Positions 1-64,000 of a stretch of 64,000 nucleotides of DNA are shown here, in pieces; position 1 is the stretch's first letter, and every line of letters begins with the position of its first letter. Under the pieces are notes generated by a model. The model saw only the letters and a program-made list of their open reading frames with translations, did no database searches and was not told the DNA's origin. A program made the position numbers and the translations under genes. This stretch comes from Nitrospirota bacterium (GTDB lineage: Bacteria > Nitrospirota > Thermodesulfovibrionia > Thermodesulfovibrionales > SM23-35), in contig JBFMCL010000008.1 of the NCBI GenBank assembly GCA_040754395.1, positions 50,823 to 114,822 of the forward strand, given 5' to 3'.

Positions 1-478
1 ACTTATGGAGGAGAATATCGCTGACATGGATGCGTTCCTGGCCGTCTCCAATAATGACGAGCTGAATATCATGGTGTCGCTTCTTGCAAAGAAATTCGGG
101 GTCAGGAATACGATTGCCATTGTCAATAAGACCGACTACATGCCGCTTGCGCACAGCCTCGGGCTGCAGGCGGTCCTCAGCCCGAGACTGATTACCGCGA
201 GCACCATTTTACGTTATGTCAGGAGAGGAGATATCCTCTCGTTGACCGCAATAGCGGAGGCAAAGGCGGAGATCATTGAGGGCAGGATCGGCAAGAAGTC
301 TCCCCTCATCGGGAAGACGCTCGACAAGGCGCAGCCGAAGGCATCGATAATTGGCGCGGTTATCAGGAATCAGGAGTTGATTATACCATCGGGTTCGGAT
401 ATGATCCTTGAGGGAGACAAGCTGATAATCTTCACACTCCGTGAGTCGATCAGGGAAGTGGAGAAAATCCTGGCCTGA
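1..478 (+). CDS. trkA: Trk potassium uptake NAD-binding subunit TrkA, C-terminal part (begins upstream of the window)
   Basis: RCK_N/RCK_C-like sequence (AFLAVSNNDELNIMVSLLAKK...LIIPSGSDMILEGDKLIIF) directly upstream of trkH. Confidence 0.9.
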   Translation, partial: LMEENIADMDAFLAVSNNDELNIMVSLLAKKFGVRNTIAIVNKTDYMPLAHSLGLQAVLSPRLITASTILRYVRRGDILSLTAIAEAKAEIIEGRIGKKSPLIGKTLDKAQPKASIIGAVIRNQELIIPSGSDMILEGDKLIIFTLRESIREVEKILA

Positions 479-494
479 TGGTCCCGGCTTTTCT

Positions 495-1943
495 ATGAAT
501 GTAAGAGTAATATCACATTTCATCGGCATTGTGCTCATACTGATATCTCTCTTCATGCTTCTGCCTTTAGCGGTTTCCCTGATCTACCGGCAGTCGGACA
601 CCATGCCCCTCATTCAGTCATTCGTGGTGACACTCCTTGCAGGAAGCATACTTTACCTTACTGCGGGCAGATACAAAAGAGAAGAGATACGGCACCGGGA
701 AGCCCTCATTGTCGTTACCCTCACTTGGGTTGTCACCTCATTGTTCGGTTCGCTCCCCTTTCTCCTGTCGGGAACGTTTGATTCCTTTACCGACGCCTAT
801 TTCGAATCGATCGCGGGCTTTACCACAACCGGCTCGTCGGTACTCGTTGACATAGAGTCGGTTCCCAGGGGAATTCTGTTCTGGAGGAGCCTCATGCAGT
901 GGATTGGAGGTATGGGAATAATCGTGTTTGCACTTGCCATTCTGCCTATCCTCGGTACCGGCGGAATGCAGCTTTTTAAGGCAGAAGTGCCGGAGATCAG
1001 CGTTGATAAGCTGAGGCCGAGGATTCTGGATACCGCAAAAGCCCTCTGGCTCATTTATCTCATCCTTACGATGGCGGACGCTTTGCTTGTCATGGCGGCA
1101 GGCATGAGTGTGTACGACGCTGTATGCCACGCATTCACCACGATGGCGACGGGTGGGTTCTCGACAAAAAATGCGAGCATAGGGCATTTCCAGAGCCCGT
1201 CCATCGAATATATCACGAGCCTTTTCATGTTTCTGGCGGGCATTAATTACTCCCTTCATTTTTTCGTATTTAAAGGCAAGCTTTCCAGATTATGGGCAAA
1301 TAATGAATTCAGGTTTTACCTCTTCATCACGGCGCTGGCAACCCTGATGATTACCGTGAGCATCTGGAAGTCCTCGTATGACTCTTTTGCAGATTCGTTC
1401 AGATACTCTCTCTTCCAGGTTGTCTCACTCATGACCACAACAGGATATGCAACCGCAAATTTTGAATTATGGACTCCTTTTGCCCAAATAATACTCGTGA
1501 TGGTGATGTTTTTTGGCGGCATGATCGGGTCGACCGGCGGCGGGATAAAGCAGGTCAGAATCCTCCTTATGATAAAGCAGGGGTACCGCGAGATGTATCA
1601 GCTGATCCACCCTCGGGCAGTCACCACGGTGAAGCTTGACGACAAATTCCTTGACAAGGAAATCCTGGGCAGCATTTGGGGCCTGGTATTTCTATTTCTT
1701 GGCGTATGCGTCATCGCATCTGTCGGCATGGCTGCGACAGGCCTTGATATTGTGACCTCAGCAACTACCGTCATCTCAGCCATGTGCAATGTCGGTCCTG
1801 CACTGGGAGACGCCGGACCGGCAGAGAATTTTGCGTCGATATCTGTCATCGGCAAGTGGATACTCGTATTCTGCATGCTTACGGGGAGGCTCGAGGTGTA
1901 TACCGTCCTCATACTTCTGGTCCCGCATTTCTGGAAAAAATAG
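495..1943 (+). CDS. trkH: Trk potassium uptake membrane protein TrkH
   Basis: Polytopic protein with pore-loop motifs FESIAGFTTTGS, TMATGGFS, MTTTGY, CNVGP and GSTGGGIK; start taken at ATG 495. Confidence 0.95.
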   Translation: MNVRVISHFIGIVLILISLFMLLPLAVSLIYRQSDTMPLIQSFVVTLLAGSILYLTAGRYKREEIRHREALIVVTLTWVVTSLFGSLPFLLSGTFDSFTDAYFESIAGFTTTGSSVLVDIESVPRGILFWRSLMQWIGGMGIIVFALAILPILGTGGMQLFKAEVPEISVDKLRPRILDTAKALWLIYLILTMADALLVMAAGMSVYDAVCHAFTTMATGGFSTKNASIGHFQSPSIEYITSLFMFLAGINYSLHFFVFKGKLSRLWANNEFRFYLFITALATLMITVSIWKSSYDSFADSFRYSLFQVVSLMTTTGYATANFELWTPFAQIILVMVMFFGGMIGSTGGGIKQVRILLMIKQGYREMYQLIHPRAVTTVKLDDKFLDKEILGSIWGLVFLFLGVCVIASVGMAATGLDIVTSATTVISAMCNVGPALGDAGPAENFASISVIGKWILVFCMLTGRLEVYTVLILLVPHFWKK

Positions 1944-1962
1944 CATCGCGAAGCATAAAATG

Positions 1963-2622
1963 CTATTCCGGGACCGTTACCAGCTTACCGTTCTGCAGCA
2001 GAAGGATCCGGTCTCCCAGTCTCTCTGCCTGGGCCCTGTCATGGGTAGTAATGATGACCATGGATTCGTGGTTCCTTTTTATCCTCAGGATGATGTCTTC
2101 GATGATGCGTTTGTTTTCCTCGTCAACAAACGCTGCCGGCTCATCGAGAAAAAGTATCTCGGGTTCGATCACAATCGCCCGGGCGATGCCGAGCCTCTGG
2201 GTTTCCCCGCTCGACAGGGTCAGCGCGTTCTGCTCCTTCCTGTCAGAAAGACCGACAAATTCGAGCGACCTCTCAACGCATGCAGAATAGTCTTTTTTCC
2301 GTATATCCCGCAGTCTCAGGCCATATGACACATTATGAAAGACTGAGGTGTTAAACACCCCGATTTTCGGAAGCACAAGAGTAATACGCCTCCTCAGAGA
2401 TATATCATTGGGAAGTGGCATGTCTTCGGCCCGGTAAAGAATATTACCCCTGTCAGGATGTTCAAGGAGAGCGCACAGCCTGAAGAGAGTTGATTTGCCG
2501 GAACCATTCGGCCCCATCAGCACATAGACCCCGTTCTCGGAAAAGGAAAACGAGCAGCCCCTGAGCACACGTTTGCCGTCGTAGCTCTTGTGAATATCCG
2601 ATATTTCCAGGGTAAGGCTCAT
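1963..2622 (-). CDS. tupC: Tungstate ABC transporter ATP-binding protein
   Basis: Walker A GPNGSGKS, LSSGETQR signature, LFLDEP; last gene of tupAB operon. Confidence 0.85.
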   Translation of the reverse strand: MSLTLEISDIHKSYDGKRVLRGCSFSFSENGVYVLMGPNGSGKSTLFRLCALLEHPDRGNILYRAEDMPLPNDISLRRRITLVLPKIGVFNTSVFHNVSYGLRLRDIRKKDYSACVERSLEFVGLSDRKEQNALTLSSGETQRLGIARAIVIEPEILFLDEPAAFVDEENKRIIEDIILRIKRNHESMVIITTHDRAQAERLGDRILLLQNGKLVTVPE

Positions 2623-2624
2623 GT

Positions 2625-3326
2625 TCAGGTCCTTGCCGTTCCCTTTCTCTGAAAGACATTCAGGATAAAAGTGACCAGTGCCGAAAGAAGTATGAGAATG
2701 ATGCCGAGCGCGAGTGCGAGTTCAAAATCCCCCTTATCGGTTTCAAGGGCGATCGTTGTCGTCATCACCCTCGTATATCCGGCAATGTTGCCTCCGACGA
2801 TCAGGACTGCCCCCACTTCGGCCGTCACCCGGCCAAACCCTGCAATAATGCCGGAAAGGATACCGTAGCGTGCCTCGTTTACGATCGTTACAGCCACCTG
2901 AAAAGGGGTTGCTCCAAGGGTAAGGGATGCCTGCCTGATGATGGGGTCAACACTGACGATAGCCGCTTGGCACAGGGACGCCACAATAGGCAGGGCAAGG
3001 ACACTCTGCGCGATTACCATTGCGGTCGGGCTATAGAGGAGAGCCATGAACCCGAGCGGGCCGCTCCTCGATAACAGGAGATAGAGAAAAAGACCGACCA
3101 CTACGGGCGGAAGCCCCATAAAAGTGTTGAGAATGGTTACCAGAAACCGCCTGCCGGGAAATTCCGTCAGTCCAAGTATTGCCCCTGCAGGAATCCCGAT
3201 CATTGCTGAGATGAGGAGGGCGGTTCCCGACACGCGAAGGGACAGGAATATGATATCCAGGAGCTCTCTGTCAAGGTTCAGTATCAGAAAGAGCGCTCTG
3301 AAAAAACCATCAGTAATCGTATCCAT
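2625..3326 (-). CDS. tupB: Tungstate ABC transporter permease
   Basis: TupB-type motifs MGLPPVVVGL, AEVGAVLIVGGNI, TRVMTTTIALET. Confidence 0.9.
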   Translation of the reverse strand: MDTITDGFFRALFLILNLDRELLDIIFLSLRVSGTALLISAMIGIPAGAILGLTEFPGRRFLVTILNTFMGLPPVVVGLFLYLLLSRSGPLGFMALLYSPTAMVIAQSVLALPIVASLCQAAIVSVDPIIRQASLTLGATPFQVAVTIVNEARYGILSGIIAGFGRVTAEVGAVLIVGGNIAGYTRVMTTTIALETDKGDFELALALGIILILLSALVTFILNVFQRKGTART

Positions 3327-3365
3327 GTCGATAGTTTTCCGGATATTCCCAGGTCAGATCAATGC

Positions 3366-4187
3366 CTATTTCGCATTCGGAATAAAGAGCTGATTGCCCA
3401 GCTTGTCCCTGAAGGAACCGATTGCCTGCTGCCCTTCCGGAGATATCAGCCAGGTGATGAATTCCATGGCCTCCCTGTGCCTCACATGGGTGTGCGTGTG
3501 AGGGTTTACCGCCATGACACCGTACTGATTGAACAGCATGGGATCACCTTCGAGCAGGATGGTCATGTCGAGCCTGTCTTTTTCCCTGGTTGCAAGCCAT
3601 GTTCCCCTGTCGGTGAGCGTGTAGGCTCTTTTCTCATTTGCGATGCGCTGGGTCTTCTCCATTCCCTGGCCGACTTCAAGATACCATTTCTGTCCCTTCG
3701 GATCAATCTGCGCTTTTTTCCAGATCGAAAGTTCTTTGGTATGCGTGCCGGAGTTATCTCCCCTTGAGACAAAGGCATTGCCGCTTCCGGCTATTTTGCC
3801 GAAGCCTACTGCGACTGATTTTATCCCTCTGATCTGTGCGGGATCATCAGGTGGTCCGATGACCACAAAATCGTTATACATGACATCATGACGGTTGACA
3901 AAGAAGCCTTCCTCGACCGCCTTCAGTTCCTGCTCCTTCGCATGGACAAATGCCACATCTGCGTCTCCCCGTTTCCCCATCTCTATCGCCGCACCGGTGC
4001 CCCGTGCGACGATTTTGACCTTTATGCCCGTCTTTTTCTCAAATAGTGGCAGGATATACCCGAACAGACCTGAATTTTCAGTGCTCGTGGTGGACGCACA
4101 GATGATCTCCTTTTCCGCAGAGGCATTTCCCGGAAAGATAAAAAAAGCCGCCAAAATTAAAAACAAAAGACTTTTCCGCAATCTCAT
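3366..4187 (-). CDS. tupA: Tungstate ABC transporter substrate-binding protein
   Basis: Signal peptide; STTSTENSGL (TTTS-like tungstate motif), GTGAA, FVSRGDNSGTH, YTLTDRGT. Confidence 0.9.
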   Translation of the reverse strand: MRLRKSLLFLILAAFFIFPGNASAEKEIICASTTSTENSGLFGYILPLFEKKTGIKVKIVARGTGAAIEMGKRGDADVAFVHAKEQELKAVEEGFFVNRHDVMYNDFVVIGPPDDPAQIRGIKSVAVGFGKIAGSGNAFVSRGDNSGTHTKELSIWKKAQIDPKGQKWYLEVGQGMEKTQRIANEKRAYTLTDRGTWLATREKDRLDMTILLEGDPMLFNQYGVMAVNPHTHTHVRHREAMEFITWLISPEGQQAIGSFRDKLGNQLFIPNAK

Positions 4188-4227
4188 GGAATACCACCTC
4201 TTATGAATAAAGCTATTCCCCGGCGAT

Positions 4228-4257
4228 ATTATACCGGCAATTAGTCATCCCTGTAAA
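4228..4257 (-). promoter_or_regulatory. Putative sigma70 promoter of tupABC
   Basis: Minus strand TTTACA-N18-TATAAT about 40 nt upstream of the tupA start. Confidence 0.5.
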
Positions 4258-4419
4258 ACCGATGATATAAATCATTCCAGTTAGTCGCTAAAGGAGACAT
4301 GTATCCCGATAGGTTATTGTCATTACAAGGAATCTCTCTGTTTCGCAATTTTCGATTAGCGTAGCGAAATAGTCCGGAAATCTGGTTGAAAAGGTGAGCT
4401 GCTCAGCATTTCTTCCCGT

Positions 4420-5028
4420 CTACCCCGCAGTTGCTGTTTGGATTCCATACAAAACGCTTCTCACGTGGCGCCACAGTTCGTCCCTGCCTTCCCCGGTCGT
4501 GCTCGAATGGATGAGCGACGGCACATGCGGGGGGAGCATCAGCCCCCTGCGGATCGCGGCAATGTGGGCCGGTCGCCTGCCACGGCTGATCTTATCCGCC
4601 TTTGTCCCGACGACGACATACGGGATATCCAGCCCCCTCAGCCATTCCGAGGCGTGTATGTCGTTCCTCATGGGCTCATGCCGCAGGTCGATCAGATGCA
4701 CAACAAGGGCAAGGCTGTCCCGTTCCTGCAGATAACCGGTGATGAATTTTCCCCACTCCCTTTGTTTCCCCTTTGATTTCGCTGCATACCCGTACCCGGG
4801 AAGATCCACCAGATACAACTCCTCGTTGATCGCAAAAAAGTTGATCGTCTGTGTTTTTCCGGGCAAGGAACTTGTCCGGGCCAGCGCGCGCCGCGCACAT
4901 AATGAATTGATCAGGGATGATTTCCCCACGTTGGAACGGCCGACTATCGCGATCTCAGGGTACCCGGCACTGGGGTACTGCTTCGGTCTGACCGCGCTGA
5001 TCACACATTTCGCCGAGAGTATTTTCAT
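4420..5028 (-). CDS. engB: Ribosome biogenesis GTP-binding protein YihA/YsxC
   Basis: GRSNVGKSS, PGKTQ, DLPGYG and TKADK G-motifs. Confidence 0.95.
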   Translation of the reverse strand: MKILSAKCVISAVRPKQYPSAGYPEIAIVGRSNVGKSSLINSLCARRALARTSSLPGKTQTINFFAINEELYLVDLPGYGYAAKSKGKQREWGKFITGYLQERDSLALVVHLIDLRHEPMRNDIHASEWLRGLDIPYVVVGTKADKISRGRRPAHIAAIRRGLMLPPHVPSLIHSSTTGEGRDELWRHVRSVLYGIQTATAG

Positions 5029-5787
5029 TGTTATTCCTTGTCGGGTGTCTGCACCACGAGATTAAATATTGTACCACGGTCTGCAGGCGGCCAAGGAGTC
5101 ATTCCGACGGCTGTGAGTGAGCCCAGAGTATTCATGAAGCGTGGAACAGCAGATGAGATGCAGTATCATCGCTCATTCTCGGTCTGCGTTGCAGACCTCC
5201 GAGGTACAGAGCGTTCTTCGCTTTAAAGCATTGAATACTCCGTAAATCCGCGCTGATACTGTATCTCATCTGTATTGAGGAATTTATTTTATGAATAATA
5301 GAGGTTAGGATATGTATTTTCACATCTTGGCAGCCCGTCGCGGAAAGGGGGATTAGCTTGTTTTCTCTTCCCCGCAGGGAGAGGGCAAGGGGGAGGGAGT
5401 ATTGAAAGGATTTCTCACAGTTAGAAACGTTTTTGCTCTATCAGAATATCCCGTGTGATTCTTTGCATAACAAATAATCACACGCTCGGATTCTTCAATC
5501 AAGAAGGACTATCTTTTGATCACTTTAAGGCTTATTTCTTGCTCCCTAAACTAAACTCCCGTTGAGTTTTCCTTGAAGAGCAACCTTTCACATAGGAATA
5601 CGCATTTCAAAAAATTCCTCACTATGTCGATTGCTTATTCAAGTCAATGCCTTGAAACCTTGAGAAAGAGGCGAAGCGCCTCCCACTTGGTAGTTGTGGG
5701 TCACTGAAAATGGAGAATTACATAAGAAAGCTTTCAACGCAAACACTATCCCCTTCTCCCTAGTATACCGTCATTTTTGAATTACAT

Positions 5788-5932
5788 TGACTAACCTGTA
5801 AGGACATGCTATTGTATATATGAGATTTTAGGGGTTTTTGCGTTCACAGAAGGCCACAAAGACTTTTAGCTTTGTGGCCTTTTTTATTGGGTCCTTCTGA
5901 GATTTTAGTTCATAGAAAAGGAGGTAAGCAAA
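5788..5932 (+). promoter_or_regulatory. Promoter and structured 5' leader of the cold-shock gene
   Basis: TTGACT-N17-TATTGT; 12-bp hairpin AAGGCCACAAAG/CTTTGTGGCCTT at 5850-5881 followed by a T-run; RBS AAGGAGGT. Confidence 0.55.
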
Positions 5933-6133
5933 ATGACACAAGGAACTGTGAAGTGGTTCAACGATAGCAAAGGTTTTGGCTTTATTACTGCTGAAGACAA
6001 TATTGACGTTTTTGTTCACCATACGTCTATTCAGGGCAGTGGTTTTAAAAGCCTTGCCGAAGGTGACAATGTCAGCTTTGATACTGAAAAAGGCCCGAAA
6101 GGCCCCAAAGCGATCAATGTGGTTAAGCGCTAA
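5933..6133 (+). CDS. Cold-shock protein (CspA family)
   Basis: [15 protein letters not shown] (RNP1) and DVFVH (RNP2); strong RBS. Confidence 0.97.
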
Positions 6134-6143
6134 TTAATTGGGC

Positions 6144-6170
6144 AAGGCTCCCTCCGGTGGAGGGGGCCTT
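6144..6170 (+). terminator. Stem-loop downstream of csp, possible terminator
   Basis: AAGGCTCCCTCC-GGT-GGAGGGGGCCTT 12-bp stem; weak U-tract. Confidence 0.5.
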
Positions 6171-6195
6171 CTCCTTTGAGAGGAATGAGAGGAAC

Positions 6196-6564
6196 ATGAA
6201 TAATAATAAGCATGCAGCAATGATGGAGAGGAAGCAGGAGATGATGCAGCAGAAACGTGACGCAGGCTCCATAGCGACACACTTCCCTGAGGTTGCAAGC
6301 ATCGACATGAATATGACTTATACCCAGGAGGGGACAAGATCGATACTCCGGACTTTTCATTTCACTCCCGGCAGCTATGCTTTTTTCATGGTAAACTGCT
6401 TAAGAAAAGACTGTGTTGATGGTGGTTTTGATCTCACAAAGGTTATCAATGCAATGATTAAAAGTCGTAAAGTGCAGACAAAAGGAGCACTCACCTGTAA
6501 GGGCACTGATTCGTCTACCAACCACTCAGATATTATGTATGAAGTTGCCATACAATATACGTAA
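6196..6564 (+). CDS. Hypothetical protein with three Cys
   Basis: ORF with GAGGA RBS before ATG 6196; no family recognised. Confidence 0.65.
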   Translation: MNNNKHAAMMERKQEMMQQKRDAGSIATHFPEVASIDMNMTYTQEGTRSILRTFHFTPGSYAFFMVNCLRKDCVDGGFDLTKVINAMIKSRKVQTKGALTCKGTDSSTNHSDIMYEVAIQYT

Positions 6565-6759
6565 ATCACTCTAACTTTTAATCTTGTGAATTTATCAGAC
6601 AGCAGTATCTCACACGCAGATTCAGCTCCCTGCGTGGTTTTGAGCGTATTCATTCCTAAATTTGTCGTTTCAGAAATGACCTTCTCCTGAGTGCTCTGCG
6701 ACAAAGTATCCAAGCAGATTGAAAAGGCCAGAGGTTTTATAAACAAAAAAGGAGATTAG

Positions 6760-7266
6760 ATGCGGCAATACGAACCTGATGGTAAAATTCGCTATTTGAC
6801 TCTTGTATCCGAATTTCTCAGGGATTTCAGAGAACTTCATTCCCAATTAGACATTTTTGACCGATTTGGCAAAGATTGTTTGACGGATATAACAGATATC
6901 CCTCAGACTGGAACCATGGTCATGAGTGCATCCTGGCCCGAGGGTTCTGAAAAAAAGGTATTTCAATTTAAAGAATCTGAGAAAAGGTGGGGCATTGTCG
7001 ATCTCATCTTCTATAAAGGAAGACTTGTGAATTTTCGCGCTCAGATATTTTTTCAAGGATGGTTTGCAAAATCGAAAGCGGTTAAGTTCAATTCACTTAA
7101 ACTGCGTCCTTTAATAAAAGAAAGCTTCGAAAGGGGAAATGTTCACCATGATTTCTCGAATGATACTTGTTCGTGTTATGATGGTCATGGGTTAAAAATA
7201 ACCTTTTGTTACGAACCTAAAACAACAAGCATTGCAACTACGATTGCCGAAGAAGCCTATGCATAA
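6760..7266 (+). CDS. Hypothetical protein
   Basis: 168-aa ORF with AGGAG RBS. Confidence 0.6.
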   Translation: MRQYEPDGKIRYLTLVSEFLRDFRELHSQLDIFDRFGKDCLTDITDIPQTGTMVMSASWPEGSEKKVFQFKESEKRWGIVDLIFYKGRLVNFRAQIFFQGWFAKSKAVKFNSLKLRPLIKESFERGNVHHDFSNDTCSCYDGHGLKITFCYEPKTTSIATTIAEEAYA

Positions 7267-7431
7267 ATCCTTAAGTTCATACGATTCTCAGTAGATTTCA
7301 TGATGCAAAAGTGTTGGCAGAGCCTATATCTGGTCATTCTAAAATCTTAGTTTATAAACAAGGAGGGTAAGGAACAGGAAGCGTAGCATCTGAAGAAACG
7401 GTACATAAAACGCTTAAAATCAGGAGGTTTT

Positions 7432-7815
7432 ATGGATAATTCATCTCACTATATCAAGATGTGTGAAAGTGCAAGAGTGATACAAAAGCAGTGGAAACCT
7501 GAATTTGGAGATTTTTTTATCTCGATGTCATTAGGCCTGACTTCACCATGTCAGCCAATTACAAGTGATCTTGAGAAAAAGATATCTTACTTAAAAACAA
7601 TAAAGGCCGTCTGGCTCCCAAGGCAAGACCAGCTACAGGATATGGTAATCGATAAATATGCAACACCCTGGGATTTAGCTATTGCATTTAGTAATGTTTT
7701 GATGGGAGACAAGGCATCATACTTTGATAATTTTGATAGTATGGAAAAACTATGGCTTTCTTTTATAATGCTTGAAAAATATAAGAAGAAATGGATAGAA
7801 GCGAAGTGGGGTTAA
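7432..7815 (+). CDS. Hypothetical protein
   Basis: 127-aa ORF with AGGAGG RBS; WLPRQDQLQ motif. Confidence 0.7.
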   Translation: MDNSSHYIKMCESARVIQKQWKPEFGDFFISMSLGLTSPCQPITSDLEKKISYLKTIKAVWLPRQDQLQDMVIDKYATPWDLAIAFSNVLMGDKASYFDNFDSMEKLWLSFIMLEKYKKKWIEAKWG

Positions 7816-7816
7816 T

Positions 7817-8272
7817 ATGAATGGTGTATTGAAAGAACTCTATACTTCTATGAAAGGGAAAAAGAACGTATTCAGTTTTCTGAGTGATGAAGATATAGAG
7901 AATTTGTCCGCTTTTTTTGAAAGCAAGCATATTCTGGCAGGTGAGACTCTCTGGAAAAGAGAGGATCCTTTCGATTATATAGCTATTATTGCTTCAGGAA
8001 AGGTGGAAATAAAAAAAAAGGCGGAGTTCGGGGGCATGAATGTGATTATGGGCAAATATAGCAGGGGGGCATTATGCATTCTTGATGACAGTCTCAGGAA
8101 AGTTACCGCGGTAGCACTTGAAGATGTCTCCCTCGCGATAATTACTCAGGAAAGCCTTGATAAACTGATCGCCACAAATCCCGGATTGGGAGCCAAGCTC
8201 CTGAAGGGTATGCTCCTTACCGTATCAGATCGTTTAAGAAAATCCTTTGATCGTATTGTAACGTTCTTCTGA
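7817..8272 (+). CDS. Stand-alone cyclic-nucleotide-binding (CAP_ED) domain protein, degenerate
   Basis: FSFLSDEDIENL, AGETLWKREDP, IIASGKVEI, RKVTAVALED pattern; translationally coupled to the upstream ORF. Confidence 0.75.
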   Translation: MNGVLKELYTSMKGKKNVFSFLSDEDIENLSAFFESKHILAGETLWKREDPFDYIAIIASGKVEIKKKAEFGGMNVIMGKYSRGALCILDDSLRKVTAVALEDVSLAIITQESLDKLIATNPGLGAKLLKGMLLTVSDRLRKSFDRIVTFF

Positions 8273-8356
8273 TCTGTTTTATTTCGTTGACTCACTGAAT
8301 TATAGTGGATGTGTTTGCTCCTGCTTTATTAAGAGGTATACTATGAAAGGTGAAGA

Positions 8357-11020
8357 ATGAACTGGTATCAATCAACTGTTAAGGAAATATTCGAGAAGCT
8401 TAGGGTGTCAGAGAGCGGGCTATCCGATTCAGAGATCAAAGAGCGCCTCCTGCAGTTCGGGCTGAACAAATTCATTGAAGAAGAGAAGACAAACAGACTG
8501 AAAATACTGATCCATCAGTTTACCAGTCCACTTATTTATATCCTGCTCATCGCCGGTGTGGTGACAATCTTTCTAAAGGAGTATATAGACTCAGGAGTAA
8601 TCTTTGCTGTTGTAATACTGAATGCAATTATCGGATATATACAGGAGTACAAGGCAGAGGAGAGTGTCAGGGCCCTCAAGAAAATGGTTGTTCCAAAAGC
8701 TAAGGTTCTGCGGGAAGGAAAAGAGAAAGAAATCAACAGCGAAGATCTTGTGCCGGGGGATATTGTTTTACTTGCATCAGGAGTGAGGGTGCCTGCAGAT
8801 CTCAGACTGTTTAAAACAATTGAACTGAGGGTTGAAGAAGCAATGCTGACCGGAGAGTCCCTGCCTGCTGAAAAAGTAACTTCCCCGATCAAAGAAGCAA
8901 ACCTGACGCCCGGTGATCAGAAAAATATGGCATTTATGGGCACAATTGTCGTAAGTGGCAGGGCAAAAGGCGTTGTTGTTGAGACAGGGCATAGCACTGT
9001 CCTCGGACAGATTGCCACCGAAGTCAGGGAAGTGGTGGTGATAAAGACCCCGCTTCAAGATAAACTTATGCGGTTTGCAAAGTTAATAGGAATTCTTGTC
9101 ATAGCTTTCTCAGCCTTGGTCTTTGGAGTAGGAATGTTGTTGGGAGGAAAGGCTTCCGAGATGTTTATGATTGCCGTAGCTACGGCAGTCTCAGCAATTC
9201 CCGAAGGGCTGCCGGTCGCGGTAACGATAACAATGGCCATAGGGGTTGCGAGAATGGCAAGGCGCAACGCCGTCATAAGAAAATTACCTGCGGTCGAGAC
9301 ACTCGGGAGCACAACCATTATAGGATCAGATAAGACGGGCACCCTCACAAAAAATGAAATGACCGTAAGGGTGGTGTACGATGGCGAAAAGGCATACAGA
9401 ATAAGCGGAATCGGATATGAACCAAAGGGGGAAATCCTCTATCAACTTGAACCAGTCGATATCAAGGCATCTGCAAACCTGCTCATGGTCTTTAGGATAG
9501 GCATGCTCTGCAATGAATCCAGTATTTATGAGGAGCAAGGTGAGTTTAAGGTAGATGGTGATCCGACAGAAGGGGCATTAATCGTTTCTGCAATGAAAGC
9601 AGGTCTTAACCTTATAGAGGAAACGAGACACTATCCTCAAACAGCAATAATACCGTTTGAGTCTGAGCATGGGTATATGGCAACCCTTCACAGACACAGC
9701 GGAAAAAAGTTTATTTTTGTGAAAGGTGCTCCAGAAAAAATACTCGATATGTGCACTGAATGTGCAGTAAAGGATAAGATCGAGATAAAAGAAATACTGA
9801 ATAAAGCCAACCTTTTTGCCAGAGAAGGCATGAGGGTCCTTGCCATGGCTTATAAGGAAGCACCTCATGATATTGATGAGATAACCCATCATGATATTGA
9901 GGGAAATCTTGTATACGTTGGGTTACAGGGAATGATCGACCCACCAAGAACAGATGTGATGGATGCAGTGAAAGGCTGCAAAAAAGCCGGCATTAAGGTT
10001 GTGATGATCACGGGAGACCATGCTGCTACAGCCTCAGCAATAGCAAAGATGCTCGGAATATCAAGTGAGGAATCCGGAGTTATGACCGGCAAAGAGATAG
10101 AAGCAATGAGTGATGATGAACTCTTCAATAAGGTCAAAGACATTTCTGTATTTGCAAGGGTCTCACCCCAGCATAAACTCAGGATAGTTGAGCAGTTGAT
10201 TCGATATGGAGAAGTCGTTGCTGTGACGGGTGATGGAGTTAATGATGCACCGGCCCTCAGGGCAGCGCATATAGGAATCGCAATGGGGAAGTCGGGAACT
10301 GATGTTGCAAAAGAAGCATCTGATATGGTTCTCGCAGACGATAACTTTGCCAGTATTTTCGCTGCAGTTGAAGAAGGAAGAGTTGTATACGACAACATAA
10401 AAAAGGTTACTCTTTTCCTCATCTCATGTGGATTGGGAGAATTGATTGCCATCATCGGGACAATCGTCATGGGATACCCTATTCCCTATATCCCTGCACA
10501 GATTCTCTGGCTTAATCTCGTAACGAATGGCCTGCAGGATGTTGCTCTTGCCTTTGAACCAGCAGAAAGAGGTGTATTGAACAGATCTCCAAGGAATCCA
10601 AAGGAAGGCATTTTATCAAGCCTTATGGTACAGAGAACATTATTAATGGGAATAACGCTGGCTGCCGGAACACTGTTTTTATTTATCTCAAACCTTAACG
10701 CAGGGGTGCCTCTTGAAAGGGCGCGCACAATTGCCCTCACAACAATGGTTTTTTTCCAATTCTACCAGGCATTCAACTGCCGTTCAGAGACGCGATCCAT
10801 TTTCAAAATGAGTCCGATAAGCAATCCATTGCTGTTTATCAGCATGATTGCTGCATTCCTTGCACAACTATCGGTGATTTATGTCCCGGCGTTCCAGTGG
10901 GTCTTCAGGACAGTGCCGATTACAATGAACGAGTGGGTGCAAATATTTCTGGTCTCCACTACAGTCATACTTGTAGTTGAGATGGATAAATGGATAAGGG
11001 GGAGAAAACCAGGTCGTTAG
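8357..11020 (+). CDS. Cation-transporting P-type ATPase (type IIA, Ca2+-like)
   Basis: TGES, PEGL, DKTGTLT phosphorylation site, KGAPE, TGD, GDGVND; M6 LWLNLVTNG. Confidence 0.95.
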   Translation: MNWYQSTVKEIFEKLRVSESGLSDSEIKERLLQFGLNKFIEEEKTNRLKILIHQFTSPLIYILLIAGVVTIFLKEYIDSGVIFAVVILNAIIGYIQEYKAEESVRALKKMVVPKAKVLREGKEKEINSEDLVPGDIVLLASGVRVPADLRLFKTIELRVEEAMLTGESLPAEKVTSPIKEANLTPGDQKNMAFMGTIVVSGRAKGVVVETGHSTVLGQIATEVREVVVIKTPLQDKLMRFAKLIGILVIAFSALVFGVGMLLGGKASEMFMIAVATAVSAIPEGLPVAVTITMAIGVARMARRNAVIRKLPAVETLGSTTIIGSDKTGTLTKNEMTVRVVYDGEKAYRISGIGYEPKGEILYQLEPVDIKASANLLMVFRIGMLCNESSIYEEQGEFKVDGDPTEGALIVSAMKAGLNLIEETRHYPQTAIIPFESEHGYMATLHRHSGKKFIFVKGAPEKILDMCTECAVKDKIEIKEILNKANLFAREGMRVLAMAYKEAPHDIDEITHHDIEGNLVYVGLQGMIDPPRTDVMDAVKGCKKAGIKVVMITGDHAATASAIAKMLGISSEESGVMTGKEIEAMSDDELFNKVKDISVFARVSPQHKLRIVEQLIRYGEVVAVTGDGVNDAPALRAAHIGIAMGKSGTDVAKEASDMVLADDNFASIFAAVEEGRVVYDNIKKVTLFLISCGLGELIAIIGTIVMGYPIPYIPAQILWLNLVTNGLQDVALAFEPAERGVLNRSPRNPKEGILSSLMVQRTLLMGITLAAGTLFLFISNLNAGVPLERARTIALTTMVFFQFYQAFNCRSETRSIFKMSPISNPLLFISMIAAFLAQLSVIYVPAFQWVFRTVPITMNEWVQIFLVSTTVILVVEMDKWIRGRKPGR

Positions 11021-11146
11021 CTCTACCGCGGTTTTAAAATGCTTAATAAAAATATTACATAGAGCGGCTGTAATGTTTCGGGTTTCGCGTATCGGGATAA
11101 ATGAACCAGGCATATGCACTTCAGCGGCGGAAACAGGGGGAAGCCA

Positions 11147-12841
11147 GTGAATGAACAGAGGACAATAGCATACTTTTCTATGGAAATAGGACTTGAAGCC
11201 CGGATGCCAACTTACAGCGGCGGCTTGGGTGTGCTGGCGGGAGATACGATCCGCTCCGCAGCTGATCTCAAAGTTCCTATGGTAGCGGTCACGCTGCTTC
11301 AACGCAAGGGATACTTTCGCCAGAAGCTTGATGCAAGCGGGTGGCAGACTGAGGAGCCTGTCGAGTGGGCTGTTGAAAGTATTTTGGAAGAGATACCAAA
11401 GAAAACCTTTATCACTATCGAGGGACGGAATGTTTATCTTCGTTCCTGGAAATATGAAGTCAACGGCATCGGAGATTTTAAAGTACCGGTGTATTTCCTG
11501 GATTCGGATCATCCGGAAAATTCCGAATGGGACAGAACACTGACCCATTTCCTTTACGGAGGGGACCAGTATTATCGCCTCTGTCAGGAGGTAATACTCG
11601 GTATCGGCGGCGTGAGGATGCTCCGTACCCTTGGATATGAAAACATTAAGCGGTTCCATATGAATGAAGGACATGCTAGCCTTCTTGCATTGGAGCTTCT
11701 CAATGAACAGGCAGGAAAAACAGGGCGAGAGCCAACCCGGCCTGAAGATATTGAAGCTGTCAGAGAACAATGCATTTTCACAACTCACACGCCGGTACCG
11801 GCAGGACATGATCAATTCCCCATTGAATTAATACGCCGCATCATAGGGCCCCGTGAAGAAATTTTTAAAATAAAAGATATTTTCCTGTATAACAACCTGT
11901 TTAATATGACGTATCTTGCTTTGAATATGAGCCGCTTTATTAATGGAGTAGCAAAAAAACACGGGGAAGTTTCACAGTTGATGTTTGAAGGGTATACAAT
12001 CGATGCCATCACGAACGGAGTTCATGCAGCGACTTGGACCACAAAACCCTTTCAGAACCTTTATGATCGGTATATCCCTGGCTGGAGAGAGGACAATTTC
12101 AGCCTCCGATATGCTCTAAGCATCCCGAAGCACGAGGTCTGGGACGCCCATGCTTTGGCGAAGAATGAATTGATTCAGCATGTGAACCGAGAAACTGGTA
12201 CCGCGATGGATTCAGACATCCTGACGCTGGGTTTTGCACGGAGATCGACGACTTACAAGAGAGGAGAACTTCTTTTTCAGGATAGTGAGAGGCTCAAAAG
12301 AATATCATCGGAGGTCGGCAGGTTTCAGGTAATTTACGCCGGCAAAGCTCATCCGCAAGACTCTGCGGGCAAGGAGATCATCAAGCGAATCTTTCATGCA
12401 AAAGAATCCCTCAAGGCGAACATAAAGATCGCTTATCTTGAAAATTACGACATGGAGATAGGAAAGCTCATAACATCAGGGGTTGATGTATGGTTGAATA
12501 CCCCTCAACCGCCCCTCGAAGCCTCAGGGACAAGCGGGATGAAAGCAGCCCTTAACGGCGTCCCAAGCCTGAGCGTTTTGGACGGTTGGTGGATTGAAGG
12601 GTATATAGACGGAATTACTGGATGGTCTATTGGTGAGGTTGGCAGGGGAGCCGAAGCGAGCAGTGACTGGTCAAATGATGCCTTGTCTCTTTACAATAAG
12701 CTGGAGAATATTGTTATTCCACTTTTCTATCATGATAGGGACCGCTTCATCGAGATGATGCGCTCTTCCATTGCCCTGAACGGGTCGTTTTTCAATACCC
12801 AGAGAATGATGCTGCAGTATGTGTTGAAGGCGTATTTCTGA
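11147..12841 (+). CDS. glgP: Alpha-glucan phosphorylase, short form
   Basis: [42 protein letters not shown] (PLP lysine); GTG 11147 or ATG 11114 start. Confidence 0.93.
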
Positions 12842-12904
12842 ACTTTTCTCCAGTTTCACGTTACGACAGGTCTTGTGAATAGTCCCGTAGACAAAGGAAC
12901 AATC

Positions 12905-13050
12905 ATGAAATATCTGGAGAGGGTTGAAAGAGTAATCGTTATATCGTTCTTAGTGATGATAGTGTTGGTTGTATTTCTTTCCACCGTGGATTCGGGATGA
13001 ATTAATAAAAATATTACCACTCCCTGTATTATTAACGTTACCAACAATTG
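12905..13050 (+). pseudogene. Remnant of a PsiE-like (phosphate-starvation-inducible) membrane protein gene
   Basis: MKYLERVERVIVISFLVMIVLVVFLSTVDSG* then INKNITTP; stop at the expected Trp and the rest decayed. Confidence 0.55.
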
Positions 13051-13755
13051 TTAGTGTACTCCGCGGTCTGAGAGAATTAACCGCAGTGCACATTAGTTGA
13101 AGAAATGTTAAAGGTTCTTGAAGCCCTAAAATCGTTTGGTAGTGGCTGTACAAGCACCGGGGTAAACATTTCTTAAAGGTTCATTAGCTGAAATTCTTTT
13201 ACTTCAGAGCTGGCGTTTGCTCCGAATGATATTCAACGTTTTTTAGAATATTTCGTGACTCTCTCTTTGCAGGTGAACAGCGTAGAATCAGATTATCACA
13301 GTAACTGGGAGAATGCCAAAGCTTAGAACAATAGTCCGTTTCTTCAGAAAACTGGCCGGATTAAAATATCGCAAAAGAAACCTATTTCGACAGATCGAGA
13401 GCCGAGACCCCAACTTTGAGGGATAATACGACCTCGTGAGGGACAATACAGGGCTTCTCACTAAACTTGAGAATCTGGATAAAGGGGCTATAAGCACGTC
13501 GGATAGTCGTAACGATCGGAGGTCAAGTTTGACTGTGGTGAGAGAATATGTCGAAAGCAATATTTATGGATAAATAGGGAAACATCACAAATTCTATCAT
13601 GATTCCATTCATAGATTTCCCTTCAATAGCTACCCCTCATGTCAAGAAAATGGGATGTGTCCCTGTTAACAAGAAATGGGAGCAGGAATTATCATATGCC
13701 GTTTTACTCAGGAGGGCGGCGCAATACGCTCACCCTCCTGATATGCTTCGCTGGG

Positions 13756-14913
13756 TTAGAAGGCAGCAACAATCTGAAGGGAAATCCGGTTATCTCTCGT
13801 AACATCGTCTGGTTTATCAGTTTGCGTCCAGTATTCAATAAAACCTTTGATATTCTCTGTGAAATAATATCCTATGTTCATGGTCAGTTCTTTGTATTTA
13901 TCGTCTCCGTCATTTTCCTCGTAACTGTCGAACCTCACAAGGGGGACAATTAGGGGTCGGGCATCCTTTTTCCATACATAAAAGGCCTGGGTATACCATG
14001 CATTATTATCCTCGCTCCCCGAGGCTTCCCTGTCGTCCTTTGCATGAAGATAGGCACCTGTGAGCCTGACATTGGAATAATCCACCTGAATATCAAAACC
14101 ATATCGGCTGAAATCGCGCTTTACATCGTCTTCCTCCCATCTGCCGGTAATGCCAAACCCTCCTATGGATAATTCAGGGATTATATCCACTGCAAGCCTC
14201 CCATGGAAATTATTCGCATTTTCTCCTTCAGCATCATCCGCAACGCCGCTGAATCCAACACTGTAGAATAATTTTTCAAATGACCTTCCGTATAATGCAA
14301 CTGTCTGACGGGAACTGTCGAGAGTCCCGTCGTTATCAGCTCCGCCAAACGGAGTATCAATAACTGAATAGGCGCCTCTCGTCAGTCTTCTTTTTCCTGA
14401 CAAAGTATCATAAGGATCTGCCCATAGTACCGGTGAATAGGACAACTGGATGTTCAGTGCCTGCATCGGATGATACCCGAGAACACCGGTGCTGATCTCA
14501 GGGTCGAAATCTTCCTCATCTTCTGCTTCTATCTCGAGGAATCCCGACACATTCTTGTACAACAACCCTGCCACCATTAACTCCACTTCATGCAATGCCC
14601 TGACTTTTCTGGCTCCGCTCTTTTTCTCATCATATGGCCGTGAGACTATAACCGCAGAAAGAGGCACATGTCTATCCCATTGAAGGAAATCAGAAATACT
14701 CTCGGTTTTTTCATTGCCGGGAAACTTGTAGCCGTTTTCCTTAAACGTCCTCCCCATCTGATTCAACTGAGGCCATGCCAAATGGCAGCTGACACAATTC
14801 ATTTGGTACTTTCTTGCAAAAGCCGGTATCGCACTTGAGTCTTCCGGCATTAAACATACACAGAGAAATACCGCGGTGACTGTTAATGCAGTTATTACGA
14901 TAAAACGTCTCAT
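13756..14913 (-). CDS. Cyc2-like fused monoheme cytochrome c / outer-membrane beta-barrel
   Basis: Signal peptide then IPAFARKYQMNCVSCHLAWPQLNQMGRTFKENGY; amphipathic beta-strands; C-terminal Phe. Confidence 0.85.
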   Translation of the reverse strand: MRRFIVITALTVTAVFLCVCLMPEDSSAIPAFARKYQMNCVSCHLAWPQLNQMGRTFKENGYKFPGNEKTESISDFLQWDRHVPLSAVIVSRPYDEKKSGARKVRALHEVELMVAGLLYKNVSGFLEIEAEDEEDFDPEISTGVLGYHPMQALNIQLSYSPVLWADPYDTLSGKRRLTRGAYSVIDTPFGGADNDGTLDSSRQTVALYGRSFEKLFYSVGFSGVADDAEGENANNFHGRLAVDIIPELSIGGFGITGRWEEDDVKRDFSRYGFDIQVDYSNVRLTGAYLHAKDDREASGSEDNNAWYTQAFYVWKKDARPLIVPLVRFDSYEENDGDDKYKELTMNIGYYFTENIKGFIEYWTQTDKPDDVTRDNRISLQIVAAF

Positions 14914-15404
14914 GGTGTCTCCCTCCCTATTTTTTATGTGAACTGCCCCATCAAAGATGGATATTTACTTGAGACCAACATTGCTTTATCAGGCTCAACC
15001 AATGTTCAGATGGTATGTACATTTCGCGTCTCGAAGGACAACCACAATGCAATGTGAAAGCATGCGAAATCAGGCACGGGCAGGATTTATGCTAATTATT
15101 GTTTTCATGGCGGGGTAGGCTCTTTGCACATCTTTCTTTGGCAGAACAGGTATCCAGATACATGATTTTGCAATTAAGCAAGCCTGTAACAGCATTTTGA
15201 TGACAGGTTAACTTCGATTTATCACTAACCTGATGCGTCATGGATTTCCCTGCGCTGCCTTACTCAAAGTAAATTACATTATGCACATTTTGTCAAATTA
15301 TTGAATCGGATACTGACAACTTTATTCCGTTGATATTTCAGGAGGGGTTTCATCAGGCGGGATTGCTGCATTATATATAAATCATTTGGTAATATGAATG
15401 AACG

Positions 15405-15881
15405 ATGATTAACAACGATATATTGCGGCAATTACGGTATGCGCTGAGTCTGAACGATGCTTCGATAATCGAAATATTCAGGCTGGCGGGTTGTACAATT
15501 GCACAAAACCAGTTAAACGGTCTTCTCAGGAGTGAAGACGAAGAAGGTTTTGTGCGTTGCAGTGATGCGGATTTGGGATGCTTCCTGGACGGAATGATTT
15601 TGCAGCGAAGGGGAAGGAAGGAAACCGCGCAGGGTGAGACGATGAAAACACACCCACGGCTGACGAATAATGCGATACTGAAAAAACTGAGGATTGCCCT
15701 CGAGCTGAAAGAGGAAGATATGCGTACGATTCTGAAACTGGCAGATGTCGAAATATCAAAATCCGAACTTTCGGCATTATTCAGAAAGGAAGGGCATAGA
15801 AACTACAAGGAATGCGGTGATCAGTTTCTCCGAAAGTTCCTGAAGGGCCTTTCATTGCGATACGGAAACGAGAAATTCTGA
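15405..15881 (+). CDS. DUF1456 (YehS) family protein
   Basis: NNDILRQLRYAL, LTNNAILKKLRIAL, ECGDQFLRKFLKGL. Confidence 0.9.
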   Translation: MINNDILRQLRYALSLNDASIIEIFRLAGCTIAQNQLNGLLRSEDEEGFVRCSDADLGCFLDGMILQRRGRKETAQGETMKTHPRLTNNAILKKLRIALELKEEDMRTILKLADVEISKSELSALFRKEGHRNYKECGDQFLRKFLKGLSLRYGNEKF

Positions 15882-16069
15882 TCGGGTAGTCATGAGAAGG
15901 ATCGAGGCAGAATTGTCGTAAAGAATAGAGTCCTATTTTCCAAGAAAAAATGGTATTAAGAGAATTTGCAACTAAAGTTGTAATTTGAGGAATAATAACG
16001 TTGTGTTGATTTGACAATCGTACGAGCACATTTTTTGTGTGCTTGTAATATTTCATGGAAATACGATAT

Positions 16070-16090
16070 CCTTACAGTAAGGAGGTAAGG
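16070..16090 (+). promoter_or_regulatory. Palindromic operator candidate for the TA operon
   Basis: CCTTAC-A-GTAAGG inverted repeat plus an extra GTAAGG, overlapping the antitoxin RBS. Confidence 0.5.
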
Positions 16091-16093
16091 AAT

Positions 16094-16330
16094 ATGCTTG
16101 CCAAGAAGACTTCAAAGAATCAGCTCACGTTGCCAAAGGATGTTGTCAATGCCTTCCCTGAAACCGAATATTTCGATGTCACAGTGAAAGACCAAAAGAT
16201 AGTGCTTACCCCGGTTCGGATAACGCCGGTGAATGCAACGCTGGAGGGTGTCAGGAATAAGATGAAAAAGCTTGGCATTAGCCCCAACGATGTATCCGAA
16301 GCGATTCAATGGGCAAGAAAAAGGAAATAG
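16094..16330 (+). CDS. AbrB/MazE-like antitoxin
   Basis: MLAKKTSKNQLTLPK swapped-hairpin N-terminus; overlaps the PIN gene. Confidence 0.85.
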   Translation: MLAKKTSKNQLTLPKDVVNAFPETEYFDVTVKDQKIVLTPVRITPVNATLEGVRNKMKKLGISPNDVSEAIQWARKRK

Positions 16331-16734
16331 TCAGGGTTGTACTGGATACCAATGTGCTTGTCTCCTCCCTGCTTTTCAGGGGTGCAGTATCGGAATTAGT
16401 CACTCTGTGGGAAACAGGAAAGATAGTTCCGGTAGTCTCAAGGGAAACCTTTGATGAATTCCGAAAAGTGCTCATGTATCCAAAGTTTTCTCTGACTGAA
16501 GAGGAGATACAGGCGATAATTCATGACAATATTCTTCCATTTTTTGAAGTCTGCGATATCACAGAAAATATTAGCGGAATATGCAGGGATTCCGGGGACG
16601 ACAAATTCATCGCATGTGCTGTTGCCGCATCTGCAGATTTCATTGTAAGCGGAGACAAAGATCTGTGCGCATTGGGAAAATATCGATCCGTAAAGATCAT
16701 AACCGTGAACGCACTACTGAAAATGTTCAGATGA
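16309..16734 (+). CDS. PIN-domain toxin (VapC-like, PIN_3 type)
   Basis: VVLDTNVLVS, CRDSGDDKFIACA, IVSGDKDL. Confidence 0.9.
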   Translation: MGKKKEIVRVVLDTNVLVSSLLFRGAVSELVTLWETGKIVPVVSRETFDEFRKVLMYPKFSLTEEEIQAIIHDNILPFFEVCDITENISGICRDSGDDKFIACAVAASADFIVSGDKDLCALGKYRSVKIITVNALLKMFR

Positions 16735-16816
16735 AAATGGAGTCGGATTTCTCCGGAGGCGGTAACGTTCTGATCAGGTATAATAGTACGAAGAGCGGGA
16801 TACACTCCTGATACCA

Positions 16817-17389
16817 ATGGCACGGAAAAAGCACGCGATCATAGATATCGACAATACGCTGTGGCATTTCTGCGACATGCTCCATGAGCAATTGCTGCGG
16901 ATCAACCCTTCTTTTCCCCCGACGGATGAATGGATTGACTGGGATTTCTGGCAGCATTTCTGCTCAGAAAGCGAATTCATGAATGCCATTCATCACGTGC
17001 ATTTCAACCAGGACGATGAGAAACACATGCCCTATCCAGAGGCACAATACTTTCTTCAGACACTCAGGGACGAGGGGTTTCATATTACCATAGCCAGTCA
17101 TCGTTCAGAGGCAAGCAGGAAGCCCACCGAGCGGTGGCTGCACAGGCATGGCCTTCCTTTTCATAACCTGCACCTCTCGTTCAACAAAGCGGTCCTCTTT
17201 GAGGAAAACTGCTGCGTTGTCGTGGATGATGCTCCGATGGTACTGGAAAAGGCAAAAGAAAAAGGGCTGATAAGTGCGGGGTTATTATTCCCCTGGAACA
17301 GGCTTTACCGCGAAAACGGCTTTGTCCTCTTCGATAACCTTAATGATATCCTACGGTTTGTCCTCGGAAAGTATGCAGAACATGCATGA
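16817..17389 (+). CDS. HAD-superfamily hydrolase, 5'(3')-nucleotidase-like
   Basis: IIDIDNTL (motif I), IASHR, VVDDAP, PWN. Confidence 0.75.
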   Translation: MARKKHAIIDIDNTLWHFCDMLHEQLLRINPSFPPTDEWIDWDFWQHFCSESEFMNAIHHVHFNQDDEKHMPYPEAQYFLQTLRDEGFHITIASHRSEASRKPTERWLHRHGLPFHNLHLSFNKAVLFEENCCVVVDDAPMVLEKAKEKGLISAGLLFPWNRLYRENGFVLFDNLNDILRFVLGKYAEHA

Positions 17390-17468
17390 AAGCGCATCTG
17401 TTCCGTTCGGTCAGGAAAACTCTTCATTACTGCATTGGAATGATGGTGCCGGCGCAATAGGGTGGATA

Positions 17469-17546
17469 TGGCGGGGTGGACGGGACTTGAACCCGCGACC
17501 TCTGGCTTGACAGGCCAGCGTTCTAACCAAGCTGAACTACCACCCC
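17469..17546 (-). tRNA. tRNA-Asp(GTC)
   Basis: GGGGTGGTAGTTCAGCTTGGTTAGAACGCTGGCCT-GTC-AAGCCAGAGGTCGCGGGTTCAAGTCCCGTCCACCCCGCCA; cloverleaf, encoded CCA. Confidence 0.97.
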
Positions 17547-17609
17547 GTGACAACCAAATCACTGCAGAATAAAACTCACGATATACCTCTGTCTACAGTA
17601 GCAAGACTA

Positions 17610-17685
17610 TGGTAGGCGGAACAGGGCTTGAACCTGTGACCCCAGCCTTGTAAGGGCTGTGCTCTCCCAACTGAGCTATCCGCCC
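17610..17685 (-). tRNA. tRNA-Val(TAC)
   Basis: GGGCGGATAGCTCAGTTGGGAGAGCACAGCCCT-TAC-AAGGCTGGGGTCACAGGTTCAAGCCCTGTTCCGCCTACCA. Confidence 0.97.
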
Positions 17686-17695
17686 AAGAATTAAT

Positions 17696-17725
17696 TTTAT
17701 ACACTATGGCGGCTTCTTTTGTCAA
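17696..17725 (-). promoter_or_regulatory. Sigma70 promoter of the tRNA-Val/tRNA-Asp operon
   Basis: TTGACA-N18-TATAAA 10 nt upstream of tRNA-Val. Confidence 0.65.
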
Positions 17726-17745
17726 TTGCACGATGCGGATCGCGG

Positions 17746-18051
17746 TTACTGCTTCAGGGAAACCGTACCGTCTGAAGGGTTATAATCGTAGCGTGACAGG
17801 TCAACGTCGCCTCTCAGCAGCTCTTTTACTGCATCGAGATTTTCCGGGTATTTGTCATGTGACGCACGATATGCCGCGACAGCCTTTCTGACCGCATCGA
17901 GATTTGCCATTTCCCCTGCCTGCTGCCCCTTCCTGTAGGAACTGACAAGGCTGTCTCCGTATTCACTCACAGGATTTTTCGGTTTCTGGTCACATGCAAG
18001 CATACACAGTGACGCGATGCTTATGACAAGGATAGCGAATGATCTTTTCAT
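17746..18051 (-). CDS. Hypothetical lipoprotein
   Basis: MKRSFAILVISIASLCMLAC lipobox-type signal. Confidence 0.75.
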   Translation of the reverse strand: MKRSFAILVISIASLCMLACDQKPKNPVSEYGDSLVSSYRKGQQAGEMANLDAVRKAVAAYRASHDKYPENLDAVKELLRGDVDLSRYDYNPSDGTVSLKQ

Positions 18052-18088
18052 GAATATATTCTACCCACAAAGGCGGAGGTGCTGTCAA

Positions 18089-18262
18089 ATGTCACGGTCG
18101 GAAAGCCTCAGGGAATCCGGGTCGGAATACTTCCACTGGTATCTCAGTATTGTGCCCCGGATAGGGCAGTCGTCAGGCTTTGAGCTCGGGTCCGGAATGT
18201 ATACGAATCCGTCTGGTCCCGAGCAGGTGGCCGAATTCCTCAGAAACGTTGCGATCAGATAA
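18089..18262 (+). pseudogene. C-terminal fragment of galactose-1-phosphate uridylyltransferase (GalT-like)
   Basis: YFHWYLSIVPRIGQSSGFELGSGMYTNPSGPEQVAEFLR matches the GalT C-terminal motif; rest of the gene absent. Confidence 0.65.
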
Positions 18263-18306
18263 TCTGCCTAAAAGTATTCATTCAACCTTGCGGTCTTTCC
18301 TTCATG

Positions 18307-19074
18307 CTACGGGATGCAGAGGGAATCCAGGATGCTGTAGACTGCCTGCACGGCTGGTGAGTCTTCTGAAAGAGCAAAGACAGAATTTCCCCGGAGATCG
18401 TTTTCGAATATTGCACTATCCTGCGGCACCATGCCCGCAACCTCGAGACCATAGCGTTCTGCCAGTTGGCGCAATGCAGCCTTTTCATTTCCTGTTACCC
18501 TGTTGATGATGACGACGCGTCTGTCCAGTTCGAGCCGGAGTTCACCGGCGAGCATGTCTATTCGTGCAGCAGTCCGTATGCCCCTGACCGCGGCATCGCT
18601 CACGATAAGAAGCAGGTTCACCTTGTGCGTTGTCCTCCTGCTGAGGTGCTCCATTCCCGCCTCATTGTCGATGACCACATAGGGGTATGAATCGGACAGC
18701 TTGTCGGTATATTTCCTGATGATATTGTTGGCAGCGCAGTAGCATCCGGGGCCTTCGGGTCTTCCCATGACCATCAGATCAAAGCCGCTTGATTCAACAA
18801 GCGACTGCTGTACCTGATAGTCGAACATCTGTTCCATGGACATGCCTCCGGGACGGTCTGCGCCGCTTCTGACAATCTGCAGCGATTCCTCGCGCAGTCC
18901 GCCTATGGTAGCGTGCAGTTTCACGCCGAGCGCTTCATTGAGACAGGCATTGGAATCTGCATCGACGGCCAGCACAGGCAATTTCCTCCTCTCGATCAGA
19001 TACCGGACCGTAAGACCCGCGACAGTTGTTTTGCCTGTCCCGCCCTTTCCTGCCAATGCAGTAACAAATGCCAT
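18307..19074 (-). CDS. cooC: CooC/AcsF-type nickel-insertion ATPase
   Basis: GKGGTGKT, VDADSN, MGRPEGPGCYC, IDNEAGMEHLSR. Confidence 0.9.
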   Translation of the reverse strand: MAFVTALAGKGGTGKTTVAGLTVRYLIERRKLPVLAVDADSNACLNEALGVKLHATIGGLREESLQIVRSGADRPGGMSMEQMFDYQVQQSLVESSGFDLMVMGRPEGPGCYCAANNIIRKYTDKLSDSYPYVVIDNEAGMEHLSRRTTHKVNLLLIVSDAAVRGIRTAARIDMLAGELRLELDRRVVIINRVTGNEKAALRQLAERYGLEVAGMVPQDSAIFENDLRGNSVFALSEDSPAVQAVYSILDSLCIP

Positions 19075-19160
19075 AAAATATTATACAATCAGTTGATATT
19101 TTTCATGTAATTTCAGAAAATATATCAGAGATATACATCTTGGGCGCGGAGGATGATACC

Positions 19161-19658
19161 ATGTCGGACTTATTACAATATTCAGCGAAAAAAGTTACTG
19201 CAGCAATGGTTTTTTTCTTTGCTGTTGTGGTCATGACAAATATGCCATTATACAGCGCGGAGACTCGCAAGGTACCCTTGTATGTTGGTTCGGACAGATG
19301 CAAGAAATGCCATGAAAAGGAATATAACAGTTTTATGCAATATGCCAAAAAAAGCAGGTCTTACAACAGCATAGAGAGGGTCAAAAAGGGGCTTACGCAG
19401 GAGGAAATCAGGGGATGCTACGTATGTCATACTACCGGCTACGGAAAGCCGGGCGGGTTTGTCAGCCTTGAAAAGACGCCTCATCTGAAGAATACAGGAT
19501 GCGAGGCATGTCATGGACCTGCTGAATTCCATGTCAAAACAAGCGATCCAGATTACATAAAAAGAAAAATGACCCTGAATGACTGTGAAATCTGCCATAT
19601 TTCCGAGAGGGTTAAGGCGTTCAATTATAAGCCCCTGATCCATGGAGGCGCACACTGA
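19161..19658 (+). CDS. Tetraheme cytochrome c (c554-like)
   Basis: Signal or anchor; YVGSDRCKKCH, CYVCHTTGY, CEACHGP, CEICH. Confidence 0.9.
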   Translation: MSDLLQYSAKKVTAAMVFFFAVVVMTNMPLYSAETRKVPLYVGSDRCKKCHEKEYNSFMQYAKKSRSYNSIERVKKGLTQEEIRGCYVCHTTGYGKPGGFVSLEKTPHLKNTGCEACHGPAEFHVKTSDPDYIKRKMTLNDCEICHISERVKAFNYKPLIHGGAH

Positions 19659-19708
19659 AACTCAGAAAATAGGGATATTTGCATGCAAAACTCAAGGAAA
19701 GGCAAAGG

Positions 19709-22408
19709 ATGATTCTCAACGCGATAAGAAAACATCTCGGTTACAAGATCATGGCTGCGATGCTCGTCATCATACTCCTCCTGCTTCTGGCGGAAATCTA
19801 TATGAGGATTTATTTCGGCACCAAGGACAGGCTGGAAATCGCCAGCGCGCTCAGTAACGAACTCGCTGTTTCGATTTATGCGGGCATCAAATATCCCATG
19901 GAAATCGGAGACAGTGAAGCGATAAAGAGGGAAATGAGGGATATCAGGGAAAAGATGAAGAATGTTGAGGTCTTCATCTGCGACTTTGATCAGGAGATTG
20001 TCTATTCGACACATATGGAACTGGTGAAGACTAGACTGCCTGGAATAATCAGGAATAAAAATATATCAGACACCCTGGAAGAAACCCTGAAAACAGGAAT
20101 TCAGCCGCTCTTTGACCCGAGAAACCCGCATGAGGATATGGTCAATGGAAAGAGGCACCTGGTAGTGATGAGACCCATACTTAATGATAAGGACTGTTAC
20201 CACTGTCACGGGTCCTCCAGAAAGGTTCTTGGCGGCATTGTGGTCCGTCTGGACGCAGAAAAAACCTATGCGCAGGTTGCAGCACAGCGCAACAGGACGA
20301 TCATGATAGTTGCATTCCTTATCCCCATCTCGGTAATTCTTGTATTCCTTATGGTGAACAAGCTTGTGAGAAGGCCGATTGAAAACCTCGCAGAGAAGGC
20401 AAAGCAGTTTGCTGACGGGGACATGTCGGTTTCGGTCGAGATAAAAACAGAGGATGAAATAGGGATTCTCGGCAGAACATTCAACAACATGGTCGAAAGC
20501 GTTGCGTCGACGTCCAAGAAGCTGGAGGAGGAAGTAAGCAGTAAAACGACACTGCTGAATGAGAGGACGAAACTGCTGACCCTTCTTGAGCGGGCAAACA
20601 AGGAACTCAGGGAGCTCGACAAGCTGAAATCTACCTTTCTGGCCAATATGTCACATGAACTCCGCACGCCGATGAATGCGATCATCGGCTATACAGATCT
20701 CCTGATAGACGGAGTCGACGGCCCGATCAATGAGGACCAGGAGAAAAGCCTGAGAAAAGTCGCCACAAATGCCCGAAATCTCCTTCAGCTGATAAATGAC
20801 GTGCTTGATATCTCGAAGATAGAAGCGGGAAAGATGAAGCTCTCACCCAAGGAGCTTGATCTGAAAAGGCTCGTGGATTCTGCCTTGCCTACGTTTGAAC
20901 CGCAGTTGAAACTGAAAGGGCTTACCCTCAGCGAGGATATCCCGGAAGGAATGCCCCTTGTGTACGGAGATGAAGACAGGATACGGGAGGTTTTTACCAA
21001 CCTTCTTTCAAATGCGATCAAATTTACCAATAAGGGGGGGATAAGGATCACCGCAAAACTTTCCGAGAGAGGCGTGAAGCCGGGGGAGCCCCCGCTGTTT
21101 ATGGAGATATGTGTTGAAGACACAGGCATAGGAATAAAGGAAGAAGACGTTGGGAAGATCTTTGATAAGTTCGTGCAGGCTGACCTTACCACAATCCGGC
21201 AGTACGAGGGAACGGGCCTTGGACTGAGTATTGCACGGGGACTGATTTCACTGCACAAAGGGGTCATTTGGGTTACGAGCAAGGTGGGGGAAGGAAGCAG
21301 GTTCTGTTTCACCCTGCCACTGAAGAAGGAAATACTCGAAAAGCCAATGGAACCGGTCATCGAAACCAGAATTGCGGAAACGCTTGCCGATTATTATGGA
21401 AAGTCCGTTGACAATTTCATGAAAGAACCGGAATATGGCGGAAAACCGGTGAGGTGCTGGGAATATATCCGGTGTGGACAACCGAGCTGTCCTGCATACG
21501 GAAGCAAGGAGAGCAGATGCTGGCTGATCATGGGCACTCACTGCGCCGGAATGAAGATCGCAGCATATCCGGAAAAAGCTGACTTCTGCAAGGGATGTGA
21601 ACTGATCCAGAGCATCGTAGCGAAATCTGATGACGAACATTTGTCTGAAAGAATGACGAACAGGGATAAAGACAAAAAAACGGTCCTTGCGATAGACGAC
21701 AATCCCGAGGCTATTGATATCATAAGAAAATACCTTGGAGAGGACTACAAGGTGATCGGGCTTTACAGCGGTGAAGAAGCGGTGAAGAAGGCGAAGGAAA
21801 TCAACCCGATAGCCATAACACTTGACATCATGATGCCGAAAAAGGATGGATGGCAGGTGCTGCGGGAACTGAAGGATGACCCTGAAACACAGGACATTCC
21901 GGTGCTCGTCATCTCGATTGTAGACGATCAGAGAAAGGGGTTCAGTCTCGGGGCAGCGGAATACATTATCAAACCTGTCGAAAGGGCGGTGCTTTTAAGA
22001 AAACTCAATACACTGGAAAGGACCGCAAAAATCAAACGGGTGCTGATTGTCGACAATGACCCCAATACTGTGCGGCAGATCGCAAGTGTGCTGGAGGAAG
22101 CGGCGTACCAGGTTATGACAGCATACAACAATGAGGATGCGATCAGGTCAATAAGTGATATCAGACCTGATTTGGTTGTTTTGAATCTTACGATGCCCGA
22201 GACCGGTTTTGATGTCATAGAGCATATCAAAACACATAAGGCAGTCAAAGATATCCCCCTGATTGTCCTGACACAGAAGGATCTGACCGAAAAGGAAATA
22301 GACGATCTGAACGGCAGAATTCACGGAATACTCAATGAGGTTGTTTTGACCAAAGAGGATCTTCTTCAGGAAATCAAGGAGGCTATTCAAAAAATTGGCA
22401 AGGCCTGA
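19709..22408 (+). CDS. Hybrid sensor histidine kinase: periplasmic heme-c sensor, HAMP, HisKA, HATPase, Cys-rich CW module, two REC domains
   Basis: Two TM helices, CYHCH, FLANMSHELRTPMN, NLLSNAIKFT, GTGLGL, CWEYIRC..CPAY..RCW, LDIMMP; start 19709 or 19679. Confidence 0.92.
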   Translation: MILNAIRKHLGYKIMAAMLVIILLLLLAEIYMRIYFGTKDRLEIASALSNELAVSIYAGIKYPMEIGDSEAIKREMRDIREKMKNVEVFICDFDQEIVYSTHMELVKTRLPGIIRNKNISDTLEETLKTGIQPLFDPRNPHEDMVNGKRHLVVMRPILNDKDCYHCHGSSRKVLGGIVVRLDAEKTYAQVAAQRNRTIMIVAFLIPISVILVFLMVNKLVRRPIENLAEKAKQFADGDMSVSVEIKTEDEIGILGRTFNNMVESVASTSKKLEEEVSSKTTLLNERTKLLTLLERANKELRELDKLKSTFLANMSHELRTPMNAIIGYTDLLIDGVDGPINEDQEKSLRKVATNARNLLQLINDVLDISKIEAGKMKLSPKELDLKRLVDSALPTFEPQLKLKGLTLSEDIPEGMPLVYGDEDRIREVFTNLLSNAIKFTNKGGIRITAKLSERGVKPGEPPLFMEICVEDTGIGIKEEDVGKIFDKFVQADLTTIRQYEGTGLGLSIARGLISLHKGVIWVTSKVGEGSRFCFTLPLKKEILEKPMEPVIETRIAETLADYYGKSVDNFMKEPEYGGKPVRCWEYIRCGQPSCPAYGSKESRCWLIMGTHCAGMKIAAYPEKADFCKGCELIQSIVAKSDDEHLSERMTNRDKDKKTVLAIDDNPEAIDIIRKYLGEDYKVIGLYSGEEAVKKAKEINPIAITLDIMMPKKDGWQVLRELKDDPETQDIPVLVISIVDDQRKGFSLGAAEYIIKPVERAVLLRKLNTLERTAKIKRVLIVDNDPNTVRQIASVLEEAAYQVMTAYNNEDAIRSISDIRPDLVVLNLTMPETGFDVIEHIKTHKAVKDIPLIVLTQKDLTEKEIDDLNGRIHGILNEVVLTKEDLLQEIKEAIQKIGKA

Positions 22409-22573
22409 GTGCACCCGGTTGAAATGGCATGCTCCCGGGTAATATATCTCACAAATCAACCGATAAGAATGGTTATTTTCGCCCTGCCGCAGGAAAAAAA
22501 GAATTTCTCGAAAAATCTGATGATTCTATATAATAGAGGTAGCAAAAATCAGGGGCAGGGATAAAGGGGAACT

Positions 22574-22987
22574 GTGCCGAGAAAGATACTGATTGTCGAA
22601 GACAATGACGACAACCGCGAGCTTGTGGTCAAAGTGCTCCGGAATAAAGGATATACTACCATTGAAGCTGTTGACGGGGAAGAAGCACTCATTAAGGCAA
22701 CTGCCGAAATACCGGATCTTGTACTGCTGGACATCTCTCTTCCGAAACTGGACGGGTATGAAGTCGCCAAGAGACTCAAGAGCCGGGAGGAATTTCTGGA
22801 TATCCCGATAGTAGCCTTTACTGCCCATGCAATGAAGGGAGACAGGGAAAAGGCCATTGCGGCAGGGTTCGAAGGCTATATCTCAAAGCCTGTGAATATC
22901 AGGGAATTGCCCGATCAGGTCAAATCGTTTATCCGCGGAAAAAGGGAGAGCATCCTGGGTGGAGAAGAAGAAGATTCTGATAGTTGA
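22574..22987 (+). CDS. Single-domain response regulator (DivK-like)
   Basis: ILIVEDN, LLDISLP, TAHAMKGD, ISKP. Confidence 0.92.
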   Translation: MPRKILIVEDNDDNRELVVKVLRNKGYTTIEAVDGEEALIKATAEIPDLVLLDISLPKLDGYEVAKRLKSREEFLDIPIVAFTAHAMKGDREKAIAAGFEGYISKPVNIRELPDQVKSFIRGKRESILGGEEEDSDS

Positions 22988-24023
22988 TGATGCTGTCGAT
23001 ACGGTCGAGCTTCTGACGAAAAGGTTCCGGTCCGAAGGGTACGATACTTCAGAAGCCTACAATGGGGAAGAAGCGCTGAGCAAGGTCCCCGAATACCATC
23101 CTGATTTGATTGTCCTCGACATAATGATGCCGAAAATCGATGGGTACGAAGTCTGCCGGACACTCAAGACAGATGACAGTACCAAGTATATCCCGATTCT
23201 CATGCTTACCGCCAAAGGAGAAGTTGATCATAAGGTGAAGGGGCTTGATATCGGGGCTGATGATTATATGGCAAAGCCGTTTGACTACAAAGAGCTTGCT
23301 GCAAGGGTAAGGTCGTTGCTTTCGATTAAGGCAACGCATGAGAAAAAGGTGGAGGAAGAAAGGTCAGGGGCCCTTGAGCAGATGATGGAGCAGGTTGCTC
23401 ATGAGATAAGAAATCCCCTGACCGCAATAGGAGGATTTGCCCGAAAGGTCTTCTCGAAGCTTCCCGAGGACGATCCCAACAGGAGATACATGCAGATGAT
23501 CATCGAGGATGTTGCAGTGCTTGAGAGCATGATCAAGCAGCTCATAGAACTGAAGTCGATGTCAATCTCGATGAAGGAGCCTGCTGATATCAATCAAATC
23601 ATCAGGGATTCCCTGCAGGTGTTTGAGCAGGACATCCGGCAGAAATCCGTGCACGTCGAAACCGATATGCAGGAAGGCCTCCCAAGCCTTGTGGCGGACA
23701 GGAAGCTTCTCAAGAGGGCATTCTGCAATCTTATCAAGAATGCGATTGAAGCAATGGAAAGCGGCACGAAAGTGCTGAAGATCAGCAGCAGCAATACGGA
23801 TAACAGTCTTGTCCTGGAGTTCGCGGATACGGGGAAAGGAATTTCTCAGGACAAGATCAGGTATATCTTTGATCCAATGGTCACTTCTAAAGTCTATGGT
23901 CCGGGGCTTGGACTGACATTCGCTTCAAAAATCATACAGGACCATAACGGCACAATCTCGGTAAAAAGCGAACCTGAAAAGGGTACCGCGTTCAAAATCG
24001 TCTTCCCGGTCGGAACTTCCTGA
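22959..24023 (+). CDS. REC-HisKA-HATPase hybrid kinase
   Basis: ILIVDD, LDIMMP, AHEIRNPL, NLIKNAIEAM, GLGL. Confidence 0.92.
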   Translation: MEKKKILIVDDAVDTVELLTKRFRSEGYDTSEAYNGEEALSKVPEYHPDLIVLDIMMPKIDGYEVCRTLKTDDSTKYIPILMLTAKGEVDHKVKGLDIGADDYMAKPFDYKELAARVRSLLSIKATHEKKVEEERSGALEQMMEQVAHEIRNPLTAIGGFARKVFSKLPEDDPNRRYMQMIIEDVAVLESMIKQLIELKSMSISMKEPADINQIIRDSLQVFEQDIRQKSVHVETDMQEGLPSLVADRKLLKRAFCNLIKNAIEAMESGTKVLKISSSNTDNSLVLEFADTGKGISQDKIRYIFDPMVTSKVYGPGLGLTFASKIIQDHNGTISVKSEPEKGTAFKIVFPVGTS

Positions 24024-24090
24024 TCGTTTTTCTCAATGAGAAACCTTTCTGAGGGATTTGGGAATAACTTTATATTTATGGAGGGATAGT

Positions 24091-24813
24091 ATGGCTGATC
24101 TGAAAAATATCTGCGGCAACCTGGTTGATCGCCTTGATCTGCGTTATCAGCCTGTCGGCGTGACGCTTTACGGAAAGAACGAGGCGTTACCTGAAAACAT
24201 TCCCTTTACAGATGAAAAACTGAAGAGTTACTGCCAGGCACTCGTCCTTGCAGGCAAGGAAAGGACACTTCTTCTGAAAAAGGAGCACATGGGCTGCAAG
24301 CTGGGGACCGCGGTGCTGGGTTTTGAGGAGAAGGCTGAGGACCTGCTCGATGACGGCGCATTCGAAAAGTTCGAGGCAGGATTATTTGCTACTGAGGAAG
24401 CCTCTGCTGAGACCATGCTCAAATCTACCTATCTTCCCAGAGACCAAACGGGGGCTGCCTTCATAGCTCCGCTGAGCGCTTTCAGGGACGTGCCCGATGT
24501 GGTGGTTTTTTCCGCGGACAGTGAGCAGGTCATGTGGCTTCTGTATGCCGTGAACTATGAAAAAGGCGGTGCGATCAACCTTCCGCAGTCCGGAGGCGCA
24601 CTGGGCGGATGTGCTGATATCACCGCGTGGCCGATACTCATGGTTCAGCCAAATGTTACCTTTCTTGGCCTTGGGTGCCGGATAAAGTCATCTCTGGATG
24701 CATGTCATCTCATGATGGGGATTCCCGGAAAAATGATCGGGATGGTGCATGGAAATATCCTGAAGATGGAAAAGCCGATCGCCATGCTGAAAAAGGCAAG
24801 AGACGGTGCATAA
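24091..24813 (+). CDS. DUF169 family protein
   Basis: PVGV, YCQA, GC, LGCR Cys pattern. Confidence 0.75.
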   Translation: MADLKNICGNLVDRLDLRYQPVGVTLYGKNEALPENIPFTDEKLKSYCQALVLAGKERTLLLKKEHMGCKLGTAVLGFEEKAEDLLDDGAFEKFEAGLFATEEASAETMLKSTYLPRDQTGAAFIAPLSAFRDVPDVVVFSADSEQVMWLLYAVNYEKGGAINLPQSGGALGGCADITAWPILMVQPNVTFLGLGCRIKSSLDACHLMMGIPGKMIGMVHGNILKMEKPIAMLKKARDGA

Positions 24814-24835
24814 TGCGTATGTGCAGCGGAGAGTG

Positions 24836-25546
24836 CTATTTCGTCTTCAGGGTTCGTATGCGGGCAATCTCTTCCTGATAGCCGTAAATATGGGCACCTG
24901 CGCTGTACGCATACATGGGACCGTTGCTCAGCCCTGCTTCAGACGCAACAAACTGCTTAAGCAGTTCTATGCCGCCAAGGTTTGTGGGAAAGCCTGCCCA
25001 TAAATCCCACGACCTGAAGTACACGCTTACAGTAAGCAGCAGATCATTACCTGACGGTATTGCCTTGAAATCAAGCAGCCTGAGGCAGGGCGGATCGATT
25101 TTCCCGTCCTTGCCAAGGCAGATGTCGAGGTCTTCAGGAGTGGCAACCTCAATTACCGCCTGATTGGTGAGAGGGGTTTCCCTGAGGATTTCGATCACGC
25201 GTTCGAGCTGGGTCCCTCCGTTCGGCATGCTGTGCTGAATCCTGCTTGCATAGGTATATGTTTCATTGTCAGCCAGTTCCGGGTTCATGAGATAGTTGCT
25301 GAAATAATCCTCGATATACTCCATGGTCGTTGGTGCGGGAATGCACAGGCCCGGAGGGATTGTCGGGACTATATCATAGTACGGGTGCTCTATGAAGACC
25401 GCGATACCCGGGAACTGAAGCCGGTACTGCTCATTTTCGAATGAGCCCTTCTGAATATTCTGGGAATATGCCTTATCGAACAGGTTATAAATGAGCTGAA
25501 ACCACGCGTCGGATATAGTTTTGGCTGTCAGGCAGAAAGGGAGCAT
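24836..25546 (-). CDS. Thymidylate synthase-like protein (archaeal-type ThyA family)
   Basis: YTYASR, DPPCLR, YFRSWDLWAGFPTNL, AHIY; start at ATG 25546. Confidence 0.82.
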   Translation of the reverse strand: MLPFCLTAKTISDAWFQLIYNLFDKAYSQNIQKGSFENEQYRLQFPGIAVFIEHPYYDIVPTIPPGLCIPAPTTMEYIEDYFSNYLMNPELADNETYTYASRIQHSMPNGGTQLERVIEILRETPLTNQAVIEVATPEDLDICLGKDGKIDPPCLRLLDFKAIPSGNDLLLTVSVYFRSWDLWAGFPTNLGGIELLKQFVASEAGLSNGPMYAYSAGAHIYGYQEEIARIRTLKTK

Positions 25547-25708
25547 AACCTCACCATTTTTGCCGTATAGTGTATCATTTCGACCCCTGCGAAGAGAAGC
25601 AGAATATGAATACTTTACAGAGCATGACCAAAGAAGTAACATTCTGGTAATACCATGCATGAAAAGAAGCATGAAATAGCGGACAGGAAACGGTAAACGG
25701 GGGGAACC

Positions 25709-25973
25709 ATGAAAATAAGGGAGATAATGACGCGAAATGTGCTGACTGTTGAACGGGACCAGTCATTAAAAAGCGCTGCTGAGATAATGAGTGATCGGGG
25801 AGATCATGGGAACGCCTCCTGTTACCGTCAGCAGTGATATGCCTGTGGTAAGGGCAGGTTCTCTCATGATCCTGCGGAGGATCAAACAGGTCCCGGTGGT
25901 AGACGGGGACAACCTTGCCGGTATCGTTACGCTGACAGACATCATTAACCATCTCCTCGAAAAAATGCAATGA
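25709..25973 (+). pseudogene. CBS-domain gene broken by an internal deletion/frameshift
   Basis: MKIREIMTRNVLTVERDQSLKSAAEIM in one frame; IGEIMGTPPVTV...QVPVVDGDNLAGIVTLTDI in another. Confidence 0.7.
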
Positions 25974-25995
25974 AATACCTGCCTGCAGAATACGG

Positions 25996-26760
25996 TCAGT
26001 CTTTTCTCTCGAATGCCCTGCCTGCCACAAGCACAAAGCAAACCGACGCAGCAAGGATGACCGAGATGCTTGTGATGAGGGAAAAGTCGGGCCCCATGCG
26101 GCCTGCCATGTCAGGGAACATCACATGCTTTATGATGTCGATTCCGTAGGTAAGCGGATTTAATCTGGCCACCAGCTGCAGCATACCGGGAAGGAGTTTT
26201 ACCGGGTACATTGCGCCTGAGAGAAAAAACATGGGCATGATAATGAAGTTCATAATGACGCTGAAGCTTTCATAGCTGTCGTAGAAAGTCGCAATGACAA
26301 TCCCGAACGCTGAGATGCAGAATGACAGCGAGACGCATACTGCAATGACCTCAACAATCTGGAGCATCCCGAGTCTGAATCCGAGGAACGGGAACAGGGC
26401 GAGGATAATGACCGCCTGAATGGTGGATACGATTGTGCCGCTGAGTGCCTTCCCGATGACGATTGAGAACCGGGAGACCGGGGCAACGAGGATCTCCTTC
26501 ATAAAGCCGAATTCCTTGTCCCAGATAATGGATATTGAAGAAAAGATCGAACTGAAAAGAATCGTCATGCCGATGATGCCCGGGAAGATAAACTGGGTAT
26601 AGGGAACGCCGGTATCGTGAGGGACGAGCCTTGAGATACCTGCTCCCACAATAAAAAGCCACAGGAGCGGCCGGGCGATGGCCGAAAAAAGCCGGCTTTT
26701 TTCCCTGGTGAATTTCTTGAATTCCCTGGCTACGATGACATATACCGCGTTGAATTCCAT
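25996..26760 (-). CDS. ABC-2 type transporter permease
   Basis: WDKEFGFMKEILVAP, PMFFLSGAMYP, NPLTYG. Confidence 0.92.
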   Translation of the reverse strand: MEFNAVYVIVAREFKKFTREKSRLFSAIARPLLWLFIVGAGISRLVPHDTGVPYTQFIFPGIIGMTILFSSIFSSISIIWDKEFGFMKEILVAPVSRFSIVIGKALSGTIVSTIQAVIILALFPFLGFRLGMLQIVEVIAVCVSLSFCISAFGIVIATFYDSYESFSVIMNFIIMPMFFLSGAMYPVKLLPGMLQLVARLNPLTYGIDIIKHVMFPDMAGRMGPDFSLITSISVILAASVCFVLVAGRAFERKD

Positions 26761-26801
26761 CAGATTAATGAGTTAATATCCTGATGTTCTGCATCGTTCC
26801 C

Positions 26802-27779
26802 CTAATGTCGCCTCCTGTAGGCGCGGACAGACTCCCGCACGGAATCATTGCCGGAGGCATCCTCCTCCCTGATCGTCTTGCCCGTGAGTTTGAGAAAGAC
26901 ATCGTTCAGGGTAGGCTTCTGCACCCTGACGGAAACGACCTTCTCCCCCAGAGTCCGGATGAGGTCAGGGATACAGGTGTCGCCCGTGCTGCAGGTCATG
27001 TAAAGCTGATCCCCTTTTTCTGACACGCGCATCTTGAACACTGATTCTATCTCTCTTCTGACATGCAGATTGTCTGTTGTGGTGATCGAAACGACATCTC
27101 CGCCGATCGTCTTCTTCAGGTCTTCGGGAGTATCGAGAGCGATTATCTTTCCGTGATCTATGATGGCAATCCTGTCACAGACTTCGGCTTCTTCCATGTA
27201 ATGGGTCGTCATGAAGATGGTGACCTTGTGCTGTCTTGGGAGTTCAGTGATGAATTCCCACAGGTTTGTCCTGCTCTGGGGATCAAGACCAAGGGTAGGT
27301 TCATCAAGGAAGAGCACCCGCGGTCTGTGTATCAGCCCGCGTGCGACCTCAAGCCTGCGCTTCATTCCTCCGGAAAATTTCTTCACGAGATCGTCTTTCC
27401 TGTCATACAGGTCTACAAACTTCAGTACATCGTGTACACGGTTTTTCATTTCGCTCTTGGGCACATCGTACAGGTAGGCGTGAAATACGAGATTTTCATA
27501 GGCGGTGAGATCCTTGTCGAGGGTAGAGTCCTGAAAGACAATCCCGATTGCTTTCCTCACCTCGGAGGGTTTTTTCATGCAATCATGCCCTGCGATGAAG
27601 GCCCTGCCCGAGGTAGGGGAGAGGAGGGTGCAGAGGATATTTATCGTGGTGGTCTTTCCGGCGCCGTTGGGACCGAGAAACCCGAAAATTGTACCTTCAT
27701 CGACTGTAAAAGAGATATCGTTGACGGCAAGGATTGCGCTGAACTTTTTTACAAGATTTTCGACTGAAATTATGGGCAC
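26802..27779 (-). CDS. ABC transporter ATP-binding protein (DrrA-like)
   Basis: GPNGAGKT, FSGGMKRR, LFLDEPT, TTHYMEEA. Confidence 0.93.
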   Translation of the reverse strand: MPIISVENLVKKFSAILAVNDISFTVDEGTIFGFLGPNGAGKTTTINILCTLLSPTSGRAFIAGHDCMKKPSEVRKAIGIVFQDSTLDKDLTAYENLVFHAYLYDVPKSEMKNRVHDVLKFVDLYDRKDDLVKKFSGGMKRRLEVARGLIHRPRVLFLDEPTLGLDPQSRTNLWEFITELPRQHKVTIFMTTHYMEEAEVCDRIAIIDHGKIIALDTPEDLKKTIGGDVVSITTTDNLHVRREIESVFKMRVSEKGDQLYMTCSTGDTCIPDLIRTLGEKVVSVRVQKPTLNDVFLKLTGKTIREEDASGNDSVRESVRAYRRRH

Positions 27780-27868
27780 ATCTTAAGTGTACCATGTATC
27801 AGAGGGCTGTGAAAGGAAAATGATTCCGGAGGAATTCGTGCCGCAGAATTACCGGGAGTACCGGCTGA

Positions 27869-29464
27869 TTATTGGTACCATTCGATCCTGTTGTACGGGA
27901 CCTTCCAGTGGATGAAGTCATGCCAGATTCCGATCGGAGCTTTTTCCACACCCCTGAACCTCTTGTGAAGGACGGGAAGCGCGTCAGGTACATACAGGAA
28001 GGTATAAGGCTGGTCGTCTGAGAGGATTTCATGAATCCTGTGATAAATCTCCTTTCTCTTGCCGAGATCAAATACCCTCCTTCCTTCGAGCAGGAGCCTG
28101 TCCACCTCTTCGTTCCTGTATGAGACAAAGTTGAACTCGCCTTCCCGTGTTTTCGAGGAATGCCATATGTCGAACATGTCCGGGTCGCGTGACAGCGCCC
28201 ATCCCATGATCACCGCCTCAAAACGTTTTTTGTCGATAAATTCATGCAGCATGGCCTGCCACTCGAGCACCTTGATATTCATGCGGATGCCGATAATCCT
28301 GAGGTTTTCTTTGATGATCTGGGCGGTTTTGAGTCTTGCCTCATTCCCCTGATTTATCAGGACTGTGAATTCAAATGGTTTTCCGTTCTTTTCGAGCAGG
28401 CCATTCCGTCCCATTTTCCAGCCGGCCTCCTGTAACAGATTCACTGCCGCTTCAGGATCGTATGCAAGGTCTTTTACCTCAGGGTTATATGCCCATGATT
28501 CCGGGGGAAAGGGGCCTGTACAGGGGGTGCCGTATCCAAGAAGCACCCCTGCGATGATATCTCCTTTGTTTATTGCGTGGGTGATCGCCTGCCTGACCCT
28601 CCTGTCGGAAAACCTTGGGTCGAGCAGGTTGTATCCCAAATAGGTATATCCGAAAGAGGGATATCTGAATTTCTGAAAATATTTATTGAAGAATTCGGTG
28701 TCCGCCTGAAGCTTGTATTGAGGTGGCGTCAGCCCCATGAAATCTATGCCGCCGAATTTGAGTTCGAGGAACATCGTTGCGGTATCAGGGATGACCCTTG
28801 CAATGTACCTTGCGATATTCGCTTTTCCCTCGAAATAGCGGTCAAACGCTTCAAGTACGATTTTCTGGCCGGTAACCCATTCCTTTAACCTGTAAGGGCC
28901 TGTTCCTACAGGGTTTCTGCTGAATACCTCATTTGTGATATCTTTGCCTTCAAGCAGATGTTTAGGGATTATTCCCATCCCCCATGATTCGAGGGCAGGT
29001 GCATAAGGTTCCTTATAAAGGACTTTTACCGTATATCGGTCAATTACCTCAACCCGCTGAACCGGGCCGAAATTACTGCTGTAGGGTGTCGGGATCCGGG
29101 GGTCGATGACGGTATTATAGGTGAAGAGCACATCGTCGGCCGAGAATTCGGCTCCGTCATGCCACAGGACTCCCTTCCGCAGATGGAAGACAATCTGCAG
29201 GCCATCTGGCGAGACGTCCCATGATTCAGCAAGATCCCCTGTTATTTTGATGTTCCTGTCATATTTGGTGAGCCCGTTATAGATCCAGCCGCTTATGTCT
29301 CCGGAGGCACTGTCGGATGCAAGAAGCGGCAGCAGCCGTTTCGCATCTGCGAGGGAGCCTAATGTAATCGCGTCAGGTTTCTTAATTTCAGGTTCCCGGG
29401 TGCAGGAAAAAGAGGAGAGTATCAGGAGCAGAAAGAGCAAAAATACGGGGGAAAATTTTTTCAC
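27869..29464 (-). CDS. Peptide ABC transporter substrate-binding lipoprotein (family 5)
   Basis: Lipobox FSC; GDLAESW, WHDG, PVGTGPY, VRQAI; start uncertain (GTG 29464 or 29470). Confidence 0.9.
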   Translation of the reverse strand: MKKFSPVFLLFLLLILSSFSCTREPEIKKPDAITLGSLADAKRLLPLLASDSASGDISGWIYNGLTKYDRNIKITGDLAESWDVSPDGLQIVFHLRKGVLWHDGAEFSADDVLFTYNTVIDPRIPTPYSSNFGPVQRVEVIDRYTVKVLYKEPYAPALESWGMGIIPKHLLEGKDITNEVFSRNPVGTGPYRLKEWVTGQKIVLEAFDRYFEGKANIARYIARVIPDTATMFLELKFGGIDFMGLTPPQYKLQADTEFFNKYFQKFRYPSFGYTYLGYNLLDPRFSDRRVRQAITHAINKGDIIAGVLLGYGTPCTGPFPPESWAYNPEVKDLAYDPEAAVNLLQEAGWKMGRNGLLEKNGKPFEFTVLINQGNEARLKTAQIIKENLRIIGIRMNIKVLEWQAMLHEFIDKKRFEAVIMGWALSRDPDMFDIWHSSKTREGEFNFVSYRNEEVDRLLLEGRRVFDLGKRKEIYHRIHEILSDDQPYTFLYVPDALPVLHKRFRGVEKAPIGIWHDFIHWKVPYNRIEWYQ

Positions 29465-29571
29465 ATGCACTTCATCCCGTACCTCTCCGCGTGTATTTCT
29501 GAAACATCTGAACTCCAATCAGCGGGCAAAAGCCAGCAGGCTTTGTCGTCCTTCTTTCGGCGAAGGGGATT

Positions 29572-29706
29572 TCAGCATTTTTTCTCAGGAGTCTCCGACC
29601 CCTTTTTTTTCGGTATTCATGTCGAGACCCCCAGTTTGGGGAACACGAAAAACATCAGGACAATCCATACCACCAGGATAATCAGACCTGTGATCCAGTC
29701 GTTCAA
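29572..29706 (-). CDS. Putative 44-aa single-TM selenoprotein (MNDWITGLIILVVWIVLMFFVFPKLGVST-U-IPKKKGSETPEKKC)
   Basis: AAGGAGG RBS, TTG start at 29706, hydrophobic helix, in-frame TGA at 29617-29619 followed by a SECIS-like hairpin; not in the ORF track. Confidence 0.7.
29587..29603 (-). promoter_or_regulatory. Putative bacterial SECIS element of the small selenoprotein
   Basis: AGGGGUC-GGA-GACUCCU hairpin; apical loop starts 20 nt after the UGA. Confidence 0.65.
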
Positions 29707-29732
29707 TAGTACCTCCTTTGGTAAAGCACGTC

Positions 29733-30500
29733 TTATTTCCTGTCAATAAACGCCTTTAAAGCCTGTGCGTCCAGAAACCCGGCGACTACACGTCCGTCTG
29801 GCATTATCATGGTGGGAGCGCCGGTAATCCCGAGTTTTGCGGCGAGCTTTATATTGTCATCCACCACGGAAGTCTTGCATTTTGGCGCCGGGATCTGCTT
29901 TTTCTCAAATGCCTTCTCGAGCAGCTCGAGCGAATTCTCACATACGATCGCCTTTGCCTTATCATATGCAGCCGGATGCATCCTGAGAGGAAACATCTTT
30001 ATATAAAAGGCGATGTCTTTTCTTTCCCTGACTACCTTCTTCATCTCCTGATGAAGTTTCGCACAGTGAGGTCAGTCAGGATCATCAAACACAATAACCT
30101 TGTTTTTCGCGCTTTGTAACCCCACCACAAGCGCGTCTTTCAGAGGGATCTGGGAGGCGTTGACCTTTTTTATTTCAGCGAGACGCTCCCGCGTCAGATT
30201 CCTCTGTCCCTGGACTGTCAGGAGAGAGCCTGAAAACAGGTGTTTTTTGGGGAGATCCACATAGATTATCCCCTTTTTCCCCTGTGAGTCCACGCCGACT
30301 TCCCAGAGATATTTCACAGGGCCGGGGTTTACGCTCATCACCTTGATGTTCTGATCCAGATTTTTCATGATAGCAGCGGCTTCCTCTTTCTTCAGGGAGT
30401 GACATTTGTGACAGTCCTGTCCCTTCGAGGAGAAGGCCGGGAGATCATTGGCCGAAAACAGGAAAAGGACAGCACACACGAGAAAAAATGCCCTTCGCAT
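29733..30500 (-). CDS. DsbC-family thiol:disulfide oxidoreductase selenoprotein (UPHC active site, N-terminal CxxCH), 255 aa
   Basis: Track ORFs 30072-30545 and 29733-30044 are one frame joined across TGA 30072-30074 (VFDDPD-U-PHCAKLH); cis-Pro loop GITGAPT; signal peptide; AGGAGG RBS. Confidence 0.9.
30039..30056 (-). promoter_or_regulatory. Putative bacterial SECIS element of the DsbC-like gene
   Basis: CUUCAUC-AGGA-GAUGAAG perfect 7-bp stem; loop 22 nt after the UGA. Confidence 0.75.
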
Positions 30501-30576
30501 TGTTCTACCTCCTGTATATCTGATATTACCATAAAAGGAATTCATATGCGTATCACATTAATGGTAATATATTTTC

Positions 30577-32370
30577 ATGAGCGACACCGCAAGGGATTCC
30601 CTGTTCCAGATACTTACCGAAGAAGGGCTTCTCAGTGAAGAGCATATCCGGATGATCAAGTCCAAGGAAACCCTGCTGAGGTCTAAGATCCTGAAATCCA
30701 AAACTCCGGGCCTCCGGCCGAATATTGTCGACCAGTCTCTTGTATCGCTGATCGATATTATCGAGTCGCTGCGGCTGAGCACACCGAAGACACATGGCAA
30801 GATCATAACCGCGGACATGATCATGACCGCAGTCGCCAGGCATCTTCAGATGCCCTTTATAAAGATCGATCCCCTGAAGCTGAACTACGATCTGGTGACA
30901 CAGATAATTTCGAGGCCATATGCGATCAGGCACCAGATTGTACCGATAGCCCTGTCAGATAATACGCTGACGGTTGCAACTGCAGACCCCTTTGATACTG
31001 AGGCTATTGACTGGATTCAGAGGGTTACGGGGTACAGGGTTGAGAGGGTGGTGACGACAAAAGCGGACATCCTGAAAATAATCACGGAATTCTACGGGTT
31101 CAAGTCCGCGATAACCTCCGCACACAAGGAAATAGATACGAAGACAGACCTCAGTGATCTTGAACAGTATGTCAGGCTGAAATCTATCACGGAACTCGAG
31201 GCAACAGACCAGCATATTGTCAACGCCCTTGAATACCTTCTTCACTATGCATATTCGAGCAGGGCTTCGGACATTCATATAGAACCCAAGAGGGAATTCA
31301 GCCTGATACGCTTCCGCATCGACGGGATTCTGCATAATATCCACAAGATACCGAAGGCTGTGCATCCGCCGATTGTTTCAAGGATCAAGACACTGGCAAG
31401 AATGGATATCTCCGAAAAGCGGAGACCCCAGGACGGAAGGATCAAGACTGCCTATGAAGGAAAAGAGATCGAACTCCGCATCTCTTCCATCCCGGTCACC
31501 TTCGGAGAAAAGATCGTCGTCAGGATATTTGATCCCATAATTCTCATGCAGGATATCGGGGAACTGGGTTTTTTCCCGAAGGAACTGCAGATGGTGAAAT
31601 CCTTTATTGCCAACACTCATGGAATCATTCTCGTGACAGGACCGACGGGAAGCGGCAAGACCACGACACTGTATTCGCTTCTCAGAATACTGTCAACTTC
31701 GGAAGTGAACGTGTGTACCATCGAAGATCCGATTGAGATGGTCTATGAGGGATTCAATCAGACTGCGGTTCATCCTCACATTGACCTTACATTCGCCAAC
31801 TGCCTGAGACATCTGCTCAGGCAGGACCCTGATATTATCATGGTCGGTGAGATAAGGGACCTCGAGACAGCAGAGAACGCCATACAGGCAGCACTGACGG
31901 GTCATCTCGTGTTTTCGACACTGCATACCAATGATGCGCCGAGTTCAATAACAAGATTGATCGATCTCGGGGTTCCCCCGTTTCTGCTCAATGCAACAGT
32001 GCTTGGGGTTATGGCCCAGAGGCTTGTCAGAAAGGTCTGCATTCACTGCAGGGAAGAGTATGCCCTTTCAAGGGACGAGTGCATTATTCTGAAGATCGAT
32101 TATGAGAAGGCAAAGAATTATAAGGTGGCAATCGGCAGGGGGTGCGAGGAATGCAGGGGCACAGGGTACCTCGGACGGACAGGTATTTTTGAAATGATGC
32201 AAATGACCGAAAAGGTCAGGGAACACGTGCATGAGAATACTTCACCCCAGCTTATCAAAAAGATTGCCCTGGGCCAGGGAATGAATTCCCTGAGAGAGAA
32301 TGCCATCAGGAAACTTCTTCAGGGGACCACCACAGTCGATGAGGTTATCAGGGTAACCGGAATCATGTAA
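30577..32370 (+). CDS. GspE/PilB family secretion ATPase
   Basis: ASDIHIEP, PQDGR, GPTGSGKTTT, LRQDPD, TGHLVFSTLHTND, two CxxC Zn motifs. Confidence 0.93.
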   Translation: MSDTARDSLFQILTEEGLLSEEHIRMIKSKETLLRSKILKSKTPGLRPNIVDQSLVSLIDIIESLRLSTPKTHGKIITADMIMTAVARHLQMPFIKIDPLKLNYDLVTQIISRPYAIRHQIVPIALSDNTLTVATADPFDTEAIDWIQRVTGYRVERVVTTKADILKIITEFYGFKSAITSAHKEIDTKTDLSDLEQYVRLKSITELEATDQHIVNALEYLLHYAYSSRASDIHIEPKREFSLIRFRIDGILHNIHKIPKAVHPPIVSRIKTLARMDISEKRRPQDGRIKTAYEGKEIELRISSIPVTFGEKIVVRIFDPIILMQDIGELGFFPKELQMVKSFIANTHGIILVTGPTGSGKTTTLYSLLRILSTSEVNVCTIEDPIEMVYEGFNQTAVHPHIDLTFANCLRHLLRQDPDIIMVGEIRDLETAENAIQAALTGHLVFSTLHTNDAPSSITRLIDLGVPPFLLNATVLGVMAQRLVRKVCIHCREEYALSRDECIILKIDYEKAKNYKVAIGRGCEECRGTGYLGRTGIFEMMQMTEKVREHVHENTSPQLIKKIALGQGMNSLRENAIRKLLQGTTTVDEVIRVTGIM

Positions 32371-32443
32371 CGGATGGCGGTTCCGTTATCGTCAGTCTGA
32401 ATACACAATGAGTTTGTGAATAATCCGAAGGGGGAGGTGCAGT

Positions 32444-32473
32444 ATGAAGGTTGTGGCGTTCAACGGGAGTCCG
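32444..32473 (+). pseudogene. 5' stub of a flavodoxin / NADPH-dependent FMN reductase gene
   Basis: GGAGG RBS then MKVVAFNGSP, after which similarity stops at the convergent cupin gene. Confidence 0.5.
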
Positions 32474-32481
32474 ATACAGTT

Positions 32482-32958
32482 TTATGAGGAATCAAGGATT
32501 TTCGGCGTGTCTCTTTTTGCGTTGACGATACAAAAAAACCCGAAGGGCTCGGTGGAAGTATTCAGCAACTGGTGGGGCTCTGACGGACTGATGTAAAGTG
32601 TATCAAGAAAGCTGATGACATGCCTCTTTTTGCCCACCTTGCAGATCCCCTTGCCACGTATCCCGATTACCACATGCTCATGCCTGTGCTTTTCGAAGCT
32701 GCTGTAACCGCCGGGCGCTATCTCGAAATACCTCAGATGAAATTTCGCGGATTCGCCTCGACTGCCGATCAGGGTCTTTCTTAAGATATCGGACCAGTGC
32801 ATGCCTGATGGCTTGTATTTTTCCGTTTTGACCCCCTGCCAGGAGAAACCGCCTTTGTATCTGTAGATTCGGCTTGTCGTGCCACCTTTTCTGCCTCCCT
32901 TACGGCTGCTCACGAAATCGCAGAAAAGGGCATTATTTTCTTTGCTGCGGCGTTTCAT
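32482..32958 (-). CDS. Cupin-domain protein
   Basis: LRYFEIAPGGYSSFEKHRHEHVV, EPHQL, GFFCIV. Confidence 0.85.
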   Translation of the reverse strand: MKRRSKENNALFCDFVSSRKGGRKGGTTSRIYRYKGGFSWQGVKTEKYKPSGMHWSDILRKTLIGSRGESAKFHLRYFEIAPGGYSSFEKHRHEHVVIGIRGKGICKVGKKRHVISFLDTLYISPSEPHQLLNTSTEPFGFFCIVNAKRDTPKILDSS

Positions 32959-33000
32959 TTCTTCTTCCTGAAACCGATAAGAGTGCAATTTTTGCAGATA

Positions 33001-34032
33001 TCAACTCTCATTAAAATTTACCATGACTTTCAGCGAATCACCTGCATGCGCGGTAAGAGCGAACGCATCCGATGCCTGTTCCAGCGGAAACCGGTGGGTA
33101 ACAAGTGCGTCGGCTCTGACGGTCCCTTCTTCTATGATTTCGAGTGCGTCCGCGGTGTCGGTCGGGCCGCAGGAATAACTGGTAATGATGTTGATATCCC
33201 TGAAATACAGGCGGTTAGGGTCTATCACAAGAGTTTCTCCCGGTTTTGCAGGCGTGAAAAAAAGCACGGAGCCTCCTTCGCCTGCAGATTCCAGTCCCTG
33301 TCTCATCGCTTCGACACTGTTCGGACCGACAATAACCACATCGGCGAGTTTCCCCTTCGTCATATCCCTGAGGGCATCCGCAAGGGCATGCCTTGAGACA
33401 TCAATAACCTCATCAGCCCCGAATTCCTTTGCTTTCTGAAGTCTGAAACTGATCAGGTCAGCGCCGATAATCCTGCCTGCACCGTATTTTCTGGAAAGCA
33501 GGACATTCAGCTGCCCCATGACACCGAGACCGAGGATGAGGACAGTATCACCGCGTTTTATTCCGGTCCTTTTCAATGCCTTCACCACACATGCAGTCGG
33601 CTCTATGAGCGTTCCGTCTTCATAGGAAAGACTGTCAGGCAGGTTCAGGGTATCATGTTCAAGGTTTGTCTCGGGTATCAGGATATACTCGGACAGGCCG
33701 CCGGGTATTATCCGGGTGTTTTTCCAGGTGGCGCACTGGACATAATCTCCTCTCCTGCAGTTCCTGCATATGAAACAGGGCGCATGGTGATGGACAAAAA
33801 CCCTGTCTCCTGTCCTGAAGGATGAGACATCATGACCTGTTTCAACGATCTCACCCGCAGGTTCGTGTCCGGGGACAAGCGGAGCCTTTTTTTCGATATA
33901 CCAGGGCATCACGTCTCCGGAACAGATGCCGCACGCCCTGGTCCTGAGCAGCACCTCCCGGGGACCGACTTCAGGAATCGGCATATCCTCTATGCGGATG
34001 TCGTGCAGACTGTATAATTTTGCAGCTTTCAT
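33001..34032 (-). CDS. Zn-dependent alcohol/polyol dehydrogenase
   Basis: CGICSGD, GHEPAG, CxxCxxC...C structural Zn site, GLGVMG. Confidence 0.9.
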   Translation of the reverse strand: MKAAKLYSLHDIRIEDMPIPEVGPREVLLRTRACGICSGDVMPWYIEKKAPLVPGHEPAGEIVETGHDVSSFRTGDRVFVHHHAPCFICRNCRRGDYVQCATWKNTRIIPGGLSEYILIPETNLEHDTLNLPDSLSYEDGTLIEPTACVVKALKRTGIKRGDTVLILGLGVMGQLNVLLSRKYGAGRIIGADLISFRLQKAKEFGADEVIDVSRHALADALRDMTKGKLADVVIVGPNSVEAMRQGLESAGEGGSVLFFTPAKPGETLVIDPNRLYFRDINIITSYSCGPTDTADALEIIEEGTVRADALVTHRFPLEQASDAFALTAHAGDSLKVMVNFNES

Positions 34033-34036
34033 GTGA

Positions 34037-35071
34037 TCAGGGTATGATTGCGTATTTGATTCCGGCGCCCTCAGAAAGCTTCTCGAACGCTTTCTGTATG
34101 CTGGTGAGCGGATATCTTCCGGAAACAAGACGTGACACGCCGAGCCTTCCGAGAAGCCCGTATGCCTTTTTTACATCATCCGGTGTATAGTGAAAGGTGC
34201 CTTTCAGGGTTATTTCGTCGTAGTGCAGCTTTCCGGCATCAAAGGCAACGGTTGTGGATGATTTACAGCCGCCGAAGAGCATAACGGTACCGCCTTTTCT
34301 CGCGTAATAGACAGATGCCTCCCATACCCCGGGCATGCCGGTGCATTCGAAGACATAATCAAAGCCGATGAAATCAGTGAGCGTATTCCTTCGTACAATC
34401 TCCCGCCGCCCCTTTTTTATCACGGGGGGGGTATTTTTCCATACGAAATCCGCACCGAGGTTTTTCGCAATCCTCAGCTTGCTGTCATGTTTGTCTGCAA
34501 TGGTGACTATTGCCTTTTTTTCTTTGAGGAGCAGAAGGTGAAGGAGGCCGACGGGTCCTGCACCAAAGATTAATGCGTGGGCTCCCTTTTTTATATCAAG
34601 TGTGCTCATGCCATGCACTACACACGAAAGGGGTTCAAGGAATGCAGCCTCCTCAAAAGAGAGCGCCGCGGGTTTGCGGAATGCATTCTGCCTGACTATG
34701 TGGGAAGGCAGGACGAGGTATTCGGAGAATGCCCCGAGGACCTTCGTGCGCATGATATGTTCGCAGAGATTGTAGAGTTTTATCCTGCAGAAGACACATT
34801 GCAGGCATGGTCCGCTGTGTACTGCCATTATTGCATCGCCTTCCCTGAATCTTCTGACACCTTTTCCGGTTTCAGCCACGATCCCTGAAAATTCATGTCC
34901 CAACGCCCCGGGCATGGGAATCATCGGGTGCCCCCGCCTGAATGCCTTCAGGTCGGTACCGCAGGTAAGCGCTGTTTTAATTTGGATGAGGACTTCACCA
35001 CGGGCGGGAGTTGGTTGCGGTATTTCCCGGAGTTCGATTTTCCCGGGTCTCACAAGAAAGGTGGCCAGCAA
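34037..35071 (-). CDS. Zn-dependent alcohol/polyol dehydrogenase
   Basis: CGTD, GHEFSG, CLQCVFC...C, GAGPVG; TTG start at 35071. Confidence 0.9.
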   Translation of the reverse strand: MLATFLVRPGKIELREIPQPTPARGEVLIQIKTALTCGTDLKAFRRGHPMIPMPGALGHEFSGIVAETGKGVRRFREGDAIMAVHSGPCLQCVFCRIKLYNLCEHIMRTKVLGAFSEYLVLPSHIVRQNAFRKPAALSFEEAAFLEPLSCVVHGMSTLDIKKGAHALIFGAGPVGLLHLLLLKEKKAIVTIADKHDSKLRIAKNLGADFVWKNTPPVIKKGRREIVRRNTLTDFIGFDYVFECTGMPGVWEASVYYARKGGTVMLFGGCKSSTTVAFDAGKLHYDEITLKGTFHYTPDDVKKAYGLLGRLGVSRLVSGRYPLTSIQKAFEKLSEGAGIKYAIIP

Positions 35072-35073
35072 GA

Positions 35074-35322
35074 TTACAGCTCCAGTTTTCCGCCGACTAC
35101 CTGTCCGATGATTGCGGCAAGAGCAAGCAAGGGAAGATACTTGAATTCGATGTGGGAAATAGTCCTCGCAATGAATATAATAGGGATAGGGACATGGATA
35201 TACAGGAACCACCGGAAAGAGAATCTCCGTGATTTTGCCCTCGCATACCCGAATGGCAGGTTAATCAGGAGGGTGAATAAGAGCAGCAACAGCACGGCAT
35301 ACATTTTATTATGGAACTCCAT
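35074..35322 (-). CDS. Small hypothetical membrane protein
   Basis: INLPFGY...WFLYIHVPIP hydrophobic ORF coupled to the dehydrogenase genes. Confidence 0.7.
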   Translation of the reverse strand: MEFHNKMYAVLLLLLFTLLINLPFGYARAKSRRFSFRWFLYIHVPIPIIFIARTISHIEFKYLPLLALAAIIGQVVGGKLEL

Positions 35323-35424
35323 AGTGAAAAATACCCTAAAGGGTAGGTCTAAGTCAATCGACCGGAACATATCCCGTATCTGTCCGGAATGCGTGAAACG
35401 ATTATGTGAAAGGGGAATTGCGTC

Positions 35425-35646
35425 ATGAATGGAGCAACAGCTTCCGGTATTGAGGAAAAAATACGCACTGTGCTGGAGAGTTTGGAATGTATTCTTACTG
35501 CACATGAAAGTTGTGCGGAGCTGATAGAAGTGAGTGACAATAAGGCGGTGATTTATTGCGGAGGACCCTGCAAACAGTGCGACAACAGATGTATCGAGGG
35601 CGCGATTAAGGATGTGCTTCCGGACATTGAAGTGATTATCAGGTAA
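35425..35646 (+). CDS. NifU C-terminal (Nfu)-like small protein
   Basis: IEEKIRTVL...ELIEV...GPCKQC...IEGAIK pattern. Confidence 0.6.
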   Translation: MNGATASGIEEKIRTVLESLECILTAHESCAELIEVSDNKAVIYCGGPCKQCDNRCIEGAIKDVLPDIEVIIR

Positions 35647-35700
35647 CCCCGCAAGGAATGGAGGGGGTGAGGGATACGCTCACCCGCAGCAGCTTCATTT

Positions 35701-36114
35701 ATGCCGAAGAAAAAAAGGACTTTTGCCGAGAGAAAAAAGGCGGCTCTGCAGAAAAAGACGGAAAATGAATACGAATCACTCTGCAGGAGATGCGGATTAT
35801 GCTGTCATATTAAAATCGGGTTGGTAGACGGAACATATGTGATTCATCCGACAAAGACCTGCAAGTATCTGACTGAGGAGAACCTCTGCAGCGTGTACAG
35901 GAACAGATTTGATATCGGAGATACCGTTATCTGTTTCAGGCGCGAAGATATGATCAGCAAGGACCATATTCTTCCCGAGGGGTGTCCGTATGCCGAACTC
36001 AGGCCGGGATATAAGCCCGCCCGAATTGTGACTCAGTCGGAGTTTGACCGGATCATCGTGGAAGAGATTGAATCGGGAAATTACAACATCCTTTTGGTCG
36101 ACCGGGTATTCTGA
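35701..36114 (+). CDS. YkgJ-like cysteine-cluster protein
   Basis: CRRCGLCC, CKYL, CSVYRNR, LPEGCPY. Confidence 0.75.
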   Translation: MPKKKRTFAERKKAALQKKTENEYESLCRRCGLCCHIKIGLVDGTYVIHPTKTCKYLTEENLCSVYRNRFDIGDTVICFRREDMISKDHILPEGCPYAELRPGYKPARIVTQSEFDRIIVEEIESGNYNILLVDRVF

Positions 36115-36174
36115 TTTTCTGCTGATGTACTGCAAATGCGAGCGCGCTGTGAGGAAGAACGTATCGGGCTGACA

Positions 36175-38538
36175 TCATTTTAATGCAACTATCGTAACCC
36201 CTGAACCACCTTCTTCCTGCTCACCCATGCGGAAAGTGCTGACGAGGGGATGATCGGTCAGATACTCGCGGATTGCCTTCATTAAAAGGCCTTTCCCGAT
36301 CCCGTGAATAATGGTTACTTCCTGCAGTTCTGCGAGTGATGCGTGGTTCAGGAAATGCTCGAGACCGGAAAGCGCTTCTTCGACCCTCTGTCCGATAAGG
36401 TTCAGTCGTGAGGAAACAGCTTTTTTCCTGATATCTTCTGCAGAAGAAGCGCTGAGAGGCAATGCCTTTCCCCTTCTGAAAAATATGTCTTTTGCAGATA
36501 CTTCAACCTCCATATTTTTTGCCTGGACCCTCAGACGACGTGTTTTCCGGTTGACGCCGATAACCGTGGCATCATAGCCGAGTGTCTTCACAAACACCGT
36601 GTCTCCGTTCTTTATCTCATGAATCGGGGGAGAAGCATTGTCTTCCGTGCTGAATTCCTGCAGTTTTTCGGAGAGGAATTGCTGCTGATTTTCAACCTGC
36701 TGGATGATTCTGCGCCGTTCGCTCTTTTCTTTCTTCCTGAGTTCATCGAGGTATGCGTTCATCTGCCGTTTGGTATCAGCAACGAGTTCCGCAGCCTTCT
36801 GATACGCCTGAGCGAGAATGTCTTTCTCGCGATTCCTGGTATCGGCAAGCATCTTTTCCAGGTTCCTGTGCTTTTCATTCAATTCAGCCTGACGTCTGCT
36901 GATGACGGATAATCCTGCTTCATACCCGAGCCTTTTCGTGTGCATGTCTGCGATCATCTCGTCGAATTCAATTTTGAGGCCGCCAAACAGCTTTTTTGCC
37001 TCTTCTATCAGATTTTCGGGCAGACCGTAACGCTGTGCGATTTCAAGGGCATGCGACTGCCCCGGTTCTCCCTGTCTCAGACGGTAAAGCGGACTGAGTG
37101 TACTGAGATCGAACTCCATGGAGGCGTTGATCATCCCCTGCGTCCTGTGCACAAAGCCCTTGATATCCGCGAGGTGCGTGGTCGCAAAGACGAGCGCGCC
37201 GCTTCTGCGTATTTCATTCAGAATGGCACATGAGAGGGCTGCTCCCTCTTCGGGATCGGTGCCTGTCCCAAGTTCGTCGATAAGGATGACTGATTGCGGG
37301 TCTTTCCTTTTCAGGATATTCGCAATGTTCGAGATGTGCCCGGAAAACGTCGAGAGGTTGTTTTCTATCGACTGTTCATCGCCGATGTCAACAAGAAGGC
37401 TCTGTGTCAAGGGAAGGCTTGAGGACGAGTCTGCAGGTACGGGCATTCCGGAAAGGCCCATAATAAGGAGCAATCCTATTGTCTTTATGGTGATGGTTTT
37501 GCCCCCGGCATTTGCGCCTGTTATCACCATTACGGTAGTGTCTCCTCCGAGTTGGACATCGAGAGGAACGATTTTTTGTGCGCCCCCGGCTTTCAAGAGA
37601 GAGAGCTGGAGAAGCGGATGTCTGGCAGCGGCAAGAGTTATGTCCGAAGATTCATTGATCCGGGGGGTATTCATATCGAGCATATCTGCGAATCGCGCAA
37701 TGGAGTTCAGGACATCGAGATACACGATTGTTTTGAACTCTTCGGAGAGGTCATCTGATTCGGTGCGGATCATCGCACAGATATCCCGGAGTATCCGCAG
37801 CTCTTCCGCCTTCTGTTCCGCAATGAGATTCTCGAGTTCATTCGAGAGGTTGATAATCGTAAGAGGCTCAACGAATGCTGTTTCGCCCGACTTGGAAACG
37901 TCATGCACAACTCCGGGCACCATTCCCTTGGAGTCCATTCTTACGGGGATTACCCATCTGCCGGATCGTGTCGTCACAAAACTGTCCTGAAGAAACAGTG
38001 AGATCCTTTCGTCCCTGACCAGTTCTTCAAGCTTCCTGCGGATCCTTCCTTCCAGATTTCTTATGCAGGCCCTGAGGTCGGCAAGGAGAAACGACGCGCT
38101 GTCGAGTATATTGCCTTCACTGTCGATCGATTTCCTGAGAATTCTCAGAATAGGGGGGAAGCCTGTGAGATGACCGGTGAGTTCTTTCAGGGACTGACAT
38201 GTCTGCGATTCCTCCATCTGTACCGATATGGAATGCGCGATGCTGAGTACCGGTACGAAATCCGCAAGCTCCACAGCGTCGAGGACAGCGCCAGCGGGTC
38301 TTACTTTTGCAATCAGGGGCGAAATGTCTGGAAAGGGATGCAGGGAGAGCGGATTTCCTTCATGGGACATCCTGCGCACTTCCGCAATCAGATCAAGCCT
38401 TGTCCTGATATCAGGAAGATTTGTCATGGGACAGATACACGCGATAAACTTTTTTGAGGCGTCACTGTTGGAGAAACCTGAAACCAGTCCAAGAAGCTTG
38501 TGGAATTCGAGCAGGTCGAGGGAGGATTTGGGTATCAT
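36175..38538 (-). CDS. mutS2: Endonuclease MutS2
   Basis: ITGANAGGKT, DIGDEQSIENNLSTFS, DELGTGTDP, C-terminal Smr domain IIHGIGKG. Confidence 0.95.
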   Translation of the reverse strand: MIPKSSLDLLEFHKLLGLVSGFSNSDASKKFIACICPMTNLPDIRTRLDLIAEVRRMSHEGNPLSLHPFPDISPLIAKVRPAGAVLDAVELADFVPVLSIAHSISVQMEESQTCQSLKELTGHLTGFPPILRILRKSIDSEGNILDSASFLLADLRACIRNLEGRIRRKLEELVRDERISLFLQDSFVTTRSGRWVIPVRMDSKGMVPGVVHDVSKSGETAFVEPLTIINLSNELENLIAEQKAEELRILRDICAMIRTESDDLSEEFKTIVYLDVLNSIARFADMLDMNTPRINESSDITLAAARHPLLQLSLLKAGGAQKIVPLDVQLGGDTTVMVITGANAGGKTITIKTIGLLLIMGLSGMPVPADSSSSLPLTQSLLVDIGDEQSIENNLSTFSGHISNIANILKRKDPQSVILIDELGTGTDPEEGAALSCAILNEIRRSGALVFATTHLADIKGFVHRTQGMINASMEFDLSTLSPLYRLRQGEPGQSHALEIAQRYGLPENLIEEAKKLFGGLKIEFDEMIADMHTKRLGYEAGLSVISRRQAELNEKHRNLEKMLADTRNREKDILAQAYQKAAELVADTKRQMNAYLDELRKKEKSERRRIIQQVENQQQFLSEKLQEFSTEDNASPPIHEIKNGDTVFVKTLGYDATVIGVNRKTRRLRVQAKNMEVEVSAKDIFFRRGKALPLSASSAEDIRKKAVSSRLNLIGQRVEEALSGLEHFLNHASLAELQEVTIIHGIGKGLLMKAIREYLTDHPLVSTFRMGEQEEGGSGVTIVALK

Positions 38539-38616
38539 GCGGTCAGGAAATCTCCCGGAGGAGAGAGGTTGCTGCGGAATGGTTCAGTATAAAATGCCGT
38601 AAAAGGAGAATGCATT

Positions 38617-39855
38617 TCATGGAGCATGGTATTTCTTTTTTTTCTTCAGATAATCCTGCTCGACAGATCCGCCGTAATCGTGCGGATACTTGTATCCCGT
38701 TCCGTGTCCCAGCTTTTTTGCTCCCGGGTAACTGCTGTCTTTCAGGTGGTCAGGTACTTCCATAGTCTCCTCTGTCGCAATATCCTGCAATGCTGATTCT
38801 ATCGCCTTATAGCTTGCGTTGCTTTTGGGTGCCTTTGCGACATAGATCGCTGCCTGCGCAAGGGGTATTTTTGCTTCAGGCATGCCGATGAATTCGACCG
38901 CACGCAGCGCGGCAACCGTAACGACCAGCGCCATCGGGTCGGCATTCCCGACATCCTCGGACGCACATATGATGATACGCCTGGCGATGAATCTCGGGTC
39001 TTCACCCGCATAAATCATTTTTGCAAGGTAATATACCGCGGCATCAGGGTCAGATCCGCGCATACTCTTGATGAACGCAGAGATTGTGTCATAATGCTGG
39101 TCGCCCTTTTTGTCGTAGACGACCGCTTTCTTCTGGATCGACTCTTCTGCAGTTTCAAGCGTTATCAGTGTCCTGCCTTCAGTGTCCGGCAGCGCGGTAA
39201 GGGCAGCGATTTCGAGGGCTGAAAGGGCTTTCCGTGCGTCACCGTCGGACATCCTTGCCAAATGCTGCAGGGCGTCCTCATCTGCAGAGATGCCGGCAGT
39301 GCCGAGACCCCTGACCGTATCAGCCAAAGCATTTCTCAGTATGCCGAGGATATCCTCTTCAGAAAGCGGTTTCAGCTCGAATATCTGACTCCGCGAGAGA
39401 AGGGCAGAGTTCACATAAAAAAATGGGTTTTCGACTGTGGCTGATATCAGCGTGACGGTTCCTTCCTCAACATCAGGAAGCAGGGCATCCTGCTGGAGCT
39501 TGTTGAAACGGTGTATCTCATCGAGAAAGACGATGGTCTTCATCTCCTTTTGTTTCCTCACCCTGGCCTGCTGGATGACCTTCCTGATCTCATCCAGCCC
39601 GATCGTTGCCGCATTGAGCCACTCGAAACGGGATTTTGTCCTTTCCGCAATGATTCTGGCAAGTGCTGTCTTGCCTGTTCCAGGGGGTCCGTACAATATT
39701 ATGGAGGAGATTCTGTCCGCTTCTATTGCGCGCCTGAGGAGTTTGCCCGGGCCGAGGATATGCTGCTGGCCGGCATATTCATCGAGGCTTCTCGGACACA
39801 TGCGGTAGGCAAGGGGCACCTGGCCCCGGGATGCTTCCCTGTCAAACAAATCCAT
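38617..39855 (-). CDS. rarA: Replication-associated recombination protein A
   Basis: PLAYRM, GPPGTGKT, DEIHRFNK, ISAFIKSMRGSD, YPHDY. Confidence 0.95.
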   Translation of the reverse strand: MDLFDREASRGQVPLAYRMCPRSLDEYAGQQHILGPGKLLRRAIEADRISSIILYGPPGTGKTALARIIAERTKSRFEWLNAATIGLDEIRKVIQQARVRKQKEMKTIVFLDEIHRFNKLQQDALLPDVEEGTVTLISATVENPFFYVNSALLSRSQIFELKPLSEEDILGILRNALADTVRGLGTAGISADEDALQHLARMSDGDARKALSALEIAALTALPDTEGRTLITLETAEESIQKKAVVYDKKGDQHYDTISAFIKSMRGSDPDAAVYYLAKMIYAGEDPRFIARRIIICASEDVGNADPMALVVTVAALRAVEFIGMPEAKIPLAQAAIYVAKAPKSNASYKAIESALQDIATEETMEVPDHLKDSSYPGAKKLGHGTGYKYPHDYGGSVEQDYLKKKKKYHAP

Positions 39856-39986
39856 ATCTTATGTTCACTGATTCGGCGCATTTTTTCAAGGCACCGGGAA
39901 ACTGTGATAAGAATACCGTACATGATATACTATTTTTACCAGAAGGGGAGAAAATTATGCGCATGTGTTTGGTGAGCAAGGAGGGA

Positions 39987-41150
39987 ATGATGTTTCACAC
40001 CGCTGATCCGGAAGATATCATACACGGCAGGATTACCGATGTATATTTCGAAAGGTCTCTGAAGATCCTGAAGGCAAAGAAGATCAATCCTTTCGTACGG
40101 GCGGAATTCATCGCAAAAGGGTTCCCCCGCCAATGGCCGTGGGCAGTGTTTGCAGGTCTGGAGGAAGCGATGTACCTGATGAAGCATCTGCCGTTGAAAG
40201 TCAGGGCCATGAAAGAGGGAACGGTGTTTTATCCATATGAACCCGTGATGGAGATCGCAGGGAAGTATCAGGATTTCTGTGTGTATGAGACTGCGATACT
40301 GGGATTGCTGTGCCAGGCATCCGGCATAGCGACACAGGCAGGAAGGTTCAAAATGCTGGCAGGGGACAGGCCTGTGATCAGCTTCGGCGCGCGCAGAATG
40401 CACCCTGTGCTGGCCCCCATGATCGAGAGGAATGCCTATATCGGGGGATGTGATGGAGTTGCCGTCGTAAAATCGGGAGAGATTATTGGCAGGGACCCCA
40501 TGGGTACCATGCCTCATGCGCTGATACTCTGCATGGGATCCACCGTTGATGCGATAAGGGCGTATGATGAAGTTCTTGAGCCGAAGTTCAAACGCGTTGC
40601 CCTGATAGATACCTTGCTGGATGAGAAATTTGAATGTCTTCATGTCGCTGAGGCAATGGGGAAAAGACTCTATGCGGTGAGGTTCGATACCCCGTCGTCC
40701 AGGAGGGGGGATTTCTACCGTATCCTTGAGGAAGCCAGATGGGAACTGGATCTGAGGGGATACGGCCATATAAAGTTCTATGTGAGCGGCGGGATAAGGG
40801 AAGAGGATTTGCCTGTGCTGAATCCTGTTGTCGACGGATACGGGATCGGCACGGCGATCAGCAACGCTCCTGTGGTTGATTATGCCATGGATATTATGGA
40901 AGTCGACGGCAAACCTCTGGCAAAGAGAGGAAAATGGTCGGGAAGCAAGCGGGTGCTTGAGTGCAGGCACTGCGGGACAAGAACAATCGTTCCGAACAGA
41001 AAGGCTCGCCATGTATGCTCATGCGGAAAGTCGCTGCATGACATCCTTGTTCCGGTTCTCGATGACGGGAAATATCTCATCAGAACAGGTCCTCCGTCAC
41101 AACTCAGAAAAGCTGTCCTTCAGAATATCAGGAACCTGCCATTACACTGA
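39987..41150 (+). CDS. pncB: Nicotinate phosphoribosyltransferase
   Basis: TDVYF, SFGARR, GTMPHA, ALIDT, VRFDTP, SGGI, KRGK; C-terminal Cys motif. Confidence 0.88.
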   Translation: MMFHTADPEDIIHGRITDVYFERSLKILKAKKINPFVRAEFIAKGFPRQWPWAVFAGLEEAMYLMKHLPLKVRAMKEGTVFYPYEPVMEIAGKYQDFCVYETAILGLLCQASGIATQAGRFKMLAGDRPVISFGARRMHPVLAPMIERNAYIGGCDGVAVVKSGEIIGRDPMGTMPHALILCMGSTVDAIRAYDEVLEPKFKRVALIDTLLDEKFECLHVAEAMGKRLYAVRFDTPSSRRGDFYRILEEARWELDLRGYGHIKFYVSGGIREEDLPVLNPVVDGYGIGTAISNAPVVDYAMDIMEVDGKPLAKRGKWSGSKRVLECRHCGTRTIVPNRKARHVCSCGKSLHDILVPVLDDGKYLIRTGPPSQLRKAVLQNIRNLPLH

Positions 41151-41185
41151 AACTGGCCGGTTACTGATGACATATTGTTGAATAT

Positions 41186-42007
41186 ATGGGGTCATTGTAT
41201 ATACTGCTTGCCATCTTCCTTTGGAGCTCTCTCGGAATAGTAGTGAAACTCTCCGGAGTAGAGGTGCATGTGCTGATGTTCTACTCGCTTATCGTGTCAG
41301 TAGTGGCTCAGGGCATAATTCTCTCCGGAAGGAGATACAGGCATGAATTCCCTGACCTGAGAAAAATACGGTATCCAATAATACTCGGCGTTATCTCCCT
41401 CCTGAACATGTTCACTTTTTTCTATGCATACAAACACACTACCATCGCGAATGCGGTGCTGACGCATTACATCGCGCCGGTGATTGTTGCATTGCTTGCC
41501 CCGGTATTTCTGAAGGAAAAAATAACCGGGAAAATCATCTTCGTGATCGCAACTGCTTCTGCGGGGTTGTGGATCATGCTCGACGGTCTCTCATTTGAGG
41601 AAAGTCACCTCATGGGTATCCTGTCCGGCCTTGCTTCGGGAGTTGCGTATGCCATGATAGTCATTTTTTTGAGAAAACACGCGCATGCATTTCATCCCCT
41701 CGTGCTTGCGTTTTTTACCAACATCACCATTATTGTTTTGCTGATGCCGTTTATCAGGGAATTTCCCCAGCAGGCTCTGTGGAGCTATTTGTTTATGGGG
41801 ATTGTCCACTCTACAATAGCTCCCATACTGTACTTTAAAGGGCTGCAGGTAATAAGCGCAAATAAGGCTGCAGTGCTCGGGTATCTTGAACCTGTATGCG
41901 CAATACTCTTAAGCTTGCTGATCCTGCATGAAATTCCGGGAATGCATTCAATAGCCGGAGGACTGCTGATAATCATCTCCGGCTATCTCACCTTGCGGGA
42001 ACCGTGA
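41186..42007 (+). CDS. DMT/EamA family transporter
   Basis: About 10 TM helices; FLKEKI, YLEPV. Confidence 0.9.
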   Translation: MGSLYILLAIFLWSSLGIVVKLSGVEVHVLMFYSLIVSVVAQGIILSGRRYRHEFPDLRKIRYPIILGVISLLNMFTFFYAYKHTTIANAVLTHYIAPVIVALLAPVFLKEKITGKIIFVIATASAGLWIMLDGLSFEESHLMGILSGLASGVAYAMIVIFLRKHAHAFHPLVLAFFTNITIIVLLMPFIREFPQQALWSYLFMGIVHSTIAPILYFKGLQVISANKAAVLGYLEPVCAILLSLLILHEIPGMHSIAGGLLIIISGYLTLREP

Positions 42008-42090
42008 AGACGGCATCCTCAGTTTTTCAGGTCTGTTATTTCGAATCTGTGACTGATCTGTAATCTTCCTCATGGTATAAAATCCCTTAA

Positions 42091-42172
42091 GGATGGGAAA
42101 AGCCCATCATACCCTCTGAGCAGGTTCTTCTCAGAGGTCCTCTCCCAAGGCAGGCAGGTTTCCTGCCTGCCT
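42091..42172 (+). ncRNA. Putative structured non-coding element 1 (three hairpins)
   Basis: GATGGG/CCCATC, CCTCTGAG/CTCAGAGG and AGGCAGGCAGG/CCTGCCTGCCT stems; extended -10 TGGTATAAA upstream. Confidence 0.4.
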
Positions 42173-42365
42173 CAAAAACACAATAGGCGTTCATCGGACT
42201 GACAGGCAGCCTTCAGAAAAACTGAAGGCATAAGTAACAGATGCTAACTTACAATGCAAAGGATAAAAACTCATCCATAACGAATATATTATCTATTATT
42301 TATACATAATAATTAATTAAGAAATCATATTAAAGTACTAAATTATATATCCGGCAAAATAAATC

Positions 42366-42394
42366 TTGACATTAAAATAAGCTGATGCTAATAT
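42366..42394 (+). promoter_or_regulatory. Strong sigma70 promoter with no downstream protein gene
   Basis: TTGACA-N17-TAATAT with extended -10 TG, preceded by a very AT-rich tract. Confidence 0.65.
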
Positions 42395-42400
42395 CAATCT

Positions 42401-42500
42401 GAGTGTGGGTCAAACTCCTCATATCCTCTGGATGGTTACGGGTGCATCTCAGAGGCAGTTACTTGGGTAGGGCAGGCAAAACCTGCCCTACATTTCTTCT
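42401..42500 (+). ncRNA. Putative ~100-nt sRNA (element 2) ending in an intrinsic terminator
   Basis: CCTCTG..CAGAGG stem; GTAGGGCAGG/CCTGCCCTAC hairpin followed by ATTTCTTCT. Confidence 0.5.
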
Positions 42501-42529
42501 GCAGGAGTCAGCAGCGCAGAATCAGGAAA

Positions 42530-43753
42530 TCATGTCCTTATCACGTCAACAGGCTGGATTCTTGTTGCTTTCTGAGAGGGGTATATCCCGGCAAGAATAC
42601 CCACGAGCACAGTTGCTGACAGTGAGAGGATATGGCCGGCGGGAGAAACCGCAACCGGAAGGTCTGCCAGCCAAAAGACAAGAATGCTTGCCACGGAACT
42701 CGCCATGACCCCGGCGGTGCCACCGCTGAAGGAGATGAATGACGCCTCAATAAGGAACTGAAGCACAATGTCCCTTTTCCGTGAACCCACTGCTCTTCTG
42801 ATGCCGATTTCAACCCGTCTTTCATTGACAATAAGTATCATGATCGAAAGAATGCCGAGGCCGCCGATGAGAAAAGCCACAACTGCCGATACCCGTCCCA
42901 GCACCTTTATCATTGAGATGGCCTGTATTTTCAGCGCCATGACATCCTTAAGGTCAATGACCGAAAAATCATCGTTCTCATATTGCCGGATTTTGTGCCG
43001 GTTCCGTAATATTTCTTCGATTTCAGCTTTTGCAAGAGGTATGGACTCTTCTCCCGTAACCTGCACGGATATGCTGTTGATGTACTCCTTATTGACGAAC
43101 CTTCTGAGATAGGTATTCAGGGGGACAAATATCTGGTTGTCCTGGTCGAGTCCCGAGATATCGACACCTTTTTCTTCCATAATCCCGATTACCTGGCAGG
43201 GAACCCTCCAGATGAGGATGTACCTGCCGAGAGGGCTTTCATTCCCGAAGAGATTTTGGGCAACCTTTGTGCCGATAACCGCGACTTTGCTGAATCCCCT
43301 GTCGTCCTCACTACTGAGAAAACGTCCCTCTTCGACGCGGAAATTTCTGATTAAAGGGTAATTTGCAGTTACACCCACGACGAGCGTCGATTTCAGCACG
43401 ACGTTGCCATACCTCACAGGAAATGTCTTGTTTCCTGAAGGTGAGACATCGTTGATGAACCGTGAGCCCTGAACGATCGCCCTGGCATCATCGACCGTGA
43501 GGGTAGTCGCTTCGCTGAGAAGCCTCGTGCTGGTTCCCATTTTCCTGACGACGCCGCTTCTGACGATAAGAAGGTTATTGCCGAAATTTTCCGCCTCCTT
43601 CTCGGTTTTCAGGGAAAGGGAGTCTGAAAGATTTGAAACGACAATCAGGGCGAATGTGCCGAGGAATACTCCCATCACCGCGAGGACAGTCCGCAGTTTG
43701 AAATTCAGCAGCGAACGGAAGGCGATTCTAAGATTCAGATACACCCTCTTCAT
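42530..43753 (-). CDS. MacB/FtsX-family ABC permease
   Basis: LRTVLAVMGV, VNERRVEIGIRRAVG, QFLIEA. Confidence 0.92.
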   Translation of the reverse strand: MKRVYLNLRIAFRSLLNFKLRTVLAVMGVFLGTFALIVVSNLSDSLSLKTEKEAENFGNNLLIVRSGVVRKMGTSTRLLSEATTLTVDDARAIVQGSRFINDVSPSGNKTFPVRYGNVVLKSTLVVGVTANYPLIRNFRVEEGRFLSSEDDRGFSKVAVIGTKVAQNLFGNESPLGRYILIWRVPCQVIGIMEEKGVDISGLDQDNQIFVPLNTYLRRFVNKEYINSISVQVTGEESIPLAKAEIEEILRNRHKIRQYENDDFSVIDLKDVMALKIQAISMIKVLGRVSAVVAFLIGGLGILSIMILIVNERRVEIGIRRAVGSRKRDIVLQFLIEASFISFSGGTAGVMASSVASILVFWLADLPVAVSPAGHILSLSATVLVGILAGIYPSQKATRIQPVDVIRT

Positions 43754-43754
43754 G

Positions 43755-44969
43755 TCATCCCCTGATAGCCTCAATCGGTCTCAGGTTTGCCGCCTGTTTT
43801 GCCGGCTGAAGTCCGAATACTATCCCGACGATCCATGCGAGAAGCAGCCCGATAGCAAAGGCCTTCCATGAGAAATAGATGGGGAACTGCGCAATCAGCA
43901 TGAGCAGTTTCGAAGAGGCAAGTGCGAGCACAAAGCCGGCAAGGCCCCCGATGGTCGTGATTACCACAGATTCACCGAGGAACTGGATGAGGATATCCTG
44001 CTTTTTTGCCCCGGTTGCCCTGCGGATGCCTATTTCCCGGGTGCGTTCCTTGACTGAAAGGAGAAAGAGGTTTGCCAGGACAAAGCCCGCAACAAGCAGG
44101 GAGATTATTCCGGTTATTCCGAGGAATATTACCAGAGAGCCGGTCAGCGCGGCAAGGAACTTGATGATCTCCTTCGGAGAGATGACGGTAAAATCATCGG
44201 GCTCTTCGGAAGGAAGACCGTGTCTTTGTCTGAGAAACAACTTGAGCTCACCGGCGTATCGCTGGAGATTTTCCTGGTCATGAAAACGTATCCTGAGGGC
44301 CGAGACATATTTTGTTTCATTCTGAAGCTTTCTCATGAGCGTGGAAATAGGTATGATAATCCTGTCGTCAAGGCGTTCACCTGCAGGAGTGGTGCCCCTT
44401 TCTGACAATACGCCGACGATCTGCACAGGGATTCTTCTGACAAGCATGGTTTTTCCGACCGGGTCGTCATCTCCGAAGAGTTCTTTTGCCAGAAACTGCC
44501 CGATAAGTCCGACATTCTTCAGCCCTTTCACATCGGCTTCTGTGAAATCAGCCCCCTGGATTACCGGCCAGGCCCAGACACGACTGTAGTCGCTTGTGGA
44601 GCCGATGATCAGGGTCTGATATTTTTTGTCCCTGTATGATACGGTTACATCCCTCATTGCGGTCATCGGTACGACCATGTAGGCGCTGTAGAAAGCCTGC
44701 CTCACCGCTTCAATGTCATCGAGCGTAATGGTCTTCTGCCTCTGGCCTGTTGCCCTGGCCTCCTCCCCTCCGCCGAATACAAGAAGTGAATCGGAACCGA
44801 ACTTCTGGACCATGTCAAATGCTTTTTTGTATGCGCCCTCAGTGGCTGCGACGATAACGGTGATGGAAGCTATGCCAAGCGCGACACTGATGAAACAGAA
44901 AATTGTGCGGAGTTTGAATGACCGTACAGCCAGAACTGACTGAGACAGGATTCTGAGAAGCTTTTCCAT
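43755..44969 (-). CDS. MacB/FtsX-family ABC permease
   Basis: SVKERTREIGIRRATGA, QFLGES. Confidence 0.92.
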   Translation of the reverse strand: MEKLLRILSQSVLAVRSFKLRTIFCFISVALGIASITVIVAATEGAYKKAFDMVQKFGSDSLLVFGGGEEARATGQRQKTITLDDIEAVRQAFYSAYMVVPMTAMRDVTVSYRDKKYQTLIIGSTSDYSRVWAWPVIQGADFTEADVKGLKNVGLIGQFLAKELFGDDDPVGKTMLVRRIPVQIVGVLSERGTTPAGERLDDRIIIPISTLMRKLQNETKYVSALRIRFHDQENLQRYAGELKLFLRQRHGLPSEEPDDFTVISPKEIIKFLAALTGSLVIFLGITGIISLLVAGFVLANLFLLSVKERTREIGIRRATGAKKQDILIQFLGESVVITTIGGLAGFVLALASSKLLMLIAQFPIYFSWKAFAIGLLLAWIVGIVFGLQPAKQAANLRPIEAIRG

Positions 44970-45029
44970 AAAATCTTTTATAGTCTCCAGGTATTATCTC
45001 ATTCCCTCTCTTTCAGGGAATAGAATCCG

Positions 45030-45698
45030 CTATTCAAAAATCAATCCATCCTTAATCTGCACAGTCCTTTTTGCAAAGCCGGCGACGTTCGGATCATGCG
45101 TGATGACGATGATTGATTTGCCCTGATCGTTCATCCTCCTGATGAGTTGCATGATTTCCTCTGCTGTGCTGCTGTCAAGCTGTCCTGTAGGCTCGTCACA
45201 CAGCAGGAGGTCCGGGTTATTCACCAGTGCCCTTGCGATCGCAACGCGCTGCTGCTCTCCTCCGGAAAGCTGTGTGGGCCTGAATTTTATCCGTTCCTCA
45301 AGACCCACAAGGCGAAGCAGCTCGCCCGCAAACTTGTCCGCGTTATCTTTTCTCTTCTCCATGTAGAGGGTGGGGAGCAGGACATTTTCGAGCACTGTTG
45401 CATACGGGAGAAGGTAGAAGTTCTGAAATACAAACCCGATATGCTCGTTTCTGATTACCGACAGTTCGTCATCAGTAAGATGAGATACTTCCATGTCTGC
45501 CAGCATGTAACGGCCGGAAGTCGGGACATCGAGACAACCGATGATATTCATCAGCGTTGTCTTCCCGGAACCGCTAGCCCCCATGATCGCAACGAATTCC
45601 CCTTTTTCGATCCTGAGGTTGATACCTTTCAGGATTTCAACCGCAAGATCTCCCATGTGGTACGTCTTCTTTATGTCCTCCATTATACATAAGGGCAT
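45030..45698 (-). CDS. ABC ATP-binding protein (MacB/LolD-like)
   Basis: GASGSGKT, LSGGEQQRVAIARAL, DEPTG. Confidence 0.93.
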   Translation of the reverse strand: MPLCIMEDIKKTYHMGDLAVEILKGINLRIEKGEFVAIMGASGSGKTTLMNIIGCLDVPTSGRYMLADMEVSHLTDDELSVIRNEHIGFVFQNFYLLPYATVLENVLLPTLYMEKRKDNADKFAGELLRLVGLEERIKFRPTQLSGGEQQRVAIARALVNNPDLLLCDEPTGQLDSSTAEEIMQLIRRMNDQGKSIIVITHDPNVAGFAKRTVQIKDGLIFE

Positions 45699-45723
45699 GA
45701 CAAGTATACCGTAGATCCTGCTC

Positions 45724-46905
45724 TCAGGGTTTTGCGGATACCGGGAGGATCAGTTTCGTGGCAAGCACATCGCCTTCCTTAACACCCGAAAGAACTTCGG
45801 TTTTGTCTTCACCCCGTATTCCGGTTTTAAGCTCGACTTTGTGTACTGCGTCGGGCGAGGTTACCTTGTACGCGACCTGCATTCCCTGTTCGAATTTTAC
45901 CGCAGCATTCGGCACGACGAGGATATCTGACTTCTCTTCAAAGATTATCTTAATATGGGTGGTCATTTCGGGTTTGAGAAAAGTGGTATCTTCATCCGAA
46001 ACCCGCACAATGGCAAGATAATAGACGATGTTCTCTTTTACCACGGGCTGGGGGTAAATCTTTCCTATGCTGCCGTGAAAGAGCTTGTCGGGAAAGGTAT
46101 CAACATAATACTCAACCTGCTGGCCGGTTTTCACATGACCGATATCCGTTTCATCGACGTATATCCACATCTCGAGACGTTTCGGATCGAGTACGGTAAC
46201 AAGGTTGGCAACCTGGAGGCCGGCGACAATAGTCTCGCCTTCCTGCGCGGTCACATCTGAAACTACCCCGTCTATCGGTGCATGTATCCTGGTGTATGAC
46301 AGCCGTGTTTCCTGCTGGGCAATCTGAGCCCTGATATTATCAAGAGCGGCTTTTGCGATCTCGATCTGGGTCTCATACTCATGCTGCTGCCTTTTCCAGG
46401 CGGCTTCAGCTGCCTGGAAAAGGCTTTTTGCCCTGTCAACGCTGTCTTTGGTGGTAAATTCATGGAGTAAGAGTTCTTTTTCCCTTTCATAGGTGATCTT
46501 TGCGTAGTCATGGTTTGCCTTTGCTTCCTGTATGCGCTCAGGATAGGTGAGTTCGACCTGTGAAAGGGTATTCCGTGCCGAATTGAGGGCAGCTTTCTGC
46601 TGTTCGATAGTCTTCAGGATCTCCCTGTCGTCTATGAGTGCCACAAGCTGGCCGGTTTTTACCCTGTCACCAATTTTGACGTTCATTCTGACAATCGTGC
46701 CCGTGGCCCTCGTGCCGATCTTCACTACTGCCCCCACCTGGGGCTTAATGATCCCGGTTTCCACAAGCACGCCACGGATACTGCCTTTTTCCACTTTTGC
46801 TGTTTCGAGCACCTTAATTGCAGGTCCGGACATTTTTTTATAAAGGAAAATTCCCGCTGCAATGAGCACGGCACACGCGACTGCTGCGATGAAAATCTTT
46901 TTCAT
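45724..46905 (-). CDS. Efflux membrane-fusion protein (MacA-like)
   Basis: N-terminal anchor, lipoyl half-motifs (VKIGDRVKTGQL, IHAPIDGVV), VDETDIG. Confidence 0.9.
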   Translation of the reverse strand: MKKIFIAAVACAVLIAAGIFLYKKMSGPAIKVLETAKVEKGSIRGVLVETGIIKPQVGAVVKIGTRATGTIVRMNVKIGDRVKTGQLVALIDDREILKTIEQQKAALNSARNTLSQVELTYPERIQEAKANHDYAKITYEREKELLLHEFTTKDSVDRAKSLFQAAEAAWKRQQHEYETQIEIAKAALDNIRAQIAQQETRLSYTRIHAPIDGVVSDVTAQEGETIVAGLQVANLVTVLDPKRLEMWIYVDETDIGHVKTGQQVEYYVDTFPDKLFHGSIGKIYPQPVVKENIVYYLAIVRVSDEDTTFLKPEMTTHIKIIFEEKSDILVVPNAAVKFEQGMQVAYKVTSPDAVHKVELKTGIRGEDKTEVLSGVKEGDVLATKLILPVSAKP

Positions 46906-46954
46906 GCCTCTGTCTTTCCCTGGTCTACAGTCATACGGACAATGCTCCGGTCTT

Positions 46955-48235
46955 CTATTGAACGGCTGATGCGCGAAGGTCCTGAATGCCGGAAACCCTC
47001 TCGAGCAAGGCACCGGATACCCTGAGGTTCAGACGGGAACTGACCAGTTGTTCCCTTGCTGATGCGAGGAGGCTTTCGGCCTGCACCAATGAGAGGATAT
47101 CAGCCTTTCCTACCTTGTACTCACCGAATGCCTGGGAATAATTGTGCTCGGCCTGTTTGAGCTGCTGCTCAGCAACGTTCAGCTTGTTCAGGGAGGTCCT
47201 GAAATCCTCAAAAGTCTTCTGCACATCAAGCAGCAGAAGGCGTTTCAGTTCATTGAGGTTTTCGAATGAAGCGGTTTTTTCGAATTCCGATGAGCTTGAC
47301 CTGAAGAATTTACCGAGTTCAAAAACGTTCCAGGTAGCTCTCAGTGCAACGGTCTTTTCCTCGTCGAAAAAAGCCCCTGTGGTGCTGTCACCTTCATTCC
47401 TGATATACGATGCATTCACTGAGAGAGTCGGGAAAAAGGTGCTGCGGATTGCCGATAAGTTGTTTTCGGCGATTCTTACAGTGTCCTGCGCCTGCCGTAT
47501 TTCAGGTCGTTCCATTGCAGCCTCATAGAGCCCTGCAATATCGGGGAGCCTGGTATCCTGCTCAAGGGTTCCCTGAATCTCATATTCGCTTTCAAGGGGC
47601 CTTCCTATGAGTGAGTTGAGTTCGGAAAGGGATTTCCTGAGGTCGCCTTCAGCCTGTATGACATTGAATCTGGCCTGTTCGAGTCTTACGGATGACTGAA
47701 GCACGTCCGACAGCTTGGCAACACCAAACTGATACCTGCCGTCTGCGACCTCGTAATCTTTCTGCGCATCCTGAAGCTGGATTTTTCGCTGTGCAAGGGA
47801 CTCCTTCTGTGCAATCGCGGTGTAGAAAGCGACTTTAACGCTGAATTCAAGGTCGAGAAGGATTTTCCTCATCTCCTCCCTGCTGACGTCGAGGTTCAGT
47901 CTCGAGATATTCCTTGCGGCCTTTCTGTTCCCCCAATCGAAGACTGTGTAGGAAAGCGTGAGATCGTAGGTTCTTGTTTTGAATTCCCCCAATGAGGAAA
48001 AAATACGGCCTTCGGAAGCCGACGCATCGAGGCTCGGAAGATACGGAGAAAGCGAGGCATTGTACAGCGCTTCCGAAGATTTTACCTTAATCTGTGATGC
48101 CTTGTATGAAGGCAGATTTTCCTTTGCGAGGGACAGGGCCTCATGAAGGGTAAGCGAATGCGATAACCGGGAGGAAGCGATCAGGATGAGAAAAGCACAT
48201 GACAGATACACGCAATGCCGATAAAATGACTTCAT
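46955..48235 (-). CDS. TolC-family outer membrane protein
   Basis: Signal peptide; OEP repeats (YLPSL, RYQFG, RPEI, FFPTL). Confidence 0.9.
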   Translation of the reverse strand: MKSFYRHCVYLSCAFLILIASSRLSHSLTLHEALSLAKENLPSYKASQIKVKSSEALYNASLSPYLPSLDASASEGRIFSSLGEFKTRTYDLTLSYTVFDWGNRKAARNISRLNLDVSREEMRKILLDLEFSVKVAFYTAIAQKESLAQRKIQLQDAQKDYEVADGRYQFGVAKLSDVLQSSVRLEQARFNVIQAEGDLRKSLSELNSLIGRPLESEYEIQGTLEQDTRLPDIAGLYEAAMERPEIRQAQDTVRIAENNLSAIRSTFFPTLSVNASYIRNEGDSTTGAFFDEEKTVALRATWNVFELGKFFRSSSSEFEKTASFENLNELKRLLLLDVQKTFEDFRTSLNKLNVAEQQLKQAEHNYSQAFGEYKVGKADILSLVQAESLLASAREQLVSSRLNLRVSGALLERVSGIQDLRASAVQ

Positions 48236-48356
48236 ATAGTCTCCAGTTACAAAAATTCTCGTGCCAAGATACAGTTAGAGTTATTATAATGAACTCAGTT
48301 GTTGAAGTAAAATTATTTGCTGTTGATCTATGCCGGAATGATGAGAGCGGAATAGC

Positions 48357-49253
48357 ATGGACCCTGTCACACACGGACTTGCTGGCACGGTAATCTATAA
48401 TCTGGGCTTCAGGAAAGGATCCGCGTTCTGGGTGCTGATCCTTGCGTCATTCGCCCCGGATTTTGATTATATTACGCGTCTGTGGGGCGCTGATGTGTTT
48501 CTCAGATACCACAGGGGGATAACGCACGGAATTCTGGCTCTTTTTTTGGTGCCGTTAATCATCGGCGTGTTTTTTGGCAGAAAAAGGAACTTCCTCTATT
48601 ACACTTTTCTTGCCTTTGTTGCCTACGCAGTACATCTCCTTCTTGATCTGATGACGCAATACGGGACACGAATTCTGTCTCCCCTTGACTGGCACCAGTA
48701 TGCGCTTAACCTCATGTTTATCATAGACCCGTACGTCACGCTCGGGCTCATCCTCTGTGCCATTTTCTGCAAGATTCACAAAAGAAAGGCTTCGCTGATC
48801 GCATTATCGACAGTCGTGCTGTTCGTCTGTTACGCAGGGGGGCGATATTATCTCCATGGCAAGACAACCGAGTTTCTGCGACAGCAGCTTGATGAAAACA
48901 CTTACAGAGTCTGTCCCTTACCGAATGATTTTCTGAGGTGGTGGTTTGTGGCCAAGTCCGGAGACCACATGAAGGTGGGGTTTGCAGACCTTTTCTCGCA
49001 GAGGGTATGCATTCAGGAATCATACACTCTCAGCAGCAAGGACCCTTTTGCAGAACGGTCCAAGTCTACCAGAGTGGTGAGAAATTTTCTGTATTTTGCC
49101 CGTTATCCCCATGTGGAAGTGCTCAGGGAAGAGGAGAAAACCACGGTCATCTGGCGTGAACTTGCGTTTTCCTTCAGGGCAGGAGAACATTTCATTGCAA
49201 AGGTGATTTTTGACAGGAAGGGAGATATGATCGACGCATATTTCAGGTTCTGA
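48357..49253 (+). CDS. Membrane metal-dependent hydrolase (YdjM family)
   Basis: MDPVTHGL, PDFD, HRGITH, HLLLD, FIIDP. Confidence 0.88.
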   Translation: MDPVTHGLAGTVIYNLGFRKGSAFWVLILASFAPDFDYITRLWGADVFLRYHRGITHGILALFLVPLIIGVFFGRKRNFLYYTFLAFVAYAVHLLLDLMTQYGTRILSPLDWHQYALNLMFIIDPYVTLGLILCAIFCKIHKRKASLIALSTVVLFVCYAGGRYYLHGKTTEFLRQQLDENTYRVCPLPNDFLRWWFVAKSGDHMKVGFADLFSQRVCIQESYTLSSKDPFAERSKSTRVVRNFLYFARYPHVEVLREEEKTTVIWRELAFSFRAGEHFIAKVIFDRKGDMIDAYFRF

Positions 49254-49399
49254 AAAGAAAGCCCAGCGTTTTTTTGGTATCCCTACCAGAGTAGGATTTA
49301 TTATTCCCCTGCATCGTATAAAATATTACGCATTTATCAATAAGGAAAGGAGATACAATATGATCAAAAAATGCGGGAGAGTGAAGTTCTTCAAAAAAC

Positions 49400-50386
49400 A
49401 TGCTGGCGGTGGGTATTTTTTTCGTCATGTCGCTCTGGATGATATTTCCCATGGCGCATGCAAACAGTGGGGCTGTTAATCCGACTGCGCAGCTTACAAT
49501 ATCCGAGGTATTGGTTGACTTCGAGGACGGCATTATTTACATCAGGGGATCAAATTTTAAAAACGGAACTCGTCCGAATGTGCTGCTGGGCAAGGATACG
49601 GTTCCGCTTTCCGTTATCGGGACCCCCACAGCCAGTGTAATTATGGCCGTCCTGCCACCGGTACCTGACGGGGATTATGTACTGAAGGTTTCTACGGGGT
49701 ATACATCATATCAGAACGATGCCTACGATCTGACAATTGGAGCAGTAGGGCCACAGGGACCCCAGGGAGAAAAGGGAGATACAGGACCACAGGGGGAAAA
49801 GGGTGACACCGGCGCGACCGGAGCAACAGGGGCGACAGGACCACAGGGGAAAACAGGCCCTTTGGGCCCAGCGGGACCGAAAGGCGATACGGGAGATCCG
49901 GGCAAGACGTACACCGGCAGCAGCCCGGTTTCTGTGAACAACACCCTGAACACCATCGGGCTTAACGCTGCCATACAAGCCGGAGATTTAATGACCTGGG
50001 ACGGTAACAACTGGGTAGCGCAACAGCCTGCTGTCCAGCGTTTTACTCTCAGTAACATGCAGCCCTATACGACGGTGAGTTTCCAGATAGCGTTGGTGGG
50101 CTTATACCCAACGAGAAATGGCATAGACCCTTTCATAGGTGAAATCATGATGACCGGATTTAATTTTGCAACGAGAGGATGGGCTTTATGTAACGGACAA
50201 TTGCTCTCGATAGCAGAAAACAGTGCATTATTTTCCCTCCTGGGAACAACCTATGGAGGAGACGGGAGAACCACGTTTGCACTCCCTGACCTCCGCGGCA
50301 GGGTGCCTGTGCATTTTGGTCAGGGGCCTGGACTTTCAAATTATCGAATAGGACAAAGTGGAGGTTCGGAGACGATTTCCCGGTAA
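49400..50386 (+). CDS. Secreted collagen-repeat protein with C-terminal phage tail-collar (MdpB-like) domain
   Basis: Signal peptide ending AHA; G-X-Y run; [41 protein letters not shown]. Confidence 0.85.
49739..49909 (+). repeat. Collagen-like repeat, 19 G-X-Y triplets
   Basis: [24 protein letters not shown]...GDPGKT. Confidence 0.9.
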
Positions 50387-50456
50387 GAGAGGGAACGTTT
50401 GACAGAGCAGCCTTTTATCAGCAAGAAGGCTTCTCCGGATATAATGAAGCGCTGGA

Positions 50457-52178
50457 ATGATAAAAACTCACGCTGACAGGTTTCTTCTTTTTTTTCTTCT
50501 TGCTGTTGGTGTATTGTTTTTTGGGGTCGGCCGGACATGTGCGGAGCCTTCCACAGACCGGGACTGGTTTCTTGCCGCGGTCAATGCACCGAGTGACATG
50601 AAACCGGCTAAGGGGAAAAAGAAGATCGTTGTCGCTATTGTCGATGACGGAGTGAGAATCACCCATCAGGATTTGAAGGGTTTCATCTGGACAAATCCGA
50701 GAGAGATTCCCGGAAACAATATTGACGACGACGGCAACGGGTTTGTGGACGATGTCCATGGATGGGATGTTTCTGACAACAGGAATTCGGTTATTCCCCC
50801 GAAGGGAAGGCTTCAGGAGTATTATCACGGGACGCACCTTGCGGGCATTATCGCGCGTATCGCCCGCAATGCATATGGCGATGCCGCAACGGACTTCATA
50901 CGGATCATGCCGGTAAAAAGCCTCTCTGACAAGGCTGACAAGCCTTATATCAGGGACGGTTACAAGGGGATCGAATATGCGGTGAAATCAGGGGCTGATA
51001 TTGTCCTCTGCGCGTGGGGGGCAGGACAGATTTCCCCTGATGAAGAGAAGATTCTTGAGAACGCCCGGAAACACGGCGTCCTTATTGTGGCTTCCGTAGG
51101 CAATTTCCCGGAGGAACGGGAACAGTTCCCTGCCGCCCACGGCGGTGTTCTGGGTGTTGCTGCAATAGGGCAGGATAAGAAGAAGATAGAAAAATCGAAT
51201 TTTGGTGCATTCATCGATCTGTCCGGGCCGGGAGTGAACATATGGAGTTCCAGTGTACTATCCGACTCCGGATACGAGCAAAGGGACGGTTCTTCTTCCG
51301 CGGCTGCAATAGTTGCCGCTGCCGCGGCAATTGTGCAGCGCCAGCATCCGTCATATTCTGCCGAAAAAATAACTGCCTGTTTGAAAAGCTCGGCGGATGG
51401 CATTCACGTAGAAGACGTCCAGTACAGCGCAAAGCTTGGCGCAGGGGCATTGAATATCAGCGCAGCGGCTGTATGCAGGCTCTTTCATCAAAAGACACCG
51501 AAAGTCAGCACACTCGACAATCCACAGGGGTATCTGCATTTTCACAATTCCGGGGAAAAGCTTTCATCCTGGACGATCAAACCGCAGGGCGTTTTCAGGG
51601 GGATCAGGTTCAGCCTTCTTTCATTGCAGGGCAAGCCGGGCAAAGGAATGGTGAGTTTTTATTCGGGAGATTTGTCTGAAAAGAAATTGCTTGCACGGTA
51701 TCCTCTGTCTCGTCTTCCTGAAGATGTCTATGTGCCGGGAACGATCGCATCTGTGACTTTTGAAACTGCACTGCCTGACAGAAAACTCAGCTGGCTCATG
51801 GAGTACCACGCGGAACCGATCAAATTCAGCACGTTATACTGCAGCGGAACAGTCCATGTCGCTGAAGAAGGAATATTGGAAGACGGAAGCGGTCCTGAGA
51901 ATTACTCTCCCAAAAGCGACTGCAAGTGGCTTGTCACTGCTCCGGAAGGGAACGTTATCCATTTCACGTTCACTGAATTTGATACTGAGGCCAGGACCGA
52001 CCTGCTGTATTTTTTTCACGGAGCGGGAACCCATGAAAAAATCATGGCAATCTTTAGCGGTCCGGGCATTCCGCAGGAACTCACTACCTGGAGCAACCAG
52101 GTTCTGGTATGGTTTGTCGCTGACGGCAAAAACCAGGGGAAAGGCTGGAAAGCGGAAATCCGCTTTAAGGAGCCGTAA
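50457..52178 (+). CDS. S8 (subtilisin-like) peptidase with C-terminal CUB domain
   Basis: VAIVDDG, DDDGNGFVDD, HGTHLAG, SVGN, DGSSSAA; CUB-like YSPKSDCKW..FTEFDTE. Confidence 0.85.
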   Translation: MIKTHADRFLLFFLLAVGVLFFGVGRTCAEPSTDRDWFLAAVNAPSDMKPAKGKKKIVVAIVDDGVRITHQDLKGFIWTNPREIPGNNIDDDGNGFVDDVHGWDVSDNRNSVIPPKGRLQEYYHGTHLAGIIARIARNAYGDAATDFIRIMPVKSLSDKADKPYIRDGYKGIEYAVKSGADIVLCAWGAGQISPDEEKILENARKHGVLIVASVGNFPEEREQFPAAHGGVLGVAAIGQDKKKIEKSNFGAFIDLSGPGVNIWSSSVLSDSGYEQRDGSSSAAAIVAAAAAIVQRQHPSYSAEKITACLKSSADGIHVEDVQYSAKLGAGALNISAAAVCRLFHQKTPKVSTLDNPQGYLHFHNSGEKLSSWTIKPQGVFRGIRFSLLSLQGKPGKGMVSFYSGDLSEKKLLARYPLSRLPEDVYVPGTIASVTFETALPDRKLSWLMEYHAEPIKFSTLYCSGTVHVAEEGILEDGSGPENYSPKSDCKWLVTAPEGNVIHFTFTEFDTEARTDLLYFFHGAGTHEKIMAIFSGPGIPQELTTWSNQVLVWFVADGKNQGKGWKAEIRFKEP

Positions 52179-52255
52179 GGCAATCCGGGATATTGCCAAC
52201 TTATGGAATTTTCTCCAGTGTTCCCTGTAAACTGTGGTATTGCGGAGGAGTTGCA

Positions 52256-52609
52256 ATGACAGAAAAGCGAAAGCATAAGCGGGTTCCTCTGTACGGAACA
52301 GCAACCCTGAGAGTGAAGGACAGGGACGGGGAGAGATCCCTCCAGGCCCTGCCGGCCAATATCTCCCTTGGAGGCATCGGATTGTATTCCGATGATGCAA
52401 TAGAGACGCAGACAGGGATACTCATGAATATCAGTTTCGTTTCGGCAGAAGGTGAGGCACAGGCCGATTCTCTGGAAGGTGAAGTGATTTACGTGAAAAA
52501 GATAGGAGATATCTATTTCCTGGGTATCAGGTTTTCTGAGGAGATAGATGCCGAAAACGCTCCAATGCTACACGCGCATATCCGGAAAACCTTTGACTGG
52601 AACAAATAG
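52256..52609 (+). CDS. PilZ domain protein
   Basis: EKRKHKR (RxxxR) and NISLGG. Confidence 0.88.
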   Translation: MTEKRKHKRVPLYGTATLRVKDRDGERSLQALPANISLGGIGLYSDDAIETQTGILMNISFVSAEGEAQADSLEGEVIYVKKIGDIYFLGIRFSEEIDAENAPMLHAHIRKTFDWNK

Positions 52610-52664
52610 CGCACGCAGTGAGCAGTCTTCAATGCCTGAACGTTCAGCCTGAAACCCAAAGGAT

Positions 52665-53942
52665 TTACTGGTATACCATGGACGCTATTTTCTGGGTCAG
52701 GTCTCCGAGCATGTTGGTGTAGCTTCCGAGTTCATTGTCGTACCACCCGTAGATTACCGCCTGGGTAATGGGAATCTGTATCTTCTCCGGAAGTTTCTTC
52801 ATATACTCTGCCGGCATTGCGCAGAATTTCGAAAGGTCGAGGGTAATAAACGCAGTCCTTGTGTGTGTCTCGTGGCCTTCGATAATCGTCGCAGGGCCAA
52901 AGTGGCCGACAATGTCTGAAGAGACGTTCTGTTCGTCGGTATATTTGATATACCCTCTCTTTTCCTTCTGCTCCGCGTCACGATAAATACTGTTGAGGAG
53001 AGTCCTGTTGATCGCAGGTCCTTCGACCTCATCGGAAAAGGTTACCACCAGGATGATCAATGAACCTGCAGACGTGGGAATGCGCACAGACTCGGCACTG
53101 AAACCTATCTGTTTCATTTCCGGAATCACGAGTTCCAGTGTTTTTGCTGCTCCGGTTGTGGTCAGAATGATATTGTTCATGATGCTCCTGTTTTTCCGAA
53201 GATCAGTCGCACCGGATTTTGGAAGCCTGTCAAGTACCTCCTGTGTGCCGGTTGCGGCATGTACAGTGGCCATTGAGGCGTTCAGTACCTTCTGTGCACC
53301 GAAATGATCAAGGAGCGGCTTGATCATATACGCAAGACAGGTAGTGGTGCAGGATGCGGCTGAGACAACATGGTGCTTTGCATTGTTGTAGGTCTCATCG
53401 TTGATGCCGATTACAATGGTTGTCGCATTGTCGGGCATCTGGATGCCCTTTTCCTTAATCTTGAAGGGAGCCGAAACAATGACTTTCTCTGCACCCGCCT
53501 CGATATGTCCGAGTGCAGATCCTTCCTTTGCATCAGGAGGGACTGAGGGGTCTTTGAACTTGCCTGTCGCCTCTACGACAACTTTGGCTCCGTAGTCCTT
53601 CCAGCGGATATTTCTCGGGTTCCGCGACTCACGCAGAACAGTAACGGGAATGCCGTCGATGCGCATTGTCCCTTTTTCTTCATCGATATTTTCGATAACC
53701 CTCTCTGATCTGTACCCGTGAAGATACTGATGCAGCGAGCCGTAGGTGGAGTCTTTTTCTATATACAGGGCGACATCTTCCAGTTTTGTCCCGGCTTTTC
53801 TGCCGATGTTTACGACGATTTCAGAGAAATATTTTCTTCCCACATGATTCCAGAGTGACAGTTTGCCGATTCTTCCCAGCCCGTTGATACCGAGTACAGG
53901 CTTGTTTCCAGAGATCATCTTTGCTTTTCTCCTTTCAGCCAT
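52665..53942 (-). CDS. Type I glyceraldehyde-3-phosphate dehydrogenase-like protein (divergent)
   Basis: GINGLGRIG, ASCTTTCLA, TTTGAAK, WYDNE. Confidence 0.88.
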   Translation of the reverse strand: MAERRKAKMISGNKPVLGINGLGRIGKLSLWNHVGRKYFSEIVVNIGRKAGTKLEDVALYIEKDSTYGSLHQYLHGYRSERVIENIDEEKGTMRIDGIPVTVLRESRNPRNIRWKDYGAKVVVEATGKFKDPSVPPDAKEGSALGHIEAGAEKVIVSAPFKIKEKGIQMPDNATTIVIGINDETYNNAKHHVVSAASCTTTCLAYMIKPLLDHFGAQKVLNASMATVHAATGTQEVLDRLPKSGATDLRKNRSIMNNIILTTTGAAKTLELVIPEMKQIGFSAESVRIPTSAGSLIILVVTFSDEVEGPAINRTLLNSIYRDAEQKEKRGYIKYTDEQNVSSDIVGHFGPATIIEGHETHTRTAFITLDLSKFCAMPAEYMKKLPEKIQIPITQAVIYGWYDNELGSYTNMLGDLTQKIASMVYQ

Positions 53943-54029
53943 ATCGTTCATCCCTTCATTCCACGCAGGTTGTGCTCCGGGCCCGGAGCCGCAGGACAAC
54001 TATGCATATTATACCACTCGGAAAAATAT

Positions 54030-57000
54030 CTACAACTTGGCAGGCAATTCTGCCTTTATTTCTCTTACCGGATGTTTGCCGAAAAAGACAGAACCATTGC
54101 GGCCATCGATGCTCAGGAAATCCCCGACTTTTATTACCCGCTTGTTCAGTTTGCATTTTTTCTGGGTTTCCCAGACTATCAGGTTGTTACAGCTGACAAC
54201 ACAGGTTTTGCCGAGACGGTTTGCAATGATGGAGGCATGAGAAGTGGAACCTCCGCGGGCTGTCAGCAGCCCGTCCGCGGCCGAGATATGCCTGATATCG
54301 TCAGGTACCGTATCGGATCTGATGAGGATCAGGTGGGTATCGGGATCCTTCTCCCTGAGTTTGCGGATTTCGTCCAGATCGAATACAACCCTTCCGCTCA
54401 GCGCCCCTCCTCCGACTCCGATGCCCCTTGAAAGGTAACTTGAAGTCAGCTTTTTTGAAGGAAGGAATGCCATGAAACTTTCTTTTCGCGTGATCGACAT
54501 GTCGCGCGTCTGAAGAATATACAGCTTGTCGCTGTTTCTTCCCTCAAAGGTGAATTCAACCTCCTGGGCACCCCATCGTTCCTGATAGATAAGGTCCTTG
54601 CAGATCTTGAGCAGCGCGGCATAAAGATCTGGAAAACTCTCTTCAAATGAGATTTCCGATGTCCTGTCCTCGAAGGGTTTCTGGTCGTCTGAGATGGGAA
54701 GAGTCCGTATGAGACCGGAGACAATATCTTCTCCCTGTGCACCGATGGCAAAATCACCCCAGAGCATTACCTTGTCAACGGAATCCTGGGGATTGCGGGT
54801 GAAAAGGACGCCGGTGCCGGAATTGATGTCAAGATTTCCGTAGGCCATCGCCTGAACAATTACCGCGGTGCCCCAGTTTTCGGAAATTCCCATTATCTCG
54901 CGGTATGCCTGGGTCTTCTGCGAGAACCAGGATTTAAAGACCTGTTCAATTGCGATCTGCAGCTGCGTGTTCGGGTCATCAATGATTTCTATGCCGCTGT
55001 TTCTGATCGCCTCCCGGTATGAGAAGGCAATTTCTCTCATCTGATCCGGGGTAAACTGAATCTTCCTGAGAACTTTATAGTGCTCCTTGCATGAGTTCAT
55101 GATATCATCAAAACTGTCCCGTTCCATGCCGAAAGACATCCCCCAGCACTGGAGGAATCGCCGATAGCAGTCCCACACGAACCAGGGCTTTGAAGTCTGT
55201 TTGAGCAGTCCGCGGCAGACTGATTCATTCATGCCGACATTAAGAAAGGAGATCATCATGCCGGGCATAGAGATCGCACCGCCGCTTCTTACCGATACAA
55301 GCAGAGGGTTTTCAGGGTCACCGAAGAACTTGCCGGTCTGCTTTTCGAGTGTCTGCATCTTTTTTCTGATACCTTCATCGAGATGCTCTCTGACATGCCT
55401 GAATCTGTGTATTGCCTTCTCGCAGCGGAATACTTCTGTCGTGATGATGAAGCCCGGAGGAACGGGAATGCCGAGAGAGGCGAGCTTGATGAGATTATAT
55501 CCCTTGTTCCCGAGATGAATCCTGTCGATAGTCGCCTTGTTTGGGGTATGAATACCTGAAAGCGCCTTTTTGGGGTCATAGCTCATAAGGAGATCGAGAT
55601 TCCCCACATCGAGTCCCTCCGCCTGTTCGAACAGCGTCTTCAGTATCCTGCTGACAAAATTATCCAGCTGCTGAAGTCCCAGCGATTCCGCAACAGTTTC
55701 TCTGAGAAACTGCTCGGAAATTGTGTTGATGAACTCCGGCTCACTTTGTTCGGTACCTGTGTGGAGGTACTTTGGCAAGATAAGGGTACTCTCCATCAGA
55801 GGGATAATCTGCTTAAGGGTGTTCTTGTAGATGCCGTCATAATAGGTATTGAGAACGTCCTGCACAGCTTCGGAGAAGCCTCTGAATATATCGATGTACT
55901 GGGAAAAGGAGAATCTCCGGACCTCGAGCGCGACGGAAAGCAGTTCCATCGCATTCTCCAGTTTGTTCGAGGAGATGCCGTCCAGCCTGAGCGCCTGGAA
56001 AAACAGAGAGACGAATTTCTCTATCTGAAAGAGTGTGGCCCTCGTAATGAACCTGAGGTTTATGGAATTAATGAGTTCTTCGAAGAGGATATTTGCCAGG
56101 TTTTCGAGGCGGAAGGTAATCGAGAGCGCATCGAATTTTCTTTCATGATAGTTCCCGTACATGGAAGGAATGCCTGCGGCGATGTGTCTTTTGCGAAAGA
56201 CGTTTTCGACAGGCTCAAATCTTTCCGTGGAAAGGATGATGTCTTTTAAAAGCCCGAGATATTTCAATACTTCCCTGAGCCGCTGGGATACGGTCCCGTT
56301 TTCCAGTACCGTGATCAGTGGCCCGGCATGAGGCAGTCCAAGGCTCTGCGCAAACTTCAGCTGGTCTTTGATATCCTGCGTGTCCAGGTTATATTTTTTG
56401 TTCAGAAGCTGATAGAATTTTACCGTGAGGAATGCGCGTCTCTTCTCTTTTTCGGATACGTTCTGTGTACCATAAGCAAGAGCTGCAATCTCGTCATCGT
56501 CAAGATACAGGAGATCGGATACTTCGGAAAGCCCCTTCTGGTCAAAGAGGTCGTTAAAGACCGTCCGCAATTCATCCACATACGGACCTGAGACGGCAAT
56601 CTGTTCATAAATGTGTTCAGGCAGGAAGCCCCTGAGCGGTTTTTTTTCTCCAGTTCTCCAGAAATTGATGACTTCCCGGATGAAATCGACCACCCGTGCA
56701 CTGCTTTCCACATGACTCTGTTTCCGCAGAAAGTGCACGAGGACGTCGGTTCTGTGTGTGGATTCATCCACTTCCGTTGACACTTCGCGCAGCGGACCCT
56801 CGGCGCCGATCTCACTGAAATAGACCGGGAAGCCTTTCGCCATCTGTTTGACAAGATGATACACGGGTTTTATGTCACTGTTGAGGAGTTTCGTGATATC
56901 TTTCTGGAAAATATCAGTGTCGCTTATGTGCACACCGCCCAGCTTCAGATTGATGATAAGGGCTGAAATGAGCGTTTTTGACCATTTTGGATCATTCTCG

Positions 57001-58214
57001 ATCAGTTCAAGCCAGACGCGGATGTTTCTGAGATGACTGCGGTTAGACTGGACCTGCCATTCGTCCGTAACTCCCTGTATCACGGGATATTGAAACCCGA
57101 GCGAGATGATTTTCTGCAAATACCACTCAACGAGACCGCTGACACCCCTGGCGTAGATCTCATTGCCGATCCCCTGAATGCAGAACAGCGAAGTGTCCGG
57201 ATACATGCGGAGGCTCTGCTTCAGCGCAATGAAGACTCCTGCAAGCGTGATTCTGATCTGTTCCGGCTCCTCGCCCCTAATGATATTCGCCACTGTACGG
57301 TTGATCTCCCTGAGGGCATTTTCCTGGATGACGGAGAGGCCCGGGTTTTCCATGACCGTAAGAAGATACGCAAGCTTCAGCTTCAAATCACGGGATGTGT
57401 CTCCGGTGATGCGCAGTTTCCCGGCAATATCTTCATAATACCTGACAATCTGCGTATACCCGGGCAGATTCAGAAGTTCTTTCAGCTGCGACGTCTGATC
57501 GTCAGATTGCCGGATGTGTGCAAGAAGAACGGTCATTTCCCTGAGGTGCGCATGCGAGACCGGGAAGACCAGATCTTCCAGATCGCGATTCTGTTGTGCA
57601 CTCAGGGGAGGTTCCGAAAGACCGGGTATCCAGTCCGCAGGATCTGTTTCATTAAGCCAGGAGGAAAACGTCATGGAGAAATACCGCGCGAGTAGATTGT
57701 TGAATGTTTCCGTATGCATGGCCGGGGAGTTTTTTCCGAGGATGATCTGCCCGAGTTTCTTGATCTGATGGGGGTTTGACACGAGGAGAAAAAACAGTTT
57801 GTCCGGCAGTTGCAGCATTGCGGAAAAGCACCCGTTCAGTATCTCTTCATACCTGCTGAGTTCACTTCCGTCAAGCAGAATTTTCTCGAGATAGAATATA
57901 AGGCTCTCTGCTGAAGCCTGATGCACCGAGACATCAGGATTTTCCATCGCTTCCAGAAATACCTCAATGACAGTCCTGATCGCTTCAGCGCCTTTCTCAT
58001 GATGGTCGTGAGTGTAGAAGTTCTTCAGGGCATATGACCTCATTTCCCTGATGATGAAATTCCAGTCCCCGGTCGCACGGTTCAATGCGTCCAGCAAAGG
58101 CTCAAGAGCGGTCAGCAGTCCGGGATACTCCTGTATTACTTCCCTGAGGACTTCATACTTCGGGGATGCGGATTTCTGTATGTCGGGTGTCATTCTTATA
58201 ACCTTCCGTTTCAT
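54030..58214 (-). CDS. Large PPDK-like (PEP-utilising) protein: long N-terminal region, ATP-grasp domain, phospho-His swivel domain
   Basis: LGNKGYNL, PVPPGF, LVSVRSG, SMPGMM, VQAMAYGN, GEDIVSG, LQTR, GGSTSHA. Confidence 0.85.
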   Translation of the reverse strand: MKRKVIRMTPDIQKSASPKYEVLREVIQEYPGLLTALEPLLDALNRATGDWNFIIREMRSYALKNFYTHDHHEKGAEAIRTVIEVFLEAMENPDVSVHQASAESLIFYLEKILLDGSELSRYEEILNGCFSAMLQLPDKLFFLLVSNPHQIKKLGQIILGKNSPAMHTETFNNLLARYFSMTFSSWLNETDPADWIPGLSEPPLSAQQNRDLEDLVFPVSHAHLREMTVLLAHIRQSDDQTSQLKELLNLPGYTQIVRYYEDIAGKLRITGDTSRDLKLKLAYLLTVMENPGLSVIQENALREINRTVANIIRGEEPEQIRITLAGVFIALKQSLRMYPDTSLFCIQGIGNEIYARGVSGLVEWYLQKIISLGFQYPVIQGVTDEWQVQSNRSHLRNIRVWLELIENDPKWSKTLISALIINLKLGGVHISDTDIFQKDITKLLNSDIKPVYHLVKQMAKGFPVYFSEIGAEGPLREVSTEVDESTHRTDVLVHFLRKQSHVESSARVVDFIREVINFWRTGEKKPLRGFLPEHIYEQIAVSGPYVDELRTVFNDLFDQKGLSEVSDLLYLDDDEIAALAYGTQNVSEKEKRRAFLTVKFYQLLNKKYNLDTQDIKDQLKFAQSLGLPHAGPLITVLENGTVSQRLREVLKYLGLLKDIILSTERFEPVENVFRKRHIAAGIPSMYGNYHERKFDALSITFRLENLANILFEELINSINLRFITRATLFQIEKFVSLFFQALRLDGISSNKLENAMELLSVALEVRRFSFSQYIDIFRGFSEAVQDVLNTYYDGIYKNTLKQIIPLMESTLILPKYLHTGTEQSEPEFINTISEQFLRETVAESLGLQQLDNFVSRILKTLFEQAEGLDVGNLDLLMSYDPKKALSGIHTPNKATIDRIHLGNKGYNLIKLASLGIPVPPGFIITTEVFRCEKAIHRFRHVREHLDEGIRKKMQTLEKQTGKFFGDPENPLLVSVRSGGAISMPGMMISFLNVGMNESVCRGLLKQTSKPWFVWDCYRRFLQCWGMSFGMERDSFDDIMNSCKEHYKVLRKIQFTPDQMREIAFSYREAIRNSGIEIIDDPNTQLQIAIEQVFKSWFSQKTQAYREIMGISENWGTAVIVQAMAYGNLDINSGTGVLFTRNPQDSVDKVMLWGDFAIGAQGEDIVSGLIRTLPISDDQKPFEDRTSEISFEESFPDLYAALLKICKDLIYQERWGAQEVEFTFEGRNSDKLYILQTRDMSITRKESFMAFLPSKKLTSSYLSRGIGVGGGALSGRVVFDLDEIRKLREKDPDTHLILIRSDTVPDDIRHISAADGLLTARGGSTSHASIIANRLGKTCVVSCNNLIVWETQKKCKLNKRVIKVGDFLSIDGRNGSVFFGKHPVREIKAELPAKL

Positions 58215-58273
58215 TATATAATAGAATGTAATGATTTTACCGTAATCGGAAGCGGGTGATAAAGACAGGCGAT

Positions 58274-58915
58274 ATGGCCATGAGGATATGTGAGATATTT
58301 ACCAGCATACAGGGAGAATCAAGCTATGCGGGCCTGCCCTGCACATTTATCCGGGTGGCAGGCTGCAATCTCCGCTGCACGTATTGCGACACAACGTATG
58401 TATATGATGAAGGTGCTGAAGTTTCTCTGCAAGAGATCATGCAGAATGTCAGGGATGCAGGGACGGGTCTTGTGGAGATCACCGGAGGAGAACCGCTCCT
58501 TCAGAATGAAATCCACCTGCTTGTCTCAGGACTGCTTGAAGAGGGCTATACACTGCTGATAGAGACAAACGGCTCGCAGAGTATCGCAGGTGTAGATCCG
58601 CGGGCGGTAGTGATCCTTGATATAAAAACCCCCGGAAGCGGCATGCATGAAAAGATGGATCTCTCGAATCTTGCTATGATAAAGCCGTCTGCCGAGATAA
58701 AGTTTGTTATTACAGGCAGGGAGGATTATCAATGGTCAAAGGACATGATCCGCGCCTACGGATTGTCAGAAAAATGCCATATCCTCATGTCTCCGGCGTA
58801 TGGAACTCTTCCTCCTTCAGACCTCGCGAGATGGATACTTGAAGACAGGCTCAATGTGCGTCTCAATATCCAGCTGCACAAATATATTTTTGATCCTGAA
58901 AGACGGGGCGTGTAA
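58274..58915 (+). CDS. queE: 7-carboxy-7-deazaguanine synthase (radical SAM)
   Basis: EIFTSIQGE, CNLRCTYCDT, TGGEPL, ETNG, QLHK. Confidence 0.9.
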   Translation: MAMRICEIFTSIQGESSYAGLPCTFIRVAGCNLRCTYCDTTYVYDEGAEVSLQEIMQNVRDAGTGLVEITGGEPLLQNEIHLLVSGLLEEGYTLLIETNGSQSIAGVDPRAVVILDIKTPGSGMHEKMDLSNLAMIKPSAEIKFVITGREDYQWSKDMIRAYGLSEKCHILMSPAYGTLPPSDLARWILEDRLNVRLNIQLHKYIFDPERRGV

Positions 58916-58949
58916 TGAATGAAACGCTGCACAGCGGAAGTTCCTGCCG

Positions 58950-61055
58950 GTGAAGGACAGATTTCTGCACATTCCCGGAAGACTCTCCGGACTGAAGGAA
59001 CTGGCATATAACCTCTGGTGGAGCTGGCATCCGGCTGCGCGGATGCTTTTCAAAACGATCGACAGGATTGCATGGAAGGAAAGCGGACATAATCCGGTGC
59101 AGATGCTGCAGGAACTCCCGGAAGAAACCTTTCAGGCAATAGGGTCAAATGAAGATTTCCTTCGTCAATATGATACGGTATTAGCCAGCTACCGGGAAGA
59201 TATCATGACAAAGGTCTGCTGGTTTGCCGCCAATCTGAAAGACACCGGATGCCTGCCGATAGCCTACTTCTCTGCGGAATACGGACTCCAGCATTCACTC
59301 CCTTTTTATGCAGGAGGGCTGGGGTTTCTCGCTGGAGACCATATCAAGGAGTGCAGTGATCTCGGTGTTCCGATGGTTGCAGTTGGATTCATGTATCCGG
59401 AGGGGTATCTCCGTCAGCGGGTGCGGGTGGATGGATGGCAGGAAGAAATTGATGAGAACCTTGACAGGGATTCCGCCCCGATTGAACGTGTCTGCAATGA
59501 AAAGGGGGAGCAGATTATTGTGAAGGTGCCTTTTGTGGAACCTCCGGTACATGTCGCCAGCTGGAAGGTAGCGGTTGGCCGCATTTCCCTTTACCTGATG
59601 GATACCGATATCGAAATGAACGATCCGTGGAACCGGAAAATCAGTTCCCACCTGTATATCGGGGATATAGAGCAGCGTTTGCGACAGGAAATAGTGCTCG
59701 GTATCGGCGGAGTCGCCATGCTCAATGCACTCGGCATCAGGTATTCCGTCCTGCACCTGAATGAGGGACATCCTGCCTTTGCGCTGCTCGAACGTATCAG
59801 GGAAAGGATAGAAGGCGGGATGAGCTTTCAGGATGCGGCTGCACAGGTGTGGTCCACAACAATTTTTACCACACATACCCCGGTACCGGCGGGGCATGAC
59901 GTGTTTCCCTTCCATCTGATGGATAAATATTTCAGCCGCTGCTATCCTTTCCTCGGCCTGAACAGGGATGATTTTCTCCAGATGGGCATTTATCCCGGAG
60001 AAAAGGACGCAGGGTTCAACATGACGACATTTGCCCTGCGCATGTCACGGTACAGCAACGGGGTGAGCAGGAAGCACGGTGAATTGGCACGACGGATGTG
60101 GAAACCGCTCTGGCCCGGCAGGAATGAAGAAGATATTCCGATCAGCCATATTACAAACGGAATCCATATCCCGACATGGATAGAACCGAAGATGGAGCTG
60201 CTTTTCAACAAATATCTCGGACCTGAATGGATCACAGATCATGACAGCCATGCTGTGTGGGAACTGATTGACAGTATTCCGGACGAAGAATTATGGCAGG
60301 TGCATTACTGGCTGAAGATAAAACTAATCAACTATATCAGGGAACAGGCCCGAAAGCGATGGATTGAAAACAAAGTGAATCCGGTAAATATCATAACGGG
60401 CGGCATTTTGCTTGATCCCATGACGCTGACAATCGGCTTCGCACGGCGTTTTGCCTCATACAAGAGGGCTGATCTTATCTTCAGAAACCCCGGGCGGCTT
60501 ATGGCGCTCCTGAATAACCGGTGGAAGCCTCTGCAGATAATATTTGCCGGAAAGGCGCATCCCGCGGACGACGAAGGGAAAAGGATATTGCAGCGCATTT
60601 ACAAGTTTGCACAGGATTCGGACCTTGGAGGAAGAATCGCGTTTGTGGAAAATTACAATGAGCAGCTCGCGCAGTATATGGTTCACGGGGTTGACCTGTG
60701 GCTGAATAATCCGTTGCCGCCTCTTGAGGCGTGCGGAACCAGCGGCATGAAGGCCTCCCTGAACGGTGTGCCGCATCTGAGTATTCTCGACGGATGGTGG
60801 CTCGAGGGTTTCGACGGAAAAAACGGATGGGCCTTTGAAGGAAAGGGCGATGACAGGGACGCCGAAACGATTTGCGATATCCTTGAAAAAGAGGTTGTCC
60901 CTCTCTATTACAGGCTCAATGAGTCGGGAATTCCTGCAGGATGGGTCAGGATCATGAAAAAAGCGATTAAGGGCACCGGGGCTTCTTTCAGTGCGCGCAG
61001 GATGGTCAAGGAATACGCGTTGAAATTCTACCATCAGGCATTGCAATCATCCTGA
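58950..61055 (+). CDS. glgP: Alpha-glucan phosphorylase, long form
   Basis: ELAYNLWWSW N-terminal domain, YAGGLGFLAGD, HLNEGH, EACGTSGMKA. Confidence 0.93.
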   Translation: MKDRFLHIPGRLSGLKELAYNLWWSWHPAARMLFKTIDRIAWKESGHNPVQMLQELPEETFQAIGSNEDFLRQYDTVLASYREDIMTKVCWFAANLKDTGCLPIAYFSAEYGLQHSLPFYAGGLGFLAGDHIKECSDLGVPMVAVGFMYPEGYLRQRVRVDGWQEEIDENLDRDSAPIERVCNEKGEQIIVKVPFVEPPVHVASWKVAVGRISLYLMDTDIEMNDPWNRKISSHLYIGDIEQRLRQEIVLGIGGVAMLNALGIRYSVLHLNEGHPAFALLERIRERIEGGMSFQDAAAQVWSTTIFTTHTPVPAGHDVFPFHLMDKYFSRCYPFLGLNRDDFLQMGIYPGEKDAGFNMTTFALRMSRYSNGVSRKHGELARRMWKPLWPGRNEEDIPISHITNGIHIPTWIEPKMELLFNKYLGPEWITDHDSHAVWELIDSIPDEELWQVHYWLKIKLINYIREQARKRWIENKVNPVNIITGGILLDPMTLTIGFARRFASYKRADLIFRNPGRLMALLNNRWKPLQIIFAGKAHPADDEGKRILQRIYKFAQDSDLGGRIAFVENYNEQLAQYMVHGVDLWLNNPLPPLEACGTSGMKASLNGVPHLSILDGWWLEGFDGKNGWAFEGKGDDRDAETICDILEKEVVPLYYRLNESGIPAGWVRIMKKAIKGTGASFSARRMVKEYALKFYHQALQSS

Positions 61056-61257
61056 CACGTTATCTCATAATCTGATGCTCGCTTCAGGTATCCGGTGCGC
61101 ACTGTCATTGTTTTTGCAATATCCCTTTCCGTGATTGCCATAAATCATATATCTGCATACTGTTGCAGATTCAGGGAGAAACCGTTGGAATACCGTGAAA
61201 AAGTGATATAATCTCACTAATGGATTTTGCAAAAAATTATTTTAAAGAGGAGGGCGT

Positions 61258-61707
61258 ATGATCACAAAAATCCTTGTACCCACTGATGGATCAAAGCCGT
61301 CAAGAAAATCTGTAAACTATGCGGTTGAACTTGCCCGTCAGACCGGAGCCTCTCTTATCCTGATTAGCGTGGTGGACAAAAGCGCATTTATTCCGCAGGC
61401 GGTGCCCGCCGTTCCGTCTTCACCAAGAATTATGGAGCCCATTGAGAATGTTCTCACACGTGCTGCAGAATCATATGTTGCGGATGCGGAAAAGATATGC
61501 AAAAAGCATCAGGTGCCGGTGAAATCAGTAATAAGATCCGGACATCCTGTGGAGCAGATCATTCAGGAGGCGGTGAAATCAAAAGCGGATCTGATCGTGG
61601 TGGGCTCTCACGGGAAAAGTGCACTGAAAGCAGCGGTGCTCGGCAGCGTTGCCTTCGGAATCATTAGCAAGGAGACGAAGATACCTGTGCTGGTAGTAAG
61701 AAAGTAG
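61258..61707 (+). CDS. Universal stress protein
   Basis: KILVPTDGS, DLIVVGSHG, LGSVA, PVLVV. Confidence 0.93.
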   Translation: MITKILVPTDGSKPSRKSVNYAVELARQTGASLILISVVDKSAFIPQAVPAVPSSPRIMEPIENVLTRAAESYVADAEKICKKHQVPVKSVIRSGHPVEQIIQEAVKSKADLIVVGSHGKSALKAAVLGSVAFGIISKETKIPVLVVRK

Positions 61708-61758
61708 CCATTTGTACTATACTACCAGCTATGAATTTATTCTTTGAAGGAGGATGTG

Positions 61759-62778
61759 GTGGTCAAGATTTATTACGATAAAGATGCAGATAAGAAGGTG
61801 CTCAAGGGGAAAAAAATCGCGGTCATTGGGTACGGAAGCCAGGGGCACGCACATGCCAATAACCTCAGGGAGAGCGGGCTGGATGTCATTATCGGGGTGA
61901 AGAAAGGCGGTGCAGGCTGGGAAAAGGCTGAAAAAGCAGGGTTTAAGGTCTATATCCCTGCAGATGCGGCAAAAAAAGCAGACATCATCATGATGCTCGT
62001 ACCTGATGAATATATGGCGGAAATTTATAAGGCAGAGATAGCTCCTCACATAAAAAAGGGTGCGTACCTCGGGTTTGCGCACGGCTTTAACATCCATTTC
62101 GGACAGATCGTGCCGCCCGCGTCGGTAAACATATTCATGGTTGCCCCCAAGGGACCGGGGCACCTTGTGAGGTCTGAGTACCTGAAGGGAAGCGGAGTAC
62201 CGTGCCTGATAGCAATTCAGCAGGACCCTTCAAAAGATACAAAGAAAACGGCTCTTGCCTATGCATCCGGAATAGGAGGGGGCAGGGCCGGTGTGATTGA
62301 GACAACGTTCCGCGAAGAAACAGAAACGGATCTGTTCGGCGAGCAGGTGGTGCTCTGCGGAGGCCTGACGTCTCTCATCCTGAACGGATATGAAATACTG
62401 GTTGAGGCTGGGTATTCTCCTGAAATGGCATACTTCGAATGCCTTCATGAAGTGAAGCTCATCGTAGACCTTATTTACGAAGGCGGCATCTCGAACATGA
62501 GGTATTCCATCAGCAATACCGCGCAATTCGGCGACCTCACAAGGGGGCCCAGAATTGTGAACGAGGACACAAAAAAAGAGATGAAAAAAATCCTGAACGA
62601 GATCCAGTCCGGCGAATTTGCGAGGGAATGGATTCTCGAATGCAGGGCAAACAAGCCGGTCTTTAATGCCCTTACAAAAAAGGGCGAAGCGCATCCGATC
62701 GAAGATGTGGGCGGAAAGCTGAGGGCCATGATGCCATGGCTGAAAAAAGGAAAACTCGTGGATAAATCGAAGGCGTGA
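61759..62778 (+). CDS. ilvC: Ketol-acid reductoisomerase
   Basis: [38 protein letters not shown] before GTG. Confidence 0.97.
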
Positions 62779-63449
62779 TCAGGTTTGCCCCAGAAGGCTA
62801 CCCGTTTATTCTGGGCTCGTTCCTTCTCGCGGTCATAGCCTCGGTTTTTCTTATATGGGCATTGCGGACCGGAAGTCACGGAATCACCTTTTATTCTACC
62901 TTGTCTGCGTTCTGCATATTCTTCCTTGGCACCTTTTTTATGGCCTATTTTTTCCGTGATCCTGAAAGAGCGATACCTCAGGGAAAAAGTGTCTTCGTCT
63001 CTCCTGCGGACGGAAAGGTGATACTGATCAGGGAAGTGTTTGAGCCGGAATATCTGCATGCAGAGGCGAAAGAAATAAGCATATTCATGTCTCCCCTCGA
63101 TGTGCATGTCAACCGCGCTCCCTGTGACGGCAGGGTCATTGCGGTCAGATACTCGCCCGGAAAATATATGGCAGCCTACAGGGATGAGGCTTCGCTGCAG
63201 AACGAAAATATCGTTATGCATCTTGCGGGAGATGACGGGCAGGTACTGGTCAGGCAGGTTGCCGGTTTTGTGGCAAGGAGGGCGGTCTGCAGGGCAAAAG
63301 AAGGCGATCTGCTGGCTCGAGGGGAGAGGTATGGCATCATAAAGTTCAGTTCACGGCTCGATGTGTATCTCCCGAAAGACGTTGTATTAAAGGTGAAAAC
63401 CGGGGACAGGGTAAAAGCAGGGGAATCTGTTATCGCAGTGAAGAACTAA
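62775..63449 (+). CDS. psd: Phosphatidylserine decarboxylase proenzyme
   Basis: [26 protein letters not shown] cleavage motif. Confidence 0.9.
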
Positions 63450-63461
63450 GGAGGAAAAGAC

Positions 63462-64000
63462 ATGAGTGAAGGGCCGGAAGGGGCCATTTTACAGAGGGAC
63501 AAAAAGACCTATGCAATCGTTCCGAGGATTCCGATGGGTGTCCTGACACCTGAAATCCTCGAAACCCTCGCGAGCGTTGCGCGCAAATACAATGTCCGCA
63601 TTATCAAGATAACCTCTGGTCAGCGTATCGCGCTTGTAGGGTTCAGTCCCGATGACGTGGAAAAGGCATGGAAAGACCTTGGGATGGAGGTCGGTCCCGC
63701 CGAAGGGTTATGTGTGCATTATGTTCAGGCATGCCCCGGGACCGAAACCTGCAAGTTCGGAAGGGGCGATTCCCTTGGACTGGCAGCAAAGATCGAGCAG
63801 ATGTATGTCGGCAAGAATGACCTTATCCCGGCAAAAACAAAATTCGGCATTTCCGGATGCATGCTGAACTGTGCCGAAAGCTACCTGAGGGATCTGGGGG
63901 CATTCTGCGCTCCAGACGGATGGACTGTGGTGGTCGGCGGCAATTCAGGCGGGAGACCGCGTATCGGCGACGTAATTGCAAAAAAACTGACTGAGGAGCA
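63462..64000 (+). CDS. Nitrite/sulfite-reductase-like 4Fe-4S domain protein (runs past the window end)
   Basis: AGGAGG RBS; translation GAILQRDKKTYAIVP, KITSGQR, ACPGTETC, SGCMLNCAES; not in the ORF track. Confidence 0.8.
   Translation, partial: MSEGPEGAILQRDKKTYAIVPRIPMGVLTPEILETLASVARKYNVRIIKITSGQRIALVGFSPDDVEKAWKDLGMEVGPAEGLCVHYVQACPGTETCKFGRGDSLGLAAKIEQMYVGKNDLIPAKTKFGISGCMLNCAESYLRDLGAFCAPDGWTVVVGGNSGGRPRIGDVIAKKLTEE

Follow-up and report, generated by a model that had tools for sequence, protein, structure and literature searches.

A 44-codon gene with an in-frame UGA lies behind a dsbC-like gene

The window analyzed here, a stretch of 64,000 nucleotides from a Nitrospirota genome, carries a candidate micro-selenoprotein gene that lies entirely on the minus strand, reading from 29706 to 29572; the plus strand gives nothing similar. 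Reading TGA as selenocysteine (U) on this strand reproduced the 44-residue frame described in the first-pass annotation, with its TTG start, U30 and terminal C44. The AAGGAGG ribosome-binding site and the 26-nt gap between the stop codon of the DsbC-like gene and the TTG were both confirmed in the sequence, and the hairpin AGGGGUC-GGA-GACUCCU, with its loop 20 nt past the UGA, was located at 29603-29587. The gene is present in a single copy in the genome and carries the motif FPKLGVST-U with a Cys at U+14. Purine-rich stretches precede the start codon in its relatives as well. Promoter and terminator scans returned counts at chance level. The features of the locus are as follows.

29572..29706, minus strand: candidate micro-selenoprotein gene, 44 codons, TTG start, in-frame TGA at codon 30, TGA stop
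29712..29718, minus strand: ribosome-binding site AAGGAGG, 5 nt ahead of the TTG
29641..29697, minus strand: single transmembrane helix predicted from hydropathy, residues 4-22
29617..29619, minus strand: UGA, likely Sec30, closing the family motif W-x8-P-[KR]-[LMF]-G-[VI]-x-T-U
29587..29603, minus strand: hairpin of bacterial SECIS (bSECIS) type, AGGGGUC-GGA-GACUCCU, loop 20 nt past the UGA
29575..29577, minus strand: Cys44, likely resolving cysteine; a tail Cys is found in 41 of 45 close homologs
29733..30545, minus strand: upstream DsbC/DsbG-like gene, a single ORF if the TGA at 30074-30072 is Sec (UPHC active-site motif)
30039..30056, minus strand: bSECIS-type hairpin of the dsbC-like gene, loop 22 nt past its UGA
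27869..29518, minus strand: downstream family-5 solute-binding protein gene, adjoining in some close relatives only and outside the feature

The DsbC/DsbG-like gene is split in the annotation at the TGA at 30074-30072, and reading this codon as Sec completes a UPHC motif. The UPxC form is kept in all ten relatives that share the gene order of the dsbC-like and micro-selenoprotein genes. DsbG-like and thiol:disulfide interchange selenoproteins are catalogued kinds. The DsbC-like gene is itself a UPHC selenoprotein candidate, likely on the same transcript as the micro-selenoprotein gene, and because its TGA yields UPHC and is followed by a hairpin of its own, the locus likely holds two selenoprotein genes in tandem. 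Judging by its N-terminal hydrophobic stretch, the DsbC-like protein is presumably periplasmic, which makes a direct partnership with a cytoplasmic tail of the smaller protein unlikely.

The in-frame UGA is very likely a selenocysteine codon

Two observations had been named in the first-pass annotation as speaking against selenocysteine, a genome lacking the Sec machinery and homologs ending in TAA or TAG at the site, and neither was found. The genome (99.96% complete) carries a tRNA-Sec with a TCA anticodon (selC) together with selA, selB and selD above cut-offs, and its selD itself has an in-frame TGA and a hairpin. Among carriers within the same phylum, 59 of 60 have selA and the remaining one has selB. 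Of 50 carriers picked for the most part from outside Desulfobacterota and Nitrospirota, 47 gave a selA match; selB is above cut-off in two of the others, and the third has a contig-edge fragment. As a separate observation, Rfam gave a second tRNA-Sec match above cut-off in this genome (58.5 bits, C16:80860-80959), the true tRNA-Sec being on contig C1. ARAGORN found only one TCA tRNA in the genome, and the second match is probably another long-arm tRNA.

The first relatives comprised 30 loci from 61 related genomes, all with TGA at codon 30-32 and with tails of 13-24 codons ending in TGA (16), TAA (9) or TAG (5). A wider scan used the degenerate DNA pattern W-x8-P-[KR]-[LMFI]-G-[VI]-x-x followed by any TRN codon; it covered 4 of 64 parts of 185,579 species genomes and returned at least 120 loci, 119 of them true homologs and one an unrelated chance match. 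With a pattern permitting TAA, TAG, TAY and TGN at the aligned site, TGA was found there in 119 of 119 homologs and TAA or TAG in none. TGA also stood at the site in all 45 non-redundant close loci.

Coding-type constraint is present after the UGA. The next in-frame stop is mixed among the 119 homologs (TGA 64, TAG 29, TAA 26), and the in-frame tail stays open for 13 codons in every one of them, as compared with 79 and 69 for the other two frames. A Cys occurs within 20 codons in 110 homologs in frame, versus 46 and 15 in the other frames. Tails open for at least 13 codons were seen in 45 of 45 close homologs but after only 312 of 546 ordinary TGA stops of this genome. In 29 close tails of equal length, third codon positions are the most variable, and the last four tail codons show 475 synonymous versus 111 non-synonymous single-base differences, counted over pairs among kin that are not independent. 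Beyond the Cys, the distal tail is nearly unconserved in the wider family (10% identity). The homolog test proposed at the outset, for TGA or Cys at position 30 with coding conservation beyond it, thus yielded TGA, Cys orthologs (described below) and codon-type constraint.

Several other readings of the UGA were weighed. Genome-wide UGA reassignment was rejected, since TGA ends 547 of 1396 long ORFs here. Stop-start coupling through TGA-ATG was rejected because Met follows the UGA in only 52 of 119 homologs, with A, G, T, Q, S or F in 29, and in none of the 45 close tails. If the UGA were an ordinary stop, the product would be a 29-residue membrane peptide and the hairpin a conserved RNA element. 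Such a reading would agree with the databases, which carry the gene as a 29-residue hypothetical protein, with TGA being the commonest stop in the genome (the same 547 of 1396 long ORFs) and with a weak fold at the single locus, but it leaves unexplained the absence of TAA and TAG in 119 homologs, the Cys orthologs that read on through the site, the codon-type constraint and frame-specific Cys past the UGA, and the UGA-to-loop-motif distances of 16, 19 or 22 nt, which differ by whole codons. We regard it as very improbable. The invariance of the UGA, the open frame, the hairpin, the Cys orthologs and the Sec machinery together make Sec decoding very likely.

A bSECIS-type hairpin is conserved downstream of the UGA

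In a 45-nt segment, the hairpin folds at -8.8 kcal/mol with a z score of -2.24 (6 of 200 shuffles were equally good); a 60-nt segment gave a z score of -0.26 and a different fold. The hairpin owes its significance to conservation and is modest when judged alone. Across 30 relatives, 82.8% of stem cells pair compared with 67.0% after shuffling, the stem having been drawn from the same sequences. Two-sided stem changes numbered 30 against 6.6 in shuffled alignments, a level reached in 0 of 500 shuffles and by none of the slid controls, each of which was lower, and they fell at five of the six stem pairs. The distance from the UGA to the loop motif is 16, 19 or 22 nt across the 45 non-redundant close loci.

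We scanned for bSECIS elements with our own script of the published consensus model (PMC13188914, section 5). As set out in that section, the model calls for a loop of 3-9 nt with a G in its first two bases, a stem of at least 4 bp, a distance of 16-37 nt from the UGA and about -7.5 kcal/mol or lower (PMC13188914). The hairpin at this locus agrees with the model on every point. With a cut-off of -3 kcal/mol, 113 of 119 homologs have a model hairpin, compared with 29 of 119 true stops and 32.6% of shuffled sequences; a cut-off of -5 kcal/mol leaves 101 of 119 homologs, 18 of 119 true stops and 18.9% of the shuffled sequences. Among the close loci, 38 of 45 have one. The earlier proposal of a Sec-encoding UGA with a bSECIS is therefore supported by TGA in 119 of 119 homologs, model hairpins in 113 of 119 and stem covariation. 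SelB would read the hairpin and insert Sec at the UGA.

The family spans many phyla and includes cysteine orthologs

When 301 genomes of the phylum were searched with a profile built from the 30 relatives, 60 proved to carry the gene with a single internal TGA; two weak matches (E about 1e-4) have no stop and lie outside the 60. The close homologs are labelled Nitrospirota or Nitrospirae. The profile found no match in any of 11 selA-positive genomes of one family (f11, genus g36), most sister families of which carry the gene, and this absence likely reflects lineage loss or divergence beyond the profile. In a distant selA-positive family, the same profile gave one weak match in 64 genomes.

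From the pattern scan, we estimate that about 2,500 genome stretches match. Wider members occur in Desulfobacterota, Planctomycetota, Acidobacteriota, Chloroflexia, Myxococcota, Spirochaetes, Armatimonadota, Gemmatimonadota, KSB1 and Zixibacteria, and cultured carriers are found in Geobacterales (Geomobilimonas luticola, Pelotalea chapellei and Geobacter sp. OR-1). Searching 301 Planctomycetota genomes with a wider profile gave at least 29 matches, a lower bound because only 22 candidates were scored per genome, and 28 of these were true and one spurious. Of the true loci, 25 have TGA at the site and three have Cys (TGC or TGT). The TGA genomes include 24 with selA and one with selB and selD, against a Planctomycetota background of 218 in 301 with selA. 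In the three Cys genomes, searches for selA, selB above cut-off, selD and tRNA-Sec gave no match; the tRNA-Sec search overlooks real cases, since one TGA carrier (G433) also went unmatched. Each of the three Cys copies has a second Cys at +5, and a model hairpin was found in none of them at -5 kcal/mol and in one at -3 kcal/mol. The three genomes may be kin to one another.

Searches of protein databases retrieved 344 proteins among the best matches listed. The first-pass annotation had expected gene callers to truncate the product to 29 residues, and 266 of these proteins do end exactly before the site. Another 52 have Cys there, 48 of them with a second Cys at +5. The remainder have W (16), G (3) or another residue (5) at the site or are without the motif (2), and the W and G proteins are likely gene calls made under other code tables. 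Every named protein among the 344 is called "hypothetical protein." A search for longer proteins gave two matches in which the family stretch is C-terminal to an unrelated N-terminal extension, which is weak evidence of fusion, and the ESM Atlas offered as a lead one 56-residue Planctomycetota cluster at 0.87.

The protein has a single predicted membrane helix and a mobile second cysteine

The first-pass annotation had also proposed one helix and a Lys-rich, likely cytoplasmic tail, and hydropathy and charge asymmetry agree in predicting both. The hydrophobic 19-mer at residues 4-22 has a mean Kyte-Doolittle value of 2.82. The C side has more Lys and Arg than the N end does in every one of the 30 first relatives and in 88 of 90 aligned members of the family, and the N end is acidic, with a mean of 0.3 K/R and about one D/E in six residues. 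By the positive-inside rule, the basic flank of a helix lies on the cytoplasmic side. Because the C side is basic, the tail is predicted to be cytoplasmic and the topology is likely N-out/C-in. The Sec sits eight residues after the predicted helix, and W14, P23, G26 and U30 are invariant in the 90-member alignment, W, P and G being fixed by the search pattern; with this spacing, the Sec would stand at a fixed distance from the membrane surface.

Of 45 close homologs, 41 have a Cys somewhere in the tail, with TGC and TGT both in use, and in 22 it is the C-terminal residue. Among the wider members, its usual place is U+5 (85 of 119; TGC 57, TGT 28). No tail Cys is present in 4 of 45 close and 5 of 119 wider members. 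From these distributions, we conclude that the second Cys is selected whereas its position is mobile, as would be expected of a resolving Cys in a flexible tail more than of a fixed metal site. Of the earlier suggestion that Sec30 and Cys44 form a redox pair, the tail Cys held up (41 of 45), the U+14 spacing proved to be a lineage variant, and the pairing itself is putative. Since one profile covers both Cys forms, the U+14 Cys marks this gene, by its sequence, as a short-tail, terminal-Cys variant of the wider family.

Two other assignments were examined. A lipobox has the form [LVI][ASTVI][GAS]C directly after the h-region and is preceded by a basic n-region. The Sec was rejected as the +1 residue of a lipoprotein, given an acidic N end, Thr at position -1 in at least 90% of members and P-K/R between the helix and the site. 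Nor does the protein group with the thioredoxin-fold UxxC/CxxU proteins, being 44 residues long, with Cys at U+3 in 0 of 119 homologs.

Gene neighborhoods point to thiol and sulfane-sulfur chemistry

We compared the neighbors of the gene at 80 loci from named genomes, using 148 of 159 called neighbors after leaving out 11 duplicates of rplQ and similar genes. The categories, which were picked after seeing the matches, were rhodanese, DUF442-like, DUF302, YgaP-like, thioredoxin-fold, CcdA, DsrE, YeeE/YedE, C-GCAxxG-C-C, pyridine nucleotide-disulfide reductase and ArsR/CsoR. A gene of one of these categories adjoins 27 of the 80 loci, while 53 have no such neighbor; none of 55 control ORFs from the window, a single window of one genome, matches these categories. 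In Planctomycetota, such neighbors occur at 10 of 27 loci, all three Cys forms included, and YgaP-like genes adjoin four. Two of the Cys forms have a rhodanese-domain gene on one side and a type III SQR-like gene on the other, and sqr-pdo-rhodanese operons are described as handling sulfane sulfur (PMC9163753). The neighbors point to thiol/sulfane-sulfur redox chemistry.

In its own lineage, the gene follows rplQ at 21 of 45 loci, as judged by motif with one rplQ-position ORF confirmed as L17, a UPxC dsbC-like gene at 10, and secG, as we presume from the upstream sequences, at five. The 26 copies that follow rplQ or secG are uninformative on sulfur. In 31 of 45 loci, the distance between the upstream stop and the start codon is in the range of -8 to +5 nt, which, with the position behind rplQ, secG or dsbC, suggests constitutive expression.

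The reading we favor, with a probability of about 0.6, is that the protein acts as a membrane-tethered Sec-Cys thiol/sulfane-sulfur redox switch or sulfur carrier, because its second Cys is mobile yet selected and its neighbors are of sulfur type. In this mechanism, one helix would hold Sec30 of the 44-residue protein close to the membrane on its cytoplasmic side. A membrane-associated disulfide, persulfide or polysulfide would be attacked by the selenolate. The second Cys, which is at U+5 in most members and at U+14 in this one, would then resolve the adduct to a selenylsulfide, and reduction by a thioredoxin-type system would complete the cycle. Translational coupling could provide constitutive production where the gene lies behind rplQ, secG or dsbC.

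As an alternative, a soft metal or metalloid could be bound by Sec and Cys, or the peptide could serve as a selenium sink, with no catalytic redox cycle. Of 80 loci, 8 adjoin an ArsR/SmtB or CsoR regulator and one adjoins an SO_0444-family Cu/Zn efflux gene; the two ArsR proteins tested pass the general metalloregulator model only. Some Cys forms also have CC or an extra Cys. Two ligands at spacings of 5 to more than 14, with no conserved His or third Cys, speak against a metal site, rhodanese, SQR-like, YeeE and DUF302 neighbors are non-metal genes, and a selenium sink would not persist as a Cys form in genomes without Sec machinery. We therefore consider this alternative unlikely.

A SELENOS-like role, that is, a membrane-anchored redox loop for membrane-protein biogenesis or translation rather than sulfur traffic, is suggested by the positions after rplQ, dsbC and secG (21, 10 and 5 of 45) and, once, after an ORF that looks to encode an FKBP-type isomerase, as well as by the closeness of the start to the upstream stop in 31 of 45. 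The resemblance extends to a single helix, a poorly conserved cytoplasmic tail and a Sec-Cys spacing of 14 residues: SELENOS has a proposed Cys174-Sec188 selenosulfide (PMC3628699), equal in spacing to U30-C44 and reverse in order, and its redox loop has been tied to translation and membrane-protein insertion (PMC13524514). SELENOS differs in having 189 residues, a penultimate Sec and a SECIS in the 3'UTR, whereas here Sec precedes Cys and the hairpin lies within the ORF, a hairpin arrangement whose criteria are shared with other bacterial selenoprotein genes that have an in-ORF SECIS. Pfam and PDB searches gave no sequence link to SELENOS or SELENOK, and the Sec is at residue 30 of 44. Moreover, the ribosomal context is gone outside the lineage, where sulfur/redox neighbors recur, and a position at the end of a strong operon may supply expression only. 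On balance, we give a SELENOS-like role little credence in place of the redox switch or sulfur carrier. SELENOK likewise has one helix and a cytoplasmic tail of low conservation.

Somewhat less doubtful, and still tentative, is a view that joins the two: the protein could be a minimal Sec/Cys membrane loop, a counterpart of the SELENOS/SELENOK design, carrying sulfane sulfur or selenium at the membrane in many phyla and encoded in this lineage by a constitutively expressed housekeeping gene that closes the ribosomal-protein operon.

Other neighbors were noted in passing. Several members (L107, L130, L138) are flanked by genes for hybrid-cluster protein, YgbA_NO and rubrerythrin, a hint that nitrosative or oxidative stress may be a further context. 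In Desulfobacterales and Planctomycetota, the gene repeatedly has an ECF sigma factor or zf-HC2 anti-sigma gene next to it (L109, L119, L142, L197, L206), and the peptide may belong to an ECF regulon that senses redox state. In a Rokubacteria member, the upstream gene (L106:1301-1783) matches only the first part of TIGR02187, a protein disulfide oxidoreductase and known selenoprotein family, and may have been cut at a UGA.

The family was listed in 2008 and is absent from the catalogues checked

The first-pass annotation did not recognise a characterised family. The family is indeed uncharacterised, but it is already in print as a predicted selenoprotein family under the name "Unknown" (PMC2398784). 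Table 2 of Zhang and Gladyshev (2008) lists it with 15 mostly partial reads from nine samples and no Cys homologs, among the "previously described" families and with neither domain nor motif given (PMC2398784). The available sections of that paper hold no discussion of its function (PMC2398784). By eye, 14 of the 15 Dataset S1 sequences have a hydrophobic stretch and P-x-[LM]-G-[VI]-x-T-U, with single-residue read variants, and by this shared sequence pattern our gene belongs to the family. Most Dataset S1 entries have a Cys at U+5 or U+6, a trait that the gene, with Cys at U+14, does not share. A 2007 paper on Olavius refers to candidates without Cys homologs predicted earlier by bSECISearch (PMC1976440), and a bSECISearch prediction of 2005 may be the origin of the first listing.

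Later sources yielded no trace of the family in the parts available. Table 1 of a 2026 review, with 119 entries, has no recognisable entry for it (PMC13188914), the word "unknown" is absent from the tables of a 2022 review (PMC9312934), and the available main text of the deep-Sep, BSepDB and 2005 and 2006 Genome Biology papers gives no description. A full-text search with six family 6-mers, which does not extend to supplements such as the one holding the 2008 listing, returned nothing relevant. This gene had no match beyond noise in Pfam or NCBIfam, and searches of Pfam, NCBIfam and PDB with 90 members gave noise only. What is new here is the Cys orthologs in genomes without Sec machinery matches, the breadth of the family, its gene context and the evidence of coding constraint in the tail, together with the short-tail variant that is often found directly behind rplQ, dsbC or secG.

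Most bacterial families in the available part of the 2026 catalogue are soluble thioredoxin-fold or metalloenzyme proteins with UxxC/CxxU, unlike this one (PMC13188914). Because the family dropped out of the catalogues and family libraries checked after the 2008 prediction, an estimated 2,500 genome stretches in Desulfobacterota, Nitrospirota, Planctomycetota, Acidobacteriota and other groups likely hold copies that present selenoproteome tallies leave out. The Sec/Cys pairs supply the standard evidence that was absent from that prediction. The family may tentatively be counted among the most widespread of bacterial selenoproteins, concealed in databases as a "hypothetical" peptide of 29 residues. 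With 44 residues and a single helix, such a selenoprotein is also small enough for synthesis and assay, and the family would allow a direct test of the role of selenium at bacterial membranes and of the SELENOS/SELENOK design in bacteria.

We also compared the family with the YgaP-like transmembrane family (PF11127, formerly DUF2892), some members of which end in LG[IV][SN]TC, similar to LG[VI]xT-U here. PF11127 differs in its length of about 65 residues, its longer hydrophobic region and its invariant C-P. Homology was not supported, as profile-profile comparison gave probabilities of only 12% and 6% over 10-16 columns and PF11127 was absent from the 25 families shown for the 90 members. PF11127 has no match in this genome, and a term search of the available text of the 2026 review found neither YgaP nor DUF2892 named (PMC13188914). 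As an observation in its own right, an in-frame TGA takes the place of the invariant C-P Cys, accompanied in each case by a bSECIS-type hairpin, in 7 of 25 PF11127 copies taken from 41 related genomes (L229, L230, L231, L233, L238, L239, L240). Elsewhere in the window, at 49400-52175 on the plus strand and unrelated to the micro-selenoprotein, a collagen-repeat/phage tail-collar/TIG protein is encoded beside a subtilase-CUB protein.
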